A stretch of DNA of 64,000 nt from Candidatus Methanospirareceae archaeon (GCA_049975405.1 JBNGDK010000001.1:38593-102592), one strand, 5' to 3'. Counted from the first letter of the stretch, positions 1 to 64,000 are shown. Notes: generated from the sequence alone by a model not told the origin. Numbers and translations: made by a program.

Positions 1-372
1 CCATGGGATTGGAAACTACCAGCAGGATGGCATCCCCCTCGTGCTCTACGATGTTAGCGATGATCTGCTTGAAAATCGCCGCGTTTCTCTGCGTCAGGTC
101 TATCCGCGATTCGCCCGGCTCCTGTCTGGCCCCCGCGGTGATCACCACGATGTCCGCATCCTTACAACCTTCGTAGCCCGCGGCATAGATGCGCACCGGC
201 TGCACAAAGCTGGCACCGTGGTTGAGATCCATGCATTCACCTTCGGCCTTGTTCATATCTCGCCCGATGAGCACGATCTCACGCGCGAGCCCACTGATCG
301 TCAAGGCGAACGCGAAGGTGCTGCCGACGTTTCCCGGGCCCACGATCGCCACTTTTGAACGCGTTGCCTGCA
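1..372 (-). CDS. mdh: Malate/L-lactate dehydrogenase (LDH-like MDH), N-terminal part; gene runs off the window start
   Basis: Reverse translation from ATG at 370-372 gives MQATRSKVAIVGPGNVGSTFAFAL...VSNPM. This has the Rossmann GxGxxG and the LDH/MDH family N-terminus. There is no stop before position 1. Confidence 0.75.
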
Positions 373-405
373 TTGTTACCGCCCTTTTAGCGGCGTTAAA
401 CCGCC

Positions 406-840
406 CTAGAAAAGCGTGTAGACCTTTGTCTTGCTTTCCCAGCTCTCTCGCCACTCGATCTTCTGTATGCGTATCTTGAAGAGGCAGAACTCCGCAGACC
501 CGTGGCCCTCAGGAAAGAACCGGGACAGATCCAAGGGGGCTATCTTCCACACCCGCTTCTTCTGATCCAGATCGCCGATTGGTTCTGCCTCACCGGTGAC
601 GATCGCCACGCTATCGCCGCCGGGGTGCTCCACAAAGGAGAGGGCAATCCGGGGATTCGCCGTAATCTCCTGCACCTTTCGCGAGCTGCAGTGGGTCGCG
701 ACCCAGAGGGAGAGGTCGGCCTCCACGATAGGCGCTACCGGTCGAACCCGCGGCTGGGCGCCGTCACAGGTGGCAAGGTGCGCGCCAAAGAAGTTCTTCT
801 TCATGATCTCCACTATTTTCGACTTTTCTGATTGGTTCAT
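406..840 (-). CDS. Pyridoxamine 5'-phosphate oxidase-like FMN-binding split-barrel protein
   Basis: 144-aa ORF. Its composition and length fit the PNPOx-like family. Weak motif-level call only. Confidence 0.45.
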   Translation of the reverse strand: MNQSEKSKIVEIMKKNFFGAHLATCDGAQPRVRPVAPIVEADLSLWVATHCSSRKVQEITANPRIALSFVEHPGGDSVAIVTGEAEPIGDLDQKKRVWKIAPLDLSRFFPEGHGSAEFCLFKIRIQKIEWRESWESKTKVYTLF

Positions 841-1019
841 TCTTGCTCACTCTTCTTCCTCTTGGAGGTGATGAGCGAAAAATTTCCCTGTAAAACTACC
901 TCCCGTTATATCTCTAGTGATCGTCACATACATAAGCTTTTCACTTTTATATGGTACTTCCTATCACCTTACATCTGCAAATGCAAAAAAGCTTGCAGGG
1001 AATTTTTTGATGAAAAAGA

Positions 1020-1093
1020 TGGGCTCGATGCGATTCGAACGCATGGCCTCCGCCTCGTGAAGGCGGTGTCATAACCAACTAGACCACGAGCCC
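1020..1093 (-). tRNA. tRNA-Val (anticodon CAC)
   Basis: Reverse complement reads GGGCTCGTGGTCTAGTTGGTTATGACACCGCCTTCACGAGGCGGAGGCCATGCGTTCGAATCGCATCGAGCCCA. The acceptor stem is 7 bp. The anticodon stem is CCGCC/GGCGG with loop TTCACGA. A TTCGAAT T-loop is present. Confidence 0.8.
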
Positions 1094-1216
1094 CTGCCCT
1101 TCCGTTTCTTACTGTTATATCAAGAAAGCCAACGTTAAATAAATTTTCTTTTGTGTAGCGCTATGGGTATGATGAGGGCGAAGGGGCAAAGGAATCGCGA
1201 GGCAGGGCGTTGAGCA

Positions 1217-2416
1217 ATGAAGTTTGAGATGATTAAGGGTGGCATTTGCGCGGTCAAGGGCGTAAGAGCATATGGGCTCAAAGAGGGGAAGAATGGCCTA
1301 ACGCTGATAGAGGGCAAAGGCACCGTTGCCGGTGCGTTTACGGTCAATAAGCTGCGAGCGGCACCGACAGAGTTCACAGCGAAGCAGATCGCCCGCGGTC
1401 GGTTGAGTGCGGTCATTGCGAACAGCGGCTGTGCTAACAGCTTCACTGGCGAGCAGGGGATGCGGAACGCGGAAAAGATGGCAGAGCTCGCAGCAGCTGC
1501 GTTGCACGTGCCCAAAGCCGAGATCGGGGTGCTTTCAACCGGCTCGATCGGCACACAACTCGATATGACGCTGATCGAGCGGCAGCTTGGAGCAGTCCTC
1601 GAAGGCATGACCGTCGAACCGGAAGGGAGCATGGCCGCGGCGCAAGGCATCATGACCACCGACACCTTCCCGAAAGAGATTGCGGTACGTATCGAGGCGG
1701 AGAGCGGCGAATCGGTGGTCATCGGCGGTATTGCGAAAGGCTCGGGTATGATTGCGCCGCACATGAACACGGCCACTATGCTCGCGGTCCTTTACACCGA
1801 CGCCGCTGTAGCGGCTGACGCGCTGCGGAGCTGTCTCCAGGACGCGGTTAACGATTCGTTCAATATGGTCATTGTGGACGGCGATATGAGCACGAACGAT
1901 TCCGTGCTGGTGGTTGCCACCGGCCAGCGTGGGGCGATCGGTATAGAAACGTTCAAAGAGGGTCTAACGTTGGTCTGCCAGACGCTGGCGAAACAGATGG
2001 CGCGCGACGGTGAAGGCGCGACAAAGTTCGTCGAGGTTAAGGTACATGACGCGCAGTCCGTTGGGGACGCACGGGAAGCCGCGCGAGCGATTCTCAGGTC
2101 ACCGCTGGTGAAGAGCGCGGTCTTCGGCGAACGGCTCGACCTCGTCTGCGGCCGTACCATTGCCGCTCTCGGTAGCGCGTGCATCACCGGCCAACTTGAC
2201 CAGCGTAAGCTCGCAATCAGTATAAAAAGTGACGCCGATGAGGTGCCCGCCGTGCAGAACGGTCTGTTCCTGAAGCTTTCGGAGTCCGAAAGAGCGATTA
2301 TGACGGCAAAGGAAGTCACTCTGACCGTGGATCTCGGAACAGGAGGCGGCGCGGAAGCCACTGCGTGGGGCTGCGATTTATCCTACGACTACGTGAAGAT
2401 CAACGCCGCGTATTAG
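1217..2416 (+). CDS. argJ: Bifunctional glutamate N-acetyltransferase / ornithine acetyltransferase ArgJ
   Basis: 399 aa. The N-terminus matches ArgJ and the ATML autoproteolysis motif (MNTATMLAV) is present. Confidence 0.9.
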   Translation: MKFEMIKGGICAVKGVRAYGLKEGKNGLTLIEGKGTVAGAFTVNKLRAAPTEFTAKQIARGRLSAVIANSGCANSFTGEQGMRNAEKMAELAAAALHVPKAEIGVLSTGSIGTQLDMTLIERQLGAVLEGMTVEPEGSMAAAQGIMTTDTFPKEIAVRIEAESGESVVIGGIAKGSGMIAPHMNTATMLAVLYTDAAVAADALRSCLQDAVNDSFNMVIVDGDMSTNDSVLVVATGQRGAIGIETFKEGLTLVCQTLAKQMARDGEGATKFVEVKVHDAQSVGDAREAARAILRSPLVKSAVFGERLDLVCGRTIAALGSACITGQLDQRKLAISIKSDADEVPAVQNGLFLKLSESERAIMTAKEVTLTVDLGTGGGAEATAWGCDLSYDYVKINAAY

Positions 2417-2418
2417 CG

Positions 2419-3015
2419 TTACCTGCTCGGCGCTGCTGCCGATTTACGGACATTTCGCCGAGCCGTTTCGGCGATCTGCTCATACAGGCTGTTCCCCTGG
2501 GCATCCATGCTCACCACGAGCGGCCCGAAGTCTTCCACACGGAGTTGCCAGACCGCCTCGGCCAGCCCCAGATCTTCCCAGTAGACCGCTTGCACTTCTT
2601 TGATTTGCGTGGCCGCTAGCACCGCCGCACCACCGGTCAGGGCGAAGTATACACAGCCATAGCGTGCCAGTGCCGCTTTCGTCGCACTGCCCATGCCACC
2701 TTTTCCAATGAGCCCGCGGATCTGAAGCATTTCTATGACCTCGGGCGTTAGTGCCTCCATTCGTGTGCTCGTGGTCGGGCCCGCGGCAATGATCTCCCAC
2801 AGATCCCCGCGCTTCCTCACCACGGGCCCACAGTGGTACAGTATCGCGCCTCTGGGTATCGGAATCTCCGCGTCAGCACCTCGACGGGTAAGCTCGATAA
2901 TGCGCTGGTGCGCCCTGTCGCGAGCCGTGTAAACTTCACCATTGAGGTGCACGATATCGCCGACCTGTAGCCGCTTCATCTCCCCTACCTCAACCGGCGT
3001 GATCACCCGCTTCAT
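2419..3015 (-). CDS. Fe-S hydro-lyase beta subunit (class I fumarate hydratase / tartrate dehydratase beta, FumB C-terminal domain type)
   Basis: Start moved to the internal Met (MKRVITPVEVGEMKRLQVGDIVHLNGEVYTARDRAH). This is the typical N-terminus of the archaeal FumB beta subunit. No alpha subunit is adjacent. Confidence 0.65.
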   Translation of the reverse strand: MKRVITPVEVGEMKRLQVGDIVHLNGEVYTARDRAHQRIIELTRRGADAEIPIPRGAILYHCGPVVRKRGDLWEIIAAGPTTSTRMEALTPEVIEMLQIRGLIGKGGMGSATKAALARYGCVYFALTGGAAVLAATQIKEVQAVYWEDLGLAEAVWQLRVEDFGPLVVSMDAQGNSLYEQIAETARRNVRKSAAAPSR

Positions 3016-3111
3016 GAATTCGTTCCTCTTGCACCGAAAGCTCCGCCTGCTCAAACCTTTATTAGATTTCGCGCTTCTTAACACTACCCAACACGGCTAG
3101 AGCGACCTGAC

Positions 3112-4419
3112 ATGAACGAGCACGAGAACGCAGCGGATAACGAGCAGTTACGGGCGGCAAACAAGCCAAACGAGCTTGCCCTGGAGTACCATACACGTTA
3201 CACCGGCAAGATAGAGCTCGGGCTGAAGGCGCCCGTTACCAGTTACCATGATTTCGCGATCTGGTACACGCCCGGCGTTGCGGTTCCCAGTCGTGCAATC
3301 CAAGAGCACCGGGAGTTTGTGTACAAGTACACGAACAAGGGGAACTTCGTAGCCATCGTTACGGATGGCACGCGTGTGCTGGGTCTGGGCGATGTGGGCC
3401 CGGAAGCGGCGCTGCCCGTGATGGAGGGGAAAGCCATGCTCTTCAAATATCTCGGCGGTGTTGATGCGTTCCCCATCTGCCTGGCCACGAAGGACCTGGA
3501 GGAGATTATTACCGTGGTGAAGGCACTCGCACCAACCTTTGGCGGCATCAATTTGGAAGACATCGAGAGCCCGAAATGCTACGAGCTGCTCGATCGGTTA
3601 CAACATGAGCTCACGATGCCGGTCTGGCATGATGACCAACAGGGCACCGCACTCGTTATCCTCGCGGGCGTGATCAACGCCCTGAAGCTTCTGGGTAAGC
3701 GCTTGAGCGAGGTGACTGTATCGCTCATCGGCGCGGGTGCGGCGAATATGAACGTCGCGAAGTATATGCATCTGGCTGGCGCGCGTTGGGGTAATATGAT
3801 CATGGTGGATAGCAAAGGGATCTTGAACTCGGCGAGAACGGATGTACGGGCCAATGTGCAGAAGTGGGCGATCTGCGAGCAGACGAACCGCGAGGGGCGA
3901 AGCGGTGGCATTGCCGAGGCCATGCGTGATACAGATGTCTGCATCGCGCTCTCGACACCCGGGCCAGGAGTAATCAAGCCGGAATGGGTTGCGCAGATGG
4001 CGGACGACCCGATCCTCTTTGCCGCCGCGAATCCCGTGCCGGAGATCTGGCCCTGGGAGGCGGAGGCCGCGGGCGCGCGGATCGTCGCCACCGGGCGGTC
4101 AGATTTCAAGAACCAGATCAACAACTCGCTGGGGTTCCCTGCGGTCTTCCGGGGTGCTTTAGATGTGCGCGCGACGCGCATCACGGATGAGATGTGTATC
4201 GCGGCGGCAGGTGCGATCGCGCGCTACGCGGAAGAACAAGGGCTGCAGGAGGACGCGATTATTCCGAGCATGGAGGAGCGCGAGATGTACGTTTGCGAGG
4301 CCCGTGCGGTCGCTCTGAAAGCGATCGAACAGGGCGTTGCAGACCGGAAACTGAGCGCGGCCGCGGTGGAATCAGCGGTACGAGCGCACCTGTATCACGA
4401 GCCAGCGAAAACTTTATAA
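3112..4419 (+). CDS. NAD(P)-dependent malic enzyme (short form)
   Basis: 435 aa. It carries the malic-enzyme N-terminal and Rossmann (GAGAA) regions. Confidence 0.85.
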   Translation: MNEHENAADNEQLRAANKPNELALEYHTRYTGKIELGLKAPVTSYHDFAIWYTPGVAVPSRAIQEHREFVYKYTNKGNFVAIVTDGTRVLGLGDVGPEAALPVMEGKAMLFKYLGGVDAFPICLATKDLEEIITVVKALAPTFGGINLEDIESPKCYELLDRLQHELTMPVWHDDQQGTALVILAGVINALKLLGKRLSEVTVSLIGAGAANMNVAKYMHLAGARWGNMIMVDSKGILNSARTDVRANVQKWAICEQTNREGRSGGIAEAMRDTDVCIALSTPGPGVIKPEWVAQMADDPILFAAANPVPEIWPWEAEAAGARIVATGRSDFKNQINNSLGFPAVFRGALDVRATRITDEMCIAAAGAIARYAEEQGLQEDAIIPSMEEREMYVCEARAVALKAIEQGVADRKLSAAAVESAVRAHLYHEPAKTL

Positions 4420-4590
4420 GATCACCTGCCTATCATTAATTGTAGCACCGGCGTCGACTTCGATTACGGGGATACCCATCAGATGAGAAGTTGACTTCCG
4501 CTACACTTCAGAAGAAGGTGATGGGGACACGAACCGAAGATTGTCGTGTCCGACTGGGAAGCAAAAAACCCAATCTGACGAGCCAGTAGA

Positions 4591-6144
<1,554 letters not shown>

Positions 6145-6226
6145 GCTGAAAGTATCGTCGGATTGTGGGTGAGCTTCTCAAAACTTTACATTATCGCATG
6201 GTGTATAGCTAGCTGGGAGATGGGCC

Positions 6227-6298
6227 GGGCTCGTAGATCAGTGGAAGATCGTCGCCTTTGCGAGGCGAAGGCCCTGGGTTCAAATCCCAGCGAGTCCA
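6227..6298 (+). tRNA. tRNA-Ala (anticodon TGC) in the 16S-23S spacer
   Basis: Sequence is GGGCTCGTAGATCAGTGGAAGATCGTCGCCTTTGCGAGGCGAAGGCCCTGGGTTCAAATCCCAGCGAGTCCA. The acceptor stem is 7 bp with a G3:U70 wobble, which is the tRNA-Ala identity pair. CCA is not encoded. Confidence 0.9.
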
Positions 6299-6456
6299 TC
6301 CATGCGTGGGACTGATGGTGAGGAAGCTGTATGTATGTAAATGCACCTAGCAACCCGGGTGTTGCTAGGGAAGTACCGATGGCGAGGCGTGGCCTCTGCC
6401 AGATGAGGTGTGTAGACGCACTTGACAACTCTGACATCCAATGGGCTTAGTGAGAC

Positions 6457-9385
<2,929 letters not shown>

Positions 9386-9535
9386 ATCTCGCTGAGCTCA
9401 GATGAAATCAGAGTTGCAAGTGCGTTTGCCCTTTTCCTCACCTTCTTATTTTTGTAAGAGCACGTAACCACGGTAGTGGAACTCAGGCACATAACCTATT
9501 TTTAGATCTCAGTGCTATCAATTAGCAAGAGTTGG

Positions 9536-9607
9536 GCCAGGGTGGCGGAGCGGCTACGCGGCTGACTGCAGATCAGCTACACCCCAGTTCGAATCTGGGC
9601 CCTGGCT
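9536..9607 (+). tRNA. tRNA-Cys (anticodon GCA) immediately downstream of 23S
   Basis: Acceptor stem is GCCAGGG/CCCTGGC. Anticodon stem is GCTGA/TCAGC with loop CTGCAGA. T-arm is CCCAG-TTCGAAT-CTGGG. Confidence 0.85.
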
Positions 9608-9844
9608 TCCCGGTATCTCCAGTGGATCGTTGGTCCGGTGCGTACTTCTTTCACTATACGTATAACGTTGTTCGTTGTGTGGTACGTGCCTCTTCGCACG
9701 AGATCGGGACGCCACTGCTTTTCCCGTTTAAAAACGGTTAATTCCCCTAAAAGACGGATAATACTCAGTTAATTTACGAAAAAAACGTTATTTTATCTCA
9801 AATACAAATTTAAACGCCTATAAACGCTCAGAATTAGGTGCAAC

Positions 9845-9870
9845 CGAGGGTTTTATAAGGGTAGAGCGAC
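9845..9870 (+). promoter_or_regulatory. Putative archaeal BRE/TATA promoter for the nrdH-like/nrdD operon
   Basis: GGTTTTATAAGGGTAG lies about 45-60 nt upstream of ATG 9912, within an AT-rich stretch. Confidence 0.35.
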
Positions 9871-9911
9871 AATGATTCTCCAATAATCTTCAGCTTTTTT
9901 GCGGTCGCGCG

Positions 9912-10193
9912 GTGGAGTGGAAGAAAATGGGTATAAAAGTTTACACAACGAAAGTTTGTCCGAATTGTAAGCTCGTCAAAGAGTTCCTGGCAGCTGAGGG
10001 CGAGCAGGTTGAGGAGGTGGATATCACGACAGCGGAAGCGCTGACCGAGCTGCGGATGGCGGGCGTCTTCACGATGACCACCCCCGTCGTGCAGATCGGG
10101 CCGCGGTTTCTCACCTCGGAGGTCTTGTTTGATGGTGATGTATTACGGAAGGATATGCTGAAAGCAGCGTTAAAGGAAGTGGGAGGAGCATGA
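9912..10193 (+). CDS. Glutaredoxin/NrdH-like small redoxin (CxxC)
   Basis: 93 aa with VYTTKVCPNCKLVKEFL, a thioredoxin-fold CPxC motif. Its stop overlaps the nrdD start (ATGA at 10190-10193). Confidence 0.6.
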   Translation: MEWKKMGIKVYTTKVCPNCKLVKEFLAAEGEQVEEVDITTAEALTELRMAGVFTMTTPVVQIGPRFLTSEVLFDGDVLRKDMLKAALKEVGGA

Positions 10194-12481
10194 ACCGACT
10201 TTTTGGTATTGAGAATGGCTCGGTGCAGACCATGCTGGACGGGATGCGATTACGTTTCCCCAAGGTGCGAACCAGCGACGGACACATAGTTGAGTGGGAC
10301 CGGGAAGCAATCGTGAAGCAGCTGCTACGTGAGACCACGTTGGGTGCGAAATTCTACGGTAAGCCCTCGATTGACGAGGAAACGGCGCGTGAAATCGCGA
10401 GGGAGGCGGAGCTCCGGATCAAGGTGATGGGTATCTCGCAGCTCTCGGGCGCGCTCGTGCGCGAGATCGTGAACCAGATCTTACTGGAGGAGTACAAGGA
10501 GCAGGAGTGGCGGAATGTCTGTACCCGGGTGGGTACGCCGGTCTACGACGCGCATCTGATCGACGTTGGCGAGGGCTTCGAGGCGAACGAGAACGCGAAT
10601 CTGCAGGAGAACGCGGAGACCTCGCACAAGAAGAAGGCGGACAAGATCTGCAAGGAGCAGTATCTGTTGTTGTTGCCGCCGAAGCTCGCTGATCTGCACC
10701 TCAGCGGCGATCTGCACATCCATGATCTCGAGTATTTCGGGACGCGCGGGTTCTGCCAGGACTGGGACCTGCGGTACTTCTTCTATTATGGCCTGATGCC
10801 GGATGGCTCGGGCACAAAGGCCTCGGTCGCGGGCCCCGCGAAGAAGCCGGAAGTGGCGATCCTGCACGCGGTCAAGATATTAGGGAGCGCGCAGACGAAC
10901 TTCGCGGGCGGCCAGGGCTTCTTCAATTTCCTTACGTTCATTGCACCCTACCTGGAAGGTTTATCATACGAGGAGATCGAGCAGTTGATGCAGATGTTCG
11001 TCTACGAGATGACGCAGATGCAGGTGGCGCGAGGCGGGCAGCTGGTCTTCTCCTCGGTGCAGCTCACGCCAGGCGTGCCGAAGATCTGGAAAGATAAGCC
11101 CGTGGTGTACAAGGGTGACGTCTGGGACGGCGAACGGGCGCCGTTGAGAACCTACGGTGAATACGAGCGCGAGGTACGGCTGGCCTTCAAGGCGCTGATG
11201 AATGTGATGCTGCAGGGCGATTACTGGGGCAAGCCGTTCAACTTCCCGAAGCCGGAGATCGCAATCGAGCCGTTCTTCCTGACCGAGGACGAGCCATTCA
11301 ATACCGACCATCCAGATTTGCCCACGTATTCAGAGCTCTATGATCTGGCGTTCAAATTGACCGCGAAGTACGGGTCGCCGTATTTCGATAACAAGATGCC
11401 GGAGTATCGAGGCGCGGGCGAAGGCGTGTCCTGTTACCAGTGCTGCGCGTACAGCTTCAAGACCTCGCCGGACGATGAAGACTTCAAGGACAAGATGTAC
11501 TTCAGGAACGGCGCACACTTCACCATGGGCGGCTGGCAGGTGATCACGCTTAACTGCCCGCGGGCCGCGTATCGGGCTGATCACGACGACGAACAGCTGT
11601 TTGCTGAGCTGAAGCGGCTGATGGACCGCGCGGTTGAGGTGCTGAAGATCAAGAAGCGGTGGATGCACCAGATTGTCGAGAGCGGACGGATGCCGTTCGC
11701 AACACAGCGGCCAAAAGATCCGCATACGAACGAGAAGGGCACAATGGCTGTTCATCTCGACGAGCTCGTGTATATCATCGGTGTGGCCGGTATCAACGAG
11801 ATGGTGCAGTACCATTACGGGAAGCAATTGCACGAGGACGAAGGAGCGTTACGGCTCGCCGTGCACGCGATGACCGTGATGGAGCTGTACGCGAAGGAGC
11901 TCTCGCAGCGCGAAGGTATGACAATTAGCTTCTCACGCACGCCCGCAGAGACCGTGGTGCAGCGGTTTGCTGTGGCCGACCTCTTGAATCAGGAGTTCAG
12001 GGAGAACGCGCTGAGCGTGGTGAAAGGCGATATTGAGGGCGCACTGGCACGGATCCACGAGACGCGTGATCTGCCTATTTACTATACGAACGGGACGCAC
12101 GTCCCACCCGCCGCGAAGATCTCACTTGCCGAGCGGATCGAAATCGAGCACCGGTTCTTCCCCATCGTGGACGGCGGGAACATCATGCACATCTTCCTCG
12201 GCGAGGGGTATCCCGATCCACGCGGCGTTAAGAGTCTGGCGATGAAGATCGCGAAGAACACGCAGACGGGCTACTTCGCCTTCACCAAAGATCTGACGGT
12301 CTGTAAAGACTGCGCGCATGTCACGATGGGGCTGCGAGAGGTGTGTGAGCAGTGCAACTCGGACAACCTCGATTACATCTCACGGATAACCGGCTACCTG
12401 CAGGCGGTGAGTGGCTGGAACGCGGGCAAGCGCCAGGAACTGCTTGATCGGATGCGGTACGGTGGGGATGAGGTGCGGTAA
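10190..12481 (+). CDS. nrdD: Anaerobic (class III) ribonucleoside-triphosphate reductase NrdD
   Basis: 763 aa. A C-terminal glycyl-radical motif (RITGYLQAV) is present. A C-terminal Zn ribbon (CKDCAH...CEQC) is present. Confidence 0.9.
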   Translation: MNRLFGIENGSVQTMLDGMRLRFPKVRTSDGHIVEWDREAIVKQLLRETTLGAKFYGKPSIDEETAREIAREAELRIKVMGISQLSGALVREIVNQILLEEYKEQEWRNVCTRVGTPVYDAHLIDVGEGFEANENANLQENAETSHKKKADKICKEQYLLLLPPKLADLHLSGDLHIHDLEYFGTRGFCQDWDLRYFFYYGLMPDGSGTKASVAGPAKKPEVAILHAVKILGSAQTNFAGGQGFFNFLTFIAPYLEGLSYEEIEQLMQMFVYEMTQMQVARGGQLVFSSVQLTPGVPKIWKDKPVVYKGDVWDGERAPLRTYGEYEREVRLAFKALMNVMLQGDYWGKPFNFPKPEIAIEPFFLTEDEPFNTDHPDLPTYSELYDLAFKLTAKYGSPYFDNKMPEYRGAGEGVSCYQCCAYSFKTSPDDEDFKDKMYFRNGAHFTMGGWQVITLNCPRAAYRADHDDEQLFAELKRLMDRAVEVLKIKKRWMHQIVESGRMPFATQRPKDPHTNEKGTMAVHLDELVYIIGVAGINEMVQYHYGKQLHEDEGALRLAVHAMTVMELYAKELSQREGMTISFSRTPAETVVQRFAVADLLNQEFRENALSVVKGDIEGALARIHETRDLPIYYTNGTHVPPAAKISLAERIEIEHRFFPIVDGGNIMHIFLGEGYPDPRGVKSLAMKIAKNTQTGYFAFTKDLTVCKDCAHVTMGLREVCEQCNSDNLDYISRITGYLQAVSGWNAGKRQELLDRMRYGGDEVR

Positions 12482-12703
12482 CCAGGGTTGTAGACACTTA
12501 AAGACGGCTATTTCCGAACGAGCGTAAAGCGAAGACGAGCAGGTTACGGCTGGGCGGCAAGTCTCCAAGACGACAACCGCTTGATATGGCATCTAACTGT
12601 TGAACGAGCGTCCTGAAAGCGCGCTACTTTAAGTACGCGAAGTCGCAATCTGGAAGTAGATTCCGTTTCATATCTCAACACAATCAAGTACTGGGGTAGC
12701 ATA

Positions 12704-13312
12704 ATGACCGCCGAAGAAGGATGCTTTATCGTCATCGAAGGCCTGGACGGCGCGGGCCTGTCCACGCAGGCTGCCCTCCTGGCGGGATATCTGCGCAGTA
12801 CCGGCAATGACGTTCTGCTTACCAAGGAGCCCACGACCTCGCCGATCGGCAAGCTCATCAAGGCTGCTTTGAATCGTAACCCTGAGTTATCCCTGTTCAC
12901 GCTGCAGTTGCTCTTCGCTGCTGACCGTGCGGAGCACCTGAAACAGGAGATCGAGCCCGCGCTTGCAGCCCATAAAATCGTTATCTCCGATCGTTATGTG
13001 CTCTCATCGCTCGCCTTCGGCTCCGTAGATAACGATCTCGAATTTCTGCTCGCGCTCAACGCGCGATTCAGACGGCCAGATCTCACCGTGATTATCGATA
13101 CGCCGCCCGCAGTATGTCTGGATCGGATCGAGCGGAACCGAGAGAATATCGAGCTCTTCGAGGAGGAGCAGCGGCTGGAACAGGTCAGAGCGCGGTACCT
13201 TGAGCTGCGCGAGTGCTTTAAACACACGGTCATTGTGAACGGCGATCGCTCGAAGGAGGCGGTTGCGAAGGAGATCCAAACGGTGGTCGAGCACACGCTC
13301 TGCCATGCCTGA
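12704..13312 (+). CDS. tmk: Thymidylate kinase
   Basis: P-loop IVIEGLDGAGLSTQ and Tmk DRY-like motif (ISDRYVLS). Confidence 0.85.
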   Translation: MTAEEGCFIVIEGLDGAGLSTQAALLAGYLRSTGNDVLLTKEPTTSPIGKLIKAALNRNPELSLFTLQLLFAADRAEHLKQEIEPALAAHKIVISDRYVLSSLAFGSVDNDLEFLLALNARFRRPDLTVIIDTPPAVCLDRIERNRENIELFEEEQRLEQVRARYLELRECFKHTVIVNGDRSKEAVAKEIQTVVEHTLCHA

Positions 13313-13356
13313 ATGGGCACCGCACCCGGGGTTTTATTTGGCTGTTAACAGAATTA

Positions 13357-13665
13357 GTGCTCGGGAGCGCGGAAGCGCAAAGGAGGAAAGCAGAAATGAC
13401 AATGCGCATCATACCGATGATCTCTGATCCAACACACCAGAAACTCCTGCTCTTCGTTATTATTGGCGGGTTAGCAATTAGCTCATTCACCTTCTTCATC
13501 GAGGCAGAGCACTGGCAGGTCGGTATTGCCTTACTGCTCTTCTCCGCCGTGGCTTACGTGCTCTGGCGCGGGCATCCGCTTGATGACTGTTACGCGCTCG
13601 TCTTCTGGCTGAGTTTTATTATGGGTGCCTCCGCGCTCTTTATGGATATCAAGGATCTACTGTAA
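13357..13665 (+). CDS. Small membrane protein, unknown function
   Basis: 102 aa with two predicted TM helices. No recognisable motif. Confidence 0.3.
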   Translation: MLGSAEAQRRKAEMTMRIIPMISDPTHQKLLLFVIIGGLAISSFTFFIEAEHWQVGIALLLFSAVAYVLWRGHPLDDCYALVFWLSFIMGASALFMDIKDLL

Positions 13666-13673
13666 TCGATCGG

Positions 13674-14285
13674 ATGAAACACGAAAAGCTGAGTACCACG
13701 GAACGTTTAAAGCTCGTGAAACTGCTCGGCCTGTTTACCCTGCTGGCCGCTTTTTTGATCCTGGCTCTACTGCCGCTGGTGAACGCCGGGCGGCTCCCGA
13801 TCTGGACCCCGTGGCTCGTGCTCAGTGCCGGCGCCGTTGGCTGGTTTGCGGTTGAGCTCTTGGTGGAAAAACCGGCGGGCACGAGGTTGAAGAAGGCCCT
13901 GATCGTCGCGATCTTCCTAATGCTCTTCGATTTCATCTTCGAGAATTCGGGTACGATCTTCAATTTATGGTACAGCTCGAACAATTTGGTGCCCGTATGT
14001 ATGCCCATAGAATCGATCCATCCCGCCTGCGTGCCGATCGAGGTGATGCTGGTCATCCTGTTTGGCGGCGCGGCATGGGCGCTCTATGTGCCGCAGGACT
14101 TCAAGCTCACCTATAGCGTGCTGGATATCCTCCTCATTGCCTCCTTCGGCGCGATTGGCGAATTCATACTGATCCAGTTCGGATTGATGCATTACCTCCA
14201 GTGGTGGACCTCGGTGCACGCCTTCCTCTCGTACATGGCCACGTGGATACTGCTCCATCTCGTGCGGTACCGGGTTGTTGGCTGA
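13674..14285 (+). CDS. Polytopic membrane protein, unknown function
   Basis: 203 aa with about six hydrophobic segments. It follows the small membrane ORF with a 9-nt gap. Confidence 0.4.
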   Translation: MKHEKLSTTERLKLVKLLGLFTLLAAFLILALLPLVNAGRLPIWTPWLVLSAGAVGWFAVELLVEKPAGTRLKKALIVAIFLMLFDFIFENSGTIFNLWYSSNNLVPVCMPIESIHPACVPIEVMLVILFGGAAWALYVPQDFKLTYSVLDILLIASFGAIGEFILIQFGLMHYLQWWTSVHAFLSYMATWILLHLVRYRVVG

Positions 14286-14314
14286 GGCTTACAAATCGTA
14301 AAGCTTATCGTTAG

Positions 14315-14872
14315 TTACAGCCCGAGCTGTTCCATCCACCACAATAGCGCGGTCAAAGCGGCAGCCACGGGAATCACGAGGATCCACGGGTTTACTTTGA
14401 AGAGCGTTGGCAAGGTGAGCTCGCCGAAGTCGCCTTTGCTCAGAATCGTCTGCTGTAATTTTGGATAGAGCGCGGCAAACACACCCGCGCCGATCAGCAT
14501 CCCGACGACGCCGCCAAAGAGCGCGTCGAGCGAGCCCTGGCCGACCGCACCCGCGACCGTCCCCGGGCAGTAGCCGAGAATGCCGAAGCCGATGCCGAAG
14601 AGCAGACCTCCGATGACTGAGGCACCAAATGATCCCGGCTTGGGATGGAGCTGGGCCAGGCCCAGGCTGCGGAGCAGGTGCACACCCAGCATCCCGGTGA
14701 TCGAGGCTGCGAGCATGATCTTAACCACGGTGAAATCGGTGAGCAGCAACTGCCCAATGATCACATTGTAGTCCGTCACGCCACCTTTCTGGAGCAGGAA
14801 GCCGAATATGATCCCGATGAGTAGTCCAAGCACCAGTTGCAGGTTCTTCTTCTCGTGCAATCCTGTTAACAT
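14315..14872 (-). CDS. YeeE/YedE-family sulfur-compound transporter, half-protein (second of a split pair)
   Basis: 185 aa. It has a Gly-rich re-entrant motif with a conserved Cys (GFGILGYCPGT) typical of YeeE/YedE (TsuA-like). Confidence 0.7.
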   Translation of the reverse strand: MLTGLHEKKNLQLVLGLLIGIIFGFLLQKGGVTDYNVIIGQLLLTDFTVVKIMLAASITGMLGVHLLRSLGLAQLHPKPGSFGASVIGGLLFGIGFGILGYCPGTVAGAVGQGSLDALFGGVVGMLIGAGVFAALYPKLQQTILSKGDFGELTLPTLFKVNPWILVIPVAAALTALLWWMEQLGL

Positions 14873-14884
14873 GCGTTCGCCCTC

Positions 14885-15403
14885 CTACCCGATGACATGA
14901 AAGATGAGCATCGCCGCGGCGATACCGCCGATGAAGAAGCAGATCGCAGCGAGCCAGCTACTGACCGCTAACTGGAGTGTACCACTGATCCCGTGGCCGC
15001 TGGTGCAGCCACCCGCCCAGCGCGCGCCGAAGCCCATGAAGAAACCACCAATGATCGCCACGAGCCACCGGAGTGCCGGACTGGTACCAAAGGTCGCGGC
15101 CCACGTGCTCGGCACCCAGATCAGCTGAAAGGAGCCCGAGAGCTGCGCGGAGATGAATGCGCCGATCACAACACCCACAACGAGCATCCACTCCCAATCA
15201 ACAACGGGCGCGAACTTCTGGTAATACGGCTTCTCCAGCACCGTCTTGCCGCGGACGAGCCGCTCAAGCATCCCGCTCGTACGCGCATATGCGGTTGAGC
15301 AGCCGATCGGCTTGTCGGAGAGCACGAAGGCGAACCAGCTCAGGACTCCGATGCCGATACCCACCATATAGGGTGACCAGCGTGCCATCGTGAGCCAATC
15401 CAT
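14885..15403 (-). CDS. YeeE/YedE-family sulfur-compound transporter, half-protein (first of a split pair)
   Basis: 172 aa membrane protein with the YeeE/YedE-type motif (GFGARWAGGCTSGHG). It lies 13 nt upstream of its partner. Confidence 0.7.
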   Translation of the reverse strand: MDWLTMARWSPYMVGIGIGVLSWFAFVLSDKPIGCSTAYARTSGMLERLVRGKTVLEKPYYQKFAPVVDWEWMLVVGVVIGAFISAQLSGSFQLIWVPSTWAATFGTSPALRWLVAIIGGFFMGFGARWAGGCTSGHGISGTLQLAVSSWLAAICFFIGGIAAAMLIFHVIG

Positions 15404-15406
15404 CCC

Positions 15407-16849
15407 TCATCCCCCCCTCTTCTCTTGTGGTTCGGGCGTGAAGAATCGCGGCCCGTGTGGCACGGAGCAGACCGGGCATTCGAGGCCGTAGCCTGCCGCG
15501 TTGTAGCCCGTCATGCCGCCTGCGACGTTGAAAACCTCCGTGAATCCTCGTTGCTTCAGAATGCTCACGCCCATACTCGAGCGATGGCCGGTATTGCAGA
15601 TGACGATCGTTGGCGCGGTCGGATCAAGTTCCGTGTACCGCGTTCGGAGATCCGCGAAGGGGATGTTGAGCGCACCGTTAATATGATACGCCGCGTACTC
15701 GCTCGGCGAGCGCACGTCAATGAGTACCATCTTCTGATCGCCGGTGATCGCTTGACGGAACGCTCCTATCGATAGCTGCCGGACGTAACTCGTCGGTAAG
15801 CCAGCCTTCGCCCATTCGAACATCCCGCCGTCAAGATAGCCGATGACCTTATCGAGCCCAACGCGTCTCAGCCAGACCTGAGCCGCTTCGGCCTGCTCGC
15901 TGCTGTCCGTCACCAGAAGAATATCAGCGTCCGGCGGTAGCACCCAGCCCGCGAAGGTGGCGAAATTGCCCGCGAAGTCGATGTGAAACGCTCCGGGCAC
16001 ATGCTGGCACCCGAAGGAGTCGTAACCACGTACACCGACAACGATCGTATCATCCCGTTTCGACCGCTCGTAGAAGGACTTCGGGTCTAAAGCAGCCAGT
16101 GCCGGCAGGGTCCGCACCAGTGTAGGTCCGCGGCGGTTGATCTCGCTGCAGCGACTGAAATGATCGGGGGCCGGAGGCATGTCTGTGGTCAGCGAGCCGA
16201 TGAACTCCTCACGATCCGCGATCTGCAGTTCTGGATTATACTTCCGTTCATACCCGATGGTGCTCGTCCGCTTCGCGCCGAGCATACGACCGCAGAGCGA
16301 GCCAGCGCCGTGCGCAGGATAGACCTCACAGAAGTCCGGCAGGTGGAGCAGTTTCTCGTGCAGGCTCTCATACAACTTCGACGCCAGCTCGCGCGCCCTG
16401 CCCGGGAAGAGATCCGGTCGGCCAACATCGCCGACGAAGAGCGTATCGCCACAGAAGACACTCACCGGCTCCTCCCCCCGCGTGCTGTCCGAGACCACGT
16501 AGCTGATATGCTCGGGTGTGTGTCCCGGCGTTTCCAGAACTCGAAGCCGCATATTTTCGATCCCAAAGTGGTCACCTTCGGCGACACCAACATGGTTGAA
16601 GGCGCAATGTGCGGATTTCGGCGCGTAAATCTGCGCGTTCGTTCGGTCTGCCAGCTCGAGATGTCCGGAGACGAAGTCGGCATGGAGATGTGTCTCCAAA
16701 ACATGGGTGATATCCATGCCCATAGCTTTGGCCGCTTCAAGATAGAGTTCCACATCACGCCGAGGATCGATGATCGCGCAGGTCTCGGTTCCGCCAAGCA
16801 AATAGGAACTGTGCGCCAGCCCCTTAACAAAAAACTGCTGAATAATCAT
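15407..16849 (-). CDS. Metallo-beta-lactamase-fold (ETHE1/GloB-like) domain fused to two rhodanese domains (CstB-like persulfide dioxygenase-sulfurtransferase architecture)
   Basis: N-terminal HxHxDH (HLHADFVSGH). Two C-terminal rhodanese modules follow, the last carrying the active-site loop CNTGHRS. Confidence 0.75.
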   Translation of the reverse strand: MIIQQFFVKGLAHSSYLLGGTETCAIIDPRRDVELYLEAAKAMGMDITHVLETHLHADFVSGHLELADRTNAQIYAPKSAHCAFNHVGVAEGDHFGIENMRLRVLETPGHTPEHISYVVSDSTRGEEPVSVFCGDTLFVGDVGRPDLFPGRARELASKLYESLHEKLLHLPDFCEVYPAHGAGSLCGRMLGAKRTSTIGYERKYNPELQIADREEFIGSLTTDMPPAPDHFSRCSEINRRGPTLVRTLPALAALDPKSFYERSKRDDTIVVGVRGYDSFGCQHVPGAFHIDFAGNFATFAGWVLPPDADILLVTDSSEQAEAAQVWLRRVGLDKVIGYLDGGMFEWAKAGLPTSYVRQLSIGAFRQAITGDQKMVLIDVRSPSEYAAYHINGALNIPFADLRTRYTELDPTAPTIVICNTGHRSSMGVSILKQRGFTEVFNVAGGMTGYNAAGYGLECPVCSVPHGPRFFTPEPQEKRGG

Positions 16850-16959
16850 GTTTATCTCTCTATCCCTCCAGTAGGGTTGCTAATGCGCCCCGTGCGATAA
16901 ATAAGTTATGCAGCGCACGAGCAGACTAGGGATGCTGAGGAACGAACGGTGGTGAATGG

Positions 16960-17313
16960 TTAAGCGTCCTCAGTGGTACGCTCCACGCACGGGTAGGACG
17001 CAGCCAGCTCATGGTCGAGGAAATAGCTGAGCACCGTTCTGATGAGCACGATCCCGCCCAGGAGCGCCATCTCTTTCAGTGTCGGATCGGTGATGGTCCG
17101 AATAATATCCGCGGCAATGAGGAACTCCAGGCCCAGCAGGAGATACGACCCGAGTTGATGACGGAGTGCTTCGCGCTCCCTACAGATCGCTCTGCCCCGC
17201 AACCGGGTAAATTCGAGCTGCAGCACTCTGCTGAAGATGAGCAGGACGCCCCAGACGATGACCCCCATGCCAATGAGTCCGATACCCGTGTAGAGATAAT
17301 AGAAGATGTCCAT
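16960..17313 (-). CDS. Small membrane protein (DUF1622-like)
   Basis: 117 aa with 3 TM segments. The family call is tentative. Confidence 0.35.
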   Translation of the reverse strand: MDIFYYLYTGIGLIGMGVIVWGVLLIFSRVLQLEFTRLRGRAICREREALRHQLGSYLLLGLEFLIAADIIRTITDPTLKEMALLGGIVLIRTVLSYFLDHELAASYPCVERTTEDA

Positions 17314-17364
17314 GGCCGTCGCCCGCGGCTGCTCGCTTCACCGCGTACTCTCGTAACTCGGTTG

Positions 17365-19164
17365 TTAGACGTACAATAAATAAATGAGCCCGACCGCGAC
17401 AACGATGAAGATGATCGTCAGCATCCCGCCGGCCTTCAGGTAGTCCGCGTTGTGATAGCCGCCGGGAGCCATTAGTAACGCATTCACCTGATGCGTGGGC
17501 AGGACGAAGGAGTTGGCGGCACAGACAGCAACGAGCAGCGCGAGCGCGCGTGGACTGATCTGAGCCATCTCGCCAATGATAAGGACGAGCGGTACCAGAA
17601 CGACAGTGGCCGCAGCGTTGGACATGAAGAGGCTGAAAAGCGTCGCGAGCGCGGCGACGGCGACCAGAATGACGAGAGGATGGCCGCCCTGTAACGGCGA
17701 GATCATACGGGTGGCTAGGAAACTTGCCGCGCCCGTCTTCTCCATCGCGATCCCTAGCGGAATCAAGCCGGCGAGCAGGAAGACGGTGCGCCAGTCAACG
17801 GCCTTATACGCTTCGTCGATCGGCACGATGCGCAGGATGATCATCGCCAGCGCACCGGAGAGGAGCCCGAGCGCGAGCGGCACACCCAATAAAATCAGTG
17901 TAATGGCGCCCAAAAAGCACAGGCTCGCCGCGAGCGGTCGCGATGTTCCCGCTGACTCGGTCTCGATCGGCGTGACGAGCACGAAGTTACGGTTATCAGC
18001 CATCGCCTTGATATTCTCCCAGCGGCCATGGACGATCATCGCGTCACCCGGCTCTAAGATCCGATCCGAGAAATCTTCTCGCTCCTCGCGGGCGCCGCTC
18101 AGCAGCATTATAGGCTCCACGCCGTACGTCTTCCGGATCGCCAGTTGCCGCATCGTCTTTCCCGCTACGGGCGCGCGAGGCGGTATGATGAGTTCGGCGA
18201 ATCCCGCAACTTCGCCGCTGCGTAAAGCCTCAAAGTCCGTGCTCGCTGTCGTGACCTTCAACCGGAAATCAGCGATGAAGCGCTCGAGATCGCGCGGGGC
18301 ACCGAGTACCGCGAGCTCCTGACCCACGGCGAAGCGGGTGTAGCGCCAGGGCGCGTAGAGCAGCTCGTCGCCCTCTGCGAGCGCTAAGAGGTTGAGGGTA
18401 TAACGCGCCCAGATCTGAGCTTCCTCGCGCGTCTTCCCGATGAGCGGGCTCTCAGGCGGAATGACGACGTGAAAAATGGTCGAGGGTAGATCCCAGGTCT
18501 CGATCAATTCCTGCTGTGGGCTGATAAACTCTCCTCCTTTGCCCGCGGGAAATACCCGTCTACCAACCGTCAGGAAATAGATGATGCCCATAGTTAAGAG
18601 CGCGATACCGATGGGTGTGACACCAAAGAGGCCAAAGGGCTCCTGACCCCCTTGCCGTAAGAGATCGTTGAGGAGGATCAGCGGGGCGGAGCCGACCAGG
18701 GTGAGCGTGCCGCCCAATATGCCAGCGAAGCCCATAGGCATCAAGAGCCGTGAGACGGGTATGCGCATCTTCTTGGCGATTCGCATCACCGCCGGCAGGA
18801 AAAGGGCGACCGCGCCGATATTCTGCATGAACGAGGAGATCAGTCCAACCGCCACGGCCACGAGCCCAATCAGCCGTCTCTCGCTCGTGCCTGCCACGCT
18901 GATTATCGCGCGACTAAACCTGTTCATCACGCCCGAACGGCCCACACCATAGCTCAGGATCATCACCGCGATGATCGCCACCACGGCGTTACTTGCAAGG
19001 CCCGAGAACGTTTCCGATGGTGTAAGCAGCCCCAGCCAGGGCAGCGTGACCATGATCAAGATGGCGATGACATCGACGCGGAAGGCCTCAGTCACGAAGA
19101 GGATAATGGTGGCCACGAGCACCGCCAGCACGAGTATGATTTCAGGTGTCATAAACCTCTTCAC
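17365..19164 (-). CDS. DASS/SLC13 (ArsB/NhaD superfamily) anion transporter with two central TrkA-C (RCK_C) domains
   Basis: 599 aa. Hydrophobic N- and C-terminal halves flank a roughly 180-aa soluble insert with a duplicated RCK_C-like pattern. Confidence 0.7.
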   Translation of the reverse strand: MKRFMTPEIILVLAVLVATIILFVTEAFRVDVIAILIMVTLPWLGLLTPSETFSGLASNAVVAIIAVMILSYGVGRSGVMNRFSRAIISVAGTSERRLIGLVAVAVGLISSFMQNIGAVALFLPAVMRIAKKMRIPVSRLLMPMGFAGILGGTLTLVGSAPLILLNDLLRQGGQEPFGLFGVTPIGIALLTMGIIYFLTVGRRVFPAGKGGEFISPQQELIETWDLPSTIFHVVIPPESPLIGKTREEAQIWARYTLNLLALAEGDELLYAPWRYTRFAVGQELAVLGAPRDLERFIADFRLKVTTASTDFEALRSGEVAGFAELIIPPRAPVAGKTMRQLAIRKTYGVEPIMLLSGAREEREDFSDRILEPGDAMIVHGRWENIKAMADNRNFVLVTPIETESAGTSRPLAASLCFLGAITLILLGVPLALGLLSGALAMIILRIVPIDEAYKAVDWRTVFLLAGLIPLGIAMEKTGAASFLATRMISPLQGGHPLVILVAVAALATLFSLFMSNAAATVVLVPLVLIIGEMAQISPRALALLVAVCAANSFVLPTHQVNALLMAPGGYHNADYLKAGGMLTIIFIVVAVGLIYLLYV

Positions 19165-19382
19165 AACCTCTTAGCACGGCTTATGGTTCGTTTGTTCGCT
19201 CGCTTTTCCTTCTATCAGTCCGACGATCATGGGCTCCAGTTGAAAGTGTCTCGCATTTTAGCTTGAGAAGAGCTAAAGCTCCGTGTTTATGGTCCTGAGC
19301 CGTTATTCGTGCCATTCGATTGGTGTCGCGGCATAAATAACTTGCGAGAGTTAGTTTCTGCGGTCTGATATTCCCTGATTCT

Positions 19383-20492
19383 TTAAGCAAATCGCTGCTG
19401 CTTCGCATCGAGCACGCTCAGCGTCGAGACGCGAACGCCGAGCAGCCGTATCTGCTTCTCGCCCGCGTTCTCGCCGATAAATTCCGTGAGCAGCTCCTTC
19501 GCGGTCTTCGCGATCGTAGCGCGATCAGTATGGAGTGCTCTGAACGTCTTTGCGCGCGTATACACGGAGAAATCGTCGAATTTGACCTTAATTGCGACCG
19601 TCTTGAAGCCAAACCCATCGCGTATCAAATGTTCGTGAACGCGTTCCGCTAACGCAGCAATGCAGCGATTGAGCAGCTCGGGGTCGCTCGTATGCTCATC
19701 AAGCGTCGTCTCCCGGCTCAGCGATTTGCGCTCCCACTTCTCTTCCACTTCTTGCTCGTCAATGCCGTGGGCTACCTGATGCAGCCGCCAGCCATATCTG
19801 CCGAATCGCGCCACGAGTTCTTGCACGTCTCGCATCGCCAGCTCGTGAATCGTCGCGATCCCCATTTGTAGCAGCGTCGCGGCCGTTTTTGGGCCCACAC
19901 CCGGAATCTTCTTCACCGGCAGGGGCGCTAAGAACGTAGCTGCATCTCCCGATTCCACCACGGTGAGCCCGTCAGGCTTCTCGAAATCCGAGGCGATCTT
20001 TGCGACGATCTTGTTGGGCGCGATGCCGATGGAGCAGCGAAGTCCTGCCTTATCCGCAATCTCCCGCTTGATCCGCTGTGCATACGCGCGCGCCTCCCGC
20101 CAGTCGTTGACGCGGGTGCTGATATCGAGATAGGCCTCGTCAATGCTTACCTGCTCGAAGCTATCGGCGAAGGCCCGCAGAATACGCATGACCTGCTTTG
20201 ACGCCGCGTTATACAGCGCCATATTCACCGGGAGGAAGATCGCGTCGGGACAGAGCTGGTACGCCTGTGACAGCGGCATCGCCGAGTGGAGACCGAATTC
20301 GCGTGCCTCGTACGAGCAGGTGCTCACGACGCCGCGTATTCTCCGCTTCTCCCCCGCTACTCCTGTCTCGAGCTCGGCCTTCGGCGGGATTCGGCCACCC
20401 ACGACGACCGGTTTATCCTTCAGCTCCGGCTTCTCACGCACCTCAACGGCTGAGAAGAAGCTGTCCATGTCCACGTGCAGTATGACCCTCAT
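19383..20492 (-). CDS. dinB: Y-family DNA polymerase IV (DinB/Dbh)
   Basis: N-terminus MRVILHVDMDSFFSAVE with the catalytic DMD motif. 369 aa. Confidence 0.9.
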   Translation of the reverse strand: MRVILHVDMDSFFSAVEVREKPELKDKPVVVGGRIPPKAELETGVAGEKRRIRGVVSTCSYEAREFGLHSAMPLSQAYQLCPDAIFLPVNMALYNAASKQVMRILRAFADSFEQVSIDEAYLDISTRVNDWREARAYAQRIKREIADKAGLRCSIGIAPNKIVAKIASDFEKPDGLTVVESGDAATFLAPLPVKKIPGVGPKTAATLLQMGIATIHELAMRDVQELVARFGRYGWRLHQVAHGIDEQEVEEKWERKSLSRETTLDEHTSDPELLNRCIAALAERVHEHLIRDGFGFKTVAIKVKFDDFSVYTRAKTFRALHTDRATIAKTAKELLTEFIGENAGEKQIRLLGVRVSTLSVLDAKQQRFA

Positions 20493-20504
20493 TTCATATG
20501 CGCG

Positions 20505-22379
20505 CTACAGCCGCTTATACCATTTTACGAGCCCAAATATGAGCACGGTGATGATGAGCGTAACGGCAATGCCGACCCCTTTCGTCTTCACTGAGCTTAA
20601 CGGAGAGTCCCCGGTGGGCGCCGCTCTAGCACGTGAACCTGCGACCGAGCCGTATTTCACCGAGGCGTTCCAGTCGTGAAGGAAGACCGCCTCGTAAAAA
20701 GCTGCTACCGCTTCGCTATCCACAATGACGCCCACTTCACGGTTCTGCACCGAATTGCCGTTCCAATTGAGCGAGGTGATAACGGCGGTCTGACCATCGA
20801 CGATCAACGCCTTCGTATGTACCTTGACCACGCCGAGTTCATCTAAATTCGCTAAGGTCGCCGCTAGATTCAGATCTTCGTCATGCGCTACCTGTTCCAG
20901 CCATGCGACGACTTCGTCGTTATCATTTACCGTTTCGAGGTTGTAATCGTTGGCATCCAGCAGCACTTTCACCTCGCAGCCGCGCCGGGCGGCCGCGATC
21001 AATGCGGTAATGAAGATGTTCTCATCTTTACCCCAGAAACGCGGGGCTGAAAACTGCTGCACGTAAATGCGCTCCTCCGCGTTCCGGATGGTGCCCAGGA
21101 TCGTCTCATTATCGAGTGCGGAATCCGGGGCGACGACCGGGATCACGATGAACTCACCCGCTACGGTTACTGGCTCGAATGCGGCAGCGAAGTTGCCCTG
21201 CGGTATCCATGCCACCGTGCTGCTCGTCCCGGCGTCGAGTATGTCTGCGGTCACTGCAGAACCACGGTAGAAGTCCTCAAAGAAGAGCGCTGTGAAGTAG
21301 CTCGCGACATCTTTCGCTCGTATAACGATCCCCCAGCCGCGATTGCCGTACGAGTTGTCCACGGGCACGCCGGTCAGTTTCCAGTTCTCGGTCATCACGA
21401 TGAGCGTTCGATTATCGACCACGGCATACTTAGCATGATTGATGTACGGGTCCTCAGCGAGTCGTACCTCCAAACCGCGTTCCAGGGCCTGATTCATACT
21501 GTACCGCTCGTCAGCCGTGACGCCACCGACCGGATTGCTTTCGAGCAGGAGCTTTACTGCCACACCGCGATCTACCGCCGCCCCGAGTGCGTCCATGAGG
21601 TGTCGATGCTCGAACTGATAGAGGTTGAGGTAGATCGAGGAGGTTGCCGCGTCGAGTTCGCGCTGCAAAGCGGAAAAACTGCAATCGGGCGAGACGAACG
21701 CGGTCACTTCGCCGGAGCAGGAGAAAACCGTGGGCTCGTGATAGGACGCACCCAGTGGCAGCGCGAGCCAGTCGTTACTCCGGTCTGAGTCCCGGGCTCC
21801 TTTTCGTGTCAAGATCATACCTTCACGCGGCTTTTCTAACGGAGCGCCGTGCCATCCCTCACCCGTGTAACTGCACTCGCCGTAGATGACCGCGTCCACT
21901 TCCTCTCCCGCATCGTTCACAAGGATCACTTCGTCGCCCGTATTGCGCAGGGCGAAAGTCATACCACTGGTTTGTAATTGCGGTATCGCAGGGTCTGAAT
22001 CGGGACCGTATTCGAAATCCGGCTTTTCGCTCACTTTTACAACCGCGCCGCGGTGCGCCATGAACGCCGATGCGTTGCGCGTAACGTACAGGGTTTGATA
22101 TGGCGCAAGCTCGAAGGCAGGGTAGATAAGCGTGCCTTCGGTATCCGTGAGGCTCCAGCCATCGAGATTTACCATATTCGCGCCGAAATTGGTTACGGCA
22201 ACGTACTCGTCCAGCTCGTTACGCATCGCGGTATCTGGATAGAGCTCGGTGATGAGCACCCGCGCCTCGTTTTCGCGGTATTGGGCTGCGATGATCGGCG
22301 TGAGGATCAGGAGAACGAAGAGCACGAGTATGACTGCACCTGCGAAGCGTTCTATGCTCAAAACTCCTTTCTCACTCAT
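20505..22379 (-). CDS. Membrane-anchored lamin-tail-domain protein with two phospholipase-D (HKD) domains
   Basis: N-terminal TM helix. Lamin-tail-like segment (ITELYPDT...YVAVTNFGANMVNLDGWSL). Two HxK(x4)D motifs (HAKYAVVDN, HTKALIVDG). Confidence 0.7.
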   Translation of the reverse strand: MSEKGVLSIERFAGAVILVLFVLLILTPIIAAQYRENEARVLITELYPDTAMRNELDEYVAVTNFGANMVNLDGWSLTDTEGTLIYPAFELAPYQTLYVTRNASAFMAHRGAVVKVSEKPDFEYGPDSDPAIPQLQTSGMTFALRNTGDEVILVNDAGEEVDAVIYGECSYTGEGWHGAPLEKPREGMILTRKGARDSDRSNDWLALPLGASYHEPTVFSCSGEVTAFVSPDCSFSALQRELDAATSSIYLNLYQFEHRHLMDALGAAVDRGVAVKLLLESNPVGGVTADERYSMNQALERGLEVRLAEDPYINHAKYAVVDNRTLIVMTENWKLTGVPVDNSYGNRGWGIVIRAKDVASYFTALFFEDFYRGSAVTADILDAGTSSTVAWIPQGNFAAAFEPVTVAGEFIVIPVVAPDSALDNETILGTIRNAEERIYVQQFSAPRFWGKDENIFITALIAAARRGCEVKVLLDANDYNLETVNDNDEVVAWLEQVAHDEDLNLAATLANLDELGVVKVHTKALIVDGQTAVITSLNWNGNSVQNREVGVIVDSEAVAAFYEAVFLHDWNASVKYGSVAGSRARAAPTGDSPLSSVKTKGVGIAVTLIITVLIFGLVKWYKRL

Positions 22380-23284
22380 GTTCCCTGCAAAAGCCGCTCA
22401 AAGAGGTCCGCAACGATCTCCTCGGTGACATCGATACCACAGGCCTGGTTAATGCCTCTGCCCGACGGCGTCCCGTTGACTTCGAGCAGCAACAAACCAT
22501 CTTCGCCTTCGATCAGGTCAACGCCGGCGAAGTCCGCGCCGACCGCTTTAGTCGCACGTACCGCGAGGTCGCGTAGCTCTCCTGTGAGTTCACACCTTAC
22601 AGGTCTCCCGCCCTGACTCAAGTTACTGACGACCGAGCCGTCGAGCGAGACACGATACATGGCGCCGAGTGCCTCCTCGCCAACGACAAAGACGCGAATA
22701 TCACGGCCCGGGTTCGGCACGAACTCTTGAATGTAGAGCACACCGCGCTCTTTAAGCAATCCGGCGAGGGTTGATTCCACATTCGGCTCTTCTTCTGATA
22801 GCATGACAATGCCTTTGCCCTGGCTGCCGAAGATGGGCTTCACTATCGCGCGCCCCCATGCAGCGATGGCATTGAGCGCGACATCCAGCTCAGCCGTTAC
22901 CAGTGTGCGAGAGATGGGGAGCTGCGCACGCTGAAACAGAACAAAGGAGTAGAATTTGTTCGCCGCGTTCTGGATCGCGGCAGAGGTGTTCATCACCGGC
23001 ATGATTGCTTCTAACTGCCGGATAAGATCGAACTTGAAGGAGATCTGTTCGAGCGCGAAGCTGATGCCCACGTCCCTTACAATGAGTGCATCGAGGTCTA
23101 CGGTTTGCGAGCGCGCATCGGAGATCGAGCAGGTGGCCGGTGAGAGCGAAGCACTGAGTTGAGCGAGATTCAGAGGCACCGCTTGTGCACCAGTCCTCTC
23201 AATATGCTTGACAAAGGCCGCGGCAGTCCAGTCCTCAGGGTCGGTAAGGGCGACACCAATTTGGAGCTCTTTTTCAGGTACCAT
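22376..23284 (-). CDS. RimK-family ATP-grasp alpha-L-glutamate ligase (MptN/CofF-like)
   Basis: 302 aa with ATP-grasp motifs (IVKPIFGSQGKGI, LLLEVNGTP). The start overlaps the upstream gene by 4 nt. Confidence 0.7.
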   Translation of the reverse strand: MVPEKELQIGVALTDPEDWTAAAFVKHIERTGAQAVPLNLAQLSASLSPATCSISDARSQTVDLDALIVRDVGISFALEQISFKFDLIRQLEAIMPVMNTSAAIQNAANKFYSFVLFQRAQLPISRTLVTAELDVALNAIAAWGRAIVKPIFGSQGKGIVMLSEEEPNVESTLAGLLKERGVLYIQEFVPNPGRDIRVFVVGEEALGAMYRVSLDGSVVSNLSQGGRPVRCELTGELRDLAVRATKAVGADFAGVDLIEGEDGLLLLEVNGTPSGRGINQACGIDVTEEIVADLFERLLQGT

Positions 23285-23319
23285 TGTATCTTGAACTGTG
23301 ATCGTTACGGCGCAGTTAC

Positions 23320-24078
23320 TTACGGATAGGCGGCAATCAAGGGCACCGTTCCCATCATCTTCCTCTTTGCCTTCCTGTTCTCGGCCAGGTGCGCCACATG
23401 ATCACCGCAGATGAGCAGCACGCCTTCGCGCGCGCTCACAGCCGCAGCTATTTTAGCCATACGCTCATTCATTAAATGCGCCGCGATATGTAAATCCTTG
23501 TTCCGGTGCGCGAACCGGTCGATGGCGCGGAGGTGCGCGAAGACGAACCGCACCTCCTCCTTCTGCACCACGGAAACCGTGTACGTGGTTATTAATGCGT
23601 CATACTCCTCTATATCTTCGCGATCGTCAACTGGACACACGTAGCCGATCCGGCCGACGAGCGGTCTTGTACCTGCGGTCTCGAGAATGGCCGCGGTTGG
23701 CTTGCCCACGTCGTTGAGCAGCTCCAGAAGCGAGTTCACCGGTGAAGTACCGACCTCTTTGCTCGTGAGTATTCCGTGTTCTTCCGGCAGAAGCCCGGTA
23801 AGGATCGAGGCAATCGCCGGCGTGGTCGTATCCGTCACCGTTTCACAATCGAACACTAACCCCGCGGAAGCGAGCGTGTGCAGCACGTCGAGATCATCGG
23901 CGAGCGTAGCATAAAGGGAAGAATCAAGGCTGTCGATCACCACCAGTGTCACGACTGAAGACTCGCGGGCCTGCAAGAACGCGAGCAGCTGCTCCACAGG
24001 GCGTTTTGAAGAGTCCAGAGGCACCCTAAAGAAAGCAGCAAGGGTCGGTGCGATATCTAAGAGCGAAATAAGTTGCAT
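23320..24078 (-). CDS. Alkaline-phosphatase-superfamily protein (type I phosphodiesterase / nucleotide pyrophosphatase-like)
   Basis: VVIDSLD and TTPAIASILTGLLPEEHGI resemble the NPP-family LxSxDG and TxPxxxSxxTGxxPxxHGI motifs. GDH lies near the C-terminus. Short (252 aa), so the call is tentative. Confidence 0.4.
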   Translation of the reverse strand: MQLISLLDIAPTLAAFFRVPLDSSKRPVEQLLAFLQARESSVVTLVVIDSLDSSLYATLADDLDVLHTLASAGLVFDCETVTDTTTPAIASILTGLLPEEHGILTSKEVGTSPVNSLLELLNDVGKPTAAILETAGTRPLVGRIGYVCPVDDREDIEEYDALITTYTVSVVQKEEVRFVFAHLRAIDRFAHRNKDLHIAAHLMNERMAKIAAAVSAREGVLLICGDHVAHLAENRKAKRKMMGTVPLIAAYP

Positions 24079-24151
24079 ATGAAAGACTCAGTTTTTTCGT
24101 TGATATAAGTTTGGACAATTCACGAAGCTGGCGTTGCCCCTTTTTCGGATC

Positions 24152-24235
24152 AGGAGGGTTGGAAAGTGGGAGGTTCGGCCTAGTGTTTTTATTTGGCCCC
24201 CGTTTTGTGGTTAGGAGGGTTGGTAAGGGGTGGGG
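24152..24235 (+). repeat. Two G-rich direct repeats in the intergenic region
   Basis: AGGAGGGTTGGAAAGTGGGAGG (24152-24173) and AGGAGGGTTGGTAAGGGGTGGGG (24213-24235). Confidence 0.6.
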
Positions 24236-24243
24236 ATTGGCCC

Positions 24244-25101
24244 TTACTGATAGAGCTCCTTCCGTCGCGCCTCCAGCATATCGACCTCGCGTCCGAGATA
24301 TTCAGCAGCCGTTGTTACGGTTACCTTTTCAGCAGCAGCGCTCGCGTACGCATCAGCTATTCGTTCCTTATATTTCAGGTCGCGCATGAAATGGTGCTCT
24401 ATCAGAATTTCCTGGACAGAGGTCTCCGTTATAATTCGGGTGATATACTCGATCGAGCGTTCCAGGCTCTGCTGCGAATAGCGGAATCCGAGCAGATAGG
24501 TCATCGGACCATCCAGTATGAGCATATCAGGCTCTTTCTGCAGGATGAATTTTGCCTGCTCCGCTAACGCGGGCCCTTCAACATCGCTCGTAAAGACCAG
24601 CTTCTCACCACCGCACGCAATGCTCACCTCGACCACGTAGCCGAGCTTGGCGTTCGTGCCATGAAAGACCGCCGGTGAGAATCTGATGGTGGTCGAGCCG
24701 TGCTTGAATTCGTTCCCGTCCGCGAACTCGATGGTTTGGGGCAGGTCAGCGAGCTGCTCCAAAAAGAACGCCGCGCGTCCGCGTTGACTCCGGTTGATCC
24801 GCTCCTCAGGATGCTTGAGATACACGACCTTACCATCATAGAGCTCAGGCGCGTAGGGGTCATGATGATCGTAATGATAATGGGTGACGATGAGAACGTC
24901 GCTCAGAGCGGCATGCGCCGTGATCTCGTCCCAGCACGCGGTCATCCGCTGCTCCTCCACGGGATGCGGCGGTAACCCATACCGGATGGGGGCCAAGGAA
25001 ACGCCAGGATCAATAAGCACCGCGAGGTCGTCCGTCTCAACGAAGGTCGCCATGGAGCGAACCCCTAAACTCTCAAATGCGAGCGGCTTGACCGTCAGCA
25101 T
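24244..25101 (-). CDS. MBL-fold metallo-hydrolase
   Basis: HxHxDH motif (THYHYDHHD). Start trimmed to the internal Met (MLTVKPLAFE...) to remove the divergent overlap with the next gene. Confidence 0.6.
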   Translation of the reverse strand: MLTVKPLAFESLGVRSMATFVETDDLAVLIDPGVSLAPIRYGLPPHPVEEQRMTACWDEITAHAALSDVLIVTHYHYDHHDPYAPELYDGKVVYLKHPEERINRSQRGRAAFFLEQLADLPQTIEFADGNEFKHGSTTIRFSPAVFHGTNAKLGYVVEVSIACGGEKLVFTSDVEGPALAEQAKFILQKEPDMLILDGPMTYLLGFRYSQQSLERSIEYITRIITETSVQEILIEHHFMRDLKYKERIADAYASAAAEKVTVTTAAEYLGREVDMLEARRKELYQ

Positions 25102-25178
25102 GGTACTGCTCACTATACTGAAAGACGATCCTGTCCTGCTTAAATTTATAAGCCTACCGCGCTTCTTCCTATAGGAAC

Positions 25179-27521
25179 ATGAAGCCAAATCCTTCGCGCT
25201 CTTGCTGGGTTTTGGTCTTTGCAGTTCTCTGCTCTATCTGTTTCAGCGGCTGCCTCGAGCCCACTCCAACAGAACCGGAAGAGACAATGGCAACCTTACA
25301 AACCGCTGCGATTGATCTGTCGAGCGCGGAAGCGACGGCGAAGACGCGATTCATCGAATATTATTCGTTACCTGCGCTGAATATCAGTTTACAGACCGCG
25401 CAGTACAGTCTACCGCTCGATACCGATAAGGTCAGTAACTACCGCGAGTTCTCGCGTACAATCTCACTGGATGAAGCTGCTATACAACTCTTGGAGACAA
25501 ACGGGTTCGTCGTCATCGATTATCCGTTCAACGCACATGAGGAGGATATAACAACACCATATACCACCCTAAAGGATCGCGAGATACCGATCTTCATCAC
25601 CGCCGATTCGCTCCTGCATCTCTATCATATCCAGTTCGATGAAACGCTGCGGCAGATCGAGGAGCGCGAATTTTACGACCTCATCTGGGAGATCAGCCGT
25701 GAGCTGTTGAACGAGTCTGTAGCTGATTATAACCGGTACGACGGCGAGCTGAAGGAAGCTGCACGCAGGAATACGGCCTACTTCGCGGTCGGTTTGAGCC
25801 TGTTGCAGCCACGGGAGGATCAGCTCTGTACCGACGGCTGGGAATGTCGGGATCCCGGGCTGGCGAGCGCGTATTTCACCTCAGAGGAGTTGGTGATCTA
25901 TAGTTTCGAGGTACCGGATTTTGTGAAGGCTGAGGTTGAGGCGGAATTAGCGCTGATCGAGACCCACGCTGGCTTAGAGACGTCACCGATCTTCAGGTAT
26001 GCAGAGGATTACTCGCAATACGTGCCGCGGGGGCATTACACGCGGAGCGAGAAGCTGAAGAATTATTTCAAAGCGTTCATGTGGTACGGCCGTCTCAGTT
26101 TCTTGCTGAAAGGCCGTCCGGAAGGATTGGTCGCGGAAGAAGACGCCAGACTACAGACGATGGGCGCGGCGCTCATTACAACGCACTTAGAGCAGCAGCC
26201 GGCGTTACAGGCAAAGTGGGATCGGATTTATGCCGTCACTGCGTTCTACGTTGGACTCTCCGACGACCTGGGCCCCTATGAGTACCGGGAGGCCTTGAAT
26301 TCCGTGTTCACCGGAACGTTCGAGCCGACCATGCTCACCGAAGAGCGCGTGAAGGACTTGAAGACGAAGCTCGCTGAGTATCGTTCGCCTGAAATCTACG
26401 GTGGCACGGGCGATTGCGTGATTCCACCGCCGTTCACACCGGAACAGGCCGATGAGTGCCTGGAGGCCACCAAAGGATTCCGGTTGATGGGCCAGCGGTT
26501 CATTCCTGATTCCTACATGTTCTCGAATCTGGTTGGTACGTATACAGATATCTATCAGGGCGATCGAGAGCCGAAACCGTTTACGTACGTAGTTTCAGGC
26601 GCGGGCCGCCCGATACGGGGATTCCCGCGCGGTCTGGACGTCATAGCGCTCTTGGGCGCTGCTCGCGCACGGGCGCTCCTGGACGAGCTGGATGATTCCA
26701 ATTATAAAGGGTACGTTGCGGCGTATAGCGACTTAGCGGCGGAATTCCAGAACTTCAGCGACGCTGACTGGAACCAGAATTTATACTGGAGCTGGCTCTT
26801 CACGCTCCAGCCACTCTTAAAAACGTACGGCACCGGCTATCCGACTTTTATGCAGTCCACAGCATGGCAGGACAAAGCGCTCACCACCGCGCTCGCCTCA
26901 TGGACCGAGCTGCGGCACGATACCATACTCTACGCGAAACAGAGCTATACCATGGTGGAATCCGCGATGCCGATGCCAACGCCGGAGAAAGAGGTGGTCG
27001 GCTATATCGAGCCGGCGCCTGAGTTTTACAACCGGTTGCTGGCACTGACCCGGATGACCACGGACGGCCTGGAGAGCATGGATGTGCTGGACGAACCGGC
27101 GAAGTACCGGTTAGAGCGGTTAGAGACGATTTTGGAGCGTCTGGTGGTCTTATCTGGGAAGGAGCTGGCGAACGAGGAATTGACCGAGGCTGATTACCAG
27201 TTCATCGAGAACTTCGGCGACGAGTTGAACGACGTGATCGCGGAGGTCGATGAGAAGGCGAAGAAGACCACGATCGTCGCGGACGTCCACACGGAAGGGA
27301 ACACCGGGCAGGTGCTCGAGGAAGGGGTCGGGTACGTCGATCTGATAGTCGTGGCCTACAAGGTTCCCGACGGGCGAATACTAATCGGTGCGGGCCCTGT
27401 GCTGAGCTATTACGAGTTCAAGCAGCCCATGCAGAACCGGCTAGCAGACGAGCAGTGGCGTGAGTTGCTCCAGGATGAGCCACCCGCGCGGCCGGAATGG
27501 TACGTTAATTTCGCCCGGTAA
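25179..27521 (+). CDS. Large secreted lipoprotein-like protein of unknown function
   Basis: 780 aa. N-terminal signal with lipobox-like Cys (LCSICFSGCLEP). No catalytic motif recognised. Confidence 0.5.
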   Translation: MKPNPSRSCWVLVFAVLCSICFSGCLEPTPTEPEETMATLQTAAIDLSSAEATAKTRFIEYYSLPALNISLQTAQYSLPLDTDKVSNYREFSRTISLDEAAIQLLETNGFVVIDYPFNAHEEDITTPYTTLKDREIPIFITADSLLHLYHIQFDETLRQIEEREFYDLIWEISRELLNESVADYNRYDGELKEAARRNTAYFAVGLSLLQPREDQLCTDGWECRDPGLASAYFTSEELVIYSFEVPDFVKAEVEAELALIETHAGLETSPIFRYAEDYSQYVPRGHYTRSEKLKNYFKAFMWYGRLSFLLKGRPEGLVAEEDARLQTMGAALITTHLEQQPALQAKWDRIYAVTAFYVGLSDDLGPYEYREALNSVFTGTFEPTMLTEERVKDLKTKLAEYRSPEIYGGTGDCVIPPPFTPEQADECLEATKGFRLMGQRFIPDSYMFSNLVGTYTDIYQGDREPKPFTYVVSGAGRPIRGFPRGLDVIALLGAARARALLDELDDSNYKGYVAAYSDLAAEFQNFSDADWNQNLYWSWLFTLQPLLKTYGTGYPTFMQSTAWQDKALTTALASWTELRHDTILYAKQSYTMVESAMPMPTPEKEVVGYIEPAPEFYNRLLALTRMTTDGLESMDVLDEPAKYRLERLETILERLVVLSGKELANEELTEADYQFIENFGDELNDVIAEVDEKAKKTTIVADVHTEGNTGQVLEEGVGYVDLIVVAYKVPDGRILIGAGPVLSYYEFKQPMQNRLADEQWRELLQDEPPARPEWYVNFAR

Positions 27522-27667
27522 AGCTCGAATCATCTGAACGATCGAAGAAAACAAAGGGCACTATTTATCTTATTTGAAGACCATACGGCTACAACAGGAA
27601 GCGTTCTAATACTCTGAAAGCGTTAGCTCCTGTAGCCAAAATAAACGGTGTGAGGATATAAACCAGC

Positions 27668-28732
27668 ATGCCTCAGCCTATCACGAAACGGTCGAAGAAG
27701 AGTGGACTGCCACCGGGCACGCTCATTCATATCGGCGAGCGGAAGACCGAGAAGGTACGTATTACGCTCATTGATTATGATGAAGAGCAGTTAGAGGAGC
27801 GTGAAGTAGAACGGGTCGAAGAGGTCTTTACCTTTAACCAGCGGCCCACAGTCACCTGGATCAACATTGATGGTATCCATGATGTAGAGCTGATGAAAGC
27901 GGTCGGGCAGCATTTCGGCGTTCATCCACTCCTCCTAGAGGACATTCTGAACACTGAGCAGCGTCCCAAGATGGATGATTACGAGTCATACCTCTTCCTC
28001 GTCCTAAAGATGCTCTATTATAACGGGGAAGAGCGCGAGATCGAGGCCGAGCAGGTGAGCTTGATACTTGGTTCGACCTTCGTTATCTCCTTCCAGGAAC
28101 GCGAGGGCGACGTCTTCAATTTCGTGCGTGACCGCATCAGGAACAAGAAAGGGCGGATACGAAAGGCGGGTCCCGATTATCTTGCCTACGCATTGATCGA
28201 TGCGATCGTGGATAACTATTTCATGATCCTGGAGAAGATCGGGGAGGTGATTGAGGATACCGAGGAGGAACTGGTGACCAATCCGACGCCAGAGACGATA
28301 CGCACCATCCACGGCCTCAAACGGAGCATGATCTTCCTCCGGAAGTCCGTCTGGCCGCTTCGTGAGGTCCTCAGCGGCCTTGAACGTCTTGAATCACCGC
28401 TCATTCAGGAGCCCACCGACATTTATCTCCGCGATCTCTACGACCACACCATCCAGGTGATCGACACCGTCGAGAATTTCCGCGATATGATCGCCGGGAT
28501 GCTCGATATTTACCTCTCCAGCCTCAGCAACAAGATGAACGAGATCATGAAGGTGCTGACCATCATCGCCACGATCTTTATCCCATTGACGTTTATAGCG
28601 GGCATCTACGGCATGAATTTCGAATACATGCCCGAGCTCGGCTGGCGCTGGGGCTACCCTGCTGTTTGGATTGTGATAGTTGCGATTTGCGCTACGATGG
28701 TTCTTTACTTCAGACGAAGAGGATGGTTGTGA
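27668..28732 (+). CDS. corA: Magnesium/cobalt transporter CorA
   Basis: 354 aa. C-terminal two TM helices with the YGMNFEYMPEL (GMN) signature. Confidence 0.9.
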   Translation: MPQPITKRSKKSGLPPGTLIHIGERKTEKVRITLIDYDEEQLEEREVERVEEVFTFNQRPTVTWINIDGIHDVELMKAVGQHFGVHPLLLEDILNTEQRPKMDDYESYLFLVLKMLYYNGEEREIEAEQVSLILGSTFVISFQEREGDVFNFVRDRIRNKKGRIRKAGPDYLAYALIDAIVDNYFMILEKIGEVIEDTEEELVTNPTPETIRTIHGLKRSMIFLRKSVWPLREVLSGLERLESPLIQEPTDIYLRDLYDHTIQVIDTVENFRDMIAGMLDIYLSSLSNKMNEIMKVLTIIATIFIPLTFIAGIYGMNFEYMPELGWRWGYPAVWIVIVAICATMVLYFRRRGWL

Positions 28733-28798
28733 ATGCATAAAACAATAGATGGGAGCAAATTATCTGAGCCCAAACTGCTTAAAGAAGGAAGTGAGGCC

Positions 28799-29112
28799 AT
28801 GAGGATACAAGGCATTTTTGAAGAATTCAAGAAGGAACTTGAGAAATTATATGGTGCAAGATTGAAGCAAGTTATTCTTTACGGCTAATGGGCACGAGGA
28901 GATGCTGCTGCGGATTCTGATATTGACTTACTCGTTGTTCTTGAGGGTGAAATCAGTCCTGGTGCAGAGATTGATCGGATGATCGATATAATTACAGGAA
29001 TCAACCTAAAATATGATTTATTACTTTTCATTTATCCAATATCTGAGCGGGATTATTCCGCTATACCGAGCCTATTGCTCCTTAACGTACGCAGGGAAGG
29101 GATACCAGCGTG
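28799..29112 (+). pseudogene. Minimal nucleotidyltransferase (MNT, Pol-beta superfamily) antitoxin gene interrupted by an in-frame TAA
   Basis: MRIQGIFEEF...ILYG*WARGDAADSDIDLLVVLEG. The stop replaces the conserved Ser of the GS...D.D motif at 28886-28888. The region is low in GC. Confidence 0.6.
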
Positions 29113-29193
29113 AAGGAAATAAATTCGCTGCTCGAAAGGACAAATAGATATCTCAGAAGCGCGGAATTACTTCTCGTATCTCTAAGTGGCTAG
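29109..29193 (+). pseudogene. Truncated HEPN-domain toxin gene remnant (start overlaps MNT stop, GTGA)
   Basis: VKEINSLLERTNRYLRSAELLLVS* is a HEPN N-terminal helix pattern. It ends after 28 codons where the vapC 3' end begins. Confidence 0.35.
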
Positions 29194-29565
29194 AAACAGC
29201 TTCAAGCCGAAATCGCAGAACCGTTCAAAATGCACGTTGTTCAGCGTGGCGAGCCGCGCATCTCGGTTGATGCACATGGCTGCAATCATCGCGTCAAACC
29301 TTCCAGCGGGCTTGCCCCGCTTCTCCACTTCCACTTCAAGCTTTGCTGAGCGTAGCGCATCGCGCCGTGTAAAGTCCACGATCGTAAACTCCAGCAGCTC
29401 ATCCAATGTCTTTTTCCTCACCTTATAAAAACCGTACAAAATTTCATGAAGGTTAATCGAGGTGGTAGCGATCTCGTATCCCTCTATTTTTGCCAGTATC
29501 TCCGCACCTACTGCGGATTCCTTATCGAAGATCTCGATGAGGACATCACTATCCAGGACGATCAT
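29182..29565 (-). CDS. vapC: PIN-domain ribonuclease toxin VapC
   Basis: Start at the internal Met (MIVLDSDVLIEIF...), giving the PIN N-terminal acidic motif. About 127 aa. Confidence 0.8.
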   Translation of the reverse strand: MIVLDSDVLIEIFDKESAVGAEILAKIEGYEIATTSINLHEILYGFYKVRKKTLDELLEFTIVDFTRRDALRSAKLEVEVEKRGKPAGRFDAMIAAMCINRDARLATLNNVHFERFCDFGLKLFLAT

Positions 29566-29806
29566 CAAAAGCTCGTTTTTCCCCCCGTTTCGCGTATATC
29601 TCCTTGAGAATAATATCCTTTTCTGCACTGCGGAGTTCGAGCGTTTTCCGTAAATTCTTCAGCAATTCGATATTTTTTCTTTCCTCTTTCCCTTCACCCA
29701 GCAGGTGCTCCAGGAAATCATTGAGTGACGCATCCCCTTTCAGGGCACGCAATTTCTCATACAAATCGTCCCGTATTGTTATCGTCTTCGACATGGTTCC
29801 TGTCAC
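29549..29806 (-). CDS. vapB: VapB-like antitoxin (RHH/CopG-type)
   Basis: 85 aa (MSKTITIRDDLYEKLRALKG...). It overlaps the vapC start by 17 nt. Confidence 0.6.
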   Translation of the reverse strand: MTGTMSKTITIRDDLYEKLRALKGDASLNDFLEHLLGEGKEERKNIELLKNLRKTLELRSAEKDIILKEIYAKRGEKRAFDDRPG

Positions 29807-29899
29807 TTTTAATAAGATCTTCTCGTTTTAAATTTTGCCTGTTCACCAAAAATGTTTTCCAGAGATGTTTTTCAGAGATGAAAATACCACTGCGCACCA

Positions 29900-31084
29900 T
29901 CAAAACATCGTCTTCACGAGGCTCATAAGAATCCTGGGATTCTTCATAATGAGCGTCTTCAGAAACGCGCGTTCACTGTACTCTTTCAGTTTGATCTCGC
30001 CGCGAAGGGGCTGGAAGAACTTTGTCAGCTCCTGCTCGTTCAGATTCAGCACGATGTTCTTCGCCTTCAAGCCCACCTCGAGTACCCGCCCGAATTCGCG
30101 TTTCCACCGCTTCTCATATTCCCGTAACCGCTTCTTCGAGACGTTCTGCTCCTTCACCGCCTTCGCAATAACTTCGCCGGCGATTCTGCCGCCCTGGACC
30201 GCCTGCAGAATCCCTCCGCCCGTGATCGGCTGCACGTGCCGTGCCGCATCACCCACTAAAACTACACCGTTCGCAACGGTCTCGTAAACGGGCCCGCTTA
30301 GAGGCACCACACCATAGATCTCCGCCAGCACCTTCCCGTCCGGGAACCGCTGATTGACAAAGGAGCGCAGATAATCGCTTGCGCGATGGCCCTCACCAGA
30401 GACATCACCACCGATCCCCAGGCCGACGTTCGCGCAGCGTTTGCCTTTCGGGAATATCCAGAGATAGCCCTTTGGCGCGATTCCACGGCCGAAGTACGTA
30501 TCCAAATAATGTTCGTTCACATCGATATCGCTCATAAGGAACTCCGCACACGTGCACACATCCGACAGGGACAATCGCGTATCGATTCCCGCCCAGCGAC
30601 CCACACGTGACTCCACACCGTCCGCACCGACCACAACATCCGCACGAATACACCGTTCCTCGTCCGGCGTTCGCACGCACACGCCCGTTACAGTGTCCTT
30701 CTCATGAACAAGGCCATAAGCCTGCGTCTTCACCCGCACGTCGGCACCCGCACGCGCCGCCTGCTGCGCCAGATGCTTGTCAAAGAGCCGCCGCTCCAGC
30801 ACGTAACCAGCAACATCGGAGCCATCAACCGAGAGCGAGACCGCCGTACCGTCCGGACCATAGGTGGAAATCCCTTTGACCTCCGTGCAGATCCACCGCG
30901 GATCAATCTCTACATACCGCTTAATCTCCCTGCTCACGCCCTCCGCGCACCTTACCGGCACGCCGATCTCCGCGTTGCGTTCGATGAGCAGCACGTCCAG
31001 ACCGTTCTCCGCCGCTGTTCGTGCCGTTACGCTCCCTGCAGGGCCTGCACCAACCACAACAACGTCATAAGACTCCGCGATCAT
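29900..31084 (-). CDS. Geranylgeranyl reductase (digeranylgeranylglycerophospholipid reductase)
   Basis: FAD-binding N-terminus YDVVVVGAGPAGS. 394 aa, typical of archaeal GGR. Confidence 0.9.
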   Translation of the reverse strand: MIAESYDVVVVGAGPAGSVTARTAAENGLDVLLIERNAEIGVPVRCAEGVSREIKRYVEIDPRWICTEVKGISTYGPDGTAVSLSVDGSDVAGYVLERRLFDKHLAQQAARAGADVRVKTQAYGLVHEKDTVTGVCVRTPDEERCIRADVVVGADGVESRVGRWAGIDTRLSLSDVCTCAEFLMSDIDVNEHYLDTYFGRGIAPKGYLWIFPKGKRCANVGLGIGGDVSGEGHRASDYLRSFVNQRFPDGKVLAEIYGVVPLSGPVYETVANGVVLVGDAARHVQPITGGGILQAVQGGRIAGEVIAKAVKEQNVSKKRLREYEKRWKREFGRVLEVGLKAKNIVLNLNEQELTKFFQPLRGEIKLKEYSERAFLKTLIMKNPRILMSLVKTMF

Positions 31085-31212
31085 TCGTTCTCAGTAAGCA
31101 CAGCTTGTGCTACCTTCTTATGGAGTGCTTCAACATACTTAAAGCTATCTTGCAGTAGCCTCTGTAAGAATTGGGAAGACCGTCTACACCTTACTGGTAC
31201 ATTCGAAAAGAA

Positions 31213-32214
31213 ATGACGCTCATCTTGGGCCTCGAAGGCACGGCATGGAACCTCAGCGCGGCACTTGTCGACGAGTCTGACGTACTATCCGAAGCCGTCT
31301 CGACCTATCAGCCGAAATACGGCGGTATTCATCCACGTGAGGCCGCGCAGCATCACGCCACTGAAATAAAAGCGGTTATTGCCCGCGTCTTCCATGAAGC
31401 GCAGGAGATCAACCCTGAGTTCTCCTTGGGCCAGATCGACGGCGTTGCCTTCTCCCAGGGCCCCGGCATGGGTCCCTGTCTTCGTACCGTTTCAACCGCG
31501 GCACGGGCGCTCGCGCTAGCGTTAAAACGACCGTTACTGGGGGTAAATCACTGCATCGCGCATATCGAGGTCGGTCGCTGGCAGTGTAAAACGAACGATC
31601 CGGTGATTTTGTACGTCAGTGGTGCAAACTCGCAGGTGCTTGCTTATCGTGCCGGCTATTACCGGATTTTCGGGGAAACGCTCGATATCGGCATCGGCAA
31701 TGCGCTCGACAAATTCGCCCGACACCTCGGGCTCAGCCATCCCGGCGGCCCGAAGATCGAGGAGCTGGCCTTACAGGGTACGAGCTATATTGAGCTGCCC
31801 TACGTCGTGAAGGGCATGGATCTTTCCTTCTCAGGTCTCACAACGGCTGCAAAGGAGACCGATGATAAAATGCCGGGGACACGAGCTGATATCTGCTATT
31901 CCTTCCAGGAGACTGCATTCGCCATGCTTACGGAAGTTACGGAGCGCGCGATGGGACATCTCGGCAAGGATGAGGTGCTGCTGGCCGGCGGCGTGGGCGC
32001 GAATCGTCGTTTGCAGCAGATGCTCCAGACGATGTGCGAGGATCGCGGCGGACGGTTCTTCGTGCCCGCGAAGAAGTTCCTGGGCGATAACGGGATCATG
32101 ATCGCTTATCTCGGGCTGCTCATGCTCACCAGCGGTTCGATAACGCCGATCGAGCAGTCGCAGGTGCGCCCCAATTACCGCCCCGATGACGTCAAGGTCA
32201 CGTGGCGCGAGTAG
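31213..32214 (+). CDS. kae1: tRNA N6-adenosine threonylcarbamoyltransferase Kae1 (stand-alone, not fused to Bud32)
   Basis: MTLILGLEGTAWNLSAAL plus HCIAHIE metal-binding motifs. Start set at the Met preceding LGLEGTAWN. Confidence 0.9.
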   Translation: MTLILGLEGTAWNLSAALVDESDVLSEAVSTYQPKYGGIHPREAAQHHATEIKAVIARVFHEAQEINPEFSLGQIDGVAFSQGPGMGPCLRTVSTAARALALALKRPLLGVNHCIAHIEVGRWQCKTNDPVILYVSGANSQVLAYRAGYYRIFGETLDIGIGNALDKFARHLGLSHPGGPKIEELALQGTSYIELPYVVKGMDLSFSGLTTAAKETDDKMPGTRADICYSFQETAFAMLTEVTERAMGHLGKDEVLLAGGVGANRRLQQMLQTMCEDRGGRFFVPAKKFLGDNGIMIAYLGLLMLTSGSITPIEQSQVRPNYRPDDVKVTWRE

Positions 32215-32289
32215 CCTGCCAGTCCCGGACAAAAAAGCTTTAAAGGGCATTCAACCTCTTGTATTTTAGACGAGAAGCAGGCAAGCGCA

Positions 32290-33159
32290 ATGAAACGCGA
32301 AGAGGTGCTGATCGAGGCGTTGCCGTACATCCGTGAGTTTTACGGCTCAAAGATCGTGATCAAGATTGGCGGGCATGCATTAGTCGATGAGAGCATCATG
32401 GACAAGATCACGCAGGATTTGGTGTTGCTCCGCTACGTTGGTATCTGCCCCATCGTGGTGCATGGCGGCGGCCCTGAGATTACGCGGTTGATGGAGCGGC
32501 TGGGTAAGAAGCCCACCTTCGTCGGCGGGCTTCGCATTACGGACGATGAAACCATGGAGATCGCGCAGATGGTGCTCGTGGGTAATGTGAATGAGCGTAT
32601 CGTCTCCCTCATTGGCACGCATGGCGGCAAGGGCATCGGGCTCTCGGGCAACGATGGCGCATTGATTGTGGCGAAGAAGAAGCGGAAGCAGAAGGTCGGC
32701 CGCGCGGGCGAGGAGCAGGAGGTAGACCTCGGTTGGGTCGGCGAGATTGAGACGATCAACGCGGAGATCATCAATCTCATGAGCGAGCAGGGCTATATAC
32801 CCGTGATCTCACCCATTGCCGTTGATACCGCGGGTAATAGCCTCAACGTCAATGCCGATTCCGTCGCCGGCGAGATCGCAGCCACGATTAAGGCTAAGAA
32901 GCTGATACTGCTCACCGATGTCCCCGGTGTGCTGAGTGATCCCGACGACCTGACAACCTTGATAGCCCGTACCACGCCCCTTGAGCTCCAGGAGCTCATC
33001 GCCAAGAAACTCATTGGTGCGGGTATGATCCCGAAAGTGGAGGCGGGCCTCCGTGCCGCTGAAGGTGGCGTCACCGCTCATATCATCGACGGCCGCAAGC
33101 CGCACTCGCTCCTGCTCGAGCTCTTCACCGATGAAGGCATCGGTACGATGATCGGCTAA
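32290..33159 (+). CDS. argB: Acetylglutamate kinase (amino-acid kinase family)
   Basis: KIGGHAL and VVHGGGPEI motifs. 289 aa. Confidence 0.8.
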   Translation: MKREEVLIEALPYIREFYGSKIVIKIGGHALVDESIMDKITQDLVLLRYVGICPIVVHGGGPEITRLMERLGKKPTFVGGLRITDDETMEIAQMVLVGNVNERIVSLIGTHGGKGIGLSGNDGALIVAKKKRKQKVGRAGEEQEVDLGWVGEIETINAEIINLMSEQGYIPVISPIAVDTAGNSLNVNADSVAGEIAATIKAKKLILLTDVPGVLSDPDDLTTLIARTTPLELQELIAKKLIGAGMIPKVEAGLRAAEGGVTAHIIDGRKPHSLLLELFTDEGIGTMIG

Positions 33160-33294
33160 ATAAGGGCGCGTTTACTTCGTTCCCGTCTGCACCCCAATTA
33201 TTAGCTATTTGGATAATACATACTACCTTAAAATGGGGGGTATTTATGCCCCGCGCTCCAACTACGGTTTATGAATTGTGAGAGGCAGTAATCC

Positions 33295-34215
33295 ATGAGA
33301 AAAAGAGCGGATTACCTCGGCAGGAAACGTACGCTAATCTTTATTTTCTTTCTTCTAATGGGGATTTCGGCTCTGCCCGTGATGGCGAGCGCGCTTCCTG
33401 ACGAGAGCTGTAGTGGTACTGTGAACGAAGAGCAGCAAGAGATCCTCTGGCAGGGTGACGTGATTCTAACGAACAGAACGACGATCACGGTGACGGCGCA
33501 CAATAGCGGCGTTGAGTATGAGGTGAACGAAACGACTGCGCTCGGGGCATTGGACGCAGCCGCGACCGCCGGCGCGTTCAACTACACGGTGACGGACGAA
33601 TGGGGCTTCCTCTTCGCCGACTCGATCGCGGATGTCGCGCAAGAGGGCTGGAGCGGGTGGATCTACTGGGTGAACTACCCGGCGAAGCCGATGCCGCTGG
33701 TGGGCGCGACCGACCACGCGGTAGAAGATGGCGATGTGGTGACGTGGTACTGGAGCAGCAGCATGGAGATGACACCCGCGGATTCGCCACTGCTCGTGAT
33801 CATCAACGTCTCTGTGACGGAAGATCCAACGTCGCCAACACCAGATCCCACGCTTGAGCCTACGCCAGCGCTATCACCACGCCGCAGTGGCGGAAGGCGT
33901 GAACCACAGGACTCCGATGCCGATGGCTACTCAGACATCAAGGAACTTCTGGCCGAAACCAATCCGAACGATCCCACTGACTACCCGGGCAAAGTGCGTG
34001 CAGAAGTCACCATGACGACACCTGCACCATCCTCAACACCAATGAGCACGCCAGCACTAACACCAACTGCAACGCTGCCACAAACCTCGGTTGCAATAAC
34101 GCCGCCACCCGCATCATCAACCGCAACGCTTCAGGCGCCGGGTTTTGAAGCCATAGCTCTCATCGCCGGGTTGCTCGCCACAGCCTGTATCCTCAAACGA
34201 AAAACGAGCCGGTAA
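33295..34215 (+). CDS. Secreted protein with transcobalamin-like beta-domain (DUF4430-like) and C-terminal PGF-CTERM archaeosortase signal
   Basis: N-terminal signal peptide. GWSGWIYWVN...GDVVTWYW motif resembling DUF4430. Thr/Pro-rich linker. C-terminus ...LQAPGFEAIALIAGLLATACILKRKTSR. Confidence 0.6.
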   Translation: MRKRADYLGRKRTLIFIFFLLMGISALPVMASALPDESCSGTVNEEQQEILWQGDVILTNRTTITVTAHNSGVEYEVNETTALGALDAAATAGAFNYTVTDEWGFLFADSIADVAQEGWSGWIYWVNYPAKPMPLVGATDHAVEDGDVVTWYWSSSMEMTPADSPLLVIINVSVTEDPTSPTPDPTLEPTPALSPRRSGGRREPQDSDADGYSDIKELLAETNPNDPTDYPGKVRAEVTMTTPAPSSTPMSTPALTPTATLPQTSVAITPPPASSTATLQAPGFEAIALIAGLLATACILKRKTSR

Positions 34216-34221
34216 CCAAGA

Positions 34222-35898
34222 ATGAGCAGATCAAGCCTCTTTCCTTCTTTTATCCCTCATCCATGTCTGTTCTCCGTTCTCTTAGTGGTTGCGCTATTTC
34301 TCACGCTACCCCTGACGCTCGCCGCCGTGAGCGACAGGGGGGGATACCCCATGCTCCAGTACGACGCGCAACGTACCGGGAACGCGAGCCGCACGGCACC
34401 AGGAACCGCCACGCTGCTCTGGCAATCGAGCGAGAAGACCGCCGGCTGCTTCCAGGCGGGACCAATCGTTGCCAACGACCGGGTCTACGTGGCTACCTGG
34501 GCGTCGTGGATGGCTGGAAATGCCACTGATGCGCTCTACTGCCTTGATTTGGAGACAGGCAGGGAAATTTGGAATAACACGAACGTTTACGGCGCCTCAA
34601 CGGCGGCATGTGCTAACAACAGGCTCTTTCTGGGCACCACAGCCGGAACCTTGGCGTGCGTCAATGCGACGAGCGGTGAAGTCCTCTGGAATAAGCAAAT
34701 AGATCCGAGTGCTTCGTATCATGGCGTCGCCTCCTCGCCGCTGGTGCACGAAAATCTGGTGTACGTCCTGAGCTTCTCGGATGGCACGCTCCATGCCTTC
34801 TCCTTTGACGGCACCGAGCAGTGGCACTTCTCCACCGGCGGCCAGATCTTCTGCTACGCCTCGCCCGCGGCATATGCGGATAAACTGCTCTTCGCCGGAA
34901 ACGCAGCAAATCAGCACGCGCTCTACTGCATGAACCTGAGTACGCACGAGGTGGTCTGGAAGTTCACTACGGCCACTGAAATCCGGGCCACACCTACCAT
35001 TTGGGCGGACGAAGATTTGGTCTTCTTCTCCACGAAGTACGTCATCGGGAAACCACATGGCCTCTACGCACTCAATCTGAGCACGGGTGTAGAGTCCTGG
35101 AACGTCACGCACAAATCGAGCTGGGCTTCTCCCGCGTTGAGCGACGGAAAACTGTACATTGGAGGCTCGGCCGTCGATTCCACGCTCTATTGCTACAACG
35201 CACGCAACGGCTCGCTCCTCTGGAAGAACGAGGAGATGCGCGGCTCGATCGACTCTTCACCGGTCGTCGCTGGTGGGAAGGTGTACTTCGGCACGAATGA
35301 AGTTGATGGAACGGTCTTCGCGGTGGATGCGGACACGGGAACCACGCTCTGGAGCTACACGCTTCACATCCCCCCGGGCTATGGTGGAGGATACAATATA
35401 GCATCACATCCAGCCGTCGCTGATCGCACGTTACTTATAGGAGTCGATAATATCGGTGTACTCGCCTTTCGTGATCCGCAGTTCGCGGAATTCGATACTG
35501 GCACGCCGGAGCATCCGTATCCAAGCATCCCTGGTACATTTTATGGGTCGCTCACGCCCGCACACGATCTCTTGGTAAACACAATGCTCTCATGGGCATG
35601 CGACGGAACCGGCGGACATGTTGAATACGTTAGGATATGGAACGATACGTGGATAGGCGCAACCGCGCAGTGGAACGGGTACGTGGGCGATTGGCACACT
35701 ATCACGTTTTCGGAACCATTTCTGCTTCATAAAAACGAACTCTATTATTATCGTATAGAAATCGGCTCATACCCGCAGCTGCACCATAAAAACGAGCTTA
35801 TAGTGAGCGATGGGATGATCACTTGCACGAACTTCACCGATGCAAACGGGGTGGCCCATTACGGGGCAATTCCCGCAATACGGTTGTATTTCTGGTAA
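34222..35898 (+). CDS. Secreted PQQ-repeat beta-propeller protein with extra C-terminal domain
   Basis: 558 aa with an N-terminal signal peptide. Repeated LYCxD/xGxxLW blade motifs are present (e.g. ALYCLDLETGREIWN, LACVNATSGEVLWN). Confidence 0.7.
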   Translation: MSRSSLFPSFIPHPCLFSVLLVVALFLTLPLTLAAVSDRGGYPMLQYDAQRTGNASRTAPGTATLLWQSSEKTAGCFQAGPIVANDRVYVATWASWMAGNATDALYCLDLETGREIWNNTNVYGASTAACANNRLFLGTTAGTLACVNATSGEVLWNKQIDPSASYHGVASSPLVHENLVYVLSFSDGTLHAFSFDGTEQWHFSTGGQIFCYASPAAYADKLLFAGNAANQHALYCMNLSTHEVVWKFTTATEIRATPTIWADEDLVFFSTKYVIGKPHGLYALNLSTGVESWNVTHKSSWASPALSDGKLYIGGSAVDSTLYCYNARNGSLLWKNEEMRGSIDSSPVVAGGKVYFGTNEVDGTVFAVDADTGTTLWSYTLHIPPGYGGGYNIASHPAVADRTLLIGVDNIGVLAFRDPQFAEFDTGTPEHPYPSIPGTFYGSLTPAHDLLVNTMLSWACDGTGGHVEYVRIWNDTWIGATAQWNGYVGDWHTITFSEPFLLHKNELYYYRIEIGSYPQLHHKNELIVSDGMITCTNFTDANGVAHYGAIPAIRLYFW

Positions 35899-35899
35899 G

Positions 35900-36556
35900 A
35901 TGAACGAGAATAAGGCCTTCGTGTCCTGGAGTGGCGGAAAGGACAGCTCGCTTGCCTGTTTACGCGCTATGACGGCAGGCTGCGAGGTCTCGTATCTCCT
36001 GAACATGCTGGATGAGTCTGGCGAGCGCGAGCGAGCACATGGCACACGCCCGTTTCTGCTGCAACTGCAGGCAGAAGCGATGCACATTCCCATGATCCAG
36101 GTGAACGCCTCGTGGGAAATGTACGAGCCCGAATTCAAAGCCGCCGTGAGGAGACTGAAGCGCGAGGGGATAGAACGAGGCGTATTTGGTGATATTGATC
36201 TCCGCGAGCATCGCGCCTGGGTTGAACGCGTCTGTGAAGAGCTGGCGATCGAGCCCATACTTCCGCTCTGGGGGGTCGATCCTGATGCACTCTTACACGA
36301 GTTCGTCACATCAGGCTTCGAGGCTATCGTCGTCGCGACGCGGGTCAATAAGGACTGGCTCGGCCGGAAGATCGATGAGTCGTTCATCAGTGAGCTGCAG
36401 GAGTGCGAGTTCCACGCAGCCGGTGAATCCGGCGAGTATCATTCGTTCGTCATCAACGGTCCGCTCTTCAGGAGAAGGATACGGGTGAGCGAAACTGAAC
36501 GGGTGCGTCATGGCGACCACTGGTTCCTGGATATCACGCGGGGTGAGCTTGAATGA
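35900..36556 (+). CDS. PP-loop ATP pyrophosphatase of the Dph6/DUF71 (MJ0570-like) family
   Basis: Start MNENKAFVSWSGGKDSSLA, an SGGKDS PP-loop. The start is 2 nt after the upstream stop. Confidence 0.6.
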   Translation: MNENKAFVSWSGGKDSSLACLRAMTAGCEVSYLLNMLDESGERERAHGTRPFLLQLQAEAMHIPMIQVNASWEMYEPEFKAAVRRLKREGIERGVFGDIDLREHRAWVERVCEELAIEPILPLWGVDPDALLHEFVTSGFEAIVVATRVNKDWLGRKIDESFISELQECEFHAAGESGEYHSFVINGPLFRRRIRVSETERVRHGDHWFLDITRGELE

Positions 36557-38550
36557 GCACGCGCACACTCGTGGTTCTCTTTACTGTACTGGCGTTCTGC
36601 TTCAGCTCCACGATCTGCGTGGCGAGCAGCGTCACCCCCTGGAACTCTATCACCAATGACGCTTCTGAGAGCTTATCCCTCGATCTCCACCTGGACGAAT
36701 ATGCGGAGGTTGAATTCTCCGTTACTGCTGGCTCGTCCTATCGGTGGACGTGGATGGTGAACGGTGAAGTGATCAAGGAGACCGACGGAACGAGCTCAAA
36801 TCTCGAGTATGTCGTCAATGACTACGGCAGTTACGCTATCAGTGCCCGAGGCACCGGTGGAAATGAGACGCTTCAAGCCTCATGGAACCTGACCGTTTGG
36901 CTGGTCTTAGATAAAGAAAACGACGTTCGGGAACTCGAAGGGCTTGAGGACTACGTCTTACGGCTTTCTAAGAGACCCGAGCGGATCGTTTCTATGGCAC
37001 CGAGCTGCACGGAGTTCCTGTTCGCCGTTGGCGCCGGGGATCAGGTGGTCGGCGTGACGGAGTACTGCGATTATCCGTCCGAGGTGGTGGAGAAGAAGAA
37101 GCGTGGCGAAATAGGTGTGATCGGCGGCTATTCCACACCCAGCTTCGAGAAGATCGTGGCACTACAGCCCGATCTGGTCGTGGGCGCCTATGGCAATCCT
37201 GACGACGTGCTCTACTGGCTCGTTGACGAAAGCGCACACCCGGGGGTCATCTATCCGCTCTATGCACAGAACCCTGAGAACATCGAGGAGATCTTCCAGC
37301 ATCTCACGGTGGTAGGCGCGCTAACAGGCTGCAGAGCTGAGGCCGATTCACTGGAGTACGAGCTTCGAGAGAGAATAGCAGCCATCACAGCAGAGACCGC
37401 TTCCATTACTAAACAGGAGAAGCCGCGCGTCTTTTATAATATCGGCGATTTCTTCACCGCCGGTGACAATACTTTCGTCAACGAGGTCATTACGCTCGCG
37501 GGTGGCACAAACATTGCCGCCGAGTCCTCGGGTTACTTCGTTATGAACCTCGAAGAGCTGATCTATCGCAATCCGCAGGTAATTATCTGCGATAGCGGTA
37601 TGGGGAGCATGAGTCTCGCGTATGAGCAGATCATGGGGGACAAACGGCTGCAAATGCTCGATGCAGTAAAAAACAGCTGGGTGTACGTCATTGACGCCGA
37701 CATCATAGATCGGCCAAGCCCCCGCATTGTGGATGCTCTGGAGCTCGTCCACCTTGATTATAGCGACTTCTTCGTGGCCACACGCCCAACACCCTCACCG
37801 ACAGAATCTCCTTCATCAGCCAGCAGTGGTGGCTCGAGCGCGAAAGCTACCCCGACTGCTACAGCGCCCTCGACGGCCGCGTCGTCGCCACAGGTGACCG
37901 AAGCTGCGCGAATCGTTCCGGTGCTGAAGGCAGGTGAAGCTGCAGCAATGCTCTTCGCGGATATGGATATCTCGATGCTCACGCTCAGCTCGGATACCAC
38001 GGTCAGCGATGTAAGAATCGCGATAAAACGTGTGGCGAGACCCCCGAACGTTCCTGCGCCTCCTGCCACCACGTATGTATACCTTGACCTCACGGTCGCA
38101 ACAGAAGAAAGTTCACCGATCTCTGGCAGTATCGATTTTAAGGTGCTGAAATCGTGGCTCGAAGTCCATGATATTGCGGAGTCGACCGTTAGTCTTTCCA
38201 GATATGATGAGCGAGTTGGGTGGTCTAAACTATCCACCTCGCGCGTCGATGCGGACGATCTCTTCGTCTTCTTTGAGGCGGCGACGCCGGAGTTTTCGCT
38301 CTTCGCGATCACGGGAGAGCAGCAACCAAGGGCAGAAGGAACAACCGCCGCTCCGTCTGCTGCGCCTACCGCAACACCACGTCCCCTAAGCGATCCCGCA
38401 CAAACAGCAAACGCTCCTGTTGCAACATCCGAGCCAGAGACGAGCGCCGCAGGGATTCCGGGATACGAAGCGATCGGCGCGGCGATTGCGCTACTCATCA
38501 TTACTGTCCGCAGGCGAGGTAGAGGATTGAAATCCGGGACGGGGCGCTAA
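36553..38550 (+). CDS. Class III (BtuF/FhuD/TroA-type) substrate-binding protein with an N-terminal extra domain, a pre-PGF-like domain and a PGF-CTERM-like anchor
   Basis: Signal peptide. SBP core (RPERIVSMAPSCTEFLFAVGAGDQVVGV ... RPSPRIVDALE). Ser/Thr/Pro linkers. C-terminus ...AAGIPGYEAIGAAIALLIITVRRRGRGL. Confidence 0.75.
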   Translation: MSTRTLVVLFTVLAFCFSSTICVASSVTPWNSITNDASESLSLDLHLDEYAEVEFSVTAGSSYRWTWMVNGEVIKETDGTSSNLEYVVNDYGSYAISARGTGGNETLQASWNLTVWLVLDKENDVRELEGLEDYVLRLSKRPERIVSMAPSCTEFLFAVGAGDQVVGVTEYCDYPSEVVEKKKRGEIGVIGGYSTPSFEKIVALQPDLVVGAYGNPDDVLYWLVDESAHPGVIYPLYAQNPENIEEIFQHLTVVGALTGCRAEADSLEYELRERIAAITAETASITKQEKPRVFYNIGDFFTAGDNTFVNEVITLAGGTNIAAESSGYFVMNLEELIYRNPQVIICDSGMGSMSLAYEQIMGDKRLQMLDAVKNSWVYVIDADIIDRPSPRIVDALELVHLDYSDFFVATRPTPSPTESPSSASSGGSSAKATPTATAPSTAASSPQVTEAARIVPVLKAGEAAAMLFADMDISMLTLSSDTTVSDVRIAIKRVARPPNVPAPPATTYVYLDLTVATEESSPISGSIDFKVLKSWLEVHDIAESTVSLSRYDERVGWSKLSTSRVDADDLFVFFEAATPEFSLFAITGEQQPRAEGTTAAPSAAPTATPRPLSDPAQTANAPVATSEPETSAAGIPGYEAIGAAIALLIITVRRRGRGLKSGTGR

Positions 38551-38619
38551 TCTTTACGATCCGCTGCTTTAAGCTAAGCATGGACAATAGCGTGAATAAA
38601 GAATCGAGGAAACTGGGCT

Positions 38620-39672
38620 ATGAAGCACGATGAACCGGTATATAGCGCACCGGGACTGCGAAAAGTACTCCACTGGAAGCTGGTGCTGATTTACTTGCTG
38701 CTCTTTCTTGGTCTCTCCATCATCTTGACCACGGCGATTGGGCCCGTGTACGTGCCGCCGCAGGAGATCGTCGCGTTGTTCGGTAGCAAACTCGGGCTCT
38801 GCGTCCCCTCCTCAGTGGCCCATGAGGTTATCATCTTCGAGATACGATTACCGCGGATTTTCCTCGGTCTCCTAGTCGGCATTGCCCTCGCCACCGCAGG
38901 AACAGCACTCCAGGGCCTGTTCAAGAACCCCATGGCCGACCCCTACATCATCGGCATCGCCTCCGGCGCCTCGGTCGGCGCCGCGCTCTCGATCCTGGTC
39001 ATCCCGCAGGTCTTCTCCATCTATACCACGCCGCTTATGGCCTTTCTTGGCGCGCTCTGCACCATCCTCGCCGTCTATAATATCGCGAAGGTCGGCGGTC
39101 GTATCCCCGTGGATACCCTCTTGCTCACCGGTATTGCCGTCTCCCTGTTCCTGGGCGCGGTGTTATCTTTTATGATGTCCATCGCCGGCGAGGCATTGCA
39201 TAACATCTTCTTCTGGACGATGGGCGGCTTCTGGCTCGCGAACTGGACGAAAGTGAAAATAACCCTGCTGCCCGTGCTTCTCAGCTTCGGCGTGATCTAT
39301 CTCTTCGCCAAGGACCTCAATGCCATGCTGCTCGGTGAAGAATCAGCACAGACCCTCGGCATCAATGTCGAGACGGCAAAACGGATCCTTCTGGTGCTCG
39401 CTGCGTTCATCACCGCCGCGGCCGTCGCGTTTACCGGTACCATCGGGTTCGTGGGGTTGATCATACCGCACATCACCCGAATTTTGGTGGGCCCCGATCA
39501 TCGCATCCTCTTTCCCGCCTCGGCATTACTGGGTGGGATTTTCCTCATTTGGACGGACGCACTGGCGCGGTTATTGGCCGAGATGCCCGTTGGCGTGATC
39601 ACCGCTTTCTTCGGTGCGCCGTTCTTCATTTACCTGCTGAAGAAGCGAAAGAGCGGATATGCCCTGGCATAA
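38620..39672 (+). CDS. FecCD/BtuC-family ABC transporter permease
   Basis: 350 aa and about 10 TM helices. A conserved Gly-rich motif (ADPYIIGIASGASVGAAL) is present. No ATPase gene follows. Confidence 0.85.
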   Translation: MKHDEPVYSAPGLRKVLHWKLVLIYLLLFLGLSIILTTAIGPVYVPPQEIVALFGSKLGLCVPSSVAHEVIIFEIRLPRIFLGLLVGIALATAGTALQGLFKNPMADPYIIGIASGASVGAALSILVIPQVFSIYTTPLMAFLGALCTILAVYNIAKVGGRIPVDTLLLTGIAVSLFLGAVLSFMMSIAGEALHNIFFWTMGGFWLANWTKVKITLLPVLLSFGVIYLFAKDLNAMLLGEESAQTLGINVETAKRILLVLAAFITAAAVAFTGTIGFVGLIIPHITRILVGPDHRILFPASALLGGIFLIWTDALARLLAEMPVGVITAFFGAPFFIYLLKKRKSGYALA

Positions 39673-39698
39673 CGGTAGAACCTAAAACTAGTTTGCAC

Positions 39699-40049
39699 TC
39701 ACTCAACCGCTACACCGACGGCACGCTGAATCAATCGCCCGATCTCATCGAGCTCCTTCTCAATCGGCCCTCGCTTATCCGGTATTTCAAGGATGATGGG
39801 CCGTACGCCCTTTTTCTTCGCATTGATGTCCCGGATCTTCTCACGGGTACGTGGATCAGCCGCCAGCTTCTCAGTGATAAGAATAAGCGCAAAGTCCTCG
39901 CGTACCAGGCGATCCAATACACGGACGGTATCCTCCCCTTCCTGGTCCTGCTCATACACCGCATTCACGCCCGCGAGCCGGAATCCCGTGGCGGTATCTG
40001 GATCACCAATCACTGCTACTGCGTTCATGTTCCCTTTTATAGAGTGCAA
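39699..40049 (-). CDS. atpF: A/V-type ATP synthase subunit F
   Basis: MNAVAVIGDPDTATGFRLAGV is the typical subunit F N-terminus. Confidence 0.8.
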   Translation of the reverse strand: MHSIKGNMNAVAVIGDPDTATGFRLAGVNAVYEQDQEGEDTVRVLDRLVREDFALILITEKLAADPRTREKIRDINAKKKGVRPIILEIPDKRGPIEKELDEIGRLIQRAVGVAVE

Positions 40050-40135
40050 GGGAATGGAAAGAAGTGATCATCCCACCCGCGCTCGCTTTTTACACCTCCT
40101 TTCTCGTATCTGATGATCAGACAGATCGAACTGGA

Positions 40136-40801
40136 TCAGGAAGACGTTTTCTCGAAGAGCGCTTTTACGATCTCCTCACGGAGACTCGTCGAGAAACGTG
40201 CTCTGCGTTGCTCGAAGGTGTTGTTCACCTCGATCTTCCCGTCCCTTTGCCGGACTATAACGCCCCCAACTGATTTTATCTGTTCGGCGGCCAGCGTGAG
40301 CTTAAAATCTCTGCCATGCTCGCTGCTCAGTGTTTTACCCAATTCCGTGAGCTGTGCTTGCGTAATATGTGCTGCGGCTGCATCTTCCTCGCTAAGGAGC
40401 ACGTCCAGGTCTATTCCAGCACTGCTACTCCCGGTCGCAATGCTCAAGACACTCTCGGTTATGAGCCCGCTCAAGATCCCCGCGTACGAGACGTCCTTGA
40501 ATCCGGAGCGCTTCACCTCGGATATGTGGGTAAGTGCGGACTCCAGGGTTCTCTCGATCATCGCTTCCTCTGTCCTCCATTTGAGCTTTCTCGCGTTTTG
40601 GCGTGCCGCACGTACAATGCGCTCCTTTTCATCCACACCTTTCCGCTCTTCAGCAGCTATAAACTGTTGCTTCTGCTGCTCGAGTTCTTGACGCGCTGCT
40701 TCGAGTTTCGCTTCGGCCTGCTGCTTCGCATCAGCCGTAATCTGTTGCCCTTCCTCGCGAGCTTCCTCTCTTATCCGCTCCACCATCTCTTTCGCGCCCA
40801 T
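40136..40801 (-). CDS. atpE: A/V-type ATP synthase subunit E
   Basis: 221 aa with a charged coiled-coil N-terminus (EEAREEGQQITADAKQQAEAKLEAARQ) and a subunit-E-like globular C-terminus. Confidence 0.7.
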   Translation of the reverse strand: MGAKEMVERIREEAREEGQQITADAKQQAEAKLEAARQELEQQKQQFIAAEERKGVDEKERIVRAARQNARKLKWRTEEAMIERTLESALTHISEVKRSGFKDVSYAGILSGLITESVLSIATGSSSAGIDLDVLLSEEDAAAAHITQAQLTELGKTLSSEHGRDFKLTLAAEQIKSVGGVIVRQRDGKIEVNNTFEQRRARFSTSLREEIVKALFEKTSS

Positions 40802-40807
40802 CGACTA

Positions 40808-41125
40808 TCACCTCAGGCCTAAAATGCGCTCCAGCACGACTGCAATCGCATGATCGAGATTCGACTCAGCGGCAGCTTTCAGCTGCCCTGCTTCCGCTTC
40901 GGCAGCTTGCATAATCTTCGCCTCCTCTTGCTTCCCCTCCTCAATATGCCTCGCAGCAATCTCAGCGGCTAAACGCTTCTCTTCCTCACGCGTCTGCTCC
41001 TTGAGCCGTTTGATCTCCTCATCAGCATTCTGGAGAATGGTCGAGACGCTCGCTTTTGCCTCTTCGAGCACCTTTCGGCCTTCCTCTTCACCTTCTCGTA
41101 TGATCTTCAGCGCTTCTACTGCCAT
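40808..41125 (-). CDS. atpH: A/V-type ATP synthase subunit H
   Basis: 105 aa all-helical EAK-rich protein (ALKIIREGEEEGRKVLEEAKA) immediately upstream of subunit E. Confidence 0.6.
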   Translation of the reverse strand: MAVEALKIIREGEEEGRKVLEEAKASVSTILQNADEEIKRLKEQTREEEKRLAAEIAARHIEEGKQEEAKIMQAAEAEAGQLKAAAESNLDHAIAVVLERILGLR

Positions 41126-41269
41126 CGTTATTAACCTTCTATGCTCGCTTCTCTTTAATAATCCTACCCTTTTAAAATCTTCAGCACTGAGTTCTCTATT
41201 TAACCTGCAGCGGGGCCCGTGCGCGTACGCCGCGCCGTCATCCTCAAGAGCCAGGGCAGATTACGATCG

Positions 41270-41722
41270 ATGAAGGTAATCAGTATAGTGGGAAAGCAGA
41301 AATCCGGGAAAACGCGTCTCATCGAGCGCTTGATCGCGAGCCTGAAGCATTATGGGAAGGTGGGCTGCATAAAGCACGCTCAGGAGTTGGAGTTGGCGAT
41401 GCCGATCGCTCGTGATACCGATCGGTTCTTCACTGCAGGCGCTGACGTGGTCGTGGGGGTATCAGGGGAACGGAGCATAAAACTGAGCGGTCCACGCGAT
41501 TTAACTGATTTAATCGAGGAAATGGCGCGGTCAGGCATCTCATTTCTGCTCGTCGAGGGGTTCAAAAGTAGCGCATTACCGAAGATCGCACTGAGCGAGT
41601 ATCCGCCTCACGAGGTCAGGAACATTCGCAAACACGTGGCGCTAAAAGGTGGCACTGAGATACCTGAGACGATAATACAGGAGCTGGTTGCGTTCATTCT
41701 CGCGCTTGACGAGTATGCTTGA
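41270..41722 (+). CDS. mobB: Molybdopterin-guanine dinucleotide biosynthesis adapter MobB (P-loop)
   Basis: MKVISIVGKQKSGKTRLIERL Walker A motif. About 150 aa. Confidence 0.7.
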   Translation: MKVISIVGKQKSGKTRLIERLIASLKHYGKVGCIKHAQELELAMPIARDTDRFFTAGADVVVGVSGERSIKLSGPRDLTDLIEEMARSGISFLLVEGFKSSALPKIALSEYPPHEVRNIRKHVALKGGTEIPETIIQELVAFILALDEYA

Positions 41723-41817
41723 CCGAACAGAATGCCGGTCGTCATAAGGTTCGTTAATGCACGTCGTGCGACTCAGTATCTTTTTCTCTTCGCGGTCTCT
41801 ACAGAGTACCGAGAAGG

Positions 41818-42639
41818 TTGGTGGTCAGTGTGAACGTGACAGTTAGCTTTTCTTCGGTTGATGCCCTTCGCAGTCCCCTGGACTGGATGTACCGGCTCGA
41901 GGAGGCCGGCTTCCAAGGCTGGGAGATCGTAAATGAGGGACTACAGAAAGTAGAAGGCGGCTTGAAAGAGCGGGTGCGAGCAGTGCATGAAACGACTGAT
42001 CTTATCTTTTCACTTCATGCACCGCTCTCAGATATCAACATCGGGAGTGTTAACGAGCCGATCTGGAAGGAGAGCGTGCGTCAGGTAAAGGAGAGCATAG
42101 AGAGCACTTACGAATTCATCGACGATGTCTGCGTCGTCCACCCGGGTTTCTTCTCGCCGCTATCCGTGCAACAGCCAGATTCCGCGGTTCAGAAGGCCGT
42201 TCAGGCACTCACCTCACTCTGCGAGTTCGCTGCCGATCGCGGTTTGCGCATTGCGGTCGAGAACTTGACCTCGGCGAATATGCTCATGGGTCGGTATCCC
42301 GACGAACTCGTGCAACTTGTTCGTGAGACGAATATGGAGAATCTGGGGATCTGCCTCGATGTCGGGCATGCAAATACCACTCAGACGCTGGACGCGTTTT
42401 TCCGTATTCCAGCAGAGAACGAGGGCGTGGAGATCATACACCTGCATGCGAGCGATAATATGGGCGAGCGCGATCTTCATCTTCCGCTGGGAGAAGGTAA
42501 TCTGGATTGGCGCAAAGTGGTTCGCGGCGTGCATGATAATGGCTACTCTGGGATCATGGTACTGGAGCTCTACACCCTTGAGGCGGGTATCGCGAGTCTG
42601 GACTTCCTCAACAACCTGCTCGCACACCACGGCCTCTGA
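41818..42639 (+). CDS. Sugar-phosphate isomerase/epimerase (xylose-isomerase-like TIM barrel) family protein
   Basis: 273 aa with an HxxD/E metal-ligand pattern (LHASDNMGERDLHLPLGEG). Confidence 0.55.
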   Translation: MVVSVNVTVSFSSVDALRSPLDWMYRLEEAGFQGWEIVNEGLQKVEGGLKERVRAVHETTDLIFSLHAPLSDINIGSVNEPIWKESVRQVKESIESTYEFIDDVCVVHPGFFSPLSVQQPDSAVQKAVQALTSLCEFAADRGLRIAVENLTSANMLMGRYPDELVQLVRETNMENLGICLDVGHANTTQTLDAFFRIPAENEGVEIIHLHASDNMGERDLHLPLGEGNLDWRKVVRGVHDNGYSGIMVLELYTLEAGIASLDFLNNLLAHHGL

Positions 42640-42671
42640 GCAGGCTTGCCACTTTATGTTCACACAATGTA

Positions 42672-43202
42672 ATGAACACCATGCGCCTCTATGCCTATGA
42701 TGCAGGACAGTGTGATCCGAAGAAGTGCACCGCGCGGAAATTGGCACGGTTCGACCTGATTACGACGGTCAACGTGCTGCGAAAGATCCCCTACACAACC
42801 ATCCTTCTGGTTCCCATCGCGGAGAGGGCGCTTTCACCTGCAGACCGTGCACAGGCAGGTAGCATCACGGTCTTTGATTGTTCGTGGAAGCATTTTGGTC
42901 CGTTTGAAGAGACGTTGAGGCGTTTGAAGCGGAAAAAGCGCGCACTCCCCTTCCTGATCGCCGCTAATCCCACCAACTATGGGAAACCGTTCATCCTCAG
43001 CTCTGTAGAAGCATTGGCCGCAGCCTTGGTCATCCTCAATGAACGCGAGCACGCGCGTGAGCTGTTAGCAAAGTTCAAGTGGGGCGTTGAATTCCTGCGG
43101 TTGAATGAGGATTTACTGCTTGCCTATGCCGCGGCTCGGGACAGCAGCGAAGTGGTCGAGCTGCAGGCGCAGTTCATGGAGCTGCAAGCACGAAAGTCCT
43201 AA
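42672..43202 (+). CDS. tsr3: 16S rRNA aminocarboxypropyltransferase Tsr3
   Basis: N-terminal YAYDAGQCDPKKCTARKL is the Tsr3/DUF367 signature. Confidence 0.75.
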   Translation: MNTMRLYAYDAGQCDPKKCTARKLARFDLITTVNVLRKIPYTTILLVPIAERALSPADRAQAGSITVFDCSWKHFGPFEETLRRLKRKKRALPFLIAANPTNYGKPFILSSVEALAAALVILNEREHARELLAKFKWGVEFLRLNEDLLLAYAAARDSSEVVELQAQFMELQARKS

Positions 43203-43254
43203 GATTTTTCTCTTTCGATATTTATCGATAAAAATACCCTACATACACAAAGGC

Positions 43255-43770
43255 ATGGCATTCTGCGATATCGAGGGGGAACGATTCCGGCGGAAATATC
43301 GTGCAGTTCAGTTGGGCGAATCGGAGGCAGAGGCTATTTCCGCGGTCTATAAGGCCGTCTGGCTGACCGCATGCGACTATCCGCAAGAATGGCGTGAGAA
43401 GCGCGCGATGACTGCAGAAACGGTCAGAAACGAGATGAAAGCTGGCTATTACTTCTTCGGCGTGTACGCAACGGGCACACTCGTCGGCGTCTACAAAGCC
43501 TCCATCACCGAGCGCGGGTGCTACGGCGAGCAGCAGGCGGTGCTACGCGAATACCAGAATCAGGGCGTGGCATACGCGATGTATGAGCAATTCCTGGAGT
43601 TTGCCAAAACGAATCACTGTAAAGTTAACTATGTCAATATCCTTATCGGCAACGAGCCCTGTGAACGTGCCATGCAGCGCTATCACTTCTACAAAACAGG
43701 CGAGCCGTGGGAGCAAGCAAAGGGGATGTGGGTGCAGACCTATGAGCGCAAGGTTGATGAGGATTGCTAA
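43255..43770 (+). CDS. GNAT-family N-acetyltransferase
   Basis: Start at the internal Met (MAFCDIEG...) to avoid overlap with tsr3. An acetyl-CoA motif-like YQNQGVAYAMYEQFLEFAK is present. Confidence 0.5.
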   Translation: MAFCDIEGERFRRKYRAVQLGESEAEAISAVYKAVWLTACDYPQEWREKRAMTAETVRNEMKAGYYFFGVYATGTLVGVYKASITERGCYGEQQAVLREYQNQGVAYAMYEQFLEFAKTNHCKVNYVNILIGNEPCERAMQRYHFYKTGEPWEQAKGMWVQTYERKVDEDC

Positions 43771-43797
43771 AACGCCCTGCCCCTCTCACCCTTTTCT

Positions 43798-44871
43798 GTG
43801 ACTTCACCCTTTTTTAGCCGCAGCCCACTAGTAAACACAACAATGCGTGCACCAACAACCCCGGCACAACGACCGGTTGCCGTATGGCTCGATGAGGATT
43901 TCTTGCCCGAGGAGCGACGGGCGATCCGATCATTGACCGTGATCTTGAGAACGATTGGCTGCCAGTGGCGGAAATGCACGATGTGCAGCTTCTGGCAGGA
44001 ATCTGCCCAGGTTACGCAAGCGGATGTGCTCATACAGATGGCGCACGCGCTCCAGAGCAGTCCAGAAGAGGAGTTCGTCCTCAAGATCTTCACCTCCGGC
44101 AGCTTCCTCGATGAGCGCGAGATCACGGCTGACTCGCGACGGGCAATCGCGGATATGGTGCGCGAAAGAGTGGGGCTGCGAAAGCTTATCGTCGAGACGC
44201 GACCAGAATTCGTCACTCCTTCCAAGCTTCAGGATTTTGCGGGCAGTGCGCAGCTCGAGCTTGCAATCGGCCTGGAAACAGCCGATGACTTTATCAGATC
44301 GACCTACATCAACAAGGGTTTCACGTTCGCTGCATATCAGCAGGCCGCGGAGACTGCACGGGACTGCGATGCGACGGTGAAGACCTATCTGCTGCTGAAA
44401 CCACCCTGGGTCTCGGAGAAGCAGGCGATTGAGGACGTTATCAGCTCTGCCGAGCGCGTATCGCAGTATTCCTCGACCATCTCCTTGAATCTCTGCAATA
44501 TTCAGCGGCATACACCCCTGGAAACGCTCTGGAGACGGGGCTATTATCGACCCCCTTGGCTCTGGAGCGCGCTCGAAGCACTCAGTGCGATAGTGAATCG
44601 TGATCTCGTGGTGATGTCCGATCCCGTGGGCGCAGGCCATCGCCGCGGCCCGCATAACTGTGGCATCTGCGATCGCGCGATAATTACTGCCATCAAGCGC
44701 TTCAACGTCACACAGGATGTACGCGTGCTCACCGAGCTTGATGAGCGCGAGTGCGCGTGCAAGGATATCTGGCATGCACTGTTGAACCGCGATGCGTTTC
44801 TCTTCGGCGCACTACCGTACCGCGAAGAAAAGGTTAACAAAAGAGCACGAGAATTAGTAGCATATGAGTGA
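43798..44871 (+). CDS. Elp3-like small radical-SAM protein (TIGR01210/RaSEA-like candidate)
   Basis: Cys motif CQWRKCTMC (Cx4Cx2C, as in Elp3-type radical SAM). About 350 aa. Exact start uncertain. Confidence 0.45.
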   Translation: MTSPFFSRSPLVNTTMRAPTTPAQRPVAVWLDEDFLPEERRAIRSLTVILRTIGCQWRKCTMCSFWQESAQVTQADVLIQMAHALQSSPEEEFVLKIFTSGSFLDEREITADSRRAIADMVRERVGLRKLIVETRPEFVTPSKLQDFAGSAQLELAIGLETADDFIRSTYINKGFTFAAYQQAAETARDCDATVKTYLLLKPPWVSEKQAIEDVISSAERVSQYSSTISLNLCNIQRHTPLETLWRRGYYRPPWLWSALEALSAIVNRDLVVMSDPVGAGHRRGPHNCGICDRAIITAIKRFNVTQDVRVLTELDERECACKDIWHALLNRDAFLFGALPYREEKVNKRARELVAYE

Positions 44872-45354
44872 ATGAGTATGGAGAGTCTCGAGCACGCGAA
44901 ACGAGTGGTGGATTACCCGAAATATCTCAAACGGCTGCTGATCTCATTAGCACTCGCGCTGCTCACGCTGTTCATTGCCTTTGGCTTGATGTTTTTCGCG
45001 CTTGAGGATCGCACGATCCCCGGTGCGTTCATCTTGCTGGTTTTCGCCCTCTTCTTCATCATTTTTACGGTCTTTTACGAGTCGAAAGCGAGGAGCACGA
45101 GCAAGGTAAAAGGAAGAGGCAAGACGAAGGAGGGGAATCAACTGGGGGAAGGCTTAAAACCGCTCATTAGAGGCGTATTCCTTGGGATCTGTGCAACCTT
45201 CGCACTCGTGACCGTATTCGGCGGCCTGCTGTTCACGCTTGAGCGTGGTTTTGCACTGATCGGTGGCGAGCTATCGTTTATCTCGGCGCTGGCTGTCGCT
45301 ATGATCATAAGCATGGTGTATCTCAGCCTCTTGCGGCCGTCGAGTACGTCATAG
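44872..45354 (+). CDS. Membrane protein, unknown function
   Basis: 160 aa, 4 TM helices. Confidence 0.35.
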   Translation: MSMESLEHAKRVVDYPKYLKRLLISLALALLTLFIAFGLMFFALEDRTIPGAFILLVFALFFIIFTVFYESKARSTSKVKGRGKTKEGNQLGEGLKPLIRGVFLGICATFALVTVFGGLLFTLERGFALIGGELSFISALAVAMIISMVYLSLLRPSSTS

Positions 45355-45771
45355 CGAGATCTTGAGGACACGCTCGAGCTTCGCCCGTACCTCGTCCGTG
45401 GGTATAATCTCCTCATGCTCGATCTTCCGGAGCAAGGATTGCTTCTCGTTGATCCGTTGCGCGAGCTCTGTCTGCTTCAATCCGACCCGTTCTCGCGCCT
45501 CCTTTATCCGTCGGCCGAAATCCTCCGGGATCTCGAGCTCCTCCTCCAGCTCATGATCCATCTGCTCGTACAGACGCTGCTTTGCCCGTGCGAGTTGCTC
45601 CTGCTCGCTCGTGAAGCTGCCGAGTAACGTTCGCGCCTTTGCTGGCTGACTCTCCTGTGCGCTCGTTCCATATCGCGCACATGCGCGACAGACGCGGAGC
45701 TGCGAGCTACCAATGGTAATAAACTGCGTCTTTCCTACTATTGTCGCGCCACATATCTCGCATTCGGCCAT
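45349..45771 (-). CDS. mbf1: Archaeal multiprotein-bridging factor 1 (Zn-ribbon + HTH-XRE)
   Basis: N-terminal CEICG...CRAC zinc ribbon. C-terminal HTH ([21 protein letters not shown]). Confidence 0.8.
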
Positions 45772-45849
45772 GTCAAAACCTCCTGCGTCTATCTAACCGC
45801 TAGTATCTTATATATTATCACACGTGCAGTAATAAATAGAGGGGATAAC

Positions 45850-47085
45850 ATGAAAGCGAGCAGTGTTGGGGTTCCGTCAGATGATGAATACTCACGCTAC
45901 CTTCATGACCGCATTAAGCAACTGGAGGAGTCAAATAACCGGCTACGAGATCGACTGGAGCGTATGAATCGCGAAGGACGGTATTATGAGGATATGCGAA
46001 CGCGTTATGAGGGTGAACTGCGAAAGTTGCGGTCTGAGCTGGAGAAGTTGCGTGCCCCACCGTTGATTATTGGTACGGTCGTTGAGGTCATTGACGATAA
46101 TAAGCTGGTCGTGCGGAGCAGCACCGGTCCGCGTTTTGTCGTACATTACTCAACCCAATTCTGCGAGCCCCATAAACTCTTCGCGGGCGCACAGGTGGGC
46201 TTGAATCAGCAGTCACTCGCGGTCGTCAGTGTGCTTTCATCTGCAAAGGATCCCTCGGTCTACGGCATGGAGGTAATCGAATCCCCCGACGTTGATTATG
46301 GCATGATCGGTGGGTTAGAGAGCCAGATAGAGGAGGTAACAGAGATCGTTGAGCTCCCGCTTACCGATCCCGAACGGTTCCTGCGCATCGGTGTGGTGCC
46401 GCCGAAGGGCGTGCTTCTCATCGGCGAGCCCGGAACGGGCAAGACCATGCTCGCGAAAGCGGTGGCAAACCGTACTTCAGCCACCTTTATCCGCGTCGTT
46501 GGCTCTGAACTGGTGCAGAAGTATATCGGCGAGGGTGCCCGGATGGTGCGTGAGCTGTTCGAACTGGCGAAGGAGAAAGCACCTTCTATACTCTTCATTG
46601 ACGAGATCGATGCGATCGCGGCACGAAGGATCGAAGATGGTACTTCGGGCGAGCGAGAGGTGCAGCGAACGATGATGCAGCTCCTGGCAGAAGTGGATGG
46701 GTTCGATCAGCGTGGCGAGGTACGCATCATCGGCGCCACGAACAGGCCGGACATTCTCGATCCCGCACTGCTTCGACCTGGTCGATTTGATCGTATCATC
46801 CATGTGCCGGTGCCTGATAGACAGGGGCGGCTGGAGATCTTCAAGATCCATACCGGGCCGATGAAGCTGGCGAAAGACGTGGATCTCGAGTCCCTAGCGA
46901 AACTTACCGAGCATGCAACGGGCGCAGATATCAAGGCGATTGTGGTCGAAGCCGGCATGTTTACCGCACGCTTGGAGAAAAAGGCGGTTGGCATGGAGGA
47001 ATTCGAACGCGCGATCAAGAAAGTCAAAGAGAGCAAGCAGTGGGATTATCTCACCACAAAAGAAGCGGGCGTTATGTTCGCCTGA
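45850..47085 (+). CDS. pan: Proteasome-activating nucleotidase (AAA+ ATPase)
   Basis: Coiled-coil N-terminus, Walker [12 protein letters not shown] region. The C-terminus ends in a hydrophobic-Tyr/Phe-X-like tail (VMFA). Confidence 0.95.
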
Positions 47086-47120
47086 TGCGTCAGCCGTTAT
47101 GTTCGCCTGATGCGCTAGCA
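47071..47120 (+). repeat. Tandem 25-nt direct duplication spanning the pan stop codon
   Basis: GTTATGTTCGCCTGATGCGTCAGCC / GTTATGTTCGCCTGATGCGCTAGCA (23/25 identical). Confidence 0.75.
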
Positions 47121-47234
47121 CCCTGCTACTCCTGCTACTGTTCCGCAATCCAAAATAGCGCCCGCCCGTTTACAGAGGTATTCTTATCAAACCTCAAGGT
47201 ACGGCGATAGCTTCCAGGGATTGTATGTAGTAAC

Positions 47235-47825
47235 ATGCGAGCCACGCAATCGCACCTGGTATGGGCTGAGATAAGGCGAAAAGCGCTGCATGTCTGCGGG
47301 GTAATTATTCCCGTGCTCTATCTCATCTTTCCCAAGTACTGGATCCTTCTCGGCTTTCTTATCGGTTTCTGTATCCTCGTCCTCCTTGAATGGTTACGAT
47401 TTCGCGGACGCATTACGCTGCCCGCTCTCAGGGAACGGGAGCACCGAACCATCCCTGCCTACGTCTTCTTCGTCATCGGCGCATTCCTGAGTATACTCAT
47501 CTTCGAGAAAGGCATTGCGATCTCGGCGATCCTCATGCTGGCACTCGGAGATACCACCTCGGCACTCACCAGAGTGCTCATTGATTCAGAACCACGATGG
47601 CAGGAAGGCAGAAGGAAACGGCTGGAGGTGCTGCTCGTGATGTTCGTTACGTGCTTTGTAATTGGCTGGCTGATGCGCTTCTCGATACCCGTAGCGGCCG
47701 TCGGCGCGCTGGGCGCCACCGTGGCGGATGGGGTGCCACTGAGACTTCGTGGTTATTACCTGGATGACAATCTCACGATCCCGCTCTTTGCGGGCGCGTT
47801 GATGACTGTTGGAGCGATGTGGTAG
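47235..47825 (+). CDS. Integral membrane CTP-transferase-like protein (CarS / dolichol-kinase family)
   Basis: 196 aa and 5-6 TM. The composition resembles CDP-archaeol synthase / DUF46. Weak call. Confidence 0.35.
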   Translation: MRATQSHLVWAEIRRKALHVCGVIIPVLYLIFPKYWILLGFLIGFCILVLLEWLRFRGRITLPALREREHRTIPAYVFFVIGAFLSILIFEKGIAISAILMLALGDTTSALTRVLIDSEPRWQEGRRKRLEVLLVMFVTCFVIGWLMRFSIPVAAVGALGATVADGVPLRLRGYYLDDNLTIPLFAGALMTVGAMW

Positions 47826-47841
47826 GTACGGCACACACAAC

Positions 47842-48612
47842 TTAAAGGGCCGCGAGGGCGTTGAGGCGCCAGCCTCGTTTAGACATATATTCATGCGCCT
47901 GCATCAGTACGTCCGTCTCCGCATCCTTCTTGCTCTTAAACCACTGCCCACTCCGCACACCCTTCAAATCCCTGAAGTCGCCTGTTGCCGGGTCTTTGAT
48001 TGCGCACTGCTCGACCCGCCACTCCAGCTGGTGCGCTTCACCCCGAGACTCGTACGTGAACCTGATCTCGGGGTTGCGCCGATAGATCTCGCGAAATCTG
48101 TTCTCAAATTGGTTTCGCACGGGCAGGAACGCTTCTTCAATCGCGAGACGCTCCTGCAGCCGCGTAAATAGATCGAATTGGTTCAGAAACCGCTTCACCT
48201 CTCGCAGTCCTTCTGCCTCCCCGCTATCCCTGTAAATAGCACCGCAAATAGCCTCAAAGACGTCCGCAACCACTTTAGCGCTGATCTCAACGTGAGGTTC
48301 AGTCGCTCTGATAAACGCGGTCAAACCGAGTTGCTCGCCGAACGCTGCGAGCTGCTCGTTACGCTCGATCTCCGCCTTGAGGAACGTCATCTTACCCTCG
48401 TCCAGTGAACTCTGGGCAAATAGATATTCAGCTATGATCAAGCTGATAACGCGATCGCCGAGGAACTCCAGTTCCTGATAATTGGCGATCTCAGGGTGAT
48501 CTTGTGTGTACGAGCTTGTGGTGAGGGCAGTCACCAGCAACGTCTGATCTGTGAACTGGTAGCCGATCCGGTGTTGGAGTTCGGCGAGTGCGTTGGATGG
48601 AAGCTCACTCAT
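47842..48612 (-). CDS. rnc: Ribonuclease III (bacterial-type, catalytic domain + dsRBD)
   Basis: RNase III signature ELEFLGDRVISLIIAEYLF (ERLEFLGDA-like). 256 aa with a C-terminal dsRBD-like region. Confidence 0.8.
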   Translation of the reverse strand: MSELPSNALAELQHRIGYQFTDQTLLVTALTTSSYTQDHPEIANYQELEFLGDRVISLIIAEYLFAQSSLDEGKMTFLKAEIERNEQLAAFGEQLGLTAFIRATEPHVEISAKVVADVFEAICGAIYRDSGEAEGLREVKRFLNQFDLFTRLQERLAIEEAFLPVRNQFENRFREIYRRNPEIRFTYESRGEAHQLEWRVEQCAIKDPATGDFRDLKGVRSGQWFKSKKDAETDVLMQAHEYMSKRGWRLNALAAL

Positions 48613-48663
48613 AAACGCTCCTTATGGGCTACCTGCATGATTTCACCCGTACGAAACGAACCT

Positions 48664-48700
48664 AAAAATAAAATGAAGAAAGAGGCTGTTCAGGCCTCTT
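48664..48700 (-). terminator. Hairpin + oligo-T downstream of ftr (minus strand)
   Basis: Plus strand reads aaaaataaaatgaagaaAGAGGCtgttcaGGCCTCTT. On the minus strand this is a GC hairpin followed by a TTTTATTTTT tract. Confidence 0.4.
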
Positions 48701-48745
48701 CCGTTCTCTGCTCGGGGGACGGTTTGTTACAGCGTTGCTAATGCG

Positions 48746-49651
48746 CTACAGCCCCAAGACATCCTTGAGCTGGAACTGATACTTCCCTAGGGTGCCGCCG
48801 AAATTACCCGCCGTTATCTTTACCACACCGGGGACCTTAACTGCTGCTTTAATACCCGTCGCCATCGCAGCCTTCACCGCGTCTTCACTGACGCCGTTGA
48901 TCACAATCTCAAAAACACCGTTAACGTTTACGGGTATCACGGTATCTTCAACCTGATCTTTCAGAGTCGGGCAGTATCGCTCATTCGTCGTAGCGTGCAT
49001 GAACTTGTACTTCTTCGAACCTACCTTCGAGCCCGATGCAACAACACCTCCAGGGAACGGCGTAATCGTACCGGGTACAGATCTAATCGCGTCTACAGCC
49101 ATTTCAGCCGCTTTCAACGCGGTATCTCGGTCCTTGGCGAAGATAAAGAAGTTACCGCCAGCGACGCCCTCTCGTGCACCTAAGTTTGTCTCCACCACGA
49201 ACTCGCCGCCCATGATTGGCACCTTCCAGACAGCTTTACCGCCGATCTTATCCTCTTTTTCGTACCCATCGCCAAAGAACTTGAGTTTAAAGCCGATATT
49301 GAACTCCTTCTCGGTTTCTTCTGCGGGAAGCGCATTGAAGACCGCAGCGGTCGGTGAAGTGAAAACGCACTGTCCAATGCGGGCAAGCAACTGCGCATCC
49401 AGTGCCTTATAGCCAAAGGTGCAGAACATCACGTTTACACCAGGACGTCCATCGGGTGTCTCCTTAGCTGGGACAACGCCGTCCACGCCCGCCTCCGCAG
49501 GGCACATGATGACCGACGTGCCGAACCCTGTAACCTCTTTCGCCGCTTCCATCGCCCACTTCTCGTTCACTGCCGTGATCAACACACGTGCAACCTTTAT
49601 GGGAAACGCTTCAGCAAAGGTATCGTCTATCTCAACTCCTTCCAATTCCAT
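48746..49651 (-). CDS. ftr: Formylmethanofuran--tetrahydromethanopterin N-formyltransferase
   Basis: N-terminus [26 protein letters not shown] is the Ftr signature N-terminus. 301 aa. Confidence 0.9.
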
Positions 49652-49702
49652 TTTTGCCTTTCTCCTTGATGTGGCTAGAAGGCCGCAAAGTAAAAAAGCT
49701 TT

Positions 49703-50389
49703 CTACTTTTCCCGCTCTTCTGCTGTGCCGCGCATGATCACCGCACGGGTCTTCGCCTGCTTATCCGCAAGCAGTCGTACACCAATACGACGAAGATACG
49801 TGGTCGAGTACCCCGTGCCATGAATCAATAGCTCGATCAGGTCGTCCACCTCATCAATATCCGTACTGATAAAGAACGAATCATGGATCGAGAAGCGCAA
49901 ATGCCGCCGCTGTGCGAGCTCGCGATGCTTCGTGAAGCTCATCCCATAGTAGGAGACTGAGAACGCTGACGGGTTTCGCAGGAATAGCGCGTTCGTACCT
50001 CCTTTTCGTCCCGGCACGATCACCACCTCTTCGGGGTGCGCAACGATCTCATTAATCGTCGCGGGCAGCGCGAGCGGAATATCGGCCATGACGATCAGTA
50101 CCGGCTCTCGTTCGTCCGCGAGCAGCTCGTTGAGCGCATCATTCAAGTCCCGGGTATCTTCATGCGCGGTGATGCTTATGTTTGCAGCACTATGTTGCTC
50201 TGTCACCGTTATGAGATCAGCCGAAGTAGCAGTCGTGATGATCTCAACCTCGCGGATCGTCGATCGAGCAAGCGTTGCTAACACGTCCCTGAGCATGCAC
50301 AGTGCGAGCTCCTCACGTTCGTTCTCGCTCAATAACGTGCCCAAACGCGATTTTGCGCCTGCCTGCTTGAAGGGTATTACCGCTCTCAC
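49703..50389 (-). CDS. cofC: 2-phospho-L-lactate guanylyltransferase (F420 biosynthesis)
   Basis: MRAVIPFKQAGAKSRL nucleotidyltransferase N-terminus typical of CofC. 228 aa. Confidence 0.8.
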   Translation of the reverse strand: MRAVIPFKQAGAKSRLGTLLSENEREELALCMLRDVLATLARSTIREVEIITTATSADLITVTEQHSAANISITAHEDTRDLNDALNELLADEREPVLIVMADIPLALPATINEIVAHPEEVVIVPGRKGGTNALFLRNPSAFSVSYYGMSFTKHRELAQRRHLRFSIHDSFFISTDIDEVDDLIELLIHGTGYSTTYLRRIGVRLLADKQAKTRAVIMRGTAEEREK

Positions 50390-50533
50390 GTCGTCTAGTC
50401 TTTACCTTCACTCTCTTTATAAGGTTTGATTTCGCTTCCGGTCTCGTTCGTGAAAAGAAAGGGGCTGATCGCGCTATGATCGTCGCATACGATCAGAACC
50501 AGATCAAAACAGGTATTATTCAGATTCAGACGG

Positions 50534-51178
50534 TTAGCAAATCGCGTTTAACCCCGCGAGCACATGCTCGCACTTTGCGCGCAATAAATTCGCCGCTTCG
50601 CTGATGATCTCATCCACCGGCAGCGCACCATCACTCTCGACCGTAAAGAGCAGAGAGCCTTTATGCCCCCCGTCAACCAGCTCCTGGTAGCTGCAGGCGG
50701 TGACGGCCTGCCACTTCGCATGCTCACGTCCGCATCCCAAACGTGCAAACGCCTCCAGGGCGATCCTTTGGCGGGCAACCGACTTCAAGCCACCCACTTC
50801 ACGCTCCGATGAGATCAACTTTACTAACGGGATATTCCCATACGCCGGCTCCACGGTCGGATCGGAGGAGATAAGCTCCTTGGAATAGACAACGGTATAC
50901 CCCTCCCGTTCCGGACTGATCGCTTCTAGGGTCAATGAAACCCGGTCTTGAGGCCCAAACTCATGCCGCTTCGTTGTCAACGGAACTAAGCCCAACCGGA
51001 GCACTAACTGCTCGTCGTATAAGAGCGAGGTGTTCTCAAGGATGTTCACCTCATCGATGGCAAGCTTCGCTACGTCCGCGATCATCGTTCGCCGTAATGC
51101 ATTGGCAAAACGGACCTTCACGCCCGAGAGTATGAACTTTACCTCGGTCTCTCCGCGTTCCGCTATTTCCACGTCCAT
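50534..51178 (-). CDS. rpoD: DNA-directed RNA polymerase subunit D (Rpo3)
   Basis: FANALRRTMIADV motif. Conserved position downstream of S11. Confidence 0.8.
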   Translation of the reverse strand: MDVEIAERGETEVKFILSGVKVRFANALRRTMIADVAKLAIDEVNILENTSLLYDEQLVLRLGLVPLTTKRHEFGPQDRVSLTLEAISPEREGYTVVYSKELISSDPTVEPAYGNIPLVKLISSEREVGGLKSVARQRIALEAFARLGCGREHAKWQAVTACSYQELVDGGHKGSLLFTVESDGALPVDEIISEAANLLRAKCEHVLAGLNAIC

Positions 51179-51219
51179 TTCAATCTTAATAATGCGTCCC
51201 CACCAGACGTCACAGCACC

Positions 51220-51609
51220 TTAAACTCGCCTACCACGTTTGCCACCCGGCCGTTTCGTGCCGTCGTGCGGGACCGGTGTCACGTCCTCGATCTTTCCGAT
51301 GCGCAATCCAGCACGAGCAAACGCGCGAATCGCCGCCTGTGCACCGGGTGCGGTTGTCCGCGATTTTCGGCCCGAGGCCGCCTTCACCTTCACCCGCAAT
51401 CCCCGTATCTCCCGCTCTTTCAGCTTGTCTGCCAGCTGTTGCGCCATGAGCATCGCGGTGTACGGGGAGCTCTCATCGCGGTCCGCTTTCGCCACCATCC
51501 CCCCGGATGCGCGTGCAATTGTCTCCGCGCCAGTCCTATCGGTAATCGTAATGATGGTATTATTGAATGACGAGAAGATGTGCGCGATCGCCCAACGATC
51601 CTCGACCAT
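51220..51609 (-). CDS. rps11: 30S ribosomal protein S11 (uS11)
   Basis: 129 aa, [16 protein letters not shown] signature. Confidence 0.9.
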
Positions 51610-51610
51610 G

Positions 51611-52171
51611 CTATCGCGTCACCTCCTCTGCCTCTCCTCCTGTCATCGGTCTCGGTTTTACCACGATCGGTGGCGCGCCATAGTAATCGATCTTCTTTTC
51701 TTCGTCCACATCCACAATGTACGACGGAACAGTCACCCGTCGGCCATCAACCGCGATATGACCGTGCACAATGAGCTGACGCGCCTGTTTGAGCGAGTTG
51801 GCCAGCCCTTTCTTGTAGACCCGGGTCTGCAGTCGCCGCTCCAGAAGATCCTCGACGGTCAGTGCCAGGACGTCCTCCACACGGCCGGTAGAGCCTTCAC
51901 TCTCGCGCAGTATCCCGCGTCGGCGCAAGGCCGCTAAGATCGCATCGCGCTTCCGTAAGGTGTGTTCTGTAGGCTTCATGCCTGCGATCTCAGCCAGAAT
52001 CGCGCGGATTTCGCGTCGGTAACGCTTGACCACACTATCAGCCTTCCAGATCTCTCGTTTGCTCTTCAGGCCAAAGGCCTCTGTGATCTCGCGCTCCTCT
52101 TTCATTCGCGTCATCTCCCACGGCCGTCGTGGCTTCTCGTATCGTTTCTTTCTCTGTTTTGGTTGTCCCAT
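51611..52171 (-). CDS. rps4: 30S ribosomal protein S4 (uS4)
   Basis: Start at [19 protein letters not shown], the archaeal S4 N-terminus. The upstream in-frame extension is rejected. Confidence 0.9.
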
Positions 52172-52190
52172 CTTCTCCTCTCGCCCCCGG

Positions 52191-52784
52191 TTATTTGCCT
52201 CCCTTCGCTGCCAACTGCTTCCTGCGTATAACACCAACGACCAGCCCTCGCCGGCCCGTGGATCGCGTGCGTTGTCCACGCGCCTTCAGACCACGCTCGT
52301 GCCGTATACCACGATACGACCGGATCTTCCGGAGCAAATTAACGTCCTCACGTAACTGCAGCACCTGATCCGCGCCCATAATATGTTTATCATCACCCGT
52401 GAGGATGTCTTTCCGTCGATTCAGCATCCACTGCGGTAAGCGCTTCTCAACACTGGTGATCGCGTTCTTGAGCTGCTCTATATCATCATCTGAAAGGTTA
52501 CCCATCTTCTGATTCGGGTCTACGCTCGTAGACGCGACCAGCACCCGTGCCACGCGCTGTCCGATTCCTTTTATCCCGCAGAGCGCGTGGATAACATGTC
52601 TATTACCATCCAGGTCAGTATCCAGGATCCGGACGATGTGCCTGAAATCCGCTTTCTCCGCTTCGCTCTCTTTAACCTTATCCGTGGCTTTACCCGTGGC
52701 TTTACTCGTCGCCTTCGTTTTGGCTTTGGGTTTGGCTTCTGCTTTTGCTTGTGCTTGTGCGCCCTTCTCCCCTTCTTCGGTCAT
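52191..52784 (-). CDS. rps13: 30S ribosomal protein S13 (uS13) with Lys/Ala-rich N-terminal extension
   Basis: Core [32 protein letters not shown] at 52782-52784 gives a 40-aa [23 protein letters not shown] extension. Longer upstream start rejected because it runs into the tRNA. Confidence 0.8.
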
Positions 52785-52819
52785 CTTTATCCGTTCTCGC
52801 TTCTCCAAGCATACGTATG

Positions 52820-52918
52820 CGCCGAGGAAGGGATTTGAACCCTTGAGTTCCTTTCGGAACACAGGCTATCTAGTCCGGAGAGCTCCAGGCCTGCGCCTTA
52901 CCGCTCAGCCACCTCGGC
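52820..52918 (-). tRNA. tRNA-Ser (anticodon GGA) with a ~15-nt intron 3' of position 37
   Basis: Reverse complement reads GCCGAGGTGGCTGAGCGGTAAGGCGCAGGCCTGGAG[CTCTCCGGACTAGAT]AGCCTGTGTTCCGAAAGGAACTCAAGGGTTCAAATCCCTTCCTCGGCG. 3-bp D stem, long variable arm, anticodon stem CAGGC/GCCTG. Confidence 0.75.
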
Positions 52919-53914
52919 TTTACTTCTCCAACCTTTAGGATATGTCCCGGGCTTCATAAGTACTTTCCGTGTTTCTACACATATACCTTTCTCGGCCCGA
53001 AGCATTTCCTGTGAGTTCAGCACCGCTTCGCCAAAGCTCACAGCTTCTCCCTTTGCGGTATATACTATCAGGGTGTCTCCTCTATTTATTCCTTCTTCGA
53101 TCCGCGCGATCCCCGGCGCACTCAGATCAGCACCGTGACAGAGCGCATCCACCGCGCTATCCTTCGCAATGATGCAGCGCAGGTGCCTGACTGCATATTC
53201 CAGCGGCATGACCAACTGCCGCAGCATTCGCTCATCGCCATCCTGGTAAAAGACGTATGCATCTTTCACGTCGTGGAGCGTCGTCAGCGTCTCCTCGGTG
53301 AACGGGAACGACTTCGTTCGTCGCAGTTCGGCCATGTGCGCACCAACGCCGAGAGCGAGCCCGAGGTGATGACAGAGCATGCGTATGTACGTGCCTGCTT
53401 CGCACCCGATCTTCAAGAGCACCTCCTTATCCGCGATCTCCATAACGTCAAGGTAATGCACGGTTCGTTTTCGTATTCTGCGTCTGACCGCGGACTTCAA
53501 CGGCGGGCGCTGGTAGATCTCACCCACAAATTCCGCGCTCACTTCCCGCAGCTTGCTCTCGTCCACCGGACTGTGGACCCGCATCACGCATACATATTCC
53601 TTATCGCCCACGAAACTCTCTGCGAGCTTCGTCGCCGTGCCGAGCAAAACGGGGAGCACGCCAGTCACCTTCGGGTCGAGCGTGCCGGTATGCGCCGCCT
53701 TGTTCATCTCCAGCAGTGCTCGGATCCAGGCCACGACCTCATGCGATGTGGGCCCCGCAGGCTTATCAATCGTCATCACGCCGTGCTCGAGGTGCTCACG
53801 TATAGGGCGCTTCTCCGGTGGTGTGCCGTAGCGTTGATCGGTGATCGCAGGTGCTTTCTCCAGGCTGCAGCGTTCTAAAGGCTTTTGGAATTCGCTCATC
53901 CGGTGCTTGCACAA
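52898..53914 (-). CDS. cbf5: H/ACA RNP pseudouridine synthase Cbf5 (TruB family, with PUA domain)
   Basis: TruB catalytic motif region (TIDKPAGPTSHEV). C-terminal PUA. The last 7 codons overlap the 5' half of the tRNA-Ser gene. Confidence 0.9.
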   Translation of the reverse strand: MCKHRMSEFQKPLERCSLEKAPAITDQRYGTPPEKRPIREHLEHGVMTIDKPAGPTSHEVVAWIRALLEMNKAAHTGTLDPKVTGVLPVLLGTATKLAESFVGDKEYVCVMRVHSPVDESKLREVSAEFVGEIYQRPPLKSAVRRRIRKRTVHYLDVMEIADKEVLLKIGCEAGTYIRMLCHHLGLALGVGAHMAELRRTKSFPFTEETLTTLHDVKDAYVFYQDGDERMLRQLVMPLEYAVRHLRCIIAKDSAVDALCHGADLSAPGIARIEEGINRGDTLIVYTAKGEAVSFGEAVLNSQEMLRAEKGICVETRKVLMKPGTYPKGWRSKAEVAER

Positions 53915-53915
53915 C

Positions 53916-55004
53916 TCAATTTATCTTATATAAGGTCGTCCGTCGCTTTGGTATGCGGCCTGCCTCGCTGATCAGCCGCTCGAACTCATCAGGACTCATA
54001 TACTCGCCCGAGGGCGAGCCGGACAATCGCGAAATGTTCTCCTCCATCAACGTCCCGCCCAGGTCGTTCGCGCCAAAAGCCAGCATCCGCTGTGCATCCC
54101 GCGGGCCGAGCTTCACCCAGGATACCTGAAGATTCCTGCAGTACGGATGCAGAATGACCCGGGCGAGCGCATGAACCACGGCGTCCTCGAAGAACGAGAG
54201 CGCCCGCTTCACCATCCGTCCCAATTCGTTGTTCTTATCCATGAACTTCAGGGGCACGAATTCAGTAAATCCCCCCGTCTCCTTCTGAATCGCGCGAATC
54301 GTGAAGAGATGATCAATTCGATCCTCCAACGTCTCGATATGCCCATACAGCATTGTCGCCGTTGACGGGATTCCCAGGCGGTGCGCGGTCGTTATGATCT
54401 CGCACCATTTCGCGGTGCTCAGCTTCGTCGGGCAGATGATCGCACGCACGGAATCCTTGAGGATCTCCGCAGCCGTTCCGGGCATAGAGCCAAGTCCCGC
54501 GCGTTTGAACGCTCTGAGAACCTCATCCTCACTCATCTCCGACTGCTGTGCTATGTGATAGACTTCCATGGGCGAATACGCGTGCAAATGCACTGCAAAC
54601 TGCGATTTCACGCCCTCGAGAATCGCACAGTAGTCCTCCACCGTGAGCTCGGGATGAAGACCACCTTGAATACAGATCTCTGTAGCGCCCTTCTCCACCG
54701 CTTCTGCGACCTTAGCCAAGATCTCGTCCAGACTCAGCAGATAGCCCGACTCGTTCACCTCGCGGAATGCGCAGAATTTGCAGGTGCCCACACAGATATT
54801 CGTGAAATTGATGTTCCGATTCACAAGATACGTGACCACATCGCCGTTTTGCTCCCCTCGTAGCGTATCAGCTATGTTAAACAGGTAGGAAGGGTGCGCA
54901 GCCAGAAAAAGCGCATCACTTCGCTCAATCGTACCCGCCCGTATCTTCTCCTCCAGCTCGTCCCAGGCCGCGTCCATGAATATCTTAGTTAGAAGATAAC
55001 GCAC
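53916..55004 (-). CDS. Radical-SAM enzyme of the CofH/CofG/MqnC/MqnE family (likely FO synthase subunit)
   Basis: CVGTCKFCAF CxxxCxxC motif. 362 aa. cofC lies 4 kb away. Confidence 0.6.
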   Translation of the reverse strand: MRYLLTKIFMDAAWDELEEKIRAGTIERSDALFLAAHPSYLFNIADTLRGEQNGDVVTYLVNRNINFTNICVGTCKFCAFREVNESGYLLSLDEILAKVAEAVEKGATEICIQGGLHPELTVEDYCAILEGVKSQFAVHLHAYSPMEVYHIAQQSEMSEDEVLRAFKRAGLGSMPGTAAEILKDSVRAIICPTKLSTAKWCEIITTAHRLGIPSTATMLYGHIETLEDRIDHLFTIRAIQKETGGFTEFVPLKFMDKNNELGRMVKRALSFFEDAVVHALARVILHPYCRNLQVSWVKLGPRDAQRMLAFGANDLGGTLMEENISRLSGSPSGEYMSPDEFERLISEAGRIPKRRTTLYKIN

Positions 55005-56024
55005 TCAACCACTCTCTTCGCTCACGATTCCGGTTATTATCTCTCGCGTGAAATCAAAAAGAGTGACCGTATCATTCCCATCGGTGAGCTTCAAGTGTCT
55101 GCTCGCATCCACTTCGCCGATGATCGAGGCCGCTATACCTGCAGCTTCGAAGATCCGGATGCATTCTCGGCCACGCTCTTCGTCTTTAACCGTGAGCACG
55201 AAACCCGTTCCAGGGTACAGCTTTAACCAGTGGGCAAGCGGTATCCTGTTCGAGTCCACACGAGGAATCTTCGTCAGATCCACCAGTGCCCCTACCCGGG
55301 AACTCTCCAGTAACATCCCCAGCGTGCCGATTGTGCCGGGATTACTGATGTCCTTGCCTGCAGTTGCTAACTGCTGCTGCCCGATGGTCACCATCGTCTC
55401 CAATTGCTGCTTTATCACTGCGGATGATTTCATGGTCGTGGTGTCCCAGGCGAGGTTATAGCTCGGATAAATCTGTCCTTCAAGATCGATCGCAGCCACG
55501 ATCTTGTCACCGGGCCGCGCGCCGGTGGAATAAATAACGCTATCCCGATTCACCGTGCCCACAATTCCCACGTCGATCGCGTCGTAGATCGTGTCTGGGT
55601 GCATGTGCCCGCCGACCATGGGAACACCAAACTTCTGCACGCCATCTTGCATGCCCCGTCCCAGCTCGAGACAGATATCCCGCCGCTGCGTCGAAGTCAA
55701 ATTCACCATCGCCAGAGGGACGCCCCCCATCGCTGCGATGTCCATTACATTCACGAGCACCGCGCAATATCCCGCCCACCACGGGTCTGCACTTAATAAT
55801 TTACCCCAAATGCCATCGACCGCAAGTAAAATGTACATGTCATCGTTGACCGCGAGCACAGCGGCATCTTCGCCAAAGGCCGTTATCGTTCGGCTTCCCA
55901 CCTTGTCCGAGTTCCCCAGCCTTCGCACCAGATTGCTGATCGCCCGTTTCCGCGTGATCCCCTCGAAGTTCCGTAACTCTTCAGCCAGCGATTTCAGGTT
56001 AATCTCCTCTTTCGCACCCGCCAT
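55005..56024 (-). CDS. AIR-synthase-related (PurM-like) protein, methanogen-marker-2-like
   Basis: 339 aa with PurM-like N-terminal (GEDAAVL) and C-terminal domains. Confidence 0.55.
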   Translation of the reverse strand: MAGAKEEINLKSLAEELRNFEGITRKRAISNLVRRLGNSDKVGSRTITAFGEDAAVLAVNDDMYILLAVDGIWGKLLSADPWWAGYCAVLVNVMDIAAMGGVPLAMVNLTSTQRRDICLELGRGMQDGVQKFGVPMVGGHMHPDTIYDAIDVGIVGTVNRDSVIYSTGARPGDKIVAAIDLEGQIYPSYNLAWDTTTMKSSAVIKQQLETMVTIGQQQLATAGKDISNPGTIGTLGMLLESSRVGALVDLTKIPRVDSNRIPLAHWLKLYPGTGFVLTVKDEERGRECIRIFEAAGIAASIIGEVDASRHLKLTDGNDTVTLFDFTREIITGIVSEESG

Positions 56025-56026
56025 TT

Positions 56027-56833
56027 TTATCCACGCAGCTCCTCTACTATTTCTCGTACCTCTCCTATATCTTTTATTCTGAAATCCGCCACGTCAAACA
56101 CTTCCTGTGGTCTGCTCGCAGCTTCCTGTAAGGACAATACCGCTATATCCGCCTCACGCATCGCGAGATAATCGTTCCGGTCATCCCCGACCATCATCAC
56201 CCGGTACTTTTCCTTCAGACTCCGTACCAGATCTCGTTTGTCTTCCGGCTTCATGGTGCCATACATGTGCTCAGGGGGGACATCCGGTAAATAGATCGCC
56301 ATCTCTTGCCGTTCGATTCTATCCCCCGATGCTATATATGTCTGAATCCCTAACTCACGTAATTCCTTAAATAGCTTCAGCGTTCCTGGAAACAGATTGA
56401 TCCCGCCGGCAATGACGTAGCGTATCCGCGCTGGGGCCATCTCCAGGATCAAACCGATACCAAGGACTGGCAAAATATCGCAGCGGCGCAACTTTCTCAC
56501 CACCTCATGCACATCACGCAGCGTGACACTCCTGTCTTGCAATATGATCTCCCGGACGTCCTCATCGCTCACCCCTTCGCGCTTATAAATAACCTTTGTT
56601 TCTATTTCGCGCGCCCTCACCACCTCTGCAAATAGGTTCGTGGGGTCCTCATGCTCCAGCGTCTCTTCATACCTCGTCTCCAGGATAACCATCGCGCCCG
56701 TTGCCAGCCTATCCGTGCAGGTAATACCGGAGATACGACTTCGCTTTGTCAGCCCACGCTGCATATCCTTGATGATCCTGAAGGGCGCATAGATCACGCC
56801 CGCACCGTCAAAGACGACCGCTAAGCTTAACAT
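56027..56833 (-). CDS. HAD-superfamily hydrolase (P-type-ATPase-like HAD domain)
   Basis: C-terminal MVGDDRNDYLAMREADIAV (HAD motif IV). Confidence 0.6.
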   Translation of the reverse strand: MLSLAVVFDGAGVIYAPFRIIKDMQRGLTKRSRISGITCTDRLATGAMVILETRYEETLEHEDPTNLFAEVVRAREIETKVIYKREGVSDEDVREIILQDRSVTLRDVHEVVRKLRRCDILPVLGIGLILEMAPARIRYVIAGGINLFPGTLKLFKELRELGIQTYIASGDRIERQEMAIYLPDVPPEHMYGTMKPEDKRDLVRSLKEKYRVMMVGDDRNDYLAMREADIAVLSLQEAASRPQEVFDVADFRIKDIGEVREIVEELRG

Positions 56834-56970
56834 TCACATCAACGCTCCGCTCACCACTCGCCCGCATTCGTCATGACTACTCCGCATGACGGTCGGTGAG
56901 TGAGTAGATAGTAACAAAAGCTCTGGTACCATATATTTACCACTGGTATGAGCCGCGACGTGATCACGAG

Positions 56971-59100
56971 GTGGGGTCGGATGCGGCGGGTGCGATGATG
57001 CAGGACCTGGTAACGGAGAAGTGGGAGGACTTTTTGAAACGGTATTACTGGCATGAGACCGTTGATCTCTCCAATTCATACCCGGAGCGGCGCAGCTTAC
57101 TCGTGAAGTTCGCGGACCTGGACATTTACGATCCAGCAATGGCCGAAATGCTCCTCGAGGATCCGGATGTTATCATCGAATCGGCGACCCGCGCGTTACG
57201 GGAGATGGATATCCCGACCGGTGTAACGCTGGACGAAGCGAATTTGCGGATCGTCAAGCTGCCGATGAAGGTCGCGATCAGGGACATCCGCAGTAATGAC
57301 ATCGGTAAACTGGTGAGTATCGAAGGGCTGGTGAGCAAGGCGACAGAGGTGAGACCGCGGATCGTGGAAGCAGCGTTTGAGTGCCCCTTCTGCCACCATA
57401 TCTTTTCTGTGCTACAGGCCGGGACACAGTTCAAGGAGCCCTACGAGTGCCCGCAAGAGGACGGCGGGTGCGGTCGCAGGGGGCAGCGGTTCATTTTACG
57501 CGCGGACAAGTCGAGATTTGTCAATGCGCAGAAGGTTCGGCTACAAGAGTCACCGGAAGAGCTTCGGGGCGGTGAATTACCACAGGCTCTAGATGTCAAT
57601 CTGGAGGACGACATCGCGGGTGAGGTCGCTCCCGGTGATCGGGTCATTGTCACGGGCATTTTGCGATCCTATCAGCGGGTAACACAGTACGGCAAGAAGC
57701 TCTTCTTTGATATTTACCTCGACGGCACGGCGTTGGAGCTCAAAGAAGAGGAATTTGAGGAGATTGTGATCACCGAAGAGGATGAGCACCGGATCATGGA
57801 GCTGAAAGATCTGCCTGATGTCTATGAGCGGCTCATCCGCAGCATCGCACCCTCGATCTACAGCTACGAGGAGATAAAAGAGGCGATGGTGCTGCAGTTA
57901 TTCTCCGGGATCAGCAAGCAACTCCCGGATGAGACACGGGTACGGGGCGACATCCATGTGCTGCTCGTCGGCGATCCAGGCGTGGCGAAGAGCCAGTTGC
58001 TCACGTATTTAGTGAATTTAGCTCCGCGCGGACTGTACACCGGCGGCAAGAGCAGCTCCTCTGCAGGACTCACGGCTGCAGCCGTGCGCGACGAATTTGG
58101 CGAGGGGCGGTGGACGCTCGAAGCCGGAGCGCTTGTGCTCGCAGACAAAGGGATTGCGGCGGTTGATGAGATCGATAAGATGAAGAAGGAAGATCGAGAC
58201 GCTCTTCACGAAGCGATGGAGCAGCAAACGGTATCAATCGCGAAAGCGGGCATTATGGCACGATTGAACTCACGATGCGCGCTCCTGGCCGCGGCAAATC
58301 CGATCGGCGGGCGGTTCAATACCTACGAGCCGATCTCCAAACAGATTAACATGCCGCCGACACTCCTCTCACGATTCGACCTTATTTATACCATGATCGA
58401 TCGGCCGAACGAGGAGCGGGATACCAGAACTGCGGAGCACATCATCGAGACGCACTATGCGGGAGAGCTACTCGCGCGCTACGAGCATCGCGGGAAGTTC
58501 GAAGAGGAGAGCAGGGAGCGGTTTCGGGAGCAGGTAGAGGCGATGAAGCCCGCGATCTCCGAAGACTTGTTGCGGAAATACGTCGCCTGGAGCAAGCGCA
58601 ACATCTTTCCGATCATGAGTGAAGCGGCGAAGCAAAAGTTCATGGAATTCTATATCGGCCTTCGACGCCAAGGTTACGAGGACGCAGACGCGCCCGTGCC
58701 GATCACGGCGCGGCAGTTAGAAGCATTGATACGGCTCGGTGAGGCGCGTGCACGTGCGCGGCTCAGCGATACGGTCACCAGCGAGGATGCCGAGCAGGTC
58801 ATCAAGGTGGTCACCACCTGTTTGAAACAGGTCTTTGTGGATCCCGAAACGGGCAGACTCGATGTCGATTGGGTCGCGGCGGGCACGACGAAGACCCGGC
58901 GGGACCGCGCGCGTTCGATAAAGGAGCTCATCAAGGAATTGGAGAAGGAATACGGCGAGGATGTGCCGATCGACGAAGTCCTCAACCTCGCAGAAGAGGA
59001 GGGGATGGAGCGCGATAAAGTTGAAGAGATACTTGAAGCGATGAAGCGTGACGGGATCCTCTATTCACCGGAGAGCGGCGTGATCAAGTTCGTGCGCTGA
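56971..59100 (+). CDS. mcm: Minichromosome maintenance helicase MCM
   Basis: 709 aa. Zn finger CPFCHH...CPQEDGGCG, Walker A GDPGVAKS, Walker B/arginine finger SRFDL. No intein. Confidence 0.95.
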   Translation: MGSDAAGAMMQDLVTEKWEDFLKRYYWHETVDLSNSYPERRSLLVKFADLDIYDPAMAEMLLEDPDVIIESATRALREMDIPTGVTLDEANLRIVKLPMKVAIRDIRSNDIGKLVSIEGLVSKATEVRPRIVEAAFECPFCHHIFSVLQAGTQFKEPYECPQEDGGCGRRGQRFILRADKSRFVNAQKVRLQESPEELRGGELPQALDVNLEDDIAGEVAPGDRVIVTGILRSYQRVTQYGKKLFFDIYLDGTALELKEEEFEEIVITEEDEHRIMELKDLPDVYERLIRSIAPSIYSYEEIKEAMVLQLFSGISKQLPDETRVRGDIHVLLVGDPGVAKSQLLTYLVNLAPRGLYTGGKSSSSAGLTAAAVRDEFGEGRWTLEAGALVLADKGIAAVDEIDKMKKEDRDALHEAMEQQTVSIAKAGIMARLNSRCALLAAANPIGGRFNTYEPISKQINMPPTLLSRFDLIYTMIDRPNEERDTRTAEHIIETHYAGELLARYEHRGKFEEESRERFREQVEAMKPAISEDLLRKYVAWSKRNIFPIMSEAAKQKFMEFYIGLRRQGYEDADAPVPITARQLEALIRLGEARARARLSDTVTSEDAEQVIKVVTTCLKQVFVDPETGRLDVDWVAAGTTKTRRDRARSIKELIKELEKEYGEDVPIDEVLNLAEEEGMERDKVEEILEAMKRDGILYSPESGVIKFVR

Positions 59101-59203
59101 CCGCGCCAGCTATGTGACGAGGAAGCGGCGCGCGTATGGCGTAAAATAAAATTGAAGAGTTATAAACAAGCAAGTTGGTTTTAAGATACTAAAACGATGG
59201 TAG

Positions 59204-61273
59204 GTGAAGGAGCGAAATAAGATCATGAAATTGGGTGTATTCCTCTGTACCTGTAATAAAACTATGGATATTGATCTGAAGAGCATCAAGAAGAGTCTCA
59301 AAAACGAGGTTGAGGTTGTTGAGACGCTTGATCAGCTCTGCCAGCGTGATCTGGATTATATTATCGATGACCTGCGTCGATTCGAGCTCGACGGCGTGAT
59401 CATCGCGGCATGTACCGAGAAGAACCGCGTTATCAATCGGCTCATGGCTGGTTTTGACGCTGAAACGTATTTCCTGAACCTCCGCGAGCATTGCGGCTGG
59501 GTGCATGATAAAAAGGAAGCAACAGAGAAGGCGAAGAGCATGATCTCCGCGCTCATTCGCTCGATCGAGCTGGCGGACTCGCTCCCACGGCCTGATACGA
59601 TCGATCTGGACACAGGCCGCGAGGTTCTGGTCGTCGGCAAGAACGCCGGCGGTACATTTGAGCTCGCGAAACGGCTATCGAAGATGGCCCACGTCCATCT
59701 GCTGACGGATACCGTGCCTGAATGGTGCGAAGATGTGGAGCTGCACCTCGGCACACTCAAGGACATCCAGGGCGATATCGGCGATTTCGAGGTCGAGATC
59801 GAGCGCAGGATAGACCAGGAGAAATGCATATCCTGTGGTCTTTGCACAGCGGCATGCCCGAAGGATGCGATACATTACGACGCAGTCTACTGGATCGACG
59901 AGCGCTGCGATGACTGCGGTAAGTGCGTGGACTGGTGTCCGACCCGTGCCATTACGCTCCATGATACTGAGCTACTGCATCTCGGCCACATTCTCATCAT
60001 CGATGAGCACTGGCAGGGTCCGAGCTACTTCGGCATTTATACCGCTGATGATTACCAGGATGCGTGCATGCAGGTCTCTGAACTTGTCGCGAATCTAAAC
60101 GAACTGACGAAGCCGCGGTATCTGTCTGTGGATTTGAAGCGGTGTGCCAGTGGGCGGAGTGAAATAGAGGGCTGTGAGCTCTGTTTACGGTGCCCCCACG
60201 AGGCGATCGAGCGGGAGGGAATCGATGTGATCTTCGATGTGGCAAGCTGTCAGGGTTGCGGGCTCTGTGCTTCACTGTGCCCCCTCTCCGTTCCTCAATT
60301 GCGTGACGCTCCCAATCAACTCCTGTATTCCCAGATAGAGAGCTTATTATCCGCCGATGTGCGTCCGAAGGTACTCCTCTTTGCCGGGGACGAACATTTC
60401 GAGCTGCTAAATGAGGTAGGCAGGCGAAAACTCCGCTATCCTCCTGTATTACCGCTCTTCGTGCCCTGCACCGATGTGATCTCAGAGGCGCACCTCCTCA
60501 GCGCGTTCGTGCAGGGTGCCGACGGGATCATCCTCTGGGCCTGCAAGGAGAGCCTGTATGAAGAGCTTGAAGCCGTGACCGCTTTTGCACAGAAAGCGCT
60601 GGACGCCTTCAGAATGGGGAAACGTGTGCTCCTGCTTGATGCTGCGATCCGTACACCGGAGGCGTTTACAAAGACGGTTTCTGCGTTCGTTGAGCAGCTC
60701 AAGCCGTCCTCCATACGGAAGCGCGTGCCGATTGACCTTGCCCAGCCGAAGCGTGAGATTCTGCTCGAGCTGCTGCGAGCGCTTTCGGTGCAGACCGGCG
60801 TGCAGCCGCACCTGGTCGAGAAAGATACTCCGTATCCCTTCGCCGAGGTTGCAATCGAGGCTACTAAGTGCACGCTCTGTAACGCTTGCGTGACCATGTG
60901 TCCCACCCATGCACTGAGCAAGGCGATTAACAAGCTCGAGTTTGATTACGGGCACTGCATCGCCTGCAGCATGTGTGAGCAGGCCTGCCCTGAAGAGGTG
61001 ATCACATTACACCCCGTGCTCAATTTATCACAGCTGATGGAACAGACCCCACAGCAACTGATCGAAGTCGAGTTCGTGCCCTGTGCTGGCTGTGGCGAGC
61101 TATTTATGCCCAAAGCAGCATTCGACCGAATAGCACAGACCATGAAGACCGGTACGGACGAAGGCGAGCTCACCATAGAAGAACGGTTAGAGCTGCTCAA
61201 ATATTGCACGAAGTGCAGACCGGTGAAGGCAGTTGAACGGTCGTTGGAGAAGTTGGAGCGTGAGAAAGAATAG
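59204..61273 (+). CDS. Polyferredoxin with MvhD/FlpD-like domains (HdrA-associated-type Fe-S protein)
   Basis: Five CxxCxxCxxxCP 4Fe-4S motifs. An N-terminal CTCN domain and a central MvhD-like segment (RYPPVLPLFVPCTDVISEAHLLSAFVQGADGIILWAC) are present. The usual CxxC Fe-S ligands are replaced in the central segment. Confidence 0.55.
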   Translation: MKERNKIMKLGVFLCTCNKTMDIDLKSIKKSLKNEVEVVETLDQLCQRDLDYIIDDLRRFELDGVIIAACTEKNRVINRLMAGFDAETYFLNLREHCGWVHDKKEATEKAKSMISALIRSIELADSLPRPDTIDLDTGREVLVVGKNAGGTFELAKRLSKMAHVHLLTDTVPEWCEDVELHLGTLKDIQGDIGDFEVEIERRIDQEKCISCGLCTAACPKDAIHYDAVYWIDERCDDCGKCVDWCPTRAITLHDTELLHLGHILIIDEHWQGPSYFGIYTADDYQDACMQVSELVANLNELTKPRYLSVDLKRCASGRSEIEGCELCLRCPHEAIEREGIDVIFDVASCQGCGLCASLCPLSVPQLRDAPNQLLYSQIESLLSADVRPKVLLFAGDEHFELLNEVGRRKLRYPPVLPLFVPCTDVISEAHLLSAFVQGADGIILWACKESLYEELEAVTAFAQKALDAFRMGKRVLLLDAAIRTPEAFTKTVSAFVEQLKPSSIRKRVPIDLAQPKREILLELLRALSVQTGVQPHLVEKDTPYPFAEVAIEATKCTLCNACVTMCPTHALSKAINKLEFDYGHCIACSMCEQACPEEVITLHPVLNLSQLMEQTPQQLIEVEFVPCAGCGELFMPKAAFDRIAQTMKTGTDEGELTIEERLELLKYCTKCRPVKAVERSLEKLEREKE

Positions 61274-61274
61274 A

Positions 61275-61940
61275 ATGAACGAGATAACTGAGGTATTGGA
61301 GACGCGAACGAACTTTTACGGGTTTTTGAGTCGCATGTATATCGAAGAGCCGACTCGCGAGTTCGCTGACGATGTGGTGAACGCGCGTTTTGATTTCGGG
61401 CAGTTAACTGCGTTGGACCTCAACGCAGAGCTTACGGAAGGATTTCAGCTATTAAAAGCCTTTGTGGAGCGAAATAAAGGGCGGGACACTGCGGCACTCC
61501 ACGAAGATCTCCGGGATGAATACACGCTCCTCTTTATCGGCCCGCATCGGCTGCCCATCGAGCCCTACGAGGCCTGGTGGTTGAGCGGGAAACGGCTGGG
61601 AATGCCCCTGGTGAGCGTGAAGGAGGCGTACCAAAAAGCGGGTGTCACGAAATCAAAGGAGTATCCCGAGCCTGAGGATTACATCGGCTTTGAGCTCAAA
61701 TATATGCAGTACCTCTCTGCGGAGACCTTGAAGGCAGAGACACGTGAGGACATGAAAGAGTACCTGAAGCTGCAGCGGGGGTTTATGGATGAGCACCTTC
61801 TAAAGTGGGTACCCGCATTCTGCGACGCAGTGTATGAGTACAAACTCTCAGCATTCTTTAAGGGCATCGCAAAGCTCACCAAGGGCTTTATTATGCTCGA
61901 TGACGCGGTACTCGATGACCTGTTAGATAGCGTACGCTGA
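61275..61940 (+). CDS. TorD/DmsD-family redox-enzyme maturation chaperone-like protein
   Basis: NFYGFLSRMYIEEP and EDYIGFELKYMQYL match TorD-family motifs. Start set at MNEITEV right after the upstream stop. Confidence 0.6.
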   Translation: MNEITEVLETRTNFYGFLSRMYIEEPTREFADDVVNARFDFGQLTALDLNAELTEGFQLLKAFVERNKGRDTAALHEDLRDEYTLLFIGPHRLPIEPYEAWWLSGKRLGMPLVSVKEAYQKAGVTKSKEYPEPEDYIGFELKYMQYLSAETLKAETREDMKEYLKLQRGFMDEHLLKWVPAFCDAVYEYKLSAFFKGIAKLTKGFIMLDDAVLDDLLDSVR

Positions 61941-61973
61941 GTTCTCATCATTTTCTGCTTCCCGAGCCGCGCA

Positions 61974-62951
61974 CTATCGTCTGCTTCGTTTCCCGAGCCA
62001 TCGCAGGCCAATCAGAAGAGAGAAGCACATAATGACTGCGCCTGCCTCGAATCCAGGGATCCCTTTTGAATCCGGTGCCGGTGTCGGGCTGGGGATGAGC
62101 TCGCCTTCTTCCCGGTACGCGCTCTCCACGGCCGACAAGAGCTCTTCCCGGTGCACCGTATCCACCTTCCGGAAGCTGATGTACCCCTGCGGAGTGATGA
62201 CTACCACGGTTGGCGTGGCGAGAACATACCCCTGATATTTATGGGCCAGGTCCTCCGTGTCACGCGCAAACAGCCAATCAGCGTTGTAGGCCTCCTTGAA
62301 GCTTCTCAGATTCTCATCGGTTTCCAGCGGGTCAATGGACACGCTTATCACCTGCACCTCGGGATATGCTTCGCGCAGATACGCGAGTTCAGCCATCTCT
62401 TCCTGACACAGACTGCAGGAGGTCATAATGAGCGTGAGCACCACGACCTTACCGCGGAAATCACTGAGGCTGAATGTCCTGCTCTCGACGCTCGTCAGCG
62501 TAAACGGCGGTGCCATGATCGCGCCTTCCAGTACCGTAGGCGACGGTGAGCTGAGCGTGGTGGGATATTTCTCCTTCCATGCATTTATCCCGCCGGTGAT
62601 GCTGTACACATCCTTAAAGCCGTTCTGAACAAGGATATCTGCGGCGATTTGGCTGCTGCCACCTACCTGACAGTACACGATAATCTCCTTCGAGGGATCT
62701 AATTCATCAAGACGGCTCTCTAACTCCTTGACCGGGATGTTGATCGCGCCCGGTATATGCTCGGAATCGTAGGTTGCTGCAACGCGGACATCAAGCAGCG
62801 TTATCTCCTCGGGCCGCTCCTGCAGCCGTTGATACGCCTCATCCACCGAGATCTCCCCACGCTCTGCAGCTGCTAACCCAGCAGCGAGTACTGCGAACAG
62901 GAGCAGCGCAACCAGTACAGTTCCTGAAACGAGCTTCCTCGTATTGTGCAT
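61974..62951 (-). CDS. Secreted rhodanese-domain + TlpA/redoxin-like (CxxC) fusion protein with PGF-CTERM anchor
   Basis: Signal peptide. Rhodanese active-site loop CQVGGSS. Redoxin motif TSCSLC. C-terminus ...DSKGIPGFEAGAVIMCFSLLIGLRWLGKRSRR. Confidence 0.7.
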   Translation of the reverse strand: MHNTRKLVSGTVLVALLLFAVLAAGLAAAERGEISVDEAYQRLQERPEEITLLDVRVAATYDSEHIPGAINIPVKELESRLDELDPSKEIIVYCQVGGSSQIAADILVQNGFKDVYSITGGINAWKEKYPTTLSSPSPTVLEGAIMAPPFTLTSVESRTFSLSDFRGKVVVLTLIMTSCSLCQEEMAELAYLREAYPEVQVISVSIDPLETDENLRSFKEAYNADWLFARDTEDLAHKYQGYVLATPTVVVITPQGYISFRKVDTVHREELLSAVESAYREEGELIPSPTPAPDSKGIPGFEAGAVIMCFSLLIGLRWLGKRSRR

Positions 62952-63085
62952 TCTTTATGAATCACCTCACTACCTCATTGGAGATTGGTAGATATAAAGA
63001 GGAAAGGGAAGGGTTCCTATCTTATCCTGCTGAAGGAGTCTTCTCCATCATCTGGAACACAGTCAGGCCCTCATCACCGCAGAGC

Positions 63086-63478
63086 TTAAACCTGCGCTAG
63101 CAGCTCGCGAGCTTCTCTGACTTCAGCTCTAAACGCTTTGACCCCCGCTTCCTTCTCGCCCACCTCTTTCTCGAGCAGCTCGATGTAGTGCAAAAGCCTG
63201 GCTTTATCCGCTTCGTTCGCTCTGCTGAGCTCATCAATGATGAACTGCGGTTTATCAGTGAACGCATCGATCGTCTTATCGACCGGGAAGAAGTAGCGTT
63301 TCACGATATCCGCTTCAAAATCCTTGATCTCCACGGTCAAATCATCCAGTACTTCGGGTTTATTAAACAGACGCTGCGCTGAGCTAAATACGGCTCGTAG
63401 ACACTCAAGAATACTTGATTCACGTTCGAGCAGCTTGGTCAATTCCCGCTTGCTTATCTTCCCTGTGTGCGTACTCAT
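63086..63478 (-). CDS. Hypothetical coiled-coil protein
   Basis: 130 aa, charged/helical, no motif. Confidence 0.3.
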   Translation of the reverse strand: MSTHTGKISKRELTKLLERESSILECLRAVFSSAQRLFNKPEVLDDLTVEIKDFEADIVKRYFFPVDKTIDAFTDKPQFIIDELSRANEADKARLLHYIELLEKEVGEKEAGVKAFRAEVREARELLAQV

Positions 63479-63625
63479 GTTTTTAAAAGGGCATGTTGCG
63501 GTTATAAAAATCTACTCCTGGACAGGAGCGTGCGTTCCGGAAAGACTTTTTGCGCTGCCATACGCTGCCTATACCCTTATATAACGGGAAGACGAATAGA
63601 ATTGCAGTTGGAGGGTAAAGATCTA

Positions 63626-64000
63626 ATGCGGGGCTTGAACGCTTCTGGAGGTTGTGTTGTGGGGGTACTCGTTGGTATGGTGCTCCTTCTTGTACTGGGT
63701 GGTGTTTGCGATCTTGTGAGCGCGCAGAATGCGGAAGAGGGCGAATTTATGGCCTGGTATAACGCCAGCATGACAACAATAGAGTACGACGCGCTGCAGA
63801 TCGCGACTGCCATCGGGAACTACGATTGCACGGGCTGTGAGGTGTGGGCGAGCAGTAGCTATGATGATGCCACGAGAATGCTGAGTGAGCTCGAGACGTA
63901 TGAGGTTTCAGCGGACTTACAGCCGGTGAAGCGCCATGTGCAGCAGGCGTTGGAGGATTTCCGGGAGGCCTGTTATCATGCCGAACTGGGGGCGATGATG
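63626..64000 (+). CDS. Secreted protein, N-terminal fragment (continues past window end)
   Basis: ATG at 63626. Signal-peptide-like GVLVGMVLLLVLGG. No stop before 64000. Confidence 0.35.
   Translation, partial: MRGLNASGGCVVGVLVGMVLLLVLGGVCDLVSAQNAEEGEFMAWYNASMTTIEYDALQIATAIGNYDCTGCEVWASSSYDDATRMLSELETYEVSADLQPVKRHVQQALEDFREACYHAELGAMM

Follow-up and report, generated by a model that had tools for sequence, protein, structure and literature searches.

RNase III is generally missing from archaea, which rely on BHB/EndA processing (PMC8708148, PMC8339473); its general absence is repeated in a further review (PMC12817955), and the bacterial RNase III is contrasted with the archaeal BHB/EndA route in a review of archaeal ribosome biogenesis (PMC8339473). 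What, then, is an rnc gene doing in the genome of a methane-oxidizing archaeon, and from where did it come? The gene lies in a stretch of 64,000 nucleotides (the window) from ANME-1c ('Ca. Methanospirareceae'), which also carries archaeal 16S (4636-6123) and 23S (6451-9387) rRNA genes. A first, sequence-only reading of the window, which drew the same distinction between most Archaea and RNase III users as these reviews do, called the gene a bacterial-type RNase III and proposed an old, fixed horizontal acquisition. We consider it likely that the product, Rnc, is a class-1 RNase III belonging to an archaeal clade of ANME-1 and Asgard sequences, that its gene is fixed beside ftr, and that it serves general dsRNA processing. 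A literature search found no paper linking RNase III with ANME-1 or Methanophagales. ANME-1 Rnc records are already publicly labelled RNase III, among them that from the ANME-1 fosmid GZfos36D8.

The gene and the parts of its product that are discussed below are as follows.

47842-48612, minus strand: rnc gene, encoding a 256-aa class-1 RNase III, stop codon included (ORF list, Pfam, TIGR02191 and PDB matches)
48178-48549, minus strand: RNase III catalytic domain, residues 22-145 (Pfam over residues 22-140, all-helical in AlphaFold2, Foldseek)
48454-48474, minus strand: signature motif E47-L-E49-F-L-G-D53, with E49 and D53 as metal ligands (sequence, conservation in 38 members)
48253-48264, minus strand: second catalytic motif, D117-V-F-E120 (sequence, family conservation)
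47872-48126, minus strand: variant dsRBD, residues 163-247, alpha-beta-beta-beta-alpha, with a ~12-residue insertion after beta2 (AlphaFold2, hhalign)

The ORF runs from ATG to stop and occupies exactly 47842-48612 on the minus strand, and its 256-aa product matches at 100% identity the ANME-1c record P0001, which is named 'ribonuclease III family protein [Candidatus Methanospirareceae archaeon]'. Residues 22-140 match PF14622 at 80.1 bits (cutoff 35, E 2e-22) and PF00636 at 69.6 bits (cutoff 27, E 4e-19), both above the gathering threshold, which places Rnc in the RNase III superfamily. The equivalog model TIGR02191 aligns with residues 12-202 and scores 116.1 bits, short of its cutoff of 166.25, and in keeping with this shortfall the public label reads 'ribonuclease III family protein' and not simply 'ribonuclease III'. 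Sequence matches in the PDB (phmmer) are all of the RNase III family, namely Drosha, the Aquifex, E. coli and Thermotoga RNases III, and Dicers, with Rnc residues 9-207 aligning with Aquifex residues 4-192. Foldseek superposes the nuclease domain on those of Aquifex and Campylobacter with a TM of 0.8 and an rmsd of 2.5-2.8 Å.

The sequence-only reading had singled out a canonical catalytic signature in the peptide ELEFLGDRVISLIIAEYLF, which corresponds to Rnc residues 47-65 (48418-48474), and had named the catalytic Asp/Glu residues and a second RNase III motif as the place to look further. Both motifs bear out the assignment. The second is present as ADVFEA (residues 116-121), and all four metal-binding acids (E49, D53, D117 and E120) are in place and conserved in the family. 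In a family alignment of 38 homologues at 45-88% identity, E49, G52, D53 and E120 are invariant and D117 is kept in at least 90%, while D117 and E120 are invariant over ANME-1, Asgard and bacterial sequences in a second alignment (A2). We take E49, D53, D117 and E120 to be the counterparts of the Aquifex metal ligands E40, D44, D107 and E110. Nearly all family members have Q46 at the position of Aquifex E37, and the residue at this position is not known from mutational work to be essential in E. coli.

The C-terminal region, described earlier as dsRBD-like, goes undetected by the Pfam dsrm model (PF00035). In an AlphaFold2 model computed from the alignment of the family, with a mean pLDDT of 88.8, its elements follow in the order alpha(165-177)-beta(183-190)-beta(197-206)-beta(213-215)-alpha(228-245). 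Foldseek aligns ~240 columns with full-length Aquifex RNase III (E 6e-12) and also finds E. coli RNase III over its full length, and hhalign relates the C-domain to bacterial dsRBDs with a probability of 90% (E 1.4e-6). The GxxH loop (G191, H194) and the KKxAE helix start (K228, K229, A231, E232), motifs of RNA contact, are conserved in the 38-sequence alignment. Since predicted topology, structural and profile matches and conserved motifs agree with the earlier description, we conclude that the modelled C-terminal domain is a real dsRBD, although PF00035 is silent. A single RNase III domain is thus followed by a single C-terminal dsRBD, which is the class-1 architecture, and judged from fold and conserved residues the ORF is a catalytically intact class-1 RNase III. 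Mini-III (Bacillus, 23S maturation), which is likewise a prokaryotic protein with a single RNase III domain and is linked to rRNA maturation, was considered as an identity and rejected, as Mini-III is without a dsRBD and ANME-1 Rnc has one by both the AlphaFold2 model and hhalign.

Compared with bacterial class-1 RNase III (Aquifex aeolicus 2NUG/1YYW, E. coli 7R97, TIGR02191), Rnc has the same order of one RNase III domain and one dsRBD and the same ExxEFLGD and DxxE catalytic motifs. It differs in being ~26% identical, in having a longer linker helix (148-160) and the ~12-residue insertion after beta2, in having Q46 for the first Glu of the signature, and in being housed by an archaeon that keeps BHB-compatible rRNA stems.

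How long has the gene been in this lineage? The best matches in a word-indexed search are all archaeal: ~100 protein clusters of 245-265 aa at 52-89% identity make up one ANME-1 family, whose named members are ANME-1, Methanophagales, 'Methanomicrobia archaeon', 'Halobacteriota archaeon' and the fosmid GZfos36D8. Past these clusters scores fall sharply, from >170 bits to <100 bits, and the bacterial nearest homologues for which the sequence-only reading had allowed did not appear; that all best matches should be archaeal was an outcome which it had named as counting against it. The Rnc proteins of seven further ANME-1 loci are 53-60% identical to that of the window, and in every one of the eight loci examined, the window and L002-L005, L082, L084 and L088, ftr and rnc are adjacent. 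Most of the seven, like the window, have the order Cbf5/TruB, S13, S4, S11, RpoD, CofC, Ftr, Rnc. In the ANME-1 loci ftr lies upstream of rnc and an amino-acid kinase or pan downstream. Two basal family members at 45-53% identity (P0095 and P0098) are not linked to ftr. The G+C content of rnc tracks that of its host, being 0.41 in genomes of 0.43 G+C, 0.55 in the window and 0.61 in a genome of 0.59 G+C, and pairwise identities of Rnc and of Ftr are correlated (r = 0.6). The conserved ftr-rnc synteny, together with a G+C content that follows the host, supports the view that rnc is old, ameliorated and fixed across ANME-1 and that it is no recent island, much as had been proposed for a gene set among core genes. 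The common ancestor from which the sampled ANME-1 lineages descend would already have carried the gene, which would since have been inherited vertically beside ftr at the end of the S13-S4-S11-RpoD cluster.

Its immediate surroundings suggest that rnc is expressed on its own. The gene is flanked by ftr and by a 196-aa membrane ORF (47235-47825), pan (45850-47085) lies one gene beyond, and cofC and aMBF1 are further neighbors in the window. The earlier placement of rnc between pan and ftr is thus correct on the side of ftr, which adjoins it, and needs amending on the other, where the membrane ORF separates rnc from pan. Two features lie between ftr and rnc.

48678-48702, minus strand: terminator-like hairpin and T-run just past the ftr stop (terminator scan)
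48618-48673, minus strand: putative rnc promoter/leader, with a TATA-like element, TTTTATTTTT, at 48664-48673 and AGGAG at 48618-48622 (read in the sequence)

The order in the window is therefore the ftr hairpin, the A+T-rich element and then the AGGAG ribosome-binding site, which was read in the sequence 5 nt 5' of the rnc ATG. A G+C-rich hairpin with a T-run follows ftr in all eight ANME-1 loci, that of the window counted. An ftr-rnc operon was considered and rejected on this account, the conserved terminator-like hairpin and the separate A+T-rich element with its ribosome-binding site both arguing against it. The A+T-rich element is a putative promoter of rnc, and rnc is probably transcribed separately from ftr, using its own promoter and ribosome-binding site past the hairpin. 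If it is transcribed alone, its retained position beside ftr is no evidence of a shared function.

The origin of the gene before ANME-1 turns on its relatives outside that group. A scan of species-representative genomes, which has at least four ANME-1 loci among the matches listed and is unsuited to questions of presence or absence, gave as its best full-length matches after ANME-1, among those listed, mostly Asgard sequences at ~30% identity over residues 9-246. The Asgard and archaeal matches listed comprise three Promethearchaeota, one Hodarchaeota, one 'Odinarchaeota' and one unclassified archaeon, and three Clostridia (L007, L009 and L011) are also full-length tblastn matches among those listed. 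A nuclease-domain HMM on its own fails to separate the groups, the best bacterial-type sequence reaching 121 bits and the best Asgard sequence 115, with Clostridia at 107-112 and Asgard at 104-115 bits. Such scores, which put bacterial sequences level with or above the Asgard ones, and the full-length Clostridia matches would suit a direct ancient transfer of a bacterial rnc into the ANME-1 ancestor, for example from a Clostridia-like donor or a syntrophic partner, with the Asgard likeness arising by a separate, similar acquisition or by convergence. The architecture of an RNase III domain and a dsRBD, which is the bacterial standard, fits such a transfer as well, and a bacterial origin has been stated for the RNase III of some mesophilic Euryarchaeota (Koonin, PMC4571572).

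The C-terminal domain argues otherwise. In an unfiltered family-profile search of 1.84 billion representatives, in which ANME-1 collapses to one representative and hits were rescored per domain, the best 150 contain no bacterial match to the ANME-1 C-domain. Only four non-ANME proteins among these 150 match it, all of 244-246 aa; three of them are ~50% identical to proteins of the Asgard loci and the fourth falls in a family whose members are named Sigynarchaeota, Lokiarchaeota and Promethearchaeota. An HMM of the ANME-1 C-domain scores 12-36 bits on Asgard proteins (at least 18 for nine of the ten) and no higher than 12 on the bacterial proteins tested, and hhalign aligns the ANME-1 and Asgard C-domains with a probability of 98% (E 1e-13) over 82 columns with a single one-residue gap. 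The ~12-residue insertion after beta2 is common to ANME-1 and Asgard and is absent from the bacterial sequences examined (alignment A2). ANME-1 and Asgard sequences also group together in trees, with a bootstrap of 100% against a mixed bacterial sample and, against the closest bacterial-type representatives, of 98.5% when full-length sequences are used and 79% when the nuclease domain is taken by itself. These are neighbor-joining distance trees (200 bootstraps, ~150-225 columns), in which long-branch or compositional artefacts are possible at an ANME-1/Asgard identity of only ~30%. The sole 'bacterial' label within the family (P0013, HUV03240.1, 'Desulfobacteria bacterium') belongs to a contig bearing archaeal S13-S4-S11-RpoD-CofC-Ftr, and is thus a misbinned ANME-1 sequence. 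Set against the points in its favor, these results make a direct bacterial transfer improbable in our judgment.

Given the insertion, the C-domain profile match and the grouping with Asgard in the distance trees, ANME-1 Rnc falls in with the Asgard type, and it is probably sister to Asgard Rnc. The term 'bacterial-type' would then apply to the architecture alone, and outside ANME-1 the closest relatives appear to be those of Asgard (Loki/Promethearchaeota, Hod- and Sigynarchaeota). The patchy distribution is still explained most economically if the ANME-1 ancestor acquired the gene horizontally, as the sequence-only reading had it, with an Asgard lineage or an unsampled common source as the partner; the bacterial donor which that reading implied is unsupported, the nearest relatives being Asgard. 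The gene would accordingly be assigned to an archaeal clade common to ANME-1 (Methanophagales) and Asgard and marked by a longer linker and the ~12-residue insertion, and the ANME-1 ancestor would most likely have come to share in it by an ancient transfer, in either direction, between it and an Asgard lineage, or by receiving the gene from an unsampled source common to both.

Two other affinities were considered and rejected. Drosha has the top whole-protein PDB sequence score for Rnc (E 2e-22, with an alignment of 50 bits to RIIIDb), and many proteins in which the RNase III domain occurs twice stand near the top of the search of 1.84 billion representatives; per-domain rescoring shows that these totals sum two domains, each of which reaches at most 91 bits as against 115-121 for single-domain prokaryotic proteins, and a special affinity to eukaryotic RNase III (Drosha/Dicer) was discarded. 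Unlike Drosha and Dicer, ANME-1 Rnc has a single RNase III domain and neither a helicase nor a PAZ domain. As for a viral origin, a family-profile scan of IMG/VR gave only distant matches, at ≤35% identity, in the nuclease domain only and mostly on giant-virus contigs, and found no related rnc on viral contigs beyond these.

In some Asgard genomes Rnc, composed of an RNase III domain and a dsRBD, is encoded beside asAgo and DExD/H helicase genes (Bastiaanssen et al., bioRxiv 10.1101/2023.12.14.571608 = PMC11217426), and a role in a proto-RNAi module has been proposed for it there. The Asgard proteins found in the present searches are of 240-247 aa against 256 aa in ANME-1, with the same domain order and dsRBD insertion, and their dsRBD is likewise missed by PF00035; they retain Glu where ANME-1 has Q46, and the ANME-1 linker is longer still. 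The genomic setting differs. Neither the window nor the ANME-1 loci, in which rnc follows ftr, have an Argonaute or helicase gene near rnc, and no PIWI or helicase domain was found in the ten large window ORFs scanned. An rnc-asAgo-helicase module of the Asgard kind was rejected for ANME-1 on these observations, the neighbors in the window being ftr, cofC, the membrane ORF, pan and aMBF1.

That Rnc might instead be ancestral in archaea, an inheritance which ANME-1 and Asgard have kept by vertical descent and almost all other archaea have lost, would agree with two archaeal carriers deeply diverged at ~30% identity and with the vertical-looking pattern inside ANME-1. The gene would have to have been lost many times independently, however, in Halobacteriota, Thermoproteota and other phyla, the reviews hold that archaea in general are without RNase III (PMC8708148, PMC12817955), and the named matches in the family are only of ANME-1 type; we regard an ancestral Rnc as very improbable.

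If Rnc is an active RNase III acquired by the ANME-1 ancestor, has it taken over the release of rRNA? The flanks of the rRNA genes in the window form the following stems.

4569-4600, plus strand: 16S stem, 5' strand, with outer helix 4569-4583, central CAGU 4584-4587, bulge AGA 4588-4590 and inner helix 4591-4600
6135-6169, plus strand: 16S stem, 3' strand, with inner helix 6135-6144, central GCUG 6145-6148, bulge AAA 6149-6151 and outer helix to 6169
6412-6456, plus strand: 23S stem, 5' strand, canonical BHB, with central CAUC 6435-6438 and bulge CAA 6439-6441
9382-9429, plus strand: 23S stem, 3' strand, with central GAUG 9401-9404, bulge AAA 9405-9407 and a 22-bp outer helix formed with the 5' partner

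The joined 16S flanks fold at -35 kcal/mol (z = -6.5). Drawn by hand in BHB register they give an outer helix, GC/GU, the 4-bp CAGU/GCUG helix and the inner helix, with 3-nt bulges AGA and AAA on opposite strands; the minimum-energy fold is in a slightly shifted register, and the flanks are compatible with a BHB. The pairing of 4591-4602 with 6132-6144 to which the sequence-only reading had pointed is real, and is the inner helix 4591-4600/6135-6144. For the 23S flanks the minimum-energy fold itself reads helix, 3-nt bulge, 4-bp helix, 3-nt bulge, helix, at -56.9 kcal/mol (z = -10.6). The 23S flanks thus contain a bulge(3)-helix(4)-bulge(3) and the 16S flanks are compatible with one, the BHB route being read here from these flanks. 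With BHB-compatible stems kept around both rRNAs, the archaeal rRNA-release route appears intact and Rnc appears not to have replaced it. A weak Pfam match to the mL44 endonuclease-like domain PF22935 (35.7 bits), the location of rnc where a cluster of ribosomal-protein and RNA-polymerase genes ends and the long stems of the rRNA flanks might be taken to mean that Rnc is a non-catalytic RNA-binding or ribosome-associated protein like mitochondrial mL44, or else the main rRNA nuclease in place of EndA, but the four catalytic acids kept across the family speak against a dead enzyme, the canonical BHB of the 23S flanks and the compatible 16S flanks speak against a replacement of EndA, and a terminator-like hairpin parts rnc from the upstream cluster; we regard both versions as very improbable.

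The preferred account, an Asgard-type class-1 RNase III fixed beside ftr, suggests how Rnc may act. If Rnc works as its Aquifex and E. coli homologues do, two subunits would dimerize through their RNase III domains, and each active site (E49, D53, D117, E120 and Mg2+) would cut one strand of a dsRNA, leaving 2-nt 3' overhangs. The dsRBD would grip the RNA helix by alpha1, by the G191-x-x-H194 loop and by the K228-K229-x-A-E232 start of alpha2. With BHB-compatible stems kept, Rnc would not be the primary rRNA-releasing enzyme, and its likely job would be general dsRNA processing, with duplexes of sense and antisense RNA and structured leaders as candidate substrates, and possibly also the 22-bp outer stem of the rRNA spacers. 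We infer the last of these from size, since a 22-bp outer stem on an excised and ligated rRNA spacer would be of the length that RNase III normally accepts.

A broader proposal, which we advance tentatively and think doubtful as a whole, is that ANME-1 and Asgard share one RNase III lineage with a specialized dsRBD, that a dsRNA enzyme has moved between phyla cohabiting anoxic sediments, and that an RNase III pathway has been laid atop BHB processing. If that were true, the candidate functions would be antisense or dsRNA surveillance, defense against a large virome, and clearance of the 22-bp rRNA spacer stems.

For the biology of these organisms, the finding means that an intact rnc is kept, under evident purifying selection, throughout an uncultured order of methane-oxidizing archaea. 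ANME-1 thereby offers a second, independent archaeal setting for the role of a dsRNA nuclease in which BHB processing already appears to release the rRNA. The nearest relatives of its product appear to be the Asgard Rnc proteins, which are now discussed as precursors of Dicer, and ANME-1 Rnc may therefore add a data point on the history of the RNase III domain before eukaryotes. Although the gene was already annotated, it contradicts a textbook generalization about archaea and would link two archaeal lineages.

In every ANME-1 locus examined, a G+C-rich hairpin whose core reads AGAGG...CCTCT lies directly 3' of ftr, the core gene immediately upstream of the RNase III gene rnc, and a T-run comes after the hairpin. 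This element was compared at 48678-48702 (-) in the window and at the same place in seven other ANME-1 loci (L002-L005, L082, L084 and L088), and looks like the conserved terminator of a highly expressed ftr. On its other side, rnc is separated from pan by a single gene:

47235-47825, (+) strand, multi-pass membrane ORF of 196 aa, between pan and rnc

Pfam and NCBIfam searches of this ORF give no match, and at the corresponding position beside rnc in L002 it is missing. The ORF and rnc are convergent, and as their stop codons are only 16 bp apart, the 3' ends of the two transcripts could overlap.

The Ftr protein is usually better conserved than RNase III (Rnc) among ANME-1, but between L082 and L088 this pattern is reversed, with Rnc 84% identical and the neighbouring Ftr just 71%, a hint that one lineage carries a replaced, paralogous or recombinant ftr. 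The L088/L089 homologue, P0013 (HUV03240.1), is recorded as a protein of a 'Desulfobacteria bacterium', an attribution that we reject: the same contig carries an archaeal S13-S4-S11-RpoD-CofC-Ftr array and is therefore a misbinned ANME-1 contig. We liken to this mislabelling the 'Methanosarcinales archaeon' label of L002, given that its Ftr is 92.7% identical to that of L004 ('ANME-1 cluster archaeon GoMg1').

The most divergent Rnc proteins of the ANME-1-type family are P0095 (locus L085), at 53% identity, and P0098 (locus L090), at 45%, the latter missing most of the insertion in the double-stranded RNA-binding domain. In neither locus is ftr adjacent, and among the nearby genes are those for a T2SSE-type ATPase and a cupredoxin; the two proteins may stem from a lineage other than core ANME-1. 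Among the Asgard-labelled loci, two Rnc proteins are almost the same in sequence at both the N- and the C-terminus: one at 2473-3135 of L008 ('Candidatus Odinarchaeota') and the other at 7001-7663 of L006, from a Promethearchaeota MAG. The L008 contig is 3.3 kb in length, and its Odinarchaeota label may be a binning error.

Elsewhere in the window, rRNA and tRNA genes are found as follows:

4636-9610, rRNA operon, in the order 16S, tRNA-Ala(TGC), 23S, tRNA-Cys(GCA)
52820-52918, (-) strand, tRNA, Rfam match of 99 nt at 48.9 bits

No 5S rRNA was detected across the whole 64 kb. Unlike Rfam, ARAGORN reports no tRNA at 52820-52918. This gene is probably an archaeal, intron-containing tRNA, and with such an intron, splicing by the bulge-helix-bulge (BHB)/EndA route would be required for that tRNA too.
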